DNA of 64,000 bases from Camelus dromedarius (Eukaryota), in NCBI RefSeq assembly GCF_036321535.1, contig NC_087436.1, forward strand, positions 61,010,001 to 61,074,000, written 5' to 3'. Each line of letters starts with the position of its first letter. The stretch's first letter is position 1. This document shows, one piece after another, positions 1-64,000 of the stretch. Below the pieces are notes generated by a model. The model was not told the DNA's origin. It did no database searches and saw nothing but the letters and a program-made list of their open reading frames with translations. Made by a program: the position numbers and the translations under genes.

Positions 1-3000
1 GGAAATGGCACATGAAAGGCTGAATTTTCACGATGCATGTACATCATTAGCACTGCCCTGCAGTAAATCAGGAGTGGGACTGGTGGAAGGCAGGGAGGGT
101 AGAGGAACGAAGCTTTGAGTGTTACAAGGACCAGGAGAAAGGGACAGATTATGTTTACATTTAGAACACACACTAATGCTGTCAAAGCTGACTGGCAGCT
201 GGAGTATGCTTTCTCTTCAGTCAGTCTTCAACTTGCTGACTTTTTTTTTAAACATTAAAAGCTAATTCTGTCGAGCTTTTCCATTGCCAGTGTCAGGTGC
301 AGAACTCTTCTGAAGGACGGGAGAGAAAAGCCAAAGCTCTGAGAAAGCCTTTCTGGCCAAGTCTAGAGAAATGTTCTGAGCCCTCTGCCCAGTCATGAGC
401 GGGGCCCCAGGGTGGTGACTGACCCCCAGGTGGGCTTCCACCAGGCCCACAATGCTCAGGCCTTCCTCCGGGCGTGCTCCCAGGACTCAGGATGAAGGAA
501 CCTGTTATATCCTCTCCTTGTATTGTTTCGGGACAGAAATTCACCATCAAGACACACTGACTTGCCCAGGAAGGAAATTCAAACTGGGGTCGAAGCCTGA
601 ATGGCCCTGAGTCCAGAGGGCCCCAGTCTGCGGGGCTGGAGGGAGCGGAAGAGAGGAATGAAAAATTGAGATGCAAATGAACAGAAGCTGGGCAGGATCC
701 ATAGGCTGGCCTCATGGAATCTCCCATGCCTGAGATCTCTCTCTCTCTGGGTTGTGTGTGGTCCCTCACAACAAAACACAAATGGGAGGTTCGCCATCAG
801 GAGCCTTCAGCACCAGGAGTTCTCTTTACATTTCCTACAGGGATCTTAGGTGAGATTTTCTTTCTTCTAAAGTCTTCCCAGAGCAAGAGGTTTTTTCTTC
901 AAAATGTTGATCAGACTCGCTGGATAATACTATCTTATTAAGAAATTAATTTTATAAAGAGGAGGCTGGTTTATAAATAAAAGTGAAAACCAAAGAGATA
1001 CTCATTTCATGTTAAAGAGACCTTTTTTTAGCTTTGTTTCCTCTGTCCCGTCCACTTCCCCTCCCCAAGTGTGATTATTTTATTATAATCACACAGATTC
1101 TGTTTATCTGTGTATTTCCATTATGGCTAACAAATCGAAGAAAGCACATTTCCTGCTGAAAAATCACATTTAACGAATCCCTTTGGGGACAGAAAAAAGT
1201 GCACACCACTTAAAAAGATTCGTTTGTGGGAGTTAAGAAGTCAGACCCAAATCACTCTGCATTGTGCTCTAGTTCAAATGAGGTGGGCGCCCCAGGCCAC
1301 ATTTATAATGATGGAAGCTTCTCAATCTCTGACTGCAGGCCTGAACCTCCATGAGACCATCATCATTCTCAAATAGAAATATGCCAAATGAACCACCAAA
1401 AGCTTAAATAAAAACACTTCTCTCTGGATGTCTAAGATGACTCAAGCCAGGTCGCAAATTGGGGGGAGGGGTAATGAACAATGAACAATGAGCAATGACC
1501 TCAGTGCATTTTTCTATTTGATTAAGATGAATTCTTCCTAAAAAGCAAATGTGATCCATTTTGAGGATCGATGTTAACGGTACAATACAATGTATTAAAG
1601 AATTTATTGAAATAAAACTGCTAATTTAAAAAGGTCAATTTGCCTGCAGATAGGCTTTCCCTACACGTGTTCCTTTTACACTATGTTCTATTCCTTCTGC
1701 TCCCAAAACACCAGGCTCACCTGGTTAACGGAGCCCCTCAGTCCTTGTGCATGTGGCGGTGATGAAACCTGGCTGGACGAAGTATGTGATTTGGTACAAG
1801 TTGCAGCATGAGTGAAATTCAGCCAAAAGTGGTGCCCATCAATGCACAACTCCAGGACCTACTGAAGGCACTGTTTTATATATCTGGGGTATGAAAAGCT
1901 AGCTTGGAATTCACAACGCATGTTCCTCCACCACAGCCTCTGGAAAGCCTCCTCTAGTCCAGCACTACAGTGTTCCAAGCTGCCACTGAGTGCACGCACG
2001 TCTCATCGAATCAGGCCAGTTCTGCATGGGTAAGCAGAGAAGGGCTGGCCAGTAGGAGGCCTGCCGAGGCCCTGAGTTCTCGCAGGCCTATTTCCCTCCT
2101 CCATTTGTGCTAACAAACAAACGTTTGCTTTCAGTCTGACACTGTCCCAGGTTCTTCATCATTCAGGCTTAGACCAAGCAGGGCCAGGTCTCCCACACTG
2201 GTGGGTTCCAACACACGCAAGGTAAGACAGCCACCCTTGGTTTTGCCTGGGTGGTCATTCAGTGGGTGGGGATCCTTTAACAGCACATGCTGGGCCATCA
2301 CCGCCAGCCCACAGTCCCAATGCCCATCCTCAGCCTAGCCAAGGAGACAGGCCTCAGTCAGTATCATAGCAGGTCTATGGGAGCCACGCTGGTATTGTGC
2401 CCACTGTGCACCCCCGGTGTGCACAGCGGGGGCTGAAGGTGTAGTACTATGAACACAGCAGGCTCCCGGTATCTGTGGATGTGAAACCCATGGATACAGA
2501 GGGCAGACTACTTGGTGTGGAGGATGTCTGAGTGCTCAGGAAAGCAGGTCTCCACACTGGCTTTCATAACTTTGGGTCTGTTTAGGAGGACTTGTCTTGA
2601 ACAGCTTTTGTCTGTGGACTGTGAACTCTTGCTGCGCAAGGGAGGTGGTTACAAAGAAAGTCTCAGAACTGCCCAAGATGACTAGTCTCTGTATCAGGAG
2701 GGTCAGAGTAAGGTGGGCCTTTTGAGGAAGACTCAAGCTTGCAGGCGACGAAGTAACTGGCCAGGCTCTAAGTCAGCTGGGATGTATACCACAGTCACCA
2801 CCCCCGCCTCTCACTTCCCCACCATCACTGCTCATTTGTGGAGACCTTTCTAAAGTGTGTAATCTTACCTGACCCTCGGCACAGTCCTGTGGGGTTGGTT
2901 GGGGGCCCCTGTGACCCCTGATGCACAAGGGGAGGAAACACAGTGGAGTGGGGCGGGAGTGGTGGGGTGAGTGGGGTGGATTTAGGAACCTTCCCGAGGC

Positions 3001-5602
3001 CAGCAGCTCACACGGCAGATCATGGTCTGAGCAGCCGGTCTCCAAACTGCCTACCTTGCTTTCCTCTTTGGAAAATACGCCTCTCACCCAGAACTAAACC
3101 TTCTGTTTGTTTGTTTCTGCCCCTCCGTTTCCTCTCTCCCACCTGCCTCGGAAGGTTTTAAAAGGTGCAAGTGAGTCATCACTGGCATCTGGATTCTGCC
3201 TGTCAATCAAGCAAGTCTAAAGTCTAAAGAGAAGCACCTCAGGCTTCACGTCTCTCACTACGTGGGACACTGGCTTCCTCTCCAGCCTAACTTCAGGGCT
3301 TCATGTCACTCTTGCCAAAGCGCTTCATTCCTTTCCCTTCACCTCTTGAAGTTGGAGGAGGCCCTTCTTTCACATGACCACTTGTGTTCTGCCCTGTTTA
3401 TACCCTTCTAATAACTGAGCCGTCTTTTTTAACACCTTTTTCACACAGTCTGCTTCAAGTCTTTCAGTTAAAAGAAAAAAGATACAGCTCCTAAAAAAAA
3501 AGTCACCAGCATCCAAGTATTGCCAGGCTTCAGGAACTTAAATTATACTTCATTTGGTAGCATCTGTGTTAAAACAATACAGCATTATCTACTTTGAATG
3601 CAGTAGAAGCCGCGGGGTAGCATTTTCGTACAAGCAATATTAAATCTGGTTGGAACTCAACAAGAAACAGTGTCATGTGGGGGAAATCCATGCCTGTTGG
3701 ACCCTCGACTGATCCCATTTCAAAGCCTCGTGCTTTGCTAAAGGGCATCTTTCTTTAAAAATCAAGCAATCCTATTACTCCGAGCCTTCTCTGCACACCA
3801 GAGCTTTGAAGGAATTTGACAGTTTGCAAATTCAAAGTTGAAAATTAAAAACCCACGAATAAGACTTGAATCCATTTATTCATGGTAAAATGAATATAGC
3901 TTTGAAAAGTCTAACCTCATTAGGATCATTTCAATGTAATCTGTGATCTGGTGTGAGGCTGTTTAGCTAGCCTCTTGCCCATGAAAGGAGATCCATTTTC
4001 TAAAACGAGCTCTGTCTTCAAAGGACTCAGGAGATACTGGAGAATAATATTAACTTCAGGGCAATTTTTTTTTTCAAGAATGCCTCATTGTTTTCTCAAT
4101 CAGTGTTATTTTTATTTTGCCAGATCTTCCCCTTCCTCGCCAAATGCATTAAAATAAATCCTGGCCCCTGTAGGAGTGATCAAAGCCTCCCAATTCACCA
4201 AGGAATGTCCATTCCTTCGAGCCTGGGGAGGTTTCCTAACTAATGAACTAGAACACTGTCAGATGTCTGGTTGCCAAGTAATATATTAAAGTGCTTTTCT
4301 AATGAGATTTCTGCAAGGTAACTAGAAAACCATAAAAAGCACACTAAGCTTCAGTGAAGCAAAAACATTAAAAAAAAAAAATAACCAAATGCCTTTAAGG
4401 GAAAGAAGAGTTCAACACAGCAGTTAAAAAGCTGAAGAGAATTTGACAAGTGGAAAAATAAAGCCCAATAATTTCATATCTGAGAAAAAGGGCAGATGCA
4501 AAGCAGAGCAGTGTAGGAGTTGGATCAAAAAAGAGCCGCGTGATGATTTCAATATTTGACTTTAAATCTCCACGCATCCTTGTCTATTTGTAACATGGAT
4601 CTGTGATAAACATAGCTACAAATGTCCTTTATTATGAAAAGAAGGACCAGCCCTCCATTTTTAGAACTTGTGCCTGGGAACTTAGGAACAGTCTATACAA
4701 ATCCTGAATAGCAAGGATCTCTTTGTTAGAACCAATACAGTGAGGAACTCTCACCTGAAATACAAACTATAGCAATGACGTGAAGCCTCCACTATGGACC
4801 ACCCAAAAACAGTTTTGGGAAATCCTTCTTTTGGCCCCTGCCTGTTACTTTGCCTTTATTATTTAATCAAGGAACCCACCATGACATCACTGAGGCTATG
4901 AGACTGGAGACCAGTTATCTCAGTCTGCATTTGTGTGAGACCGTGGCTCCAGTGTGCTCTGTACTGACCCAGCCAGTCCTGTAGCCCCGGGTCTTGTTCA
5001 AGAGGGTAAGAGTGGAAGCCAGCCATCAGAGACTGGTGTGGAATCTGAAAACCAACACACAAGACGATGTGGGTACTTAGCTTAAAGAAGAGAAGCCTGG
5101 AGTAGGGGACAGCTTGTTAAATATCTTTTCTAACATCTGAAAGGATACCATGTCAGGGAATGAGAAGTCTTGACTGTAGTAACTCCAGAAGGAAGCACTA
5201 AGATCAAAGACACATCACATATTTAAGGTCAAGGTAACAAAGTGTTTGTCAGCAGTTAAAGACCTCTAACAGTAAACAGACTTGCATAAAATGCAATCGT
5301 GTGTGGATGAGCAATGGTGGACAGCTGTCAGAGATGAATTCTTCATTTTAGTCACAATTTCAATCAAATCCAAACAAATGATGTATTGATTCTGAAGGAA
5401 AATTTTTTATTACTTAATATTATCATTCCTTTTCAATAGCTAACCTAGCACTGGGAAATGATTTACTCAAGATTAATGGAATTAAAGTATTTCTCAAAAT
5501 ACAGTGCCCTGGATTTATATAGAACAAAACATAATAAGGCATGTATTCATGGATATTCAACAATTGCTTCAGCTAGACCATAGAACACAATAAATCAGTC
5601 CT

Positions 5603-5779
5603 CCCTTTGCAGAGGTTCTTCAAGATAAGTATACTTTAAAAAGTTAAATAATTTATAGAACAATGACCCTGGCACTCCAAGTCCAATGCAAATGCTGAGA
5701 TGCACCCTTTGGTCTAATTCTGTCCCAAAGCTTTAATCTTCAGGAATGTAACAGAAAATGGAAAGCAAAGGGGAAGGAA
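5603..5779 (+). repeat. Copy 1 of a dispersed direct duplication
   Basis: Aligns end to end with 7434-7592, with an 18-nt indel. Confidence 0.9.
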
Positions 5780-5799
5780 CCGCTGTGTTGTGAACATCA

Positions 5800-5985
5800 C
5801 CTCTGGATTCAGACAGATCTAAGAGATGTTGGATAAGTTACCTAACATTTTGAGCCTCAGTTTTCTCATCTATAAAATGGGGTGACAATAAGTACTCAGG
5901 CCTCCTGGGACTGTTGTGATGCATGCACAGGGCTTCCTAGGCTGTCTGGCACACAGCGAGCACTCAATAAATGGTCACTGTTATT
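5800..5985 (+). mobile_element. MIR SINE
   Basis: Core 'aagttacctaac...tgagcctcagttttctcatctataaaatggg'. Confidence 0.75.
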
Positions 5986-6199
5986 TATGATTTCAAAATA
6001 ATTATTTTAAAGTGGGATAGGATTTGTCTTCTTGGTTATGGAGGAGTATAGACTAAATGGCTTTCATAGTTCCTTCTAATACCTTACTCTATTATCCTAT
6101 TCTATGTTAACTGCTTCCCCTCTCAGCTCAGTCCTGCCCCTCAGCTCCCCACCACATGCCCACTGCTCACCATGGGCATTCAGATGGGTGGCAATTTAA

Positions 6200-6370
6200 C
6201 TCTCTCAACAACTCAGTGAGGTTAGGGCTATCTCCCATTTTACAGAGGAGAAAACTGAGGCACAGGAAAGTTCAGTGATTTGCCTAAAGTCACAAGGTTT
6301 ATAAATGGTAGAGCTGGGATTCAAAACCAGGCAATTTGGTTCTAGAACCCAGGTTCCTAACCATTATCCC
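6200..6370 (-). mobile_element. MIR SINE
   Basis: Core 'cccattttacagaggagaaaactgaggcacag...aaagtcaca...ggtagagctgggattcaaa'. Confidence 0.8.
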
Positions 6371-7433
6371 ATACTACCTTATACGTAACCTAAAATTCTG
6401 CCTTGACATATGAACTAACCAACATACAAGCCAACCACTACTTGCTGCAGCTGATGGAGAAGTGGTACAAGATCCAGTGTTGGCTTCCAGTCTCTTCCCC
6501 TCAGTCTTCACCATAGATCTTCTAGGTCTAAATTCCAGAGCTTCATTCCTAATCGTCAATTCCTCTTCATCCCTGCCCACAGAGCACCCTTACCCTTGAT
6601 GGGCCAGTGACACAGATGTGCATTAGTATGCACTGCCCATTCACTTGTGGGCTTAGTTGTTGCTGTCGTTGTTGTTGTTTTATTTAAACTTTCTGTGCCA
6701 TGCTTCTCTGTTCTTTGTGATGCAGACCACATCCCTGGAGGGCTGGCTAATCCTGAGCTCACAGAGCCCTAAGCACAGACAGGCATTTCAGAAATGCAGT
6801 TGGATGATGACAAGGAGGTTTCTCTAACAATGGAAAGTTCCCAACAAAGTTGTTAGGACTTGAGGAGACCAGCCCCACCATCCACCCCTGCTAGCCAGGC
6901 AGCTGCCATCTGGGCAGAGCTAGCTCCTGCCCACAGGGTCCCTGATCCTCCGGCTCAACTCAGTGCCTCCTGCTGCACAGGCTCGTTTCTTCTTGTTCCT
7001 TGTGTTGTCTCTAGCACGGGTGATTAGTACCTGCTATTTAGGGTGAGAAAAATGACCTTGCTGTCCATGCAAGTAGGGACCACTCATTCCATCTAGGACA
7101 GAAGCACACAACTACTTGGTTCAACTCGAGAGTATCCTCTTTGCTGTCTTCTTGTCACTTTTTCAAGTAAGGTATTATGTTGTCTCGTAATTTCCTTTTT
7201 CCCCCTTAAAACCAAAATAAATTGCAGTGAATAAATTCACTGCATTTTGTGTTGCTAAAGTCATATTCTGCTGTACTTCATTAGTAAAAGCCTTTTCTCC
7301 CCCACCATTCATGCTCGGTGAGATGCAAAGAGAACCGATTGCACTTTTCCACTTGAACAGCCAGAAAAAAAAAAAAAAAAGGGAAGAAGGAACAGCGCTT
7401 TGCTTATCTCCATGTTACACATTAACAGGGTTC

Positions 7434-7592
7434 CCCTTTGTAGAGGTTCTTCAAGGTAAGCACACTTTAAAAAGTCAAATAATTGACAGAATAATTACCT
7501 TGGCACTCCAAGGTCAATGCAAATGCTGAATTCCATACCAAAGCTTCAGTCTTCAGGAATGTAATAGAAAATGGAATGCAAAGGGAAAGGAA
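7434..7592 (+). repeat. Copy 2 of a dispersed direct duplication
   Basis: Aligns with 5603-5779. Confidence 0.9.
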
Positions 7593-7805
7593 TTTCCCAG
7601 TATCTCCACTAAGATGTAATTGAAAAAAATAAGGGAAAGAAAGCCAGCAAGTCTTCTATGAATCTTCCCAGGTATCTCCTGTCCTGCAATCTCTCCCCTG
7701 CTGAAATCTATCACTTTTGCTTTGCTCTTTCACTCTTGTGCTATTTGTTTCACTAATACTAATAATTGTTAACAATACAAATTACTCTACCCTTACCATC
7801 ACCAC

Positions 7806-8278
7806 TGTGAACGAAAATACTGCAACCATATCAGTAAACAAAGAATGCTGAAACCAAGTCATCAGCGGCTGCCACCACCCCCCAGTGAGGATAGGCCTGC
7901 AGCCCAGCCTCTGCAGCCACTCACAACCGTGCACTCTGAGCGGACTCGGAATAAGAAAGGACAGGATACTGGCCCTAGACAGCTAGGTGCTTGTCAAAGG
8001 AATGGATTGAATAAGCCCAAATGTTTGCTTCCTCCCATACATAGAAAAGCACTAAATTCTTGAACTTGAGATGCCTGGTTTTCTTTAGGTAACAAGTAAT
8101 CTTTTATTGTTCCAACTACCTGGTCTTTGTTGTAAAGCTCCTACATATCCTAGCTCCTCCCCTGCCTCTCCGGAGCAGTCCCTCAGAGTGATCTGAGAGG
8201 CTGTTATCCCAGCTCGAGTCCTTCTGCCAAATAAACATAACTCTCAACTTTAAGGCTGCGCATTTATTTCAGTCGACA
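7806..8278 (+). mobile_element. Solo LTR, ERV1 (class I)-type
   Basis: TG...CA termini, 4-bp TSD CCAC on both sides, and AATAAA near the 3' end (~8230). Confidence 0.8.
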
Positions 8279-8299
8279 CCACTAATGCCGCATCTACCA

Positions 8300-8520
8300 C
8301 CATTTACTGAGCTTATTACATGCCAGGCACAGTGCAGGCTCTTTTGTATGTTATTTCAGGTAATCCTCACAAGAATCTAATGAGGTGTTTATGCTTATTA
8401 GCCCCATTTTACAGATGAGAAATCAGAGACTCTTAGAGGTTAAATAACTTGCACAGAGCTTATCAGTAGCAGGGCCAGGATTCTATGGTAGGTTTAACTC
8501 CAGAACTTTCATCCTGACCA
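8300..8520 (-). mobile_element. MIR SINE
   Basis: Core 'ccccattttacagatgagaaatcagagactc...ggttaaataacttgc'. Confidence 0.8.
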
Positions 8521-10806
8521 CGATTCCCACTTTTCTGAGTAATGGCCCATTGACATGGCTGTTTCCATCCCTGCAGAGCCCATTACAGAGACTGGAGGGC
8601 TCTTGAATGAATGAATAAATGAATGAATGACTACATGAATGAACAAATCAACAATGTGCTTTCTGAATGTGAATGTGCTTTCTGAAGACTAGCTTTTGAA
8701 AATAGGGTACTCTCAGAAAAGCAGAATATCTAAAATTGAGTAAGGGAATACTTAAGAGTTCAAAACAAGATCATTTCACCATCTGCTTAAAATTCAAGAG
8801 AGAAATTGACACAATTGCATTCTACCTACATTGGTCCTCAGTGCTCCTGGCCACAGGGGTAATGGCAGAAAAAATTGAAGCTGACATATTCAAAAGCATC
8901 TTGATTTCAGATATATGATGTTAACTAAAGTTAATATCAATGTCTCTTCTTCCAATACTGAACTCCCCTCTTGCCATTTAGAGGGCACTTGCTGAGTGAC
9001 ATTTATTTTTCTTACTTTTTATTTAGAACTGGGGGAGAGAACACCAGTCTTTAACCACATCCCCTACCCTCAAACACACACCTGTGAGGAGACAAACCAA
9101 ACAGCCAATGGGCTGGAAAGTGCTCAAGACACTGGATCAGCACAACCAATGAAAATGCTTTGAGTCACAAAAACTTTGCTGCTTTCTTTTGCCCTGTGAA
9201 GGGGACATCTGTGCTGGCTCTCTGCTCTTCAATCTCTCCTCTCCGTCCCTGGCCAACATTCCCAGAGTTCCTCAGGTGGGCTAAGGATGCTGAGGGATGC
9301 CATCGGGTCCACCTCACCTTTCCTCCCCCGGAAGTCAACGCCCATCTCCCTCGGCAGAGCTTCCCCCTTTTGTCAGCATAGGAAATGAGGATCCCAACCA
9401 GGGTACTTAAATTGTGCCTTGACTGGATACTGTTTGGAAACACTCCTGACCTCAGGGTGGGAATCAGGGAAACCGGTCCCAATGTCCAGCTTAGTTTTAA
9501 ACCTGCTTGGTAATCACTTTGGAACTGCCCCATCTTCACAGATCCCATCCCTCTTCCTTTTTAGCCTGCTCCCCGCTATGGGTTCTAAGTACGAAATCCT
9601 GTCAGGGTATTAAAAATGGCTGCTGCTAAAATGCTTAAGAATTATGGAAGGAGGAAGCTGATGTTTAGATTTATTCCCCTCTACTCCCTCCCACTCACAC
9701 CATAGACTGCATAGTTTCCCCTCAGAAAGGAAAACATTCTTGACCTCTATTTAAATGTTTATCAGAAGTTGTCTGGACTGGCTGAGTCTCTGAAATCACA
9801 TTTGGTATTAGTCACATCCTTCTTGGTGTGTGGTGTAACCCTGCTATCAGGCCAGGAGAGATGCTTGGATTTTATGCAGAAACCATTTGATGCTGGAAGC
9901 ATCCACGACCACCCAGGGATTTTCACTTGGCCCAAACACAAGCAGAAGGTGAGCAAAGAACTTGAGCTTCCTGATGGCGGCAGGGCTTCAGTTTTGAATA
10001 GATGTGAAAAGAAAATCCTCCTGGTTCTGTGGGTCCTGTGGGGCCCTGGTTTTAAAACAAAACCCGAGCATGGAGCCTGGAACCAGTGGAGGTTCTAGGT
10101 CCTCAACACAGAATGAGAGGTCATTCAGAGTTTTCCCCTTGCTCTGAACCACCCCTACTTTGGAGTAGGACAGCAAATCGCTTTGCTGTCTTGGGTCTTT
10201 GATGTTGATAACTTTGTTTATGCTTCAGAAGTTTTGTAAGGTCTAACAGACCTTGTATCAATGGGTGGAAGGCACTGTATGAAGAACCAACCAGGTGATG
10301 CTGGTATGTGTCTGAGAGAAAGGTACGGCTAGGGCAACAGAAAGCGCGCTGGCCTGCCAGGTAGGATTAAGTGGGTTTTGGTACCAATTCTCACCATAAG
10401 CAGGTTACACATTCCACTTAGTCCTCAGTGTTTTAATCTTTAAAATGGGAAGTGTGAAGCAATCATCTAGGAGGTCCTTTGGGGGCCAAGAATTATTTCT
10501 GATTTTTTGCCTTTAAAATCTAAAGTTGAGGAAACAGGTGTTAGCTTCAGCCCAAAGGACATCAGTCACAACAAGAAAGACTTTCCAGAGAGTAAACTTG
10601 AGTTTGCAATGGATATTCTGGAATTTTCCTTTCTAGACCAGGGTGGGTCTTAAATTATGGTCCAAGAGAGCTCTTCCAGGACCAGTGTTTTGGAGCTGTA
10701 ATGTTTGAAATCTCATAGACTGAGAGGATATAGGGAAGTGGGCAGGGCACAGCTAGTGGTAAACTGAAATATCACGTGAGAATCATTCTAGATATATGAG
10801 TCTACA

Positions 10807-10965
10807 ATTAATTTTGTAATTTTGTAATTTGGAGGGGGGGTAGGTAATTTATTTTTTAATTATTTATTATTTTGAATTAATTTTTTAATGGAGGTACTGG
10901 GGATTAAACTCAGGACCTCATTCATGCTAAGCACACACTCTACCACTGAGCTATACCCTCCCGCC
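10807..10965 (-). mobile_element. tRNA-derived SINE (Vic-1-like, camelid)
   Basis: Head GGGAGGGTATAGCTCAGTGGTAGAG with A box, degenerate B box GAGTTTAATCC, and AT-rich tail. TSD ATGAGTCTACA at 10796-10806 and 10966-10976. Confidence 0.85.
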
Positions 10966-11139
10966 ATGAGTCTACATTTTAAATCTAATTAAATTTTTGG
11001 TAATTGAAAGGAGGGAAAGAAAATACCTTCACAAATTTAGCAGCTTTTATGATGTTACATGGGGAACACCAATGCTGTAATGGTGCAGTACTAAATAAAA
11101 TATTTTGTTGGTATTAAAAGAATACAAAAGTGCACACTC

Positions 11140-13495
11140 ATCAACATTCTTTATGATTAAAAACTCTCAAAAAGCGGCTATAGAGGGAAGGTACTTCAAC
11201 ACAATAAAGGCCGTATGTGATCAGCCCACAGCTAACATCATACCCAATGGTGAAAAGCTGAAACCTTTTCCTCCAAGATTATAAACCAGACTAGAATGCC
11301 CACTCTTGCCACTTTTATTCAACATAGAACTGGTAGTCCTAGTCAGAGCAATTTGGCAAGAAAAAGAAATAAATGCATCCAAACAAGAAAGTAGAAACAA
11401 AAGTGTCACTATTTGCAGATGACATGATGTTATACGTAGAAAACCCTAAAAACTCCACCAAAACATTGTTAGAACTAGTAAACAAATTTAGCAAAGCTAC
11501 AGGATACAAAACATACAAAATATACAAAAATCAGTTCATTTCTATATACCAACAATGAACCCTCAGGAAGAGAAATTTAGAAAAATAATCCCATTTACAA
11601 CAGTATCAAAAAGAACACAATTCTTAGGAATATATTTAACCAAAGAGGTAAAAGATCTGCACGCTGAAAACGATAATTCAGTGATGAAACTGAAGCAAAT
11701 AAAAATAAGTGGAAAGACACCCCTTACTCATGGACTGGAAAAATTAATATTGTTAAAATGTCCATACTACCCAAAGCAATTTAGAGATCAATGTAATGCC
11801 TTCAAAAGGATGTTTTTTAAATAGAACTAGAAAAAACAACCCTAACATTTGTATGGAACCACAAATGACCACAAATAGCCAAAGCAAGTTCAAGAAAGAA
11901 GAAAGATGGAGGCATCATGCTCCCTGATTTCAAACTATACTACAAACCTGTAGTAATCAAAACTGTGTATTAGCATAAAAACAGACACATAGATCAAAGG
12001 AACAGAATAGAGAGCTTAGAGATAAACCTACATACTTACTGTCAATTAATTTATGACAAAGTTGACAGGAATATACAATGGGAAAAAGATAACCTATTCA
12101 GCAACTGTGGACACCTACATGCAAAAGAAAACTGGACAGCCACATGCAAAAGAATAAATTTGTACCACCACCTTACAAACATACACAAAAATTAACTCAG
12201 AATGGATTAAAGACTTGAACATAAGACCTGAAACCATAAAACTCCTAGAAGGAAACATAGGGGATAAACTCCTTGATACTGGTCTTGGTGTTGATTTTTC
12301 ATATCTGACACCAAAAGCAAAAATAAACAAGTGGGATCACCTCAAACTACAAAGCTTCTGCAGAACAAAGGAAACCAACCATCAGCAAGATGAAAAAGTA
12401 ACCTTCCAAGTGGGAGAAAATATTTGCAAATCATATTATCTGATAAGGGGTTAACATCTCAAATATATAAAGAATTCCTAAAACTCAATCACAAAAAAAA
12501 CACAAATAATCTGATTGGAAAATAGGCGGAGGATTTGAACAGGCATTTTTCCAAAGAAGACATAACAGACGGCCAACAGACACATGAAAAGGTGCTCAAT
12601 ATCACTAATCATCATGGAAATGCAAATCAAAACCACAATGACATATCACCTCACACCGGTTAGAATGGCTACTATTAAAAAAGACAAGATAAGCGTTGGT
12701 AAGGATGTGGGGAAAAGGAAACCCTGGTGCACTGCTGGTGGGACTATAAGTTGGTGCAGCTGCTATGGAAAAAGTATGAAGGTTCCTCAAAAAATTAAAA
12801 ATAGAACTACCATATGATCCAGCAGTTCTACTTGTAGGTATTTACCTGAAGGAAACAAAACACTAACTTGAAAATATATGCACCTCTATGTTCATTATAG
12901 CATTATTTACAATAGGCAAGACATGGAAGTAACTTAAGTGTCCACTGATGGATGAACAGATAAAGAAGATGTGGCATGTGCATGCACATGTGCGCAAGCA
13001 CACACACACACAGAGGAATATTATTCGGCCATAAAAAAGAATGAAATCTTGCTATGTGTGAGAACATGGATGAATCTTGAAGGCATTATCCCAAGTGAAA
13101 TAAGTCAGAGAAAGACAAATATCATTATGATCTCACTTGTATGTGGAATCTAAGACAAAAAAAATGGAATTCATATATAGAGAATAGACTGTGGTTGCTA
13201 TAGGTAGGAGGGAGTGAAGGAGGTCAAAGGCACAAATTTCTAGTTATAAAATAAATAAGTCATAGGGGTGTAATGTACAGCATAATGACTATGGTTAATA
13301 ATACTATCTTAGAATGTTGTTAAGAGAGTAGATCTTAAAAGTTCTCATAGAAGAAAAAAATTAGAACTATGTGTGGTGATGGATGTTAACTGACTTACTG
13401 TGGTGGTCACCTTGCAATATATGCAAAAATCGAATTGTTATGCTGTACACCTGAAACTAATATAATTTACATCCCAATTACATGTCAATAAAAAC
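11140..13495 (+). mobile_element. 5'-truncated L1 (ORF2 RT/C-terminal part plus 3' UTR, L1MA9-like)
   Basis: Degenerate ORF2 peptides SLFADDMMLYVENPK, LGIYLTKEVKDL, IRPETIKLLEGNIG and [17 protein letters not shown]; typical L1 3' UTR ending in AATAAA. Confidence 0.92.
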
Positions 13496-13959
13496 GTCCT
13501 TACTAAAAAATGATTACAAGTCTCATAGTGTAATATTAAGCTATTAAAAAAACTATTGGGGTTGGAAGGAATCTTAACAGTCATCTTAGTCCAATCCTGA
13601 AACTAGGTACATAAGTCTGCTCACCAACAGCTTATGGTTCTCAACCTGAATAATTCCAGAGATCCTCACCCAAGGTTCCCAAACCCACTGGTGAATCACT
13701 GTGGTTGTTATAAACATCGTCTTTAGCTGAACTAAAAGTATCCTTCCTGCAATTTCCACTGCTGATTATAGTTTCACTCTCCAAAACATTGTGGAATCAC
13801 CTAAATTGTTTTTTAATAAAGATGGGGGAAAAAAGTACATGCTCATTGTAACAAATCAAATACTTTTTCATTTTGTTAATTAAAAAATTTATACCTATCA
13901 CCCTACAAATTGCCTGTTGTCAGTGAACAATCAATATATCATACATTGATTTATTAGAT

Positions 13960-14900
13960 CAATACACATAAAACATCATTCTTTTCAATAGCTGCAAAAT
14001 GTTCCATTACATGGATGTACCGCTTTAAGAGCATTCAGGATGTTTCATTTTCTTTCTATATACAAACCATGATACAATAAATATTCTTATACATATGTCC
14101 TTTGGTATTAGTGCTTTTGTTCCTGTTGGATAGATGCCAAGAAATGTCCTTTCTGGGTCAAAGGGTATGAGAATGTTTAATTTTAATAGACATTCCTAGG
14201 TTACTTTCAAAAAAGTTGTTAGGAATTCTTGCACTTGGCAATGCACATGAGGGTGCTCATTTCCTCATAGGTTTTCCAGCAGTGGGAGTTAGGAATTTTA
14301 AAAAAACAGGTCCAGCTGAAGGGGGAAATGCTGGATGTCCTTGTTCTAACTGCATTTTCAGGACCACCTCTGAGGTCCAGCAACTTTTCAGAGCAACTCT
14401 TGACATGTTTATTGGTCATTTGCAGTTGCTCTCCTCCTAATTCACTATAACTTTTGCTTATTCACCTATGGGTTACTTATTAGTTTATATGAGCTTTTGC
14501 TTTTTGCAGATATTTATTTTTTATCATATATTTTGCACATAATTCCTCCATGCCATGACTGTCTTTCAGTTGTTTTGTTTGTTTGTTTGTTTTTATGCCA
14601 TTTATTTGTTGGTATTGGTTGCTATACAGCATGTAAGCTCTTTGAAAGTAGCAATGCTGGCTCTTTGATACACTGCTGTATCTTCAGCATTGAGATCAGT
14701 GCCTGGCACATAGTTTGTTCTCAATAAAAATAGCAAATGTATGAATGAATGAATACATAAGCTTAAAATTTTTAATGTACCCAAGTCTGTCAATCTTTTC
14801 ATTTATGGTTAGAGTTTATTTTATAGCGTTCTATACATTAAAATAGAAATATACCCTACCATCCATTTTATGTGCTATTAAAATACCTAAAATAAATTAA
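13960..14900 (-). mobile_element. Old degenerate L1 (L1ME-like) fragment interrupted by an L2 3' end (~14630-14760)
   Basis: Motifs 'ctgggtcaaagggtatgagaatgtttaattttaatagac' and 'atgtttattggtcatttg'; L2 tail 'cagtgcctggcacatag...tcaataaa...tgaatgaatgaat'. Confidence 0.6.
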
Positions 14901-16254
14901 CCCAAAAAATAAAGATGGTGCCTTGCTTTTTGTGATTTCCTTGTTTTGGTTTCCTCCCGAGTTTCCCTGCTTCCACTGAAATTCTAAAAAAAAAAAAAAT
15001 TTTATATAATTTGTGCTGAGTTGCTCCCTAGAAGAATTACTTGCAAAATATCCAGGTGCTCCTGGAGACTTACTCTATTTAGACAACAAAATTATGTCAC
15101 AGACTTGAATGTGGCTGATTATACTTCATATTTACTATAGTCTAGGAACACTAAAGATAGAAATCACACCTTATTCATTCTATACCCCATCATAATTCAA
15201 AGATTACTTTGATATATTAGGTAGTCAATAATACTTATTTAAATTAATACTGTGGTAGTAGAGCATGTATCTGATTTATCCAAGAGAACTGAGGATATTT
15301 TGAAAAGAGGCTCAAACACAACTGGATGTATGGCACTTAAAGACTCATTTTGCATGTGTGGTAACATGTCTACCAACTGCAATTAACAGAAGAATTCCCA
15401 TAGACTTAGTATGATTGCACTTAGTGTGACTGCAATATTTGAAGATCAGAGGCCACAGCATAACTAGGCATGATAGCAAATTAGGAGATGGCAAATTGTT
15501 GCAAATACTGCTGACTATGTACCCAACAGCAGGCCCCTTCTTCCTTGATGGCAAACCAGACTTTTGTTTGGGTCCTCAATCTCTCACGTAACAAGAGAAG
15601 GTTAATCCTCAAAGGCAGTGACTGGTTCAGGCATGGGTGTGTGACCCAATTCTGGCTGATGAGACCCACAGATTCATCTACTGGAGCACTTCTCAGAAAA
15701 GCTTTCTCTGATAACGACGTGGAATGCATGAGAAGAGAGGACTCCTTCTTTCTCTCCTGATGTTGCTGAGCTGGCTTGCAATCACGAGGTTCTAAGTCCC
15801 TCCCCAATTTTTATGTAACTTTGTCTTTCCTTCATCTCTATTGTTTCTTTCCTGTGCAACTTAGAATCTACTTCTAGAAGTTTCTCCTTAGTTGGGGACC
15901 CTGTCCTGGAAGGCAGCCCTAGCTGGTCAGCTGTGAGAGTTCCCAGGGCTCAGACTACATCAGCCTCACAAACCCTCCCATGGGTCCTGGGTACTCACCC
16001 ACTAATAAACTGAGTACACCACACTTTGCAATGAGTGAATACCTGTTGGCTGTGTTGGAATTTTCCTGTGATCAGATCTGTCACCACCTCATCACTCCCC
16101 TCTGTTTCCTTCCACAAAGCTGCTGACATCACACACGCCTTCCAGCGTAGGTGGCTTGTTTTAACCCACTTATATCTTTGGGATTCACAGGGCCAGCTTG
16201 TCACCTTTTGTGTGGTAAATGTTGTCCATGGGGTTTTGGTTTTCGTATCTAGTG

Positions 16255-16480
16255 GTTTTATTTTTTATTTTTTAAAAATTGTGGTAAAATATCCAACATA
16301 AAATCTACCATCTTAGCAATTTTTAAGTGTATAGTTCAGTAGCATCAAGTATATTCATGCTGTTATGCAACAGACCTCCAGAACTCTTTTCATCTTGCAA
16401 AACTGAAACTCTATACCTATTAAACAACCCCTCACTCCTCCCTACCCCAGCTCCTGGCAATCATCCTTCCAGCAACTCTG
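16255..16480 (-). mobile_element. L1 3'-UTR end fragment
   Basis: T-rich tail followed by 'aaaattgtggtaaaatat...accatcttagcaatttttaagtgtatagttcagtagcatcaagtatattcat'. Confidence 0.75.
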
Positions 16481-19400
16481 TTTTTATGAGGGGACTGAAT
16501 TCAGGGAAATCAACAAACTCTGCTGCTGCCATGGCCCCATTATTAAACTGTAACTCCTGGGCTGGAGCCTGTGCTCCATGCCCACGGCACCAGGATACAT
16601 CTGCCACAGAAAACACACACATTTAACCAACGAACGAGTCATTCTTTACTCCTGTACCTTTTGGCAGGGTGATAGGATGCTTTCTTGTACTCATTAAAGT
16701 GATTGATGGTAAACATAAAAGTTGTCATCGTTACCCGGACTAATATCTTTTCAGGTCAATATGCAACACGAGCTTCTAGAGGAGAGAACACTGCCAACTC
16801 CTGATCACCCAGCTAATGGAGGGCAGGAGAACAGATGGTCTCAGACGGATGCTGACTTTAAAGCACTTTATATTTTTGCCGGGTGTGAATTTGTTGTGGC
16901 AGATTTCCTTCCTAATTATGTTTGGTTCAGGCTAACACTGCAACATTAGCAGCTCCTGGGTATTACTTGCTGGTAGTGATTTGAAGGGAAGGTGGACACG
17001 GGGTGGCCAATTAAAAAGTAAACATTTGACACAGATGTACCCAAGGTAGTTAACTAACTGGGCATATTTGAGAGTTGTTGCAATAATAATTGATAAAATC
17101 AACGAGAATAAAATACTGCATTCATATAAGGCTTTCCAGTTACAAAGAGACTTCAAACCCATGATCTCATTTATTTCCCATAACACTTACTCTTTAACAC
17201 AGGCCTTCGAAGCTCCATTTTACAGGCGAGGAAATGGACAGGCCTGGGAGGCTAAGTAATGTGCTCATAATCACACATCTAGTCAATATATAATGAGGAC
17301 TGATAAAATGGACATAAGACTGGCACTGCCCCCTTCCCTGTTCCTTCTAACTGCCTTGAATTAGGACTCAATGATTGGAAGTACCAATGATGGTCCTTGT
17401 GACCATTAAGCATGAAGTCAAAAGCCAACACACAAGGACAGAGAAGAAAGAACGAACCTGGGTCCTCCAAACATTGTTGAGCTATTAAACCCACAGCAAC
17501 AGCTGTCTACACCTGGGCTCTTTGTTCTGCAAGCAACTAAACCCTTTTTGGGGAGGGGGGCACTATAACCAGGTTTCCTATTACCTGCAGCTGAACATGT
17601 TTCTTACTGATAAAACGGCTGCTGCCCCTTTGGGTGATCATTCCTCTCTTCCCCTTCCCCAAATCCAACCATCCCCTTATATGTTGAAGGAACTGGTGTA
17701 GAAGGGCCCTTTCACATCAGGTACAGGCTCATATAACTGAAAAGTATTTACAAACTAAAATATAATACACACTAAATTACACAACTGATTTAGAAAATTG
17801 CTGAGAAATGTTCCTTCACCTCTGCCTAAGAATTTGAGTCCAAGACAGATGTCATTCTTCCTTGAGAAAACTACTTACTACTTCTTGCTTTCTTTGGTGG
17901 GTCTGGGGCCAGGCATTCTCGCTCTTATGATACACTGATTGGTTTTAAGGACTTCTTGGTGAGTCAGTCTCATTCCATACAGATGAAGCATATGGACATG
18001 AACACACATGACAAAAAGATGAAATCTCTCCGAGACTCAATTTTATTCACATTGATTAAAAATTTAAGTGTCTTACAAAGTTCTTCTTATGCTGTTCTGT
18101 AATTTTTTTTTAGAAGATATGTGAAAATTGCGATTTATCTGATTACTTTTTCTAACTCATTTTGTGTTTTCCTCAGAACACTGAATGACACGTTGGTCGT
18201 TTTATTGAGCAAAGCTAACAGATCCAGGTGGTACGCATGCTTTGGGAGCCGGACCACCTGTAATTAACCAAGCTAATCACGAGAACTTGGGGAATAATTT
18301 TATCATGCTGTATTAGACAACTGCCACTGGCAAAACCTTGAATTTAGGTTATTTACGAAAACAACAGCTTTAGATTCTATGGATATTTTTCTTCAAAAAC
18401 ACATATGGTTTAGGAAAACAAGCACAAGTATATGCATTTCCATACTTTAGTAAGAATAAGAGTAACTGAAGACTGTGGAAACGTAGGATACTAACGATAC
18501 AGGCAATTTAATGGAGACACGGTTTAGGAATGGAAACTGAAGCCCACAGATTCAGAACTGGAATGAAGCATCTCTTACGTTTAACTGGCTCTGAAACTCA
18601 GTTTCAGCTTCCTGTGGCTTTAAACGTGGGCAGACGTGTGCCAGCCCATCCATGCAGGAGCTCACCTGAGATCCTTGCTGCAGCTTCTCTGCATTCCCAT
18701 TAATTAGGGCTCTGCTTGGACATCCAAACTCACCAAATCATGGTTGCCTAATTTATAACGTGGGGATAATACTAATACCACAGGGTTCTGATAGGGATTA
18801 AAGAGCTGATATACATGTGCACGTACACGAAAATTCTCAGTGTCCTGGGCTACGCTGACGTAAGGTCTTTTCAGTATTCCTATTTCCCAGTCACATATGG
18901 GGGAAATTCCACCAGAACAATCACATACAGCTTCTCTAGTTTATACATATATTCTCAGCACTGTTTAGTTACTGTATTAGCAGGAATAACTGCCTTACAA
19001 AGGACTATTGTTGCTGAATGTGCTGGAGATTAAAGGATTTAAGGAAAAGAGAAACAAGGCTTTGCCAATCTCTTTTGAACGAACCCACAATGAGCTCCAA
19101 GGACATGTGCAGTAAAATGTGGTAAGTAGATTCTTTTCCAGTTTTTTCAAGTGTAGTAGGCCACAGGTTCTCCCTGAGACGTGGAGAGTACCAGTACATC
19201 TCACAAATAGATGAGACAGGGGTCAAGCCATGGTTTCGGTATTATGCACGGAATTCATATTTAAAGAGATGCTGAGAACCAATTGTATGTGTATTTGACT
19301 GGACTCAAGTAGAGAGTTGTGAAGGCTATTTTTTTTCCTTCTGTGAAAAAATACTAAAGATAAACCCTCCAAATGTCACAGTTTTTACTGCTTACTTTTC

Positions 19401-19790
19401 ATGTAGGTGGCTGCCATTACAACAGACATTTTCAAGTTACTCTAGCAGGGCTGCACATGTTTTTTTACAAACCTCATTCACAATGTACATTCAATGACGT
19501 ACAAAAGCATATTACTTCCATCTCCCTATTATTTTAACATATTTGATTGGCCAAACTGGACTTTCACAAAAGAAAAGCATTATAGCAAACAGCTTTTTTG
19601 CTACTGCTGGAAGAGTTCCAGCTGATCTGAATGACTCCCGATGCCTGGTAGTCTTGGATGCAAACCAGATGGTTGGCAGGGCCCTTGGTTTTTTGTCCAG
19701 TCATTACAAGTTTTGTAAATAGGAACTGGGGCGAAGGAACTGCTCTTAGTGGTCTCTTTGCCATTGAAGAGGGACAGTGATAAGTATAAT

Positions 19791-19866
19791 CCAAGTCTGA
19801 AGATAATTAAAAAGTAATTTCAACAGAACCAAGTCTGAAGATAATCAAAAAGTAATTTTGACAGAA
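19791..19866. repeat. 38-bp tandem duplication
   Basis: CCAAGTCTGAAGATAATYAAAAAGTAATTTYRACAGAA x2, with 3 mismatches. Confidence 0.92.
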
Positions 19867-21752
19867 TATTGCAATGCTTTGCTTTTGGCCATGAAAGGTT
19901 TTTTTTGGTTTTTTTTTTTTTGGTTTTTTGGGGGGTTTTTTTTGGAGAAAATGTGTTTAAATTATTTTGAAAAGGCTAATTTTTAAACTGGAATCACTAA
20001 CATCAATATATATCAATTTTTTTTAACATTCATACCTTTGAATCAGTAATTCTAACTTGGGATCCACTCTCAAGAAATAGTGCAGAAGAAAGAAGATCTT
20101 TAGGTCCAAAGATGTGAATTTAAAGATTTTTGACAGAAGAAAACTGGAGTAAATTATGATTCATTCAAATGCTTATGCCATGTTATAAATGATACTTATA
20201 AAACATTCTAAACACATGGAAAATAGTTATCAATGAAAAACAAGATGTAAAAATATATGGATAGCACTATCAAAGTAACTACATAATATGGAGCCTAGAA
20301 AAACACTAGAGTGAAATACAATAAAATATGGAATGGGTATAATAAAGATTAATAATGATGGATTTCAATGAATTCTACAGATTTCCTTAATGTTTGTTTT
20401 TCTTTAATAACAAAAAAGATCTTCATTGAAAACTAGTTAAATTAGTTCACATTCCCAGAACATGCATAAACTGCATGGCAGCTGAAATTAATTAACAAGG
20501 ATACGTAAGCCTAGAATTTAAAACCCGCCATGGTTTGTCCAAAAAGCTAAACAACTGCAAAACATATCCTCACGGTCTCAATAGGTTATTGCACGTGTAT
20601 AAAATTTTGCTTTTACACTTTTGCCAAAGGAGTAGGTAGAGCAAAGTGAGTTTACTGCGTATTTTTTCTTAACGTTACCAAGGAATTTAAACACAATCTT
20701 TAGGATTCTTTTGGATCAATATTTTATCCTGAGTTCAATTCTGAGCAAATAAAAATAAAAGTCACTCGTCTCCTCTTTACCATGTCATTTTGGGCAAAGT
20801 GATAACCAATTCATTTATATATTACATATCTAGCCATAGTTACATTATTTGTAAGTCCCTATAGTTAAATTATGACGCATTCATAGGCTACAAACGTGAA
20901 TGTACCTTTGTTCATTTTTTTCCCTTCTAGTACAAGTGGCACAGAAAACATATGCTTCCAATGATTAAAGAGTTGAGGTGTACATGTATGTGTGTGTATT
21001 CTTTGCTCCTCTGCATGTTTATTGACATGACTTACATGGGGCGCTTTTATTTCAACCTAACTGCCACTTCTTCCCACACTTCACAAACCACCAGATGGAC
21101 CACAGGTTTGCAGGTTCCTTAGAGAAGGGGCATTATCTTTCTCATCACTGCAAACTGGTACCTCGCACAGCATTTACAAGAAGCAGGCACTTGACATGAC
21201 TGACAGGGAAATCATAATTTTCCACTTCTAATGACAGTGAGGATTGGGTAACCTTTGTTTCCCGAGTTAAGTGATGGGGAAACTCACAGGACCGAGCCTA
21301 ACTGCTGAGCATAAACCTGGAGAGAGAGGAGAAACCAGGTTGCAGGCAAGGTGAGGAGGGATGGTGCCGTGAGCCCAGCTGTGCGAGGGAAGGAAGGGCA
21401 TGCAGGAGACCAGCTTGTGGCAAGGCTGGAGAGAGCAGTGGGAGGAACTTCCTGCCACTCCATGAAAACTTAGAGAAACCTAAACTTCTGAGTAACACCT
21501 GTGGAAGGGGAGTCCTGCTGACATATGAGTGCAGGGCAAAACCAGAGGCTGGTCTTGGGGACAGTGACACAGGGATAGCATAAGTGTTTGTTAAGCTGGG
21601 TCAAGAGTCCAGTGATTGTCTCCTAAGCATCTGCTTCGTAAGCACCTCTAAGCGCCAGAACTATGCAAAGGAAGCATAACTCATTCGTGTGCTCTGCTTT
21701 CAGAAACACTGGAAAGTTCCCTAATACTCATCAATGATCTGATCCCTTCCAA

Positions 21753-22345
21753 CAGTGTCGAGCATCATTATTCATGGGTTCTGGACTTGTGAATCCACCT
21801 ACTTGCTAAAATTTGTCACCCTCAAATCAAATCATCCTTGGACATGCACAGAGTGGGAAAAACTGTGAGGCCCCCGCTGAGGTCAGAGTGATGTCTGCCT
21901 TCTTGTTCCTGCTCTCGTACTGCAACCCTGCAGTCTATTTAGTGTCACTTTTTTTTTTTTTTTTTTGCATTTTGTGCTTTCTGTTGGTGATCTCACTGTT
22001 CACAAGTGCAGCGCTAAAGGGCTATCTAGTATTCCTAAGCAAAAAAAAGGGCTATGATGTGTCTTAGGGAGAATGATAGGTAATATGTATTTGATAAGCT
22101 TCATTCAGGCACGAGTTACAGGTTGTTGTCTGTAAGTTCAATGTGAATGAATCAATGATGTATATTAAATGAGGCATCTTTAAACAGTAACACACATAAA
22201 ACAAGGTCACGCACTGATTACTGAAAATGTGATCAGAGGCTCTCAGGAACCTATCTCTGCCCCAAGGAGCAATGGTTCAGCATTTACGAATTCAGTGTTC
22301 GCAGGACTTTAAAGAATATAACTACCATGAATAATGAAAATGCAC
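21753..22345 (+). mobile_element. Tigger-family non-autonomous DNA transposon (MER82-like)
   Basis: 5' end 'cattattcatgg...tgtgaatccacctacttgctaaaattt' and matching 3' end 'ataactaccatgaataatgaaaat' (degenerate TIRs). Confidence 0.7.
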
Positions 22346-22424
22346 CAAATTTGTGCCTTCCTCTGTTGCTGTTTAAGTGAAGGGGAAGGTAGACTACAAG
22401 TAACCTTTATTAAAAGCCAATTGT

Positions 22425-23042
22425 TTAAAAGCTTTTGCATGGCTAAAGATACCATCAACAAAACAAAAAGACAATCTACAGGATGGGAGAAAATATTTGC
22501 AAATGATGCAACTGATAAGAGACTAATTTCCAAAATATATAAACAGCACATATACCTTAATATCTAAAAAACAAGCAACCTAATACAAAAATGGGCAGAA
22601 GACCTAAACAAGCAATTCTTCAATGAAGACATACAAGTGGCCAACAGGCACATGAAAAAGTGCTTAGCACTGTCACAGAAAAGCAGATCAAAGCTACAAT
22701 GAGATATCACCTCACACCAGTCAGAATGGCCATCATTCAAAAGTCCACAAACGATAGATGCTGGAGAGGGTGTGGAGAAAAGGGAACCCTCCTACACTGT
22801 TGGTAAGAGTGTAGATTGGTGCAGCCACTATGGAGGACGGAAAGGAGATTCACTTAAAAACTAAAAATAGATTTACCACGTGATCCAGCAATCCCACTCC
22901 TGGGCATATACTCAGAGAAAAATAAAATTCAAAAAGACACATGCACCCCAAAGTTCATATCAGCACTATTTACAATAGCCAAGACATGGAAACAACTCAA
23001 ATGTCTATCAACAGATGATTGGATAAAGATGTGGTGTAAGAG

Positions 23043-23084
<42 letters not shown>

Positions 23085-23534
23085 GGACTACTACTCAGCC
23101 ATAAAAAAGAATAAAATAATGCCATTTGCAGGAACAGGGATGGACCTAGAGATCATCATTCTAAGTGAAGTGAGCTGGAAAGAGAAAAATGCCACATGAT
23201 ATCACACTTATGTGGAATCTAAAAAAAAAGGACAAAAATGAACTACTTATTTATAACTTAGATGACTGATTTCTTGAATATGTGTAAGCACATTTGACTG
23301 TTCTTTATGACTGGATTACCACATTCTATTGATTCTTATTGTGTGGTTGGCTTTATTCTTTTGATAACTATGTAAGTTTAGAAAGGTAAACCTCTATACT
23401 GTTCTTAGAAACAATGATTAGTACATACGTGTAAACTAAAAAATATGTGCAGTATATTGTATATATGTATTTACATGCAATATATTGTATATGTGCAGTC
23501 AAATTGTAACAATTCTACTTAATAAAACTGAAAA
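22425..23534 (+). mobile_element. 5'-truncated L1 with atypical 3' end
   Basis: ORF2 C-terminal peptide KSFCMAKDTINKTKRQSTGWEKIFAND. Perfect 13-bp TSD AAAAGCCAATTGT (22412-22424 / 23535-23547) at a TT/AAAA endonuclease site. Confidence 0.92.
23046..23082. repeat. (CA)n microsatellite inside the L1
   Basis: About 18 perfect CA units. Confidence 0.95.
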
Positions 23535-23559
23535 AAAAGCCAATTGTGGGCTGAACATT

Positions 23560-23715
23560 GTGTTCATTGTCTAAAGTACATTAACTCATGTAACTTTCAA
23601 CTAACTTGTGAGGTATGTAGTATCCTCATTTTACAGATGAGAAGACTGATGCTCAGAGAGGTTAAGTAAATTTCCCAAGGTGACACAGCCAGTGGTAGAA
23701 TAACAATCCCACTGC
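23560..23715 (-). mobile_element. MIR SINE
   Basis: 'cctcattttacagatgagaagactgatgctcagagaggttaagtaa...cccaagg'. Confidence 0.75.
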
Positions 23716-25459
23716 TTGTGAAATGATTAGAGGGAGATGACAGAATTGAAAATCTGTTCTCAGTCTCAGAGTTTTTGTAATAGTAGGATAAAGGGCAATT
23801 TGAGAAGATGCCAATCAGGAAGGTCTCAGCCAAGTGACAAGAGATTCTTCTCTAGGTTGAACCCAGAAGCTGGACAGAGTCATCTCTTCCTATCAGAGAC
23901 CCCAGAGTGATGACACAGAGAGAGGTGGGCCTCCACCAGTGTGAATGTTCCCCTTTCCAACAGGGCACATTATAACCCACACTTAATTCATTTATTCAAC
24001 AAGTATGTATTGAATACCAACTATATTATCCCAAGGACTATTTAAAGACACTGAAATTCAAAAGTGAACAAAGTAGAAAAAAACACTAGGCTCATGGAAC
24101 TAATGTTCTAGAGACATGATTGAAAGATTGGATTGCATGGATTTAGGTGAATTAAGTACTGTGGTATTCAAACTGTTATTAATATCAACAAGTCAGACAG
24201 AGGTAGAAATATTTTCTTTCTGTCGGATTCAGATAACCGCACTGAGACAGTCAAGGAGATAAGAAGCAGTCAAAGCACCACACCGTGTGCACTGTATCGA
24301 GTGACCATGTTTTCTCTGGCTTCTACTTCCTCTGGTGTACTAGATGTTCTGAAAAATCGTCCTGCTGTGGAACATGAGAATTGGATCAACTGAGCTGAAA
24401 TTGGTCCATCATTATTATAATTATCCCAAGGAAAGTCTTTTTAGATCAGTGGTTCTGAACCTGGCCTGGACATTAAATCATCTGGGAAGCTTTCAGAAGT
24501 CCTGCTGCCCAGATCACAAGCAAACCAATTTCATAACTGCTGATGCTGGGGAATCTGAAAGGTTATCCAGCTTCTTCTATCTCCTCTCCACACCCTCAGC
24601 TCTTCTGCTCTCCACCCTATACCGGGAGGTGGATGTTAGCACTTTTCAGATGGATGCAAAGAACCAGCCTCAGTGGGTACCATCATGATTCTAAATATGC
24701 CCGTTTATAGTTGAAAATCTGAGTTTTAAAAAAGAGTTCCTGCTAAGCTAAGGCTACATGTGAAAGCCAAAAAAGAGACACATGAAGTACAAGCAAAAGA
24801 CTTTATGATTTCCACCAAAAAATCTCTAAAAGTCAAGGATAATGCCCCATATGTACTTAATGGATACTAATCATACTCTTCCTCTGCCAAGCTCTGATTT
24901 TGGTTCACATTCCTCTTTGGAATATCTCCAATATTTTTCAAAAATGAGACCAGCCAACAAAACCCCAAACATTTCCAACATATGCAGGGAAGAAACAGAC
25001 CAGTAATTACTGAATTTGAGTGTCCTTTGAATCCAAAATGTCCCATCCATAAAAGGTATTACTAGAAAATAATGTGTGTGACCTGAGCTCGAAGATGGAA
25101 ATATTCCACGCTGTGAAAGCAAAGCAACCCCCTTGGCCAGCAGCCTGGGTGGTTCCCATGTGACTATCTGCATTTGGACTCTGGAATCTCTCCCAGATGG
25201 AGCAGGACTCTGTCCTGGAATCCTTGAAGAGCAGGAATAAGAGCTAGGTGGAAGTTTCCAGAGATTTGTTTATAAGAATATTATCCTGCTATTTTGTTTG
25301 CACAGATTTAAACACAGGTTTTAGATCTAACCTAGAGATAAATAAGGCCATATTACATTTGGATTGGTCAAAGTAAGACATTAACATGTCACAGTCCAGG
25401 CACTTGTAAACTAACTCATACCAGGGTTTATGATGCTAACAGCAATAAAAACTGAAATG

Positions 25460-25686
25460 AAACAGCATTTAATGAGACTTTACTATATGCCAGGTACCAG
25501 TGCTTTTCATGTAACTCATTTAAGCTCCCAGTGACCCTAAGTGGCAGATACTATTATTATACTTGTTTTGCAAGTAAGAAAACTCTGAATCAAGGAGGTT
25601 AGGGTCACACAAACAGTTAAGTGGCAGAGAGGAATTTGACTCAGGTGGTCTGAATCCAAACTTCACTCCCTTAACCACTCTGCCAC
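25460..25686 (-). mobile_element. MIR SINE
   Basis: 'ttactatatgccaggtacc...ggcagagaggaatttgactcagg...cttaaccactctgcc'. Confidence 0.7.
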
Positions 25687-28600
25687 ATTTTCTCACACAC
25701 ACCAGCCAAGTTCTGGCCGTTGGGTGACCAGCACAGTCACAAGAGTCAGGTCTGGGGACCTGTGAAACTCATGGTCACCAGCGGGGTGACTGTCTCCCCC
25801 ATTCCCTGGACTGGACCTAAGAGGGGCCACAGGGTTTTGTTCTGATACATGGAGTGGATTAGGATCCTAGGACATCTGAAAAAAACTTCATCCCAAAGGA
25901 GTATCAAGAAAAGAAGGGACAGTCATCTCTGGCTGATGTGTACTGAACTGGCTGCCTTATGGGGGTGGCAGGCCAAGTGTTTTTTCATTCACTCTCTTAT
26001 GGGGGAAGCCAGGAGGTGGCTCCTGAGTCTGGGAGCAGACTGAGTAGAGCTCACTGGTTATAAAGTTGCTGGCCAGGCTCTGTAAGAAAGGGCTGGGAGG
26101 TGGAGAAAGGAAACCACATTTCTTTGAGCTCAGTCAGACAGGAGAAAGGGGCCGTGAGTAATGACAGGCCAGGCAGAGCAGGTGAAAAGAAAGAGGGCTC
26201 AGATGAGGCAGGAATGAGGCAGGGGGCCGCTAACTTGCCCACATCACGACTGGGTCCTGAACAGGCCTGCCCTTGCCCTGACAGTTATCTTCCAGTGAAC
26301 CAAAGGCTCAGTGGTGCAGAAAGAGCCAAGCTGGATCAGCTCCTGCCTCCTGCACTACAGCTCTGATGTGAGACACACCCGAGTGGAGAGGGGCCTCTGG
26401 CTCCCCAGCCCTCACCTGTCAAAACTCAGGCAGCATCCTGATCTCTGCCCCAGCCTGCCCTCTCCAGCTGGGCTGAGCGTCTCTAACAAGCAGCCTCGCT
26501 GCACGGTCCCCTCGCCTCGCCTCCTCTAACGCAGAGCTGCGCTGCCGCTGAAGCACTTCACTCTCCATCACACGCTCTGGCTTCCCCAGGCGGGTCCTTT
26601 GGAAGCCAGGGTTGCGGTGTAATTGCTGCAGCTGCTATTGAAATTCACTTTTGGCTTTCTGTTCCCTGAGCAGAAAGTTCTGAAAGCTCCCACGGAGAAG
26701 GAGCGGGCTCTGTATCCCGCAGGCTTGGACTGTCCTGACAAATTCCTAAAGCCGCATTTCTGTGTGGTCTCTTTCAAAACCTTCTGAAGGTTCCAGGAGA
26801 TCTATTTCTTGATAAATTTTTCTCCCTTGCTTGGGGTCAGACCAGAAGAGAGTTGAACAGATGTTAGATCTGAAGCTTTCCCGATTCAAACACTTGACCA
26901 CCAGCCTGCTAATCTGCCGTGATGTAAATGAAATGCCTTTGAGCTTTTCTCACTCAGGGAAAAAGACAAGCCTCCAAGAGAGCTGGAGACGTCCCTTCTT
27001 CAAGAAAAACAACATGAAAGAACAGGGTGACTTGAGTCAGCTGCACTTCTGCCTGCTAAAATATTAAAGTGCTCTTTTTATTCCTCTCACAAAGTCAAAA
27101 TAGATTACACGTAACTGAGTTCTCAAACTGCTACATAGATTTTTCCCTCTTCTGCAAGTGGTCACCTGATGGACAAAAAATATGCTTCAATTCCTATAAA
27201 TGCAAATTCCCTCAAGAGAGTAGCCCTACAATGAACTACAGCTTAAATGTGGAGTAAATATTGTGTTCCCAGCCAGGAATACTGATGGTTCCGTGCTGGG
27301 GGCAGGCCTCAGTCAGCACTAAGGGCTAAAACCTCCGGTGAAAGCACACATTTGAGTGTGTTGACAGTTATCTTAGTGATTTTCTCCTATACCCTATTTG
27401 GAGTTTCCAGAAAGGCCCGGCAATGATCAAACACCACACACAAATGTTACGTCCCAAGAGGTCCTGCTTGGGAAAACTGTCATGTCAGCTGCCCCTAGCA
27501 CACAAGCCGTTCAAGAGACTCTTGGCTGCAATTAAGGAGACTGCCTCTCAGATCGCCAAGGGCTGGGAAGGGCTGATGCTAGACTGGGCTCGGGGATCTG
27601 TATGAAGGCCGCTCAGACGCGTTCATTCATGTAAGACATACCGCCTTTCCCTGAATGTAGTATGACATTACAAGGCATACCACATTACCACAAAAGCCAA
27701 TTAAACGATGACATCAACTTTGTTATCATATGTAATTTCTTTTTTAGGCTAATTAGAGCGATTTAGAGAGGAATGTGTCATTCACCCCCCTTGTCAATGC
27801 ACCAAAAAGAAAACAGAAGCAAGATAAATTCTTTAAGATACTCCTAATGCTTTTTCATACCCAAGAGTTTGACTTCTGTGAGTCACCTTTGTTTTAAGCT
27901 GTTAATTTTGAAATAATTTTAGGTTTACAGAAGAGAGAGACAGTAATACAGATGCTGCTGGTCTCTGGGCCACACTGTGACCAGCAAGGCTGCAGGAGAA
28001 CACCCAGATTTACGTACCAGAACTAGTAACACAGCTAGTCCGCGATGGCCAACCTTCAATTCCTTATTTGGAAACTGGGATGTTAATTCCCCTTACCTTC
28101 CAAGGCTGTTGTGAGGTTTCTAAGGAAACATCCTCAGAAACCCTCAGTAACTGTAAAGTACCATAAAGTACTATACAAGCCTCAGTTATCATTATCACAC
28201 CCCACAAGGCACTATGCAGAGTTCTGGCCCTGAAGGAGTTTACAGTCTAGTCAGTAATGGTCCTTTACGTTACCTGGTGCTGCACAGTTCTGCACAGTGA
28301 TGTCATACCTATTCTATAATTTGACTTTTGCAACAATCCTCTGAAGTAGGTAGACTAAACTGTGCCTTTGTTTATTTTATATATATATATTATCCCAACA
28401 TTTTGAAGCGGTTGCTTTTTTCATAGTGGTAAACTCTACTTTGAACACATCGGCTGGTCCTTGCCAACACTCTTACTGTAAGTAACTTCACCCCATATGA
28501 ATGGGGCTTTGTCAACACTGGGTTACTAGGTCTATTTTACCTGGTCTGAACCTTTCTTACTTTCCAGATACAAAACTTCGTAACCCTGACCTGCTTTGGG

Positions 28601-30961
28601 GCCCAGGAGATTTCATGGCTGGCTCCTCTCTCTGGTGACCCACTGCTCGGTAGAGGCACTGAGGAAGGAGGGGAGCTGGGTATTGCTGCTCCAGCGGTTT
28701 CTGATCAACCTCTGTAGGACGGTTAAGTCAATTCAACAAGTTAGCTTTTTCAAAGGCACCAGACCATTCTGACATTAATCCAGCTTGGGATAAAACAGAG
28801 TTCAACTATTAATTTTAACAGAGTTCAACACATTAATTTTAAGTCAAAAATAAACATCCCTCCCTCCATTATCAACCCTGGCTCTCTTCTCCTGACCTCC
28901 TTTCTCTTGCAGGCTTCATGGGGTGGTGGCCTTGATCAGCCTGAAAACTCCACACAGATCAGGCTTGGGAAAGCTTTCCTTAGATATTTCTAAAGTCCCT
29001 CCCGCTCTCCCACGTGCCTCATAAAGAGTAAAGGACTCACTGGGAAATCTTTAAAATTGCCTAAAATAGCTAGACTCATTCACTTACATACTCCTAAGTC
29101 TTCTTTCATCTCCAAGCTTTCCAACAGTGCAGTCCTGGATCTAAATTACAAAAAAGGGCACACTCATATGCTCCGGCTTAAAAGTTCTTTTGACAGTAAT
29201 TCAGGTTTTTTGTTTTTTCTTTTTAAACAGTTGCTAAAAACAAGATGTTATTTGTCTTACAATTAAAAACACAGATGAGGTAAGATCATTTGTGGGGTAG
29301 CCTGAGGTAAAGGAAGCACCATTATCTTATCCACTGTGGGGAGGAATTCAGAACACTGGAAGGCTGGCTGGCCTTGGACTCCGTCCAGGGGAGTTCTGTC
29401 CCTAAGCAAAAGAGAGCCTTATAAGGCAGCTTCTCCTAGAAGGCAAGTCTATGACAAACCCTGAGGGCAGGCCCTAGAGAAAGATGGGCTTCTCACTCCC
29501 AAGTAACAAACCACATCAAACAAATGCCTGCTCAGCTCAATCCCTCCATCTCAGGTCCATGTAAAAGGCCTCAAGTTTTAACATCCTCTCTCAGACGCTT
29601 CCCCTCCTCCCTTCGGTGCTCTCTAGCTCCACAAAAAGAGAATCTTTGAAACATAATTCTCCTGACTCCCACACGAGCACATCACAGTATGCAATAGTTT
29701 TTACTGCAAGTTCTTCCTGGAGTGTAATCGAAATGTGCCTTGTGGCTGTGTGGTTCTAGGACTGTTAATTTGTCTCCTGAAGAATTGTAGAACAGTAGGT
29801 CAGGCACCTTCCATTTAATAACTAATTCCCAAACCATGAAGAAACATTTACTTGTTCTTTGGGTTACTTTCCTTGAAAAGAGTCTTAAGTCCTTTAAGAC
29901 CCTTCTTCAAGGCTGCTTGTTTTCTTTTCTAAAGCTTCCTCAGGTTTTCAAATCTTTCCTAAGATGCGGTGATTAAAACTGGGTAAAGGGATAAGAAAGA
30001 ACCAGTGACTTACTCAACTTTCTAGAACTTTCTGTGTGCAATTAACGGCAACTGAGGCCAGGAAAAAATTTTTAAAGCATTTCTATTCAGGTGGGGTAGA
30101 CTCTTTGAGATGTGACTTTTTCTGTTTCTGATCTGCAAGCAGAGAGAGAAAGAGGAATGGGGATTACAGGAGGAAGAGCTTGCTGACATGATCGAGTGGC
30201 TGTAATTCAGAAGCAGGGCTGGCTAACGAGGGCACTTTGTGAGGGGTCATTTAGTAAGAACACAGCGCAGTACTGGCTTCTCACTCCCAAGTAACAGCTT
30301 GCCATGGCAGGCTGGGAACCCAGGTTTGACAATGCTTCTAAGATTTGAGAGAGAAAGCAGAGGTCCTGTGAGGAGGGAGTCTAGCTAGCACCTCTTGCCT
30401 GGGTTGTAGTAACAGCTTCCTAACGGAAGTCTCTGCAGTCTTGCCCCCTTTCAATCCATCCTCCTCAGGGCAGCCAACAGAGATGTTTAAAAAGCACAAA
30501 TCCAATTATATCACTCAAGCAATGCTGTGACAGCATCTAAACTTCTTAATTAGCCCTCCATCACTGGGCTCTGTTCAGTGTCCAGCTGCCACCTCTGCCC
30601 TCCCTCCCTGCGAGGCAGCCCCATGGAACCACGTGCTATTCCTTCTGCCCAGAATGCTCTTCTCATCCCCCCCTAACTCCATCCCAACCTCCAGCCTCGT
30701 CTCCAGCCAATTCCTTCTTACCCCCACCTCAGGGAGGACCCCATTCTTCCAGGAAGTCATTTCAGGCTCTTTCTCCACAAATCTGGGTTAAGGATCCCCC
30801 TCCTCTGTGCTCCCTGATCATCTCTGTGGCATCATTATGTTAATTTAGCAAAGTGCTGCCCTGACTTGCACCCCCCACCCCCACCCAAGATAAATCAGAC
30901 CAGAATAATTTCATTCAGTTCTGGAACCCTTGTTTCAAATTTCAATGAAGCTCTACAATTT

Positions 30962-31746
30962 TGACACCAGTTACAATGGTGTGTTTTTCCCCACACCACC
31001 AAGTAACTCCCTGACACCAGCTGGGCATCCTACAATTCAACTCAATTCTGACGCTACCTGGAGAGAGATCACACAGGTTAAGGGCTCAGTCCCACAGGAC
31101 TACCCCCTCCACCCAATTCAGACCCCAATCACAAGTTCAGGTTGTCATATGTGTTTCTGACAGACTGGCCACAAATTAGAAGTTCAATTAATTTGCTACA
31201 GTGGCTCACAGAACTCAGAGAAACATTTTACTTACTGGTTTACTGGTTTATTATAGAAGGATGTGACTCAGGAGCAGCCAGATGAATGAGGTGCTCAGGG
31301 CAAGGTGTGGGGAAAGGAGCCTAGAGCTTCCACGCGCTCAGAGCGAGTCACTCTCCCAGCACCTCCACGTGTTCACCAGCCTGGGGGCTCTCCTGACCAG
31401 TCCTTTGGGGTTTTATGGAGACTTCATTACATAGGCACGATTGATTAAATCATTCACTCATTGGTGACTGAACTCAATCTCCAGCCCCTCTCCTCCCCCG
31501 GGAGGTTAGGGGGTCTGGGGCAAGACTGAAAGCGCCAATCCACTAGTCCCACGGTTGGCCCCACTGGCAACCAGCCCCCATCCTGAGGTGACCTAGGGGC
31601 TTTCCGAAAGTCACCTCACCAACATAACAAAAGACACCTTCATCTGCTTGTAATACTCAGAAAATTCCACAGGTTTTAGGGAAATATGTGGCAGGAATTG
31701 AATGAAGGTCAAGTATATACTTCTTATTATAAATCACAATATTATA
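30962..31746 (-). mobile_element. LTR, MER21-like
   Basis: The minus strand starts 'tataatattgtgatttataataagaag'. Internal motifs 'acaattcaactcaattctgac' and 'ggttaagggctcagtcccaca' resemble the MER21 consensus as recalled. Confidence 0.75.
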
Positions 31747-31813
31747 AATTCATAAATTCTTTGAAGGATAGTAGTAGAACACGGGCATTTATTTTTATTT
31801 ATTTATTTCTTCT

Positions 31814-31916
31814 TATGGAACACTTCACGTATTTGTGTGTCATCCTTGTGCTGGGGCCACACTAATCTTCTCTGTTATCGTTTCAGTTTTAGTATATGTG
31901 CAGCCAAAGCGAGCAC
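31814..31916 (-). pseudogene. RNU6 (pseudogene): U6 snRNA processed pseudogene (essentially full length, diverged)
   Basis: The minus strand reads GTGCTCGCTTTGGCTGCACATATACTAAAACTGAAACGATAACAGAGAAGATTAGTGTGGCCCCAGCACAAGGATGACACACAAATACGTGAAGTGTTCCATA. It is followed by an A-rich tail (31791-31813) and flanked by TSD TAGAACAYGGGMATTT (31775-31790 / 31917-31932). Confidence 0.95.
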
Positions 31917-32869
31917 TAGAACATGGGAATTTAAATGATACATTACCAACAGAACAATGAGCCTAAAACGAACTTCTCGAAAAACAAATGTTTAAAATTC
32001 ATCAAATAAAATGCGTTTCTGAATATCAAAATCTTTACTGAAGCTTTTCCCATTTACAGAATGGTTTCTGTTGCTCTCAACCTAATTCTAACCAGCAAGA
32101 AGATGTGGAAATGGGATTTGAGGGGGAAAGTGACCACCTAATGTTAGAGTTCAGAACAGCAGAGGATGGGAAGGCGAGCCAATGTCCGATGCACTCCCTG
32201 GCTCACACATCAGGCAGGCAGAAGACACAGGGAGAATAGAAGGCAGACAGGCAGAAGAGTCCACTGCCTGGTTTCCAACGAGAAGGCACTTTCTTAAGAG
32301 GATTCCTGCGTTTTGTCAACAAATATTTAGAAAGTGTCCAACTATTAGCCAGTCATTGAGTTTATAAGGAATAGGAAGATGGAGTCCCTCTTTTAGGATG
32401 CTGCCGGTCCTGAGAGGAAGACAGACATTCAGAGAGCCCTTTGGAGGCTGTGGAAGGTTCTACACTAACTGGAAGAGCTCTATGTCCCCTCAGGAGCTCT
32501 GCTCCCTTTGCAGAAATCCTCACAAGGTCCTCAGCATGGCTCGGTCCACCCACCTACCACGGCTCATCCATCCCTAGTCTCTGTCCTACTCCCTGGTGCA
32601 CATTCTTCACAGCGCACGCTACTATGTGAAAATATGTTTACTTGTTCCTGTCTAAAACTTACAGTAAATGCCACAAGAGAGGGATCTTGTGTACCTTATT
32701 CAAGGCTGCCTACCCTGGGACTAGAAGAGTGCTTGGCAAATTCATTCATCCATTCAACATATGTTTAAAGCATCTACTAGTGCCAGGCACTGATCTAGGC
32801 CCTTGGGAATAGAACAGGGAGCAAAAATTCCCTTCCCTTAAGGAGCTTAATTTCAAGTTGAAATAATGA

Positions 32870-33085
32870 GAGCAATGAATATTCATTGAGTGTTTTCTAC
32901 AGATAACTTTCACACTGAATCTTCACAGTTCTACAGGACAGGTATGATTATAATCCCTGCATTACAGGTGAGGAAACCCAGGTCCAGAGAGGTCAGGGAA
33001 CTTGCTCAAGGCTAAGTTACTGGCAGAGTTAAGATTCACACCCAGAGAGTCTGGTTCTAGAACTCAGCGTCTTAACTATTCTGCT
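32870..33085 (-). mobile_element. MIR SINE
   Basis: 'cattacaggtgaggaaacccaggtccagagagg...aacttgctcaagg'. Confidence 0.75.
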
Positions 33086-33149
33086 CCAAGGCCTCTTCTC
33101 ATATATACATGTTACATGTGCAATAAATACTGTTGGAGAAGTGGCTGGA

Positions 33150-34010
33150 AGGCAGAGGAGCTGAATAGATATTTTTCCAAACAAAAATACATACAGATGG
33201 CCAATAGGCATAAGAAGGATATTCAACATCACTAATTATTAGGGAAATGCACATCAAAACCACAATGAGATATGACTTCACACCTGTCAGAATGGCTATT
33301 ACCAAAAAGGTAAGAAATAACAAGTGTTGGTGAGGATGTGGATAAAAGGAAACCCTCATGCACTGTTGGTGGGAATGTAAACTGGTGCAGCTACTATGGA
33401 AAACAGTATAGATGTTCCTCAAAAAATTAAGAATAGAACTACTCAGCTATCGCACTTCTGACTATTTACCCAAAGAATACGAAAGCACTAATTTGAAATA
33501 TATGCACCACTATGTTCATCACAGCATTGTTTACAATTGCCAAGATACAGAAACAACCTGAGTGCCCAGTGATGGATGACTGGATAAACATGTGGTATAT
33601 GTAAACAATGGAAAGCTGTTCTGCCATGAAAAAGATGAAATCTTGTCATTTGCAACAACATGGATGGATCTTGAGGGTATTGTGCCAAGTGAAATAAGTC
33701 AGAAGGAGAAATGATTTAAATTATATGTGGAATAAAAAAACCCAAAAAACAAAAATAAGTGAACAAACCAAACCAAACAAAAACCAACATGTAGACAGAG
33801 AGAACAGAGCAGTGGTCACCAGAGGGGATAGGGTGAATGGCAAAATCGATAAAGGGGGTCAACTGCATGGTGACAGATGGAAACAAAATTTTTAGTGGTG
33901 AGCACCCTGTCAGGTGTACAGAAGAAGAAACATAATGCTGTACATGTCAAGTGAAACTTATGTAATGTTATAAACCAATGTTATCCTAATGAAAAATAGA
34001 TTTAAAAAAG
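33150..34010 (+). mobile_element. L1 3' fragment (end of ORF2 plus 3' UTR)
   Basis: 'atcaaaaccacaatgagatatgacttcacacctgtcagaatggctatt', 'atttgcaacaacatggatggatcttgaggg' and an A-rich end. Confidence 0.9.
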
Positions 34011-37000
34011 TAACACCCTCCACTCCCCAACAAAAAATGTATAAACAGAATCAGAACATATAAAATAATGGCTGGAAGCCTACACTGAGCTGAAGAAGGA
34101 CAAGGACATCATTATGGCAGGTGGTGGGGAGAGAGTCAAGGGGCTTCCCAGGGAAGGTGGCACAGCTGATCCTTGAAGGCTAAGGTTCAAAGCGGGGAAA
34201 GGAAAGTGAGGGTGTGATTGCAAACAACAGCAAAGAGCGAACAATTATTGTGGACCATAAAGGGGGTTGGAGAGAAGAGGCCAAAATAAGAGTTATTGTG
34301 AAGAGCCTCGTATGCCCTGCTAAGTAGTTTTAACTTGGTCCTAAAAGTATTAACAAGGGAGACCCTTAAGAATGAATTCTGATTCCACAAGTCAACATTA
34401 ATTCTGAGGGAGAAGAAGAGGGGATGGGACCCAAAGGGACCAAGAGATTGCCACGGAGCTCAGATATAAAAGACCAAGAACATAGGGGTACCAAGAAGCG
34501 GAATAAAGGAGCACCATGTTCTCTTCGGCCTGTGAGATGTTATTATACATCTTGGCATTTCTATTTACTTTTTATTAAACTGAATTTTCAAATCCCCTCT
34601 TCCAGTTACCCATGACTTCAGGGACCTCAATAAGACCTAATGGCACTAAATTCATGGTGACAGTTTCAAGATTTGAGATTATTAACTCATTATCTTTTAT
34701 GCAGATTTTCAAAAAGATGGCTTTGCTTCTTATCACAGAGGAAGGTACAAAAAACAAGTGGACCAGCATCTCTCCCCAGAAGGTGGGTAAGTGGTGACTT
34801 CAGAAAAGAAGGGACTGGGAAAAGACGGGGAGTGTCTCCATGGCTCCAGGGAAAGTGCTTTGAGAGGTAGGTTTGTAACCTGTATGGATTCTTTCTTAAT
34901 CAGCAAGACCAGACCTGTTTTGTGCATCCCCAGCTGCACAGCACCTAGCACAGTGCGGACACATGCGAGATGCTCAATAAATGTAGGCTAAATGAGACCA
35001 ACAGTGATGCTCACTCCCTCTCAATATTTGAGGAAGCATAATTCAAGTTTCTTCTGAGGGTAGAAAAGGCTGGAAGAACCCAGAGAATGTATTTCCTACT
35101 CTTTGCAAAGCCCCAGTAGTAAATGGCACAGAAGTACGTGGCACTCTGATGGGTTTGCTTCTATAATTGTCAAAACACATCCAGGAATCAGGAGAAATCT
35201 ATTAGGAAATCTGGGTGTAGTCCCATTTATCTCTGCTGAGGAAAAGTACTCTGGTGAACCTCACATCCTTTTCTGCTCTCTCTGGCATTCTCCCTATAGG
35301 GCCCCAGGCCCTGGACCCTGTATCTCTAAATTTAGGTTGGGGAAAAAAGGCTAATTTGTGTCAAGGTTTTCAGTTTTAGATGCTATTTCTCTTAACATTT
35401 TCCCAAACATAAAGAAAAACCAGGTCTGTACCCTCATGGGGTTTGCAGTCTGGAGAGATGCAGAGATGGGTTTACACGATAATGGAGTTATGTGACTCCT
35501 TCTATATGACTATCCAGCTCAACATTTGATAATTGCACTGTGTGATTGTTTAGAGATGTAAATAGCAGAAGAGAAGATGGATAAAACTACCTACAGGCTA
35601 GAACTGACAATACTTAAATCATCATCGAGGTAACCTTCTGCTTTGACAAGGCAAGTTCCATGGATTTGGAAAGACTATGGGGAAAAATTCCCCTTGGAAT
35701 GTGCAAGAAAAATGTCAGTATTTGGAATGAATTCTTAAACTATGGACATTTCTCTTTTCATGGCATGACTGATAAATTAGACCCAAAGGCACAAATGATT
35801 GGTTCTGTTGGAAAAGTATGCAGATTATTTGGATTGTGATTTTCTAAATTTAAGGTGATGATAATGTGAATAGTAAGTTGTTAACACTATTTAAGGCTTT
35901 CAATAGTGAACTCTGAAATCAGTGACAGATGACCTATTAGTGTCTGGGCTTCTGGGAAAAACTCTAAAAAAAAAAAAAAAGAATTATTTGGAAAGCTTAG
36001 AGAAAGTCTGAGCTGTGTTAAAGAAGCAACTGCTTCTGTCATTTCAGGAGAACTACCTCCTCTCTTTTCTACCTTGGCTCAGACCAGGAGAGGGACTGCC
36101 AAGGTTGGATTTCTAACTTTCCCTTGAAACTACTGCCTATGGAAAATGTTATTTCAGACATTAGAATTAAAAGCCCCCCCCCCCCTTTTTTTTTTGCAAG
36201 TCCAGACTCTATTTTCCCGTTTCATTTATGACAAGCTTGGTTGGACTTGTTTGGAATAAAATAAAAGATCAAACATAACCTCAAAGGCATTCCTGCTGAA
36301 CAATGCATCCTGGGGACAAATTACGCAAAAAAGGAACAAGAAAGAAAAACAAAATGGTCATAAGGTTCACAACATAAACAACATCATTAAAAAGCATTCT
36401 TCAAAGAGTTTGGGGGGTTTTGCCCACATATAATTAGATAGTTAGATTACTGTTTGAGACTCTAACTTCCAGTGAGTGAATTATTTTCCTTAATATTAAG
36501 AAAGAAGAAACCATGAAATCCAATTTGTAAAATTCTTACAATCTAGCCAATTAAATGTGGGACAATTAACTTCTCTCTGAGAGTCCTTATTTTGTATCTC
36601 ATCGTCAAACTCCTTTCTCCTCTTGACTTCATCTCTATACACCCAAGCCAAGAAAGAACGAAAAGAAAATGACAACTCTGGGTTGCCAAAAGAGTGGGGG
36701 CAGCTTTTGAAGATCGATTTGCCAGCGGTTAGCACGAGCTGGATGAGCTTTGGGGATGCGAGTGTCTGTGGAATCGGGAATCTTTTCCATATATACACTT
36801 GGCATGCAGTCCTCACTTTCTTGGCGCACGCACCGAACTCTCAAAATAAAACCACCAAAAAAAGAGAAGGGGAGACTACGCCCATCCCTCCAGGCATCCC
36901 TCGGCCGCCAACTCCTCCCCGCCCCTCCTGCCCAGGGGAGGAGCCGCGGGAACCAGCTGGGCCGCGGGCCGCGGGCCGCAGACGCCCTATCAGGTCTGCC

Positions 37001-37068
37001 CCGCGAGGGGGCGCCCTGCTCTCCGGGCTGAGCGGGGCGGGGTCGGAGGGGAACGCGCTCATGCCCAC

Positions 37069-37543
37069 CTTGCTCGCAGGTGCCCTTGCTGACCTGGGTG
37101 ACGGCCTTCTCTCCGCGGCTCTCGGCCCTCAGGCTGGCGGCGCGCAGCTGGCAGCCGCTGGGGTAGGTGATGCCGTCACTGCCGCACACCGGGTAGCGGC
37201 TCTTGCACACGCACACGCCGCTCACCACCGGGCCACCGGCTGCTGCCCCGGCTTTACCCTTCCGCCTCTTGCGGCTCTTCACGCACTCCATGCCCGGCGC
37301 GCAGTGCCCCCTGCCGGCTCCGCCGCCCCCGCACGGCTCGCCCTCGCCGCGGGCGCACACCGGGCAGCAGCCACACGCGTCGCGGGTCTCGCCCAGCGGG
37401 CAGCCTCGCGGGGGCAGGGGCGGGCAGGCGGCCGGCTCGCAGGGGCCACAGGCGTCCGAAGAGGAGGAAGAGGAGAGGGGCAGGAGCAGGAGCAGCAGCC
37501 CGGCGGCGCCAAGGAGCAGGGCGGGCAGCGGCGGCCGCTCCAT
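37069..37543 (-). CDS. IGFBP7: Insulin-like growth factor-binding protein 7, coding exon 1 (codons 1-158 plus 1 nt): signal peptide, IGFBP N-terminal domain, basic linker, Kazal-like domain
   Basis: ATG at 37543 in good Kozak context (GCC ATG G). Translation MERPPLPALLLGAAGLLLLLLPLSSSSSSD...GCGCC-like 'ACGCCPVC'...KSRKRRKGK...CVCKSRYPVCGSDGITYPSGCQL...KGTCEQ matches IGFBP7. The exon ends at a phase-1 donor CAAG|GTGGGC after 475 coding nt. Exon 2 (GPSIVTPPKD...) is not among the ORFs in the window. Confidence 0.97.
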
Positions 37544-37580
37544 GGCTAACCGTGGTGGCGGTGGCGGGAGCGCGCGCGCG

Positions 37581-37655
37581 AGTGAGCCGGCGCCCTCCGG
37601 CCGGCCCTTTAAACCCGGTGCCCCGCCCGGCCGGACCGCGGGAACCACACCCCGT
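37581..37655 (-). promoter_or_regulatory. IGFBP7 core promoter: TATA-like TTTAAA (37613-37608), Inr-like CTCACT (predicted TSS ~37583), Sp1/KLF boxes
   Basis: On the minus strand GGGTTTAAAGGG lies about 30 nt upstream of TCA(+1)CT. GC box CCCCGCCC at 37621-37628 and CACACCC at about 37647-37653. The implied 5' UTR is about 40 nt. Confidence 0.7.
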
Positions 37656-39637
37656 GGCGACGAGAGCGTGGCCGCCTCGCCCGCGCCGCCTCTCCCGGGA
37701 CCGCGGCGCTCGAGCGCGCCCCTGCTGGCGGGGCCGGGCCGGGCAGCCGCGGGGCAGCCACGGGGGTGGGGGCCTCTGGGTCTCAGGGCTCCGAACGCAC
37801 CTCGCCGGCTCCTGCTCGGCCCCTGCTCCCGAGGGCTGCAACCCCAGTCCTTGGGGGATCGCCCGCAGTGAGAACGGCTCCCTCACCCTCTGGTCCCTCG
37901 CCTTTCCCAGTCGGAATATTTATACTTCTTAACAACTTTGAGATGACCCCACGTTTAATCCATTAAATTCTCCGCGGGTCTGGGAGACCTGAAAACTGAT
38001 TACTTTGTGGTTTGGGAAGCTCTTTTAAGAACAGTTCGTTTTTCAAACCCCCCATGGGGATTTTGTGTCCCCGCTGGCCACCGGCCCGGTGTGGTCATGG
38101 GTGCCAAGCTAAAAGGACAAATGGTTCGTAACCAGTCCTCTTTTTGGAACCTCATAACTGCCTCCTCCCTCTGTGCTTTCTTATGCCAAGTCAAGTTTTA
38201 AGTGTAAGTGTGAGTACCAGAATCCATGCGAGAGCTGGTCATCGTCCTCAATTTATAATAAACGGTGCTGGACCTCCATCAAACCTCTCCGGAGAACTAA
38301 GCCCACCTGGGGGTGCCATGGAGACCCCCTAAAGTTCCTCAATTTTCATTGGTAATCCCGTGAGGTTTTTAATATAAGCAACTGACAATTCCTCCTCAGT
38401 CTTTCTGTAAAGTACTCTGCAAACTCAATTTCAGAGCCTTTTCCCAAGAATATTGGCCCTTTGAGTCCCTTCTATCCAGACTTTTAAGTTATTTTCATTT
38501 TTATTGAACATACAACACTGAAGTGTGCATAATTCTGCATGTTGCATTTTAGTTCTTTGAGTTCTTTTTTCTTAGCATAGATCCAAGGATTTATAGGATT
38601 GCTAACTCAAAGTGTGGTTCTCAATGCCACCAGCAGTTTAGAAATGTCACTCTCACCAGAGTCTTCCTAGGATAATTATTATAAACTTTTTTGAAAATTA
38701 AATAATCACAAAATTCAGAGAATAAAAAACCAAGCTGATTTTTGGCCTCTCCTTATCATAGCACTTTTCTCTCCTAGAAAAGTGGCACTTTTTTTTAAAA
38801 AGGTCATATGTTAACATGAAAATTGTTTATAAAACAATGAAAAGTCCTTAGAGCAGAGTTTTCCTAAATATTCTTGCCTTTGTCCCTCAGTGAGAGTTTA
38901 CATGACCTGGTGTACAGTCCCAAATTGAGACAAATGCAGAGTGCACTCTGATTTTACCTATTCTATTTCAGTGTATTAATTCACTAGTCAAGGTCTACTA
39001 AGTTTATATCATGACCAGCTTTGACTATCTGTTATAGTTTTAGGCTCTCAAGAACCCGAGACAAGGACTATTCCAGTGCCGGTAGTTTACTAGAGAGGTC
39101 ATGTCTACACCACTTCTGGGGCAGAGGCGTAGGGAGTGAGCAGGAAGGGAAGACAGCCAATAAAGATGCTTATCAAGTCAGCTCTCGGCAGGGTGGGCTC
39201 TGTAGCCAGACGAAGCCCTCAAGGCTCTACAGAGCTTTGTGTGGGGGAGGGTGGGGGGATGGGGGCAGCCACTGACAGCAGTTGCATCACTGGTGGTATA
39301 TCCTATAGAGTTTTTCAAACCCTGTGTTGGAGCCAGCAGTAAGAATGCAAGCACATGGTACAGTAGAGTCCCTTTGCATGGGCTCCTCACTGCCCAGCAA
39401 GTAGAAGAGCAAGCAGGGTCTTATCACTGAAGGGGGTACCTGGGCTGTGTGTGATGGCACCAATCTGGAGAACTTGAAAATAGGAAGAGATGTGGTTATT
39501 CAGAAGAAGGAGAAAAGGCAGGAAAATGGAGCCTTTACATAGAAAACTGAAAACTCCCTCCTTCCAAGAAAGAAAATATTGTCACCCATTCAGCTTTAGT
39601 TCTGGTGAGACGAAGATCTGAGATGTGGAGACAGGAT

Positions 39638-40378
39638 ATGTTATCCGCAAATAGAGAGAATTTTACTTCTTCCTGTTTAATCTGGCTGCCCTTTATTTCC
39701 TTTTCTTGCCTGATTGCCCTGGTTAGAACTACTGATGTAACGTGGCATAGAAGTGGTGAGAGTGGGCTTCCTTGCCTTGTTCCTGACCTTAGAGGGAAAG
39801 CTTTCGGTCTGTCACCATTTGGTAAGATGGTAGCTGTGGGTTTTCCACAGATGGTCTTATTAGCTTGAGGAAATTACTTTCTATTTCCAGTGTGCTGAAT
39901 GCTTTTATCATGAAGAAGTATTGTATTTTGTCAAATGCCTTTTTTGCATCTATTGAGATGATCATAAAGATGTATTTTATTCTGTTGATATGTTGTATTA
40001 TGTTAATTGATTTTTGAATGTTAAACCAAACTTGCATTCCTGGGCGAGATCCCACTCGGTCATGATGTCTGATCCTTTTTGACATGTTTGTAGATGTGAT
40101 TTGCTAATATTTTGCTGAGGGTTTTTACATCTATATTCATAAGAGACATTGGACTGTAGTTTTCTTGTGATGTCTTTGGTTTTTGCATCAGGGTAATAGT
40201 GGGTTCTTAGGACGAGTTAGAAAGTGTTTCCTTACCTTCTGCTTTTTTGAGAGAGTTTGTGAAGAATTGATTTCTTCTTCATATGTTTAGTAAACTTCAC
40301 CAGTGAAGCCATCTGGGCCTGGGCTTTTCTTCGTGGGAATTGTTTGGTTATTAATTCAATCTCTATTTGTTATAGGTC
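39638..40378 (-). mobile_element. L1 ORF2 (RT domain) internal fragment
   Basis: Peptide PGMQVWFNIQKSINIIQHINR...MIISIDAKKAFDKIQ. Confidence 0.92.
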
Positions 40379-40507
40379 TGTGTTAGTTTGCTCAGGCTGC
40401 CACAACAAAATACCACAGGCTGGGTGGCTTAAACAACAGAAGTTTATTTTCTCACAGCTCTGGAGAGTGGAAGTCTAAGATCAAGGTGCCAGCAGGGTTG
40501 GTTTCCT
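40379..40507 (+). mobile_element. MaLR (MLT1) LTR terminal fragment
   Basis: 'tgtgttagtttgctcaggctgccacaacaaaataccacaggctgggtggcttaaacaacaga...aagatcaaggtgccagcagg'. Confidence 0.75.
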
Positions 40508-40898
40508 TGAGGGTCATAAGAGCAAGATCCTCCCCACTTCAGACAAGGTGCCACCCACAAAATACGAAGAACCCTCCTTCCTTCACTAAACAGGACTGCT
40601 ACTTTAGCAACTGTAGCTTTATATTAATCAAGTCCACCTTCCCTGTAGATATTAAGATTCATTGAGATACTCAGTCACAGAATTCACCCCATCTAGAGTA
40701 AGCCCCTCCTTCCTTAGACCTTTCCCAGAATTACTCATCCACAGCCCAAATCCCATAATTGTTTTCTTTCCAACACTCTTACTGAGACACCCAACAGTTC
40801 CATATGGAGTCTATTGTCTCTTGCTACAATGAGTAATAAACCCAACTTCTTTGACTACAGGTGTGTTCCTGGTGGTCTTTGGATGATGGACAGTGACA
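40508..40898 (+). mobile_element. Probable ERV LTR fragment adjoining the MLT1
   Basis: LTR-like U3/R with AATAAA (~40835) and a 3' end '...ggtggtctttgg...gtgaca'; no clear TSD. Confidence 0.5.
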
Positions 40899-42363
40899 CA
40901 TGAGAGATTTGCCCCCCAGCTCCTTCTCTTCTGTCCTACTTCAGCTCAGCATTCCCCTGCCCTAACCATAGTACACTCCAATACCCTTTGCTGATGGGTC
41001 CTTGTACCTGGCAAGGACCCGTCTTGGTGGGACATCTGCAAGACTTCTCAAGCCAGCAAACTTCAGTGGCATCTTGGGAACTCGTGGTGCCACCCAGCCT
41101 GCCCTGCTGTGTCCCTCTGTGCCTGGCCTTCCCAGCAGATGTCCAACTGGAAAATGGAATGTTTGTCTCCCTTTGCTGAAAACATCACAAATATGTTGGT
41201 TTCTCCCCCATCACTTGGCTCCTTTGTGTGGGTAGCCAGGACAGGCATGGGAGTGGAGAAAACCCCTGCATCCTCCGGGAGGCTCTTTCTTGCCCCAGCC
41301 TCCTTACATGGAGTAGGGGTTAATTTGTTGGGCAGGGGTGATGGAGGCAGGGCCATCTAGCACTGAGGAACATTCTGCTTCAGTTCTTGGTGGCTCTTTT
41401 AGAATGTGGAGACACATCACACCTGTAGTTTTGGCTTCTAGTGTCATTTTCAGGCTAGGGAAAAGTTGTTCTATTCAACTGCCTGTTACAGTAGTTATCT
41501 ATTATCTTTATCATCATCTCATTTTTTATCTCCTCTCCTGCTTCCTTCTTCATCACCATCAGTAAGCAGATTGTCAGATGGTGGGGTGACAGGTAGATGA
41601 TCAGCCCAGCCCAGATAAACAGCATGTAGAAAGGAATGAAGCCAGTGGAAACCATTTTGGCGCATTCCAGCAAACAGAAAAAGTCCAGCACAGCGTGAGC
41701 AAGGTGTGTTTGGAGAGAAATGGGGAGAAATCAGTCTGGAGAGAGTGCAGATGTCAGGTGACCAAAGGCTTCGCAATTCACACCCAGGACTCTGGACTGG
41801 AGCTTATAGTTGACAGGATGCAGGGGAGAGGCGAGATCAGGTTTGCAGTGTAGGAAGGTCGATACAGTGGAGGGAAATGGATTCAAATGGAGATGGACTG
41901 GAGGGCATGTAATTTTCTCAGTGCAGGGGCTGCCCTTAGCCTCTCCAGTGCCTTTCTGTGAATTAAAAAAAAAAGCACCCCCAGGGGGCAGATGCCATGC
42001 AGAGGGTGCAAGACTTGGTAAGCAGTTGGAGCCTTATCCAAGAAGAAGCAACCTCTTTCTCCAGAGTAGAGGACCTAGCCTCCCCCAAGTTGCATGGCCT
42101 GGCAGGTGGAGGGAGGGCTGAGTTTCGGCCTCGCTTCCTGGGCTGGGTGCCCTTGCATAGTGTGCAAACTATACAACCTTACAGGGAAGCTCAATCTGGT
42201 GCCAACAGTGCATCTGGTACAGAATTGGCCCTCAATTAAGAAGTTTAAAAAGTAAATGGACCAAAGGGAAGCAGCTATTACTGTCCATTACTGCCAACTA
42301 CTACTGCTCTCCAGGCAGGAATGCATGAGAGCTTGAAGTAAGTTGTGGCAATAGGATGGGAGG

Positions 42364-42493
42364 AGGTGGACCATATCATTTCTTGTCCTTCTGGGACAAT
42401 TTTATCAGCAAAAGGGGGCACTGTTCATAATTATGCTGGGACAACAGGCATAAATCAAGATTATCCTTGACAACAGGGACATGTGGTCACCCT
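42364..42493 (+). mobile_element. hAT-Blackjack MITE (MER94-like)
   Basis: TIRs aggtggaccatat...atgtggtcaccct and internal 'aaagggggcactg...ataattatgctgggacaacaggcataaa'. Confidence 0.7.
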
Positions 42494-42637
42494 AAACAGA
42501 GGGGAAGGGATGACTGAGAGATCTTTAAGAAGTAGAATATACAGGCTTTAGGAAGCAACTCACTGTGAGAGGAAGTCAAGAGAAACCTCGACCTTTCTTG
42601 CGTCGGAGACGGGTGAAAGCTGCTGCGAAAGCAGGTT

Positions 42638-43261
42638 TGTTTGGAACCAAACTTGGGTTCACTCCCCTGCACGCAATAAAGCCAATCTACTGACAACTGG
42701 GTGGTGGTGAAGAGAAGTGTTGTGTTTATTGCAGGTGCCAAGCAAGGAGTCAGGTAGCTAGTGCTTAAAAGACCTGAGCTCCCGGATGACTTTTTAAAGA
42801 CAGGATGAGGGAGGGAGGTTGTGGGCAGCATGATCAGCTCGTGGACATTCTTCTGATTGGTTGGTGGTGAGGAAATTGGGAGTCAACATCAGCAACCTGG
42901 TTTCAGCTGGTCTGAGGTCTACATGCTAGTAGGTGGCATGCAGTTAACTTCTTCCACCTGGTGGGGGTTTCAGTCTGCAAAACAGTGCAAAGGACATGGC
43001 TCAGAATATTATCCATAGCCCTTGAAGAGGAACTAAAGGTCCTTGACTTTGAGTAATGGCTAAAGTATTACTGTTTTGGCTGCTTGATTGACTGTTTTCC
43101 TTTCTTTCTACATTTTCTCACTTCTCTGATTAAATTTATTCTTTGGAACTTGGGGAATGCCTAGGAAGCTAAAGTTTTTCTACAGACAAGAGGCAGGCGG
43201 AGGACATGGGGAGGAGGGTAGTCTTTCCTGAGAAGGCCCCATAGGGTCCTGCCCAGTAACA
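42638..43261 (-). mobile_element. Solo LTR, ERV1-type
   Basis: TGTT...AACA termini, 4-bp TSD GGTT (42634-42637 / 43262-43265), and a minus-strand poly(A) signal (tttatt, ~42725). Confidence 0.82.
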
Positions 43262-46200
43262 GGTTTGTGTTGGGGGAAGGTGACCAACTTGATTTTGGAC
43301 ATGCTGATTCTTAATAAAACTGGGTCTATCCTTTTTGGACAGTTCTAGAAAGGGAAGGGGGTGATTCCCTGGTACTCACAGCACATTGCTATAGAGACAC
43401 TGTAGGGCTCAGACTTAGAACAAGCCCTTGTTGTTTGTTCTCTCTCGGTGTGAAGTCCCTCAATGATAAAATCTTACTGTTTAATAAAGGACAGAAACTG
43501 ATTTCTTATCAGCTTTCTGTATCTGATCTCTTAAAAGAGCTACAGCTATGCTGGGAAACAGCTAATGATATAATTGAAAAGGCATTAATAGCCTATAAAA
43601 TTCAATATTAGAGGCAGAACTTGAAGGACTCTCCAGAGGTCACTTAAAGCTAGGTGACGCTGGACTGTGCCTCTAGGCCTGATCGTAAGTCATCAGGGCA
43701 CAGCGATAACTGAGAACTCTGAGCGATTACTGAGAAAGATGGTCTCGCTTGTATTCTGCTCTTTTATTTGACAGTCTTTCAAGATTTCAGAAGGTCACTA
43801 AATAATAAGCCAACTTCCAAATATACACAGTTGCAAAGAAAATTTAGGCTTAAGCTGTGATCTTTGCTAGAGCAGATATGTCACGTGAGGCTGTTAAACC
43901 TCTAGGGACTTAAAAATTCATTTTACACTTTAACTTTGAATTAACACAGACTTTTTACTTTACATTCCTCTATAAAATAAATTAAAGAGCATTGCTTCTG
44001 GTGACAACACGTAGGAAGAAATCTCTTTGGGTTATTCCATAATTAGGCTCCATCCTTTTTTGTTATGGGGGAAATGATATGATCATTTGGTGGTAAATGA
44101 TGCGATGCCCCCGTATTAATCTTCCATCTGCTCCATTATTCACCTTGGCAAAGTAGAAAAATAAAAAACAAAAAATGGCTCCTCATCGTTGTAAGAAGCC
44201 TGAGAGAACATCAAACCAGAAGGAATAAGACATTTTCAGGGAATAAGTAGTTCAGTCACAAATGTACCTGTGAGTAAAACTGTGTTCATGAAGGTGTTTC
44301 ATAGGTGTCTTTGAAAGTTTGTGAGGATGTTTATGCTGAGAGCATTGATTCCTTCCCTCTGAACAGATGGTCAGCTAGGATGTTAAGACGTTGAGTAGTA
44401 TTTTCTTTCACTGATGCTGTTTTTTTAAGCTTGGTAAGGGATTAGAGTAACAGCATTCCTTTCACTGATGCTAAAGATTCACTTTTTTAAAAGCTGATAC
44501 CCGAAGGACATGATTGTTGCCTTATTTACTTCTGCCATGTAGCTACCTAGCTGGTGTGTCAGCTTCTTAGGTCAATAAAAAGCTAATGCCAGTATTGTCA
44601 AAATCCACAGCTATCAAGGTTCAAATTCAAATCCCTTCATGCCAAGCCACCTCCCCCATTAGTGCCGCCTCATAACATTCATGTTTAATAAAATTGCTTG
44701 CTTTTTGAGAGAAATGGTGATGTGCCGGAACAGAGGGAATACTGGAGAAATGTAAGCCCCTCTTCTTTTTGATTCTTGTTGAGTGGAATTCTCTCAGGTC
44801 ATTTTAGTATATTCCCATGCCTTCTTGAGCAGTAACATTATTAGGTTTTCTCCAAAGTTTAAAGGTGAACATTTTGTCCTCAAAAATGTCCTGAAAGCCC
44901 ACGAAATGCACTGGCGGTTGGCTTGAAAGTCAAGGTCTTTGTGGGCAGAGGAGGTTCCCCAGTGATTTTGTTACTGCAGAAAAAGTGACTTGGGGATGAA
45001 GTAGTCAAGAAAGGTGACAGAGGATACAACTTTAAGAGAAAGGACCTAGCGTCTCCTTGGCCCTCAGTGAAATCTCGGTGAGTGGTCCCAGGTCTCAGGA
45101 ATCGGGTAGCAGCTTAGCACATGGCAGGGGACTTTCGTGGAGGCACAGCCTCCAGGGTGGGAAGCAGACCCTGCTGAGGTGTCCTGGTGGACATGCAGTG
45201 AGTGCTAGGAGGGGCTTCATGGTGGCAATGGCGTGGCTGTGGGAAGAACCGTCCACCTCTTTAGCCATGACAATGAGGTGATGGACATTCCAGAGTCCAG
45301 AAGAGTGGCTTACTGTGGGAAAGTGACACCTTCCAATTCCATGTGCCTCTCAGAAATTGTCTAAGTCTTTTGAGGTCACATTCTTAATGTAATTCTATAC
45401 CACTAGCATTTGCAAGAAGAGCTCATTGGGGGCAGAATTAAAGCCATTATCAGGTATAACTGCATTAAACCAATTAGAACATTTAATATTCTTCATCTGG
45501 GCTTCTTGAAACAGCTCTGGTCAATAGAGGGTTTATACTCAAATAAATACTGATTTACCACCCCCAGTTGATGAGAAGAATGCTGGACTTATATCTTTCT
45601 TTATAAGGCACTTTAAGACCTGTCCTCCAGCTGCATCACTTGACCCTTTCCTTTTGACCTCCCTGATCTGCCAGACTGAAACACTTCTTTTCCCTGGACG
45701 TGCCATCCTTGCTAGACTTCCCGTGTGCTGTTTCTTCTTTCTGGAAGTCGGAGAGACTGAGCATTCACCTCCTTCCCAAGACCCTGTTTTTCTCTCTCTG
45801 ATGGAACTCTGCCTCCTTTGCCTGTTTCCCTTCTGGGAGTTGAGCTTCTGAACCCCAGCCGAGTCTGGACTCCCGCCTTTTGTGGCCAGGTTTGTCTGAG
45901 ACCCCCCTGCCCATGGCAACCTCTGCGTTGTCTGCTCCAGAAAGTTAGTTCCTTCCTGCTGGGCCTCCTGCTGGACTCTTGTCTGTCGTATTCTCCACAC
46001 CCTGGAGCTGCATTCCCCCACAGCATCTCTTGCCCACAGAGCTTCCTTCCTTCCAGTAAGCACATCACATGCCAGCTTCTGGCCTTTCCCAGTCCATCCA
46101 TCCTGCCTTTACGAAGCCCTTTCTCTTTCCCTTGGGGCTTTCAGGATAGGAGGAAAAATAAATTCAGAATGGGCTCATTTGGAATTTGGCTGTCAGAATC

Positions 46201-46684
46201 TTCTCTTCTTTTGGGGTCTATTTTCTAAAGCATTCGGGTCTCAGAGGGGATGAAAACCTTTCTCAAAGGGCTAAGGCGTTCTGCTCTGACCCCCAGAGGA
46301 TCCTTGCTCCTCCTTCAGGTCTCAGCTCAGACATTGCTTATGGGAAGAATCTTCTCTAACCCTCAGGTCTAGCGGAGGGGCCCCACATGGGTTCATTCTC
46401 CATCTTAGCTTCACGGCACTGAATCCCACAAGCAGACTGTGCAAACTTAAGGATAAAGACTGGCTTTAACAACTGACTTACGACTATTGCTCTATCTCCA
46501 GCACTCAGCCCAACAGGAGCACGCATGCTTGCATGAATGAATGAATGAAAACTCTGTACATGTCCCTCTGCTTAGCTCTCTGTTGTCTCAGACATATCAG
46601 TTACCATACATTCTTCAGACTATTTGGGGGGTGGGGTGGGAATCGCTTTCTTCTCTTTTTCCAGTTTCCAGCGTGTTCTAGCTT

Positions 46685-46845
46685 ACCTTGAGTAAGTAAC
46701 TTAACCTCTCTGTGCCTCAGTTTTCCTATCTATAATGTGAGGATGAGTCATACCCACCTTACAAGGTTGTAGGGGCATTAAACGAGCTAGCACACATAGA
46801 GCACTTTGAACAGTGCTTGGGGCCAACCTTCAATAGATGTTATTG
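46685..46845 (+). mobile_element. MIR SINE
   Basis: 'aagtaacttaacctctctgtgcctcagttttcctatctataatg'. Confidence 0.8.
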
Positions 46846-48157
46846 TTCAGTTATTTCCTGTGCGTTCCTTCCTGTTTTCACAGGATTGCTGAACCAATGA
46901 TTTGGTCAAAACTGATAGAATAAAATATTGGTGGACATTTTCCTCTCACTAGGTTGTGGCGAATTATGTAAACACAGCTTCATTTTTCTTTGTCTTTGCT
47001 TTTCCATTTGACACCTCCGTGTCTTTGGAAGGACTCGGGGTACTGAGGAAGGTGAACAGGTAGCTCTGTTGGTGGCCGTTAGGGCTAAATGTCTTCGCAG
47101 GTCACACTGAGAATATTAGAGATACCTAAGCTTTGATTGAAGTTTGAAAATGTTTCAATAGTTTTACAAGGAGCCCCACCACCACCTCCATTAAAAAAAA
47201 AATAACAACCCTATGTGAACATGGATAAAGTTAAAATGGTACCTGGGACAGAATAGAAACTTGTTTGTGTAGGGCTGGCCTTTCTGGCCCAACTTGCAGG
47301 ACTTACCAGCTGAAACTCTGAGCCATATGCTGATGGGAAGGTCTCTGGGAGAACAGCAGGAACTTCTTTAAAAACACAGCCTCCTCTGCACCCTGGGAGC
47401 TCTTCAGTCTCATGGTTGCTGCTTTAGGACCCACTGAAGTTTGGGGATTTTCCTTCCACATTCCCTTAAGATAAGCGATAAGGTAGAGGTTCCAGGACAT
47501 TAAAGGGTTTTTCTGTTGCTCTTTAATTCTCTATCTCAAAGAATAGAAAATGACGTTTGAATATTCCTCACACTAGCTTCAGCCCCCTGCTGGTGAGATG
47601 CATTTTTTTCCAGAAGGCTAAATATTTCTAGTCCTTCACTTGTAAGGGCAGAGTGGACACAGAGAGGGTTCTGCTCACAAACAGGGGCTGATTCAGAGGG
47701 GTTGGGGTGGGGCTGTTTTTATCCCTTTTTATTACCTCCTAGGTAGCAGAAGTGATGACCAGTGTCAACATCCAACTTGAATTTAATCACCCCATTTGAA
47801 GCAGGTTCATAGTTAAGTCCCCTTCTCCTCTGGAGTAGCAGCATTGAACAGCAAACTGGCACAACTTTTGTGGACAGGTGTCTCCCATGCTCACACAAGC
47901 ATTACATTTTCCACCTGTTTCAGTATTTGTCTTTTTGGAAAAGGTGCTTGCAGATCTCAGTGTAACTTGTTAAATATTCATAAATTCTCAATTCCATCTT
48001 TTCTTCCAGAAATAAGAAATATTATTAATTTCATGCTGAGTATTGCCAGGGCAGGGATGCCTTAGGAATTTGATGAAGCAGAGCCTCAATAAGAAAAGCC
48101 AGTAAATGCTTTGGAAATGTCCTGTCATTCTGGCCTTAATAATGGAGGGGATGGTAG

Positions 48158-48718
48158 TTATATAGTTTTTTACTGCTGCTTAACAAATTAACACAAGTGT
48201 AGCAGTTTGTGGGATTGACTAGGTCCTCTGCCTAGGCTGAAATGGAAGTATGGGCTGGATTGGGTTCTTATCTGGGGGGCCTGGGGGGAGAATCAACTTC
48301 CAAGATCATTTACATTGTTGGCAGAATTTAGTTCCTGTGGTTGTAAGACTGAAGTCCCCACATTTTGCTGGCTATTGGCTGGACAGCTCTCTTTTCCTTT
48401 CCTGTGGTCCCCTCCATGTTCAAGGCCAGCAAAGGCATTGCTGAACCGTTCCAGTGCTTCACATCTCTCTGACTTTCTATTCTACTGTCAGCCAGAGAAT
48501 ACTCTGCCTTCAAAGGGCTCATGTGATTGGACTCGACTCACCTGGATGATCTCCATTTTGATTAACTCAAAGTCAGTTGATCAGTAATAATTTAATTATA
48601 TGCACAAAATCTCTCTTGCCAGGTCATATAACCAGGGGCATGATATCTCATTATTTTTATAGTCCTGGAGATTAGAGTGGGAAATCCTGGATGGTCAGTT
48701 TAGAATTCTGTGTATCAC
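48158..48718 (+). mobile_element. MaLR (MLT1-type) LTR
   Basis: 'tgctgcttaacaaattaacacaa...gttggcagaatttagttcctgtggttgtaagactgaagtcccca...ttagaattctg...atcaca'. Confidence 0.65.
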
Positions 48719-48792
48719 AACTGTCAAGTGTTGTTTTCTGAAATTAAGTCTTCACTGAAGCCAAGCTCTGTGACTTCCATTTCTTGCTTTTT

Positions 48793-48921
48793 GGAGGGAA
48801 AGGGGGTAATTAGATTTGCTTATTATTATTTCTATTTTAGAGGAGGTACTGGGGATTGAAGCCAGGACCTTGTGCATGCTAAGTATGTGCTCTACCACTT
48901 GAGCTATACCCTCCCCCCACC
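48793..48921 (-). mobile_element. tRNA-derived SINE (Vic-1-like)
   Basis: Same head as the 10807 copy (GGGGAGGGTATAGCTCAAGTGGTAGAG...GCTTCAATCCCCAGTACCTCC). TSD TTTCTTGCTTTTT at 48780-48792 / 48922-48934. Confidence 0.88.
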
Positions 48922-50064
48922 TTTCTTGCTTTTTATGTGCCTGTGAATCTCACAGTTTGATGTCTATGCCCTATATCTTATCAGTGGAATTCTTCTTGTG
49001 GTTGAAGGAGGATGCCAGTCTCCCAGGGCACTGATTCCTGGGGCTCATCTGTTGGTTTTGGACTTTGGGATTTGGTGTCCCAAACACCCGTCTTTGCCTG
49101 GACCACACAGGGGGACCTATGAGAAGCGGTTAGCAGTCAACAGAACCAGGGCCAGCCTCCAAACCTGCGTGTTTCAGTGTTACAAGGAAATAAGAAGTTG
49201 CTGCTGTATTCACAGACCAACAATTATCCCATTAAATAACTTGTCAGACCTTGATTTAGCCATTATGAAAGATATTTTGATGAAGAACATCTGGTGTTGT
49301 TTTCAATTAAATGTTGTACCACTAAACTTTGATTAAAAACTGATTTAAAATTTTAATGGCCCCTTCTTTAGAAGATGGCTAAATGCAAAAAAGAAAAATG
49401 TCAGTATTTAAATTGTTTCCCCCCTCCTTTGTTGCTCTATTTTAACTGGATTCCCATTAATGACTGTTTAAAACCCACACAGTTTTGGATGCAGTAAATC
49501 TAGATGCATAAATAAGATTACCATACCAATACTGCTCTTTTCACTCTCTTACTATTGATACCTCTTTTTATTTTTATGCTTTAATTAAATTGAGTATATT
49601 TTATGTTTCAGTTTGCTTCAAAACAACTGCAGTGTGTATAATTGACACTATTTCATCCTTGTTAGAAAGTGCTGAGTTGAATGAAACACCAGTTCCGTTT
49701 CCTTTTACATTTAATCTGTGGAAAAACTAAGACAGAAATAATATGAACTGTATTTCTTTCCCAAGTTGCCCTGATAGGTGAAAATAACTAGTCACCGAGT
49801 AATTACTAATAAAGACTGAAATGAAATCTTTACTGTTAGCATAACTCATATCTATATAAACAGATATTTAGTGGTGTAAGGTAATTTTCCTTAGTAATTT
49901 TTCCCAAATGGTATGTAACAAACAATAAACATTATTGCTATCTATGTACTCCATATATAGCATAAATCTTCAAGCACACAGTTTAATATATTTTTACTTA
50001 AGATATCACGTCTAGCTTAACTATTTTGGCTGGGGAAATGCTATCATGCCGTGTTTCTAAAGAG

Positions 50065-50286
50065 CAGGGCTTGGCAAACTTTTTTGGTAAAGGGTCCCAT
50101 GGGAAATATTTTCAACTTGGCGGGCTCTGTGATCTTGGAACTATACAACTCTGCTGTTGTAGCACAAAAACAGCCAGAGACAATATGTAAACTAATGAAT
50201 GTGGCTGTGTTCCAAGAAAACTTTATTTATAAAAGCAGGTGGTGAGCCCAGGGTTTGACCCATGGGCCATGGTTTGCTGACCTCCT
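50065..50286 (+). mobile_element. hAT-Charlie MITE (MER58A-like)
   Basis: TIRs cagggcttggcaaact...gtttgctgacctcct and internal 'gtggctgtgttccaagaaaactttattta'. Confidence 0.8.
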
Positions 50287-52697
50287 ACTATCCAGGGTAA
50301 TGACTACTTGCGGGCCGATGTCCACAACGGAGAAGAATCAATAGGTCAATTCATGGATTAGGGTCCTGATTAGGGTCTTAATTTTTGTAACCATAGATAT
50401 ATTTTTTTTGCTTGTCTTGCAATAGTTTGTCTTAACCTGTTGGTTCTCACGTTGGAATCTCCTCCCACATCTTGTACTTTAAATAAACCTAAGCTCATCA
50501 ACATTTCCACACGCCTAAGTTAAGTCAACAAATAATTATCCTGATTAAAATGTCCTCTTCTCCTCTCTAGCGGTTCAGACTCTAATGACAACATATTCAT
50601 CTTACACACGAACTTGGCTTAAGTCAGGCCAGACTTCGCAAGTCTCAATTCATACCATTGTACTTTATAGATTTAGTGCCAGTTTGGGTGGGAAGAGGCT
50701 CAAGCACAGTGATGAAGCCAGGAAGTATTTCTTGAATGGAAATTTGGAAACTGGATACTGTAATTTTGCTAATTAAAAACAGGAAAGCTATTTCTCCTTG
50801 CTTTTGTTCACGATGATGGATTCCCCCTTTTATACAAATGGGCCTATAAAATGTAGTGGGTGCCAAGCCCACATTCATGGGATGTTCCCATAGTGCCTCT
50901 GCTCCCCGTTGCTTTCTGTGGTTGCAGCATTCTCATTCAAGAGCAGCTCCTGACTTCTGTGTCAGTTGCTTTGTGGCAGAATAGCTGCCTCCTGGTCAGA
51001 AGTTGCTGACACAAACATCACTTGTTAAAGGCGTGTTGCCTCTATGGAAAGTCAGATTCTGAATGGAGTTCATTTTCAGAGAAGTGTACATCTGGCCTGA
51101 CAAACGACTTTCCTATATGACGGGGCTGAGGTGGCCTATGCAGAAACAAAGCAACCCTTAAAGCACTAATATTTTGCTGTGCAGACAACATTGCCTGACA
51201 GCATTTAAACCATATAGTGTTAAATATCGATCTGCAATCGGTTGTGGCGGAGGCATTAATAATACTTATACCTACCATTTCATTAAGGGGCCATTATGGT
51301 CTAGGACTTTTCTCTAATCCTTACAGTAATCATATGAGGCAGGAATTATTAGCACCATTTCACCTGTATAGAGGCTTAGAGACTAAGTGACTGGCGGAAA
51401 ATGGCAAAGCTGGTAAATGGTGGAGCTGGGATTCACGCTCAGCCTACTTTGGAACCAAAGCCCTTGTCCTTCTCTGGTGATGAGTGTTTTAATAGAGCTC
51501 CAGTCACTGGGTCTCCATGACCACACCCTACCTCAGAGCAGTTAAGTCACAGTCTCTAGAGCGGGTTCTGGACTTGGGTATGTTTCAGAAGTACCCCAGG
51601 TGAAGTTAACATGCAGTCGAGGTTGGTGATTGTTGATGTCAAGTGTAAAATCTAGAGACAACCTAGATAAAGCCTGTATTTGGTTGTTAAACTGGTTTTG
51701 TATTTTACTGTTAAATTGGCACAATTTATCCATGTCACCCCCACTGCCTCTTTCCATGTCATTTTGTGCTGCCACGGCACTCTCCAGTGGCCTCCTTCAG
51801 TAATCCGAGCCCTCTACATGAACACACCCACGTAGTATCCTCTTGCACCTGGCATGGAGGTCCCGCTTTAGCTCCGTCTTACTTGGACTGTCTTTGGGGT
51901 CTTTGTGTAGCATTTTATTATCTGATCCTTGCCTTTCTCTTAGAAAGAAGCCTGGAGTAAGTCCCTAGTAGAGGTGAAAACAAGGTGGTTCCTTAGGGGA
52001 GAGGAGTGACTAATTCAGAATTGCAAAATCCAGATAAGGGGTGAAATCAGTTGAAATCTGAAGTGTGCCTATAATACCTACAGACTGATAGTGGGGCTGG
52101 GCTAGTTTGGGGAGGCCTTTCTGGCAGAGAGGGAAGAGCCTGAGACAAGAACTGGAAGCACCGAATGCAGGGTGACCTAATGAAAATTTTTGTGCCTAAA
52201 TTTGAGCCAGGTGTCTGCATGGTGAGTGGCCCACTTGAATGGAGGAGAGAAAGCGTTGCACATGCACTTGTGTGCACACATGTATAGTGGGAAGTAACTC
52301 TGCAAAGTGGCGAGCCCCTTGGAGACAAGTTTCAGTATCTTCTTCACCCATAGATCCCTCTGGAGACCCAGCACCACCCATTTCCTTTGGAGGGCCGCCT
52401 ATGACCCCTCCCCCATGACCTGGCTGATTGGACCAAGGACAGATGCCAGAACTAAAGGCACAAGTCCATTGTTTGGCTAGAGAACCAACCAGATGATCTC
52501 TCTTGGGAATGAACCAATGCTTACAGAGATTTCACAGCAGAAAGCACTGGAGTGAGAGACCATGCATTTACAGAGTGCTACACCCCTTATTTGTTTCAGG
52601 ACCCAAGGCTACAGTGATGCCCACGAGAAAGTTCCGGTCTCATCAAGCTAGTGTTAAAGCGGGGAAACAGCCAAACAAGAAATTTGCAGGTGGTCGT

Positions 52698-53052
52698 TGT
52701 CCTGGTCAGTTCAGGCTGCTACAACAAAGTCCTGGGTGGCTTACAAACAACAGACATTTATTTTTCTCAGTTCTAGAGGCTGGGAGTCTGAGATGAGTGT
52801 CCCAGAGATGTCTAGCTCTGGCAAGGGCGTGCTTCTTGGTTTGCAGACAGCTGTCTTTTAGTTGGATCCTCACATGGTGGGAAGAGAGTTAGGTAGCTCT
52901 TAGGCCCCTCCTTAAAAAGGCACTAATTCCATTCATGAAGGCTCTATCCTTGACCTAATTACCAACCAAAGGTGCCACCTCTAAGTAACGTCACTCTGGG
53001 GATACAGTTTTAACATATGAATTGTGGGGGACACAGACATTTGACCCAATGC
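52698..53052 (+). mobile_element. MaLR (MLT1A/B-like) LTR
   Basis: 'ggctgctacaacaaa...gggtggcttacaaacaacagacatttatt...gacctaattacc...aacatatgaatt...gggggacaca'. Confidence 0.75.
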
Positions 53053-53326
53053 CGTGATAAAGGCAATAGAATGGTAAAACGGGGTCATCTGATAGAATGC
53101 AATTGGGTGAGACAGATATTAACAAATAGAGGAGTCAAGAAAGACCTTTCCAAGAAAGTGACAGAGAGTATTGGGTATGGGGGCCATGGCCACAAACAGG
53201 AAAATAGTTGACAGGTGGAAAAGCCTGTGAAGGGATTCGAGGTAGGATATGTGGTCCCTGAGGGATTTAGGGAGGCCACAGGTAATTGTGGATTTCTGGT
53301 TCTTTTGAGCCTCTTCGCATGCCTTC

Positions 53327-53330
<4 letters not shown>

Positions 53331-53368
<38 letters not shown>

Positions 53369-53444
53369 CTCTTCTGACCTAGCTTGAATGGGTCTCCACA
53401 CACACAAACACACCCCTCTTCTGAGCTAGCTTGAATGGGTCTCC
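53331..53444. repeat. (CA)n microsatellite plus a duplicated 32-bp unit
   Basis: CCCCTCTTCTGA[C/G]CTAGCTTGAATGGGTCTCC occurs twice (53366-53397, 53413-53444), each copy preceded by CA repeats. Confidence 0.92.
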
Positions 53445-54641
53445 CGTTTTGCAAGCCAAAGTGCTTCAGCTAAAAGCAGGGATAAACTGAGGAGAATTCT
53501 GAATGGCAGTCTGCAGTTTTGGACTTTGCTCTGCCTCTGAAAGGGCTTTTGAGCAGTGTAGGGTGTGTCTTCATGCTCTGGTGTCAGGAAAAACATTCCT
53601 TTTTCGAGGATGGAAAGCTTCTGATTGTACTGAAGCATGCATTCCTCTGCCAACTGCTGGAACAAGAAAAACCACCACCACCATCCTGACTGCCAGCAGT
53701 CTGGCCAGCCACCACCTGTTCTCAATGCCTGTGAGTCATGTTTAGCTTAGCTAGGCAGCTCCAACAGTACCTGGGATGCAAAAACATCCTGAATTTCTCC
53801 AAACACCGCAGCAGGGCTGTTTAAACAGCACAATATTCAGGAAATAGTCATTATCTCCACACCTCCTGCATCCAGCGGGGTGGATTATCGGATAAGCTTC
53901 AGAGGGCAGCTCCAGCGAGTGCCAAGTCCTAACCCACCTAAATCTCCCAACCACTTGGGTACACTGCCAGTGGGGGCGGGGGGAGGGGAATGCAATGGAG
54001 CCAGGCTGCTCCTCAGGATGTTGGAGAGGAATTTGGGTTTGAATCTTTCCTCCTGTGTGAGGTCTTCTCTGCACATCAAATAAACTGTCTGCATTAGCAT
54101 TAAAAAATGGGGGCAGATTTGCAAGGGAAGGAAAAGAAACAGTTGTTTTTGCAAGTATTTTCCACTGGGGCCACTTTGGCCAATTACAGGGGGCAGGGGA
54201 AGGTGAAGGCAGGTGGAAGAGTCTTGTTTCTCTTCATTCTGCCCGGAAAGAGAGAGGATACCCTGGCAGCCATCACCTGGTGTCTTCTTCCCTTCATTTC
54301 CTCTTGTCTTTCCACGTCTGGCAGCGATCAAAGCTGACCTCAGAGGAAAGCAGTTGTTGTCAGTCTGGGCTGGATGAGGTTCTCATCAGGGAAACAGAGA
54401 TTGGTAGTCAACAGCTATGTGAGACTTTAAAAATACTCTTTACTTTACAACTATGGATTGTCACCCTCTGGTGTACCCTGACATGCACGGCTATTCTTCT
54501 GTGGTTTTTAAACTTTGCTTAAAAGTCAGACTCTTTATTCAAGTGAATTTTGTAGAGCTGGGTTACAAAACAGGTCAGCTGAGCTACTTACCAGGGAGGC
54601 AACTATAAGGGATTCTGGAATAAATCAGAAATATGATACTT

Positions 54642-55653
54642 AAAAAAAAATTTTTTTTTATTAAAGTATAGTCAGTTTACAATGTTGTGTCAATTTCTGG
54701 TGTACAGCATAATGTTTCAGTCATAGATGAACATACATATATTACTTTTCGTATTCTTTTTCATTATAGGTTACTACAAGATATTGAATATAATTCTTTA
54801 TGCTATACAGTAGAAACTTGTTGTTTATCTATTTTTTATATAGTAGTTAGTATCTGCAAATCTTGAACTCTCAACTTATCCCTTCCCACACCTTTTCCCC
54901 CCTGGTAACCATAAGTTTGTTTTCTATGTCTGTGAGTCTGTTTCTGTTTTGTAAATAAGTTCATTTGTGTCTTTTTTTTTTCTTTTTAGATTCCATATAT
55001 AAGTGATACCATATAGCATTTTTCTTTCACTTTCTGGTGTACTTCAGTTAGAATTACGATCTCCAGGTCCATTCATGTTGCTGCAAATGGCATTATTTTA
55101 TTCTTTTTTTATGGCTGAGTAGTATTCTATTGTATAAATATACCACAGCTTCTTTATCCAGTCATCTGTTGATGGACATTTCAGTTGCTTCCATGTCTTG
55201 ACTGTTTTAAATAACACTGCTATGAACATTGGGGTGCACGTATCTTTTTGAATTAAAGTTCCCTCTATATATGCCCAGGAGTGGGATTGCTGGATCAAAT
55301 GGTAAGTCTATTTTCAGTCTTTTGAGGAATCTCCATACTGTTTTCCATAAGGGCTGCACCGAACTGCATTCCCACCAATGGTGTAGGAGGGCTCCCTTTT
55401 CTCCACACCCTCTCTAGCATTTATTGTTTGTGGACTTTTGAATGATGGCCATTCTGACTGGTGTGAGGTGATACCTCATTGTAGTTTCCCCCCCCCCACA
55501 CTTAAGTTTGTTTGTTTATTTATTTATTAACATTCTTTATTGATTTATAATCTTTTTACAGTGTTGTGTCAAATTCCAGTGTAGAGCACAATTTTTCAAT
55601 TTCATTGTAGTTTTGATTTGCATTTTTTTGATAATTAGTGATATTGAGCATTT
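54642..55653 (-). mobile_element. 5'-truncated L1 (ORF2 end plus 3' UTR) containing a nested insertion
   Basis: Peptide [13 protein letters not shown]...KCPSTDDWIKKLWYIYTIEYYSAIKK, poly(T) at about 54651-54660, and TSD AGAAATRTGRTACTT (54627-54641 / 55654-55668). Confidence 0.92.
55488..55601 (-). mobile_element. Extremely truncated L1 3' end nested in the L1 above
   Basis: TSD TCATTGTAGTTT (55476-55487 / 55602-55613). The minus strand reads '...ctacactggaatttgacacaacactgtaaa...aataaa' plus an A-rich tail, similar to the host L1 3' terminus. Confidence 0.85.
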
Positions 55654-58039
55654 AGAAATGTGGTACTTTTAAACAGGTTTCCACCCGCTATTATCTTCAA
55701 AAGCATCAAAATTTACTTTGCTCCTAATCCTAGTAAACGAGAGGCTTTTGTGTGGAAACAAACAAACAAAAATTCTTTGATGGTGGTGGCCAATTTTTGT
55801 CTGAATGTTTTCGTGACTCCAGCATGCGTGAAGTTCATTCGGCCCCAGCCAAGCCTAGCCAGCCAGCCATCAGCTGAAATTCTGAAACCCAACAAGATGT
55901 CACTTCGTCCTGCTTACTGAGAACAAGTGGTTTATTTTATCACAGAAATTTTAAGCCCTTTAATGTCTCCTAAGATGTGTTTGGTTTGGCTATATCCAGA
56001 TTTACATCCTAAATAAGAACAACATTTCAGAAAATAGGATGTTTTGTTAAAAGAACGACAGAACAAAACAGGGTAAAAACACATTGAAAAAGCCACATAA
56101 GCTGCTTCTCTCCCAAGGAGTCTGAAGGCCTGGGTATGAGTATGCAGTGCTTTGCCGTTAAGAATAATGGAAAATCAGTGTAATGAAAGACAATTGCAAA
56201 TAAGTTAAAATATTATGTTAATGATAAATATATGTAATCATCTCCTGACCTGAACATAAAAGTATGTATCATTTTATCAACAGAAGTCAGTTAACTTCTT
56301 TCTACTGTCACTATATACTCTCACTCAATATTTAAAGAATTGGCACAAACAATATTTAAAGGATTATCCAGTCCGTAGAACCCATGTGCCCCCAACTAGC
56401 CTGATTAGGCGTAATCCTAATACAAGTTAAATGAGAGTGAGGTCTCTCTGGTTGACGTGGGAACCTGGAGAACCAATTAGGAGGTAGGTTGTTAAAAAAT
56501 TCTTTCTTTTACGAAATTATGAGGATAGAGATTAAATAAATAATCCTTTGGGGGCTAAATATAAAATTATTAGCCCTGTGATAGTCCCCAGGATTTTTAT
56601 TAAAATTGTACTTGTTTGTAAAGTAATAAAATCTGGGCACCACTGTTTTAAGGTACATTTTAAAGATGTTCTATGTTTTAGTTTAAAAAAGGAAATAGGG
56701 CTTTTTTTCTGATTACAACATTATACATGTTTATTTAAAAAATTAGAAAATACAGATATGATAGAATTGGTGACATAAAAAGCATTAATGTGTACGTCGT
56801 CACAGCTTTCCCCACTCCCCTCCTTTTCCGGGGAGGGTAGGCTCTAGTGTTTTGCTGTGCTGATTGAGGAAATGTGAGGCTTCAGAACTAGAAAGAAGAG
56901 AGTCTAGACTGACTTTTAGTGGAAAGAGCCCAGAGCTACAGGAAGGACCTAACAGATCTCAGAGCAAGAGGTTGAGGCTTGGAGGGGAGAGGAGGAAGGA
57001 TGGAGTTTTGCATGGAGCTGTCAAGGAGAAACACACAATAAAAGACTTAAAGATGCTTTCCCAAGTTTTCATTTCCGATTTTAGATTCTTTTGGGTGCAA
57101 AACTGTGTTGAAACTGACCATGGAATACCCAGTTTTATTTGGGTTACAAAGGGAAAAACAAAGAAAATTTTTAAAGTGCATAATTCCACTTTTAGCATGT
57201 ATTAGATTTTTAAAGCATGGTAAAGACAGCATTTCATACTTACCTTTCATTCCTCAGGGGAGAGCAAGTACATCAGAAAATATGTCATGTTCTTTAAAGT
57301 AGGTAGAAACTTTCTAGCCAATGGCTTCTTTTGATAAAGAGACACGTGTCATTGTTAGCTTGGTCTCTGCTCTAATGTTTCTTTCTGATAAAGGCCTTCT
57401 GGCTGCTGGAACTTGTGACTGATACTTCAGGGATAATCTCAGAGGCCTTGAGACAACAAAACCTTCCTTTCCTACTATGACAGAGAACTGTCTTCCACTG
57501 GACGGTTGTTGGTGAACCATCTTTGGCTTAAATGATTATGTGGCGCTTCTGGTTCCAAATAACATACAGATTCCCTTCCGCAACCCTCCTTATACTTTCA
57601 CAAAAACACAAATGGCAGAAGTCTTGGAGTATAAAATGCTCCATGGTTTCAAAACATCCACAGCTAAAACACAGGCAGATCCTCACTCAAGGAGAACTTT
57701 TCAAAAGGGCTAAAAGGAAACTTCCCTTGGGGAGCTTACATCCCTCTTCTGCCCGGACCTCAGATGAGCTGCCCTTTAGGTTCTGGAATTCCACACCTGA
57801 ATATGTTTCCTGGATGCTCTTTCAGGTGATTAATCCTTCCTCCAATTTCTTCCTCCTCTTCTCCCTGCACCCAACCAAAATAAGTTTAAAATTCTTGCTG
57901 GTTTTTGACAAAAGGGAGGAGTGATATATAAAGCATTTTATGACTAAAAATGACCATATATTAAATGGTAATGTCATTAAAATTTTTTTCTTTGGATACA
58001 TTGAATTTTATTTGGTTTCACCCTCCTAGGTCATAGAGG

Positions 58040-58456
58040 TTTTTTGGGGTTTTTTTTGTGTGTATATATATATATATTTTATTGAAGTATAGTCAGTTTA
58101 CAATGTGTCAATTTCTGGTCTACAGCATCATGCTTCAGTCATACATGAACATACATATATTTGTTTTCAAATTCTTTTTCACCATAAGTTAGTACAAGAT
58201 ATTGAACATAGCTCCCTGTGCTATCAACTTGTTATTTATCTGTTTTATATATATTAATTCGTGTCTGCAAATCTCAGATTCCCAAATTATTCCTTCCCAT
58301 CCCCTTCCCCCTTGGTAACCATAAGTTTGTTTGCTATGTCAGAATGTCTGTTTCTGTTTTGTAAATAAGTTCATTTGTGTCCTTTTTTAAAATGATTCCA
58401 CACATAAGTGATATTATATGTATTTTTCTTTCTCTTTCATGCTTACTTCACTTAGT
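58040..58456 (-). mobile_element. L1 3' UTR fragment (same family as 54642-55653)
   Basis: Close paralogy to ~54655-55050 ('attgaagtatagtcagtttacaat...ataagttcatttgtgtc'). Confidence 0.9.
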
Positions 58457-58580
58457 GGGGAGGTTATAGCTCAAGTGGTGGAGTGTGTGCTTAGCATGTG
58501 CGAGGTCCTGGGGTTCAATCCTCAGTACATCCTCTAAAAATAAATAAATAAACCTAATTATCTCCCTCTGCCAAAAAAAA
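58457..58580 (+). mobile_element. tRNA-derived SINE (Vic-1-like)
   Basis: GGGGAGGTTATAGCTCAAGTGG (A box)...GGTTCAATCC (B box)...aaataaataaataaacctaatta...A-tail. Confidence 0.85.
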
Positions 58581-61500
58581 TTGTTCAAAATTTTTTATTA
58601 GAAATTTATTTTTTTTTTAGAAGGACTAGGAAACAAAACATCAGAGTCCTTCTGGCAATCTTTAGTTTCTTACCTTTTTTGTTGCAGTTATCACAGGACT
58701 TCGTGCTTATCTTTTCTCCTCTTGTCCATTTCTGGATAATTGCTCAACTTCCAGGGATTTTTTGGCGCTTCTAAAAAGCTTATGTTTTCCCTCCTATTTC
58801 TTCATGGTGTCTGATATTTAATACCTTTAATATTACCTTAAAGTTATCTCTGTTGCGTGTTAGTTCCACAAGCAGGTGGTAAACAGCTTCTATTGGCCAG
58901 GCACATGTCTGGGGACTGGAGATAGAGATGAAGATCACTGAGATCATGGTCCCTGCCCTTGATGGTGGGAGAGGGAAAAACCCCGCGTTGATCTCAGTCC
59001 TCAATCCCACCGAACTGTCAACTGCTCCCACCATTGTATAGATGAGATGCTAAGTGGGAGAGCTGGGGAAGACACCTATACCTGCCTGACTCTACAGATC
59101 TGCCTAAGCTCTCTCCACTACCTGCACCCCCCAGGCTTGGCTAGAAGGCTGGGGAGCAAATCCATCACAGTTAGGGGAGAGAGAACCACGTTGAAGTATC
59201 CATGATGTGACTGGGATTTTAGAGATATGATATAAGGGACATAAAGTTCAGTCATTGAACTTGTCTTTGCACTTTCTCCGTGGTGAGAGGATTGAGATAT
59301 TCTTTTAAGTGAGGGAGTGAGGTTCATATTTAGAGGCTGAGAGTGAGAAGGCGGAGAGAAGGGGGCATTTTTGATGAGGTGCTGAATAGGGGTAGAAATG
59401 AATATTTCCAGAGGAAGCAGGAGGCAAAAATGGGCAAAACAAGAAAAGGTGATGTTTTTCTGGGAAGGGAGGTGGTATAGCATTTATCCTGAGATGAGTT
59501 TGAAGGAGGCTCGATGGATAATGAGGGAAGTACATTTGATGATTGAGAGGAGAGAGTTTGGAGAATTTATCCCCAGGCAGGTTTTCTTAGAGGCCAGTGG
59601 GTCCTGTGATGAAGGTCACATTGGTTAATCTCAGACGGGCTGTCCTAAAACACAAGTGGTCAGCTGCTTCTGTTAGTCATAGAAACCAGAGAAGTAAAAC
59701 AGATACACGTAAGGTAGGTGGGATGGACGTGCCTATACGTTTGGCACCACCTGTACTATAATAGTCACATAAAACAAACCAGAAAAGAAACTTAGTGCAT
59801 ATGGGAGCTCGGGGCAATTATAGGATCATTTAGAGCAGAAGAGTTTCAGTCAGTAGAGACCTTGCTGAAAAGAGATGATAAAGTGGCCTTGAATACGCGC
59901 ACGGTCTAGGTATCCACTGAGTGGGGGAACAGACTCCGCTCTTACTTGGGGAAAAGAGAAAGATGATTAAGTCATTAGTCAGACAAAGCAAGAGCTGACA
60001 ATGATGATAAAGCATTGGTATATCCAAAGGGGATTTTTGGTGCTGCACTAACTGTAATATGTTATACTTTAAAAAAAGAAGATGAAGTCAACTAATTTGT
60101 CTTGCTGACTCTGTAAAGCATTAACAACTTTTTCACTGACACTTGAATGGTGTGTTTCTCCTCTTCACATCCTCCGTGCCTCAAGTCTGTCTGCCCGCTG
60201 GTCCTGCTTCCCTCATTAGGCACCTGGGAGCAATCAATGAAGTGAGGTACAGGGCTGGAAAGGCATGAAAAGCCTCTTCTGGGACTTCCTGAGGTCCCAG
60301 GAGTGTCCTGCAGAATTTTACTTCTATCCACAGACCATCTCACTGGGACTGATTTCTCTCATAACCTAGACTGGCGTTTCACTCGAGCTGATCCCGGGCT
60401 AAATTGGAAAGTGAGCATCCAACGTGTCTTTCTGCATTTCCTTTCTGTGACTCTCTTCCTGTTCCTCGTGTTTCTCCCAAATTGGGATGTTTCATATTCT
60501 CTTAAAGCCTGTGCTCAGTGCCTGTCAATTTAGGAGAAACCTTTACTGAGGTGGAGATAATATTTAGCCCTCTCAGTGGTCCCAGAATTTTATAAGGGCC
60601 ACTTAGAGACCCCCTCATTTGACTGAACTCTAATGAAACACAATAAAATGGTGAAATTTTAGGTATAATAGGCTCCTGGGGAAAGGGTGTTGGGTTAGAA
60701 GATACCTTAGGAGCCCTTGAATTCTATCCTGTGAGAAAATTCATACCCAGAATCCCCGAGCTTACTGAACTCTGATGTCCTGGGGTTATGGAAAGTGTGG
60801 AGTTGATGCTCAGATGGACCATTCTCTTCCTCTGTTGACCAACAGTGACCAACCAACTACCTTCTGCAGGATTTAAAAGTATTCTGGGAGCCAAACTAGC
60901 CAGTCATTCGTAATGCTTCTAAGCATCAGAAAGTGATTAAAAACAACTATTTGGTGCATTTGAGCAGCAAGGAGGGAGTTTGGTCTGGCCTGGGGAGCGA
61001 TGATGACATCCGGTACATGTGCTGGTTTCCATTTGGTCCCATTCTTAGTCAAGCAGAAAGTGGGTACAGCCTATGGCAGGTCAGGCCACCAGAGGTTTAC
61101 GTTGTCAGATGGCGGCTGAGCCTGGGAATATGGGGGTACTTCTGAGGAATTCAGCTCTGCAAAAGATGAAAGAATATGAAGGCGCCTTCATCTTCCTCAA
61201 ATGCAGGCAATCTACCCTTTGCATGCAATACACCAGGACCTTAGAAGGGAAGATCAAATGATCCAGGATGGAAAATTGGCTGGAGAAGTCTTGTCTCTTG
61301 CTACAAATCAGCCTGCAAGGAATAGGCAACAGCAACTTCAATTCACACACATTTGAAGGATGGTGACTTCTGCATTATCCATGGTGAAATTTACAGCCAA
61401 CAATCAATATGTATTTTCAGGCAAAGAACCATCATTCACTTCTGTTATCAGACAATCTCAGGCAGAAATCATATCTTCTGTTACTTGAATGCACAGCATT

Positions 61501-63347
61501 TTCAACTGCTTTTATTTCTGTGGCTGCGAATAGCACTTTGCTCTGACTGGTATTTAGATGCTGCAGTTTTCTGAACTGCCATTTGGCTTGGGATAACCAG
61601 GACAAGCGTGAGTTTCAGGGGGCGAGTACGAGTAGAAAAGGAAAGAAAAAGTTGTCTGTAGGGAAAAAGCTATTTTTGTTAGCTCCAAGCAGCTTAATTT
61701 GTTATCGTTGACACTGAGTGTGATGTTGATTTAACGTTTGCATTAGGGGTATTGATTTTACAGTGAAAAGCCAGACACCAGCCATTGTCTAACAATGACC
61801 AGCATGATCAGAATTTCAGTCCCAGCATGATGTAGAGGATGAATGGCCTCCAGAAGATAAAGGATCTTGTCCTGGCTCTTTAAAGAATTTGCTATGTGAC
61901 ACTAGCCAAGTCACTTTACCTCTGTGGGTTTCAGATTTTGCCTCTATCAGGAGATAGATGTTGTATCCCTGACCTAAGATGCCTTCTAGCTCTGAGTCTT
62001 TGGCCGTATGATTGGGATTGTGTTTTACTCTTTAATGACCTTATAAATGCCTAAAATGAGGCAGGTTTCTATTGAATGACAGTAGGTTGTTTCCAACTCT
62101 TTGCTGTGACAAATAGTGGTTCAGTGAACTTCATGATGGTACATACACATATATCTATACTTGTGAGAGCATTGCTGAAGATTATATTTCTGGGAGTAGA
62201 GTGGCTAAGACAAGAGTTACACACATGAATTCTTTTTATAGATACTGACAAATTGCCTAACAAAATCTGTAATGGATTTATACCCATTAAAATGGTTTTG
62301 GTGTCAGGTGATAGAAAAGTCAACCCAAAGTGGAGAAAGGAAATTTAATGGTCCTTGTACCAACTGTCCAGAGGAAAACTGGTTTCAGGCATGGTTGGAT
62401 ACAGGCTCAGAAAGGATATCATCTGGCTCCAGGTTCTCTCTCCTGGCCCCTCAGCTCCACTCCCTCTTTGGTGGCTCCATCTCAGACAAGTTTCCCTTTG
62501 TGGGATTAAAATAGCTGTGGTGTTCTAGGCTTCATCAATTCAGATTTTAGGGTTTAGTCCTATGAGAAATATCATGTTAGTCCTATGAGAAAATACATGT
62601 TAATATCCTGGAAGCTTCAGTCAGTGTCTGTTTGGTCTTGATGGTTCACATGACCATCTCTGAATCAGTCTGAGTGCCCAGGGCCATGAAGGGTTTTATT
62701 GGCCAAACCTGGAGCTGTGTGTGGAGTCAGCTGCACCAGAACGTCACGGTCTGAGAGTGGGGTAGAGTGGCTCACCAACTAGAGTTGGCAGCTTCAGCTT
62801 TTTCTGAAAGTAGAGTCAATGGATAGGTGTGAAATCAATAGTAAAGGTGATGGAATGCTCCTATGGAGACAGACTCTATCATGTGGACTTGGGAGTTCAG
62901 ACTGTGTTCCATCTTGAGAGTTAGCCTTTAGAAGAGTTGGCATAGAGGGCTAATTAGGTGGTATGATTTAAATGACATTCTTTGCACTGCTGGTTGGGAC
63001 TGTAATTATGTATTACTGAAATGTCTTTGAGAGAGATCCTTAGATAAGATTGGTTTTATAACTGAAAAAGGAACCCTGTCTCTTTAGAAGGAGCAGGTGT
63101 ATTAACAAACAAAAGCATCTTAATCGTTTTGTTGAGGTTGCTATGGGAATGACTGAATGCAAATTTTATTTTAAGTCCCTTAAAGTTAGTAATCTGTAGA
63201 GAGCAGAGAAGTTTGGAGCAGGTGTTTTTGTTGTTGTTGTTTGTTTGTTTGTTCTGTTTTTTGAGAAGGAGAAAGAGATATCTTAAGGTTGGGGCAAAAA
63301 GAGTTTGAAGTTTTTAATCTGGAAGAGACCTGTGAGATTATTTAGGC

Positions 63348-63532
63348 CAGTGGTTCTTAAATTTGAGTGAGAATCACCTAGAAATTCTGTTAAAACAGAT
63401 TTCTGAGCTGCATCCCAGAGATTCTGATTCAGTAGGTCTGGGCAAGGCCTACATATTTGCATTTCTAATAAATTACCCAGTGATGCTGATGCGATGCTAC
63501 TGGCAGGGAGGACTACACCTTGAGAAGCACTG
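63348..63532 (+). mobile_element. hAT-Charlie MITE (MER5A-like)
   Basis: TIRs cagtggttcttaa...ttgagaagcactg, internal 'ctgattcagtaggtctggg', and degenerate 8-bp TSD atttaggc/agctaggc. Confidence 0.85.
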
Positions 63533-64000
63533 AGCTAGGCAACTTCCCATTCTCTCAGTTTATAGATGGGGAAATTAAAACTTGGACAGGTGAGGGGCTG
63601 GCTCAAGGTGACTTTGAGAGTAAGCAGAAAAACTGGGGCTCGAATCAACTTCATTCCCTCCCCTTCTCCCCTCCTCTCCCATCCCTTCCCCATCTGCCCG
63701 CTGTAAGGAAACTGAGCCCCAGATTGGTTATTGCCGAGGTCATAGAGCAGAGACCCCAAACCTCTTGACTTCTGGGCTTGCCTTTTCTCCATACGTCTCA
63801 AAGGTTTCCACTGCTACAGAAGCAGAATGCGCCAGGGGATCATGGGTTTGCCCTTTCAGTAGGCAGATTATTCAGAAAGTGCTTTCCTTCCAAGCAGAGA
63901 ATGAGGAGAACCTGCACTGTTCAGTAGGATGAATCCTGAGTCCCATGATAGGGAAACTCAACAGAAATCGAAAGGCTCTCTGGCTTGGAAAAAAGATGCT

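Follow-up and report, generated by a model that had tools for sequence, protein, structure and literature searches.

Predicted exonic recoding hairpin in dromedary IGFBP7 exon 1, with signal-peptide codons opposite the K95 editing site

IGFBP7 and related editing substrates

The I/V exonic hairpin of KCNA1 is an ADAR substrate in which both strands come from the coding exon. The rod of IGFBP7 (276 nt) is longer than those of KCNA1 and Gabra3, and its predicted editing-complementary sequence (ECS) differs in coding for a signal peptide. Editing of IGFBP7 was reportedly first described by Levanon in 2005, and that report is said to have already described pairing with the upstream coding sequence. 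At the Gabra3 I/M site, too, both halves of the duplex bound by ADAR are coding-exon sequence (PMC5291252, PMC5654063), although Gabra3 has an intronic inducer stem, whereas PMC5654063 lists IGFBP7 without a conserved adjacent stem. Like those of IGFBP7, the GRIA2 R/G and CYFIP2 K/E sites lie in imperfect duplexes and undergo site-selective A-to-I recoding, but in both cases the ECS is intronic and editing rises as splicing slows, which the editing of IGFBP7 mRNA does not (PMC5291252).

Licht et al. 2016 (PMC5291252) took Igfbp7 as their example of a substrate whose ECS shares the exon of the edited sites. According to that paper the duplex is confined to exon 1 and, because it is exonic, editing does not track splicing, the editing of Igfbp7 mRNA being unaffected by splicing efficiency. 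In a minigene consisting of exon 1 and 150 nt of intron, mRNA editing was steady at about 33% and 74%, and editing was higher in the pre-mRNA. The sites are named Q/R and K/R in that paper, the Q/R site presumably being R78G.

In human, the recoding changes are tabulated as c.A284G and c.A232G (PMC4053846), and in pig IGFBP7 is edited strongly, with both sites pig-biased in brain (PMC8192503). ADAR2 deaminates K95 and K95R alters a matriptase site, with reduced cleavage as a result (PMC13107992, PMC13046735, PMC8582992); ADARB1 raises K95R (PMC13107992), and the matriptase site is treated in PMC8582992. Further papers deal with IGFBP7 (PMC10984384, PMC5959251, PMC7069340). No report of camel IGFBP7 editing was found in the literature searched, nor was any statement of signal-peptide pairing or synonymous constraint for IGFBP7, the original editing papers lying outside the scope of that search.

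The predicted exon 1 rod and its putative editing sites

Exon 1 of IGFBP7 lies on the minus strand of the 64,000-nt stretch of Camelus dromedarius DNA analysed here (the window; Table 1). It encodes, from the ATG at 37543, a signal peptide, the IGFBP domain, a basic linker and the Kazal domain, and is followed by a GT donor after 37069. Pfam assigns residues 32-87 of the exon-1 protein to IGFBP and residues 111-156 to Kazal_2, and the best named matches among 58 proteins are IGFBP7, so that both the domain set and the matches identify the orthologue. Residues 1-110 are identical to Camelus IGFBP7 (P0062) at 110 of 110 positions, to Bos at 109 and to Sus at 108. Residues 161 onward of Camelus IGFBP7 have no tblastn match within the window, which therefore holds only exon 1 of the gene and none of the later exons, where the C-terminal Ig domain of an IGFBP7 orthologue is expected.

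Several minor features surround the exon. A TATA-like TTTAAA is found at 37608-37613 (minus strand), ~65 nt upstream of the ATG and within a GC-rich island. Exon 1 is also overlapped by two antisense ORFs on the plus strand, 36743-37549 (268 aa) and 37290-37871 (193 aa), which are probably due to high GC content. For 20 of 24 sequencing runs listed, assembled contigs cover the stretch wholly or partly; these contigs are no evidence on editing either way. A metagenome scan for orthologous DNA gave at least one confirmed locus among the matches listed (597 candidates), at 35% identity, and was left unused.

Table 1. Positions in the window of the IGFBP7 exon 1 features, with predicted pairing
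Feature	Position	Strand	Details
IGFBP7 exon 1 coding part, c.1-475	37069..37543	-	sequence and ORF
5' arm, predicted exonic ECS	37454..37507	-	codons 13-30; pairs with 37232-37284
3' arm, edited strand	37232..37284	-	codons 88-104, basic linker KSRKRRKGKAGAAAG
Inner rod, IGFBP-domain codons 31-87	37285..37453	-	fold prediction; includes R78 stem
R78 stem	about 37420-37432 with 37306-37318	-	inside inner rod
K95 adenosine, c.284	37260	-	predicted A-C mismatch, 1x1 loop; editing gives K95R
Orphan C facing A37260	37477	-	first base of Leu23 codon CTC; unpaired P 0.99
K97 middle A, c.290	37254	-	predicted opposite CC, 1x2 loop
R78 adenosine, c.232	37312	-	A-U pair with U37426, inner stem; editing gives R78G

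The camel feature is very probably the conserved mammalian IGFBP7 exonic recoding hairpin, a real feature and one already known. It shares with the human, mouse and pig substrate the orthologous exon, the c.284 and c.232 adenosines 52 nt apart, the satellite adenosines and the exon-1 duplex; it differs in the species, and the base-pair register and the role of the signal peptide given here are our own prediction. The initial annotation, made from the window alone, had read the exon as an intra-exonic duplex, a reading that is correct but was published earlier (PMC5291252). By orthology, the result adds a further mammal to those known to carry this conserved and much-studied recoding site, and the same K95 and R78 editing would be expected to occur in this species.

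Folding of exon 1, which the initial annotation had proposed as a check, predicts a single long rod for 37230-37550 (-207 kcal/mol, z -4.32; 0 of 100 dinucleotide shuffles as stable). In the minimum-energy fold 224 of its 276 nt are paired and the outer stem reaches to about 37507/37232, so the predicted duplex lies within exon 1. The GC-rich 321 nt directly upstream, taken as a control, gave z +0.85, with 80 of 100 shuffles as stable. The plus strand of the exon segment also folds, nearly as well (z -3.77), and stability by itself therefore cannot single out the mRNA strand. Rfam returned 0 covariance-model matches at E<=1 in 37120-38200.

In the outer part of the rod, signal-peptide codons 14-29 are predicted to pair with linker codons 89-103, the residues of the 5' arm being Ala-Ala-Gly, a Leu run, Pro-Leu, a Ser run and Asp. 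The 43-nt arms that had been described as largely complementary (37458-37500 and 37238-37280) indeed form a duplex of -55.4 kcal/mol, and the minimum-energy fold joins 36 of the 43 bases in the 3' arm to the 5' arm, three of these pairs being G-U; the extended arms (37454-37507 and 37232-37284) reach -73.7 kcal/mol with 46 pairs.

The K95 codon AAG occupies 37261-37259 and the R78 codon is AGG, exactly as first annotated, and both adenosines are present in the genomic sequence at the human recoding positions c.A284G and c.A232G, in agreement with the claim that the residue numbering is that of human. In 4 of 4 folding contexts (330-781 nt) A37260 is unpaired (P 0.99-1.00) and faces C37477, which bears out the proposed A-C mismatch in prediction, and this loop is flanked by the pairs 37261-37476 (P 0.95) and 37259-37478 (P 0.99). 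A position opposite C is predicted for the adenosine of K95 (1x1 loop) and for that of K97, whereas A37312 is predicted to be paired (P 1.00) with U37426, which belongs to IGFBP-domain codon 40. Since A37312 lies outside the signal-peptide and linker arms, the signal-peptide arm accounts, in this fold, for K95 and not for R78.

In the mechanism proposed, exon 1 would fold to a long, imperfectly paired rod that brings codons 14-29 of the signal peptide against codons 89-103 of the linker, so that the K95 adenosine would face C, the K97 adenosine a CC loop, and the R78 adenosine would sit in an inner A-U stem. ADAR, in the form of ADAR2 for K95R, would then deaminate adenosines of the rod to give K95R and R78G, as shown in the human, mouse and pig papers, and K95R would change the matriptase site and lower cleavage, as those papers describe.

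Human editing sites offer a comparison for the predicted geometry. The supplement of PMC8897444 contains eight human IGFBP7 exon-1 editing sites; one known IGFBP7 site was filtered out there, and R78 is missing from its site rows. All eight positions (8/8) are A in the window. Listed human sites account for 7 of the 13 adenosines of the 3' arm (37238-37280) and for 1 of the 31 other adenosines in c.1-424 (Fisher p 3e-4), an enrichment that presumes a human A at the same positions, that is drawn from a list in which R78 is absent, and that is confounded by lower coverage toward the 5' end, by nearness to the strong site and by neighbour preference. In human, the highest editing within the arm falls on the two adenosines that are predicted to face C, c.284 at up to 96% and c.290 at up to 7.7%, and the paired arm adenosines reach 1-3% in the human list.

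It could be argued that the hairpin is real but that its editing is slight or absent in this lineage, the structure being kept for mRNA stability or for translation control near the start codon. K95R mRNA is reported to be more stable (PMC13107992), so the stem may affect RNA fate, and no paper on camel editing was found in the literature searched. Against this, K95 editing is conserved across mammalian groups (PMC8897444), editing is strong in pig, a fellow artiodactyl (PMC8192503), and the A-C geometry is intact in the camel prediction, which makes an unedited hairpin exceedingly unlikely.

Intronic partner, codon choice and composition

The duplex of GRIA2 type, between exon and intron, provides a different explanation, in which the K95 region pairs with an intron-1 stretch (about 36921-36982) in the pre-mRNA, leaving the exonic arm a minor role or none. 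Among 507 tiles over about 10 kb, one intronic tile ties with the exonic arm for a 41-nt site (-50.6 each), a fine scan of this site in isolation even favours the intron (-52.4 vs -50.6 kcal/mol), and in the published minigene, which included 150 nt of intron, pre-mRNA was the more highly edited form (PMC5291252). With a 53-nt site, however, the exonic arm gives -73.7 and the intronic stretch -58.3; the intronic duplex is loopy and leaves A37260 with one paired neighbour only, and in the two-strand ensemble the intron has P 0.000 and the 5' arm 0.82. Published mRNA editing was, moreover, constant across splicing efficiencies (PMC5291252). The intron is hence not the best partner, the tie holding only for the isolated 41-nt duplex, and an intronic ECS appears very improbable.

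The exonic pairing is thus retained. The initial annotation had held that the exon encodes both the protein and the editing substrate and that no intronic partner is required, which stands for K95 as a predicted substrate, where the exonic arm is preferred, in line with PMC5291252; for R78 the predicted stem is made of IGFBP-domain codons and not of the signal-peptide arm.

The GC-rich segment 36921-36982 (minus strand, intron 1) is a partial complement of the K95 arm and might contribute to editing confined to the pre-mRNA. A candidate intronic inducer stem at 36890-36980 gave z +0.90, with 163 of 200 shuffles as stable, and was rejected as an inducer element because the stem is not significant.

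Were the signal-peptide arm the ECS, a cDNA of wild-type IGFBP7 would be expected to undergo editing on its own, and K95R would be expected to disappear once the codons are optimised or the signal peptide is exchanged. Editability of the cDNA affects how experiments that overexpress wild-type and K95R forms are read. In PMC13107992, co-transfection of wild-type and K95R cDNA at 1:1 gave an excess of G that the authors put down to mRNA stability; the exonic stem could add to this excess by allowing the wild-type cDNA to be edited, and an ActD assay in the same paper is separate support for the stability reading.

Whether the pairing reflects selection was addressed by varying synonymous codons with the protein fixed. 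For codons 1-110, the real sequence (-211.6 kcal/mol) was matched by 1 of 150 codon permutations (-191.7 +/- 5.8) and by 0 of 150 GC3-matched synonymous draws (-188.8 +/- 8.1). For the arms alone, the real value of -69.6 kcal/mol was reached by 1 of 2000 permutations and 0 of 2000 GC3-matched draws; the arms for this duplex-only shuffle were picked post hoc from the fold, and the whole-segment test is therefore fairer. Of the 31 arm codons 7 end in A or U, compared with 5 of the 77 codons outside the arms (p 0.036; segment GC3 0.89), and all seven in the arms are paired. These codon-usage and shuffle tests draw on one genome and differ from a dS test.

The same results bear on the view that the arms are complementary simply because of the protein they encode and the base composition of the CpG island, with no selection on RNA structure. 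Leu and Ser codons are pyrimidine-rich and Lys, Arg and Gly codons purine-rich, so that low-complexity CU-rich and GA-rich arms pair readily; protein-preserving arm shuffles still give about -46 to -47 kcal/mol, and the antisense strand folds almost equally well. Yet the real codons outdo all but one of 2000 arm shuffles in one test and all 2000 in the other, and likewise all but one of 150 and all 150 shuffles of the whole segment; the rare A/U-ending codons are concentrated in the arms and paired, and the adjoining GC-rich control is unstructured. Composition as the sole cause is accordingly most improbable. We infer that pairing constrains codon choice, and probably also amino-acid sequence, in both arms; the synonymous constraint on signal-peptide codons that the initial annotation had suggested gains support from this single genome, through the shuffles and the A/U-ending codons, and from the conservation of the arms at the protein level.

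Protein conservation of the arms

One named placental protein per genus was compared for 49 genera, which are not independent of each other; records without the beginning of the exon were left out, as was a mouse record that carries both residues in the edited form. Modal identity was 0.971 for residues 14-29 and 0.977 for residues 89-103, compared with 0.820 for residues 2-13, 0.805 for residues 104-110 and 0.927 for the IGFBP domain, and both arms were unchanged in 37 of the 49 genera. In the literature searched, no earlier statement was found that the arms are more conserved than their flanks. When eight amino-acid changes in or beside the arms were modelled on the window codons, three kept the pair, one fell in a loop and four broke the pair.

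Individual lineages depart from this pattern. Shrew-type proteins (P0019, P0021) carry one additional Ala and one additional Leu in the signal-peptide arm and two additional Ala in the linker arm, at places corresponding to 37489-37510 and 37238-37246 in the window; these two-plus-two codons are possibly balanced insertions preserving the stem, a hint given by the protein sequences. In Jaculus (P0023) residues 78 and 95 are both Met, Perognathus (P0026) encodes the edited-type Gly78 and has a rewritten signal peptide, and Tenrec (P0024) has a shortened Ser run and a remodelled linker. All three are changed in both arms and are candidates for natural losses of the editing stem, or for annotation errors. 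The IGFBP domain, too, is most divergent in Jaculus (17 changes) and Tenrec (16 changes), and fast evolution of the whole protein could therefore explain their arm changes as well.

A wider reading, which we put forward tentatively and regard as possible though rather doubtful, is that in placental IGFBP7 the RNA stem, and not secretion, determines how long the signal peptide is and which amino acids it contains. The run of Leu (CUG) and that of Ala (GCA) in the linker would then be paired repeats that change length together, as in shrew, and lineages that lost an editable codon (Jaculus with M78/M95, Perognathus with G78) or remodelled the linker (Tenrec) would have released both arms, as natural editing knock-outs. 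No statement of such control by an RNA stem was found in the literature searched, the original IGFBP7 editing papers being beyond its reach. Should the co-constraint seen in proteins prove true of the DNA as well, IGFBP7 would offer a clear example of a signal peptide shaped by the demands of an RNA structure.

In bird IGFBP7 (P0028-P0039), inspected by eye, the position of R78 is Gly and the signal peptide is unrelated; R78G may therefore restore the outgroup state. Across 95 proteins scored at K95, 41 come from Logan/ENA only, and two of these have R95, both bat-like and one also with G78, the other 39 having K95; among the 54 named proteins R95 is present in one, mouse AAH92538, which has both G78 and R95. 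Accessions of the AAH92538 type are presumably cDNA clones. The R95 proteins fit editing in non-camelid mammals and are silent on editing in this species. In phyllostomid bats (P0074, P0093, P0098, P0010) S24P, at 37474 in the window, is predicted to turn a U-G pair into C-G, and would strengthen the stem if the bat codon equals the window codon.
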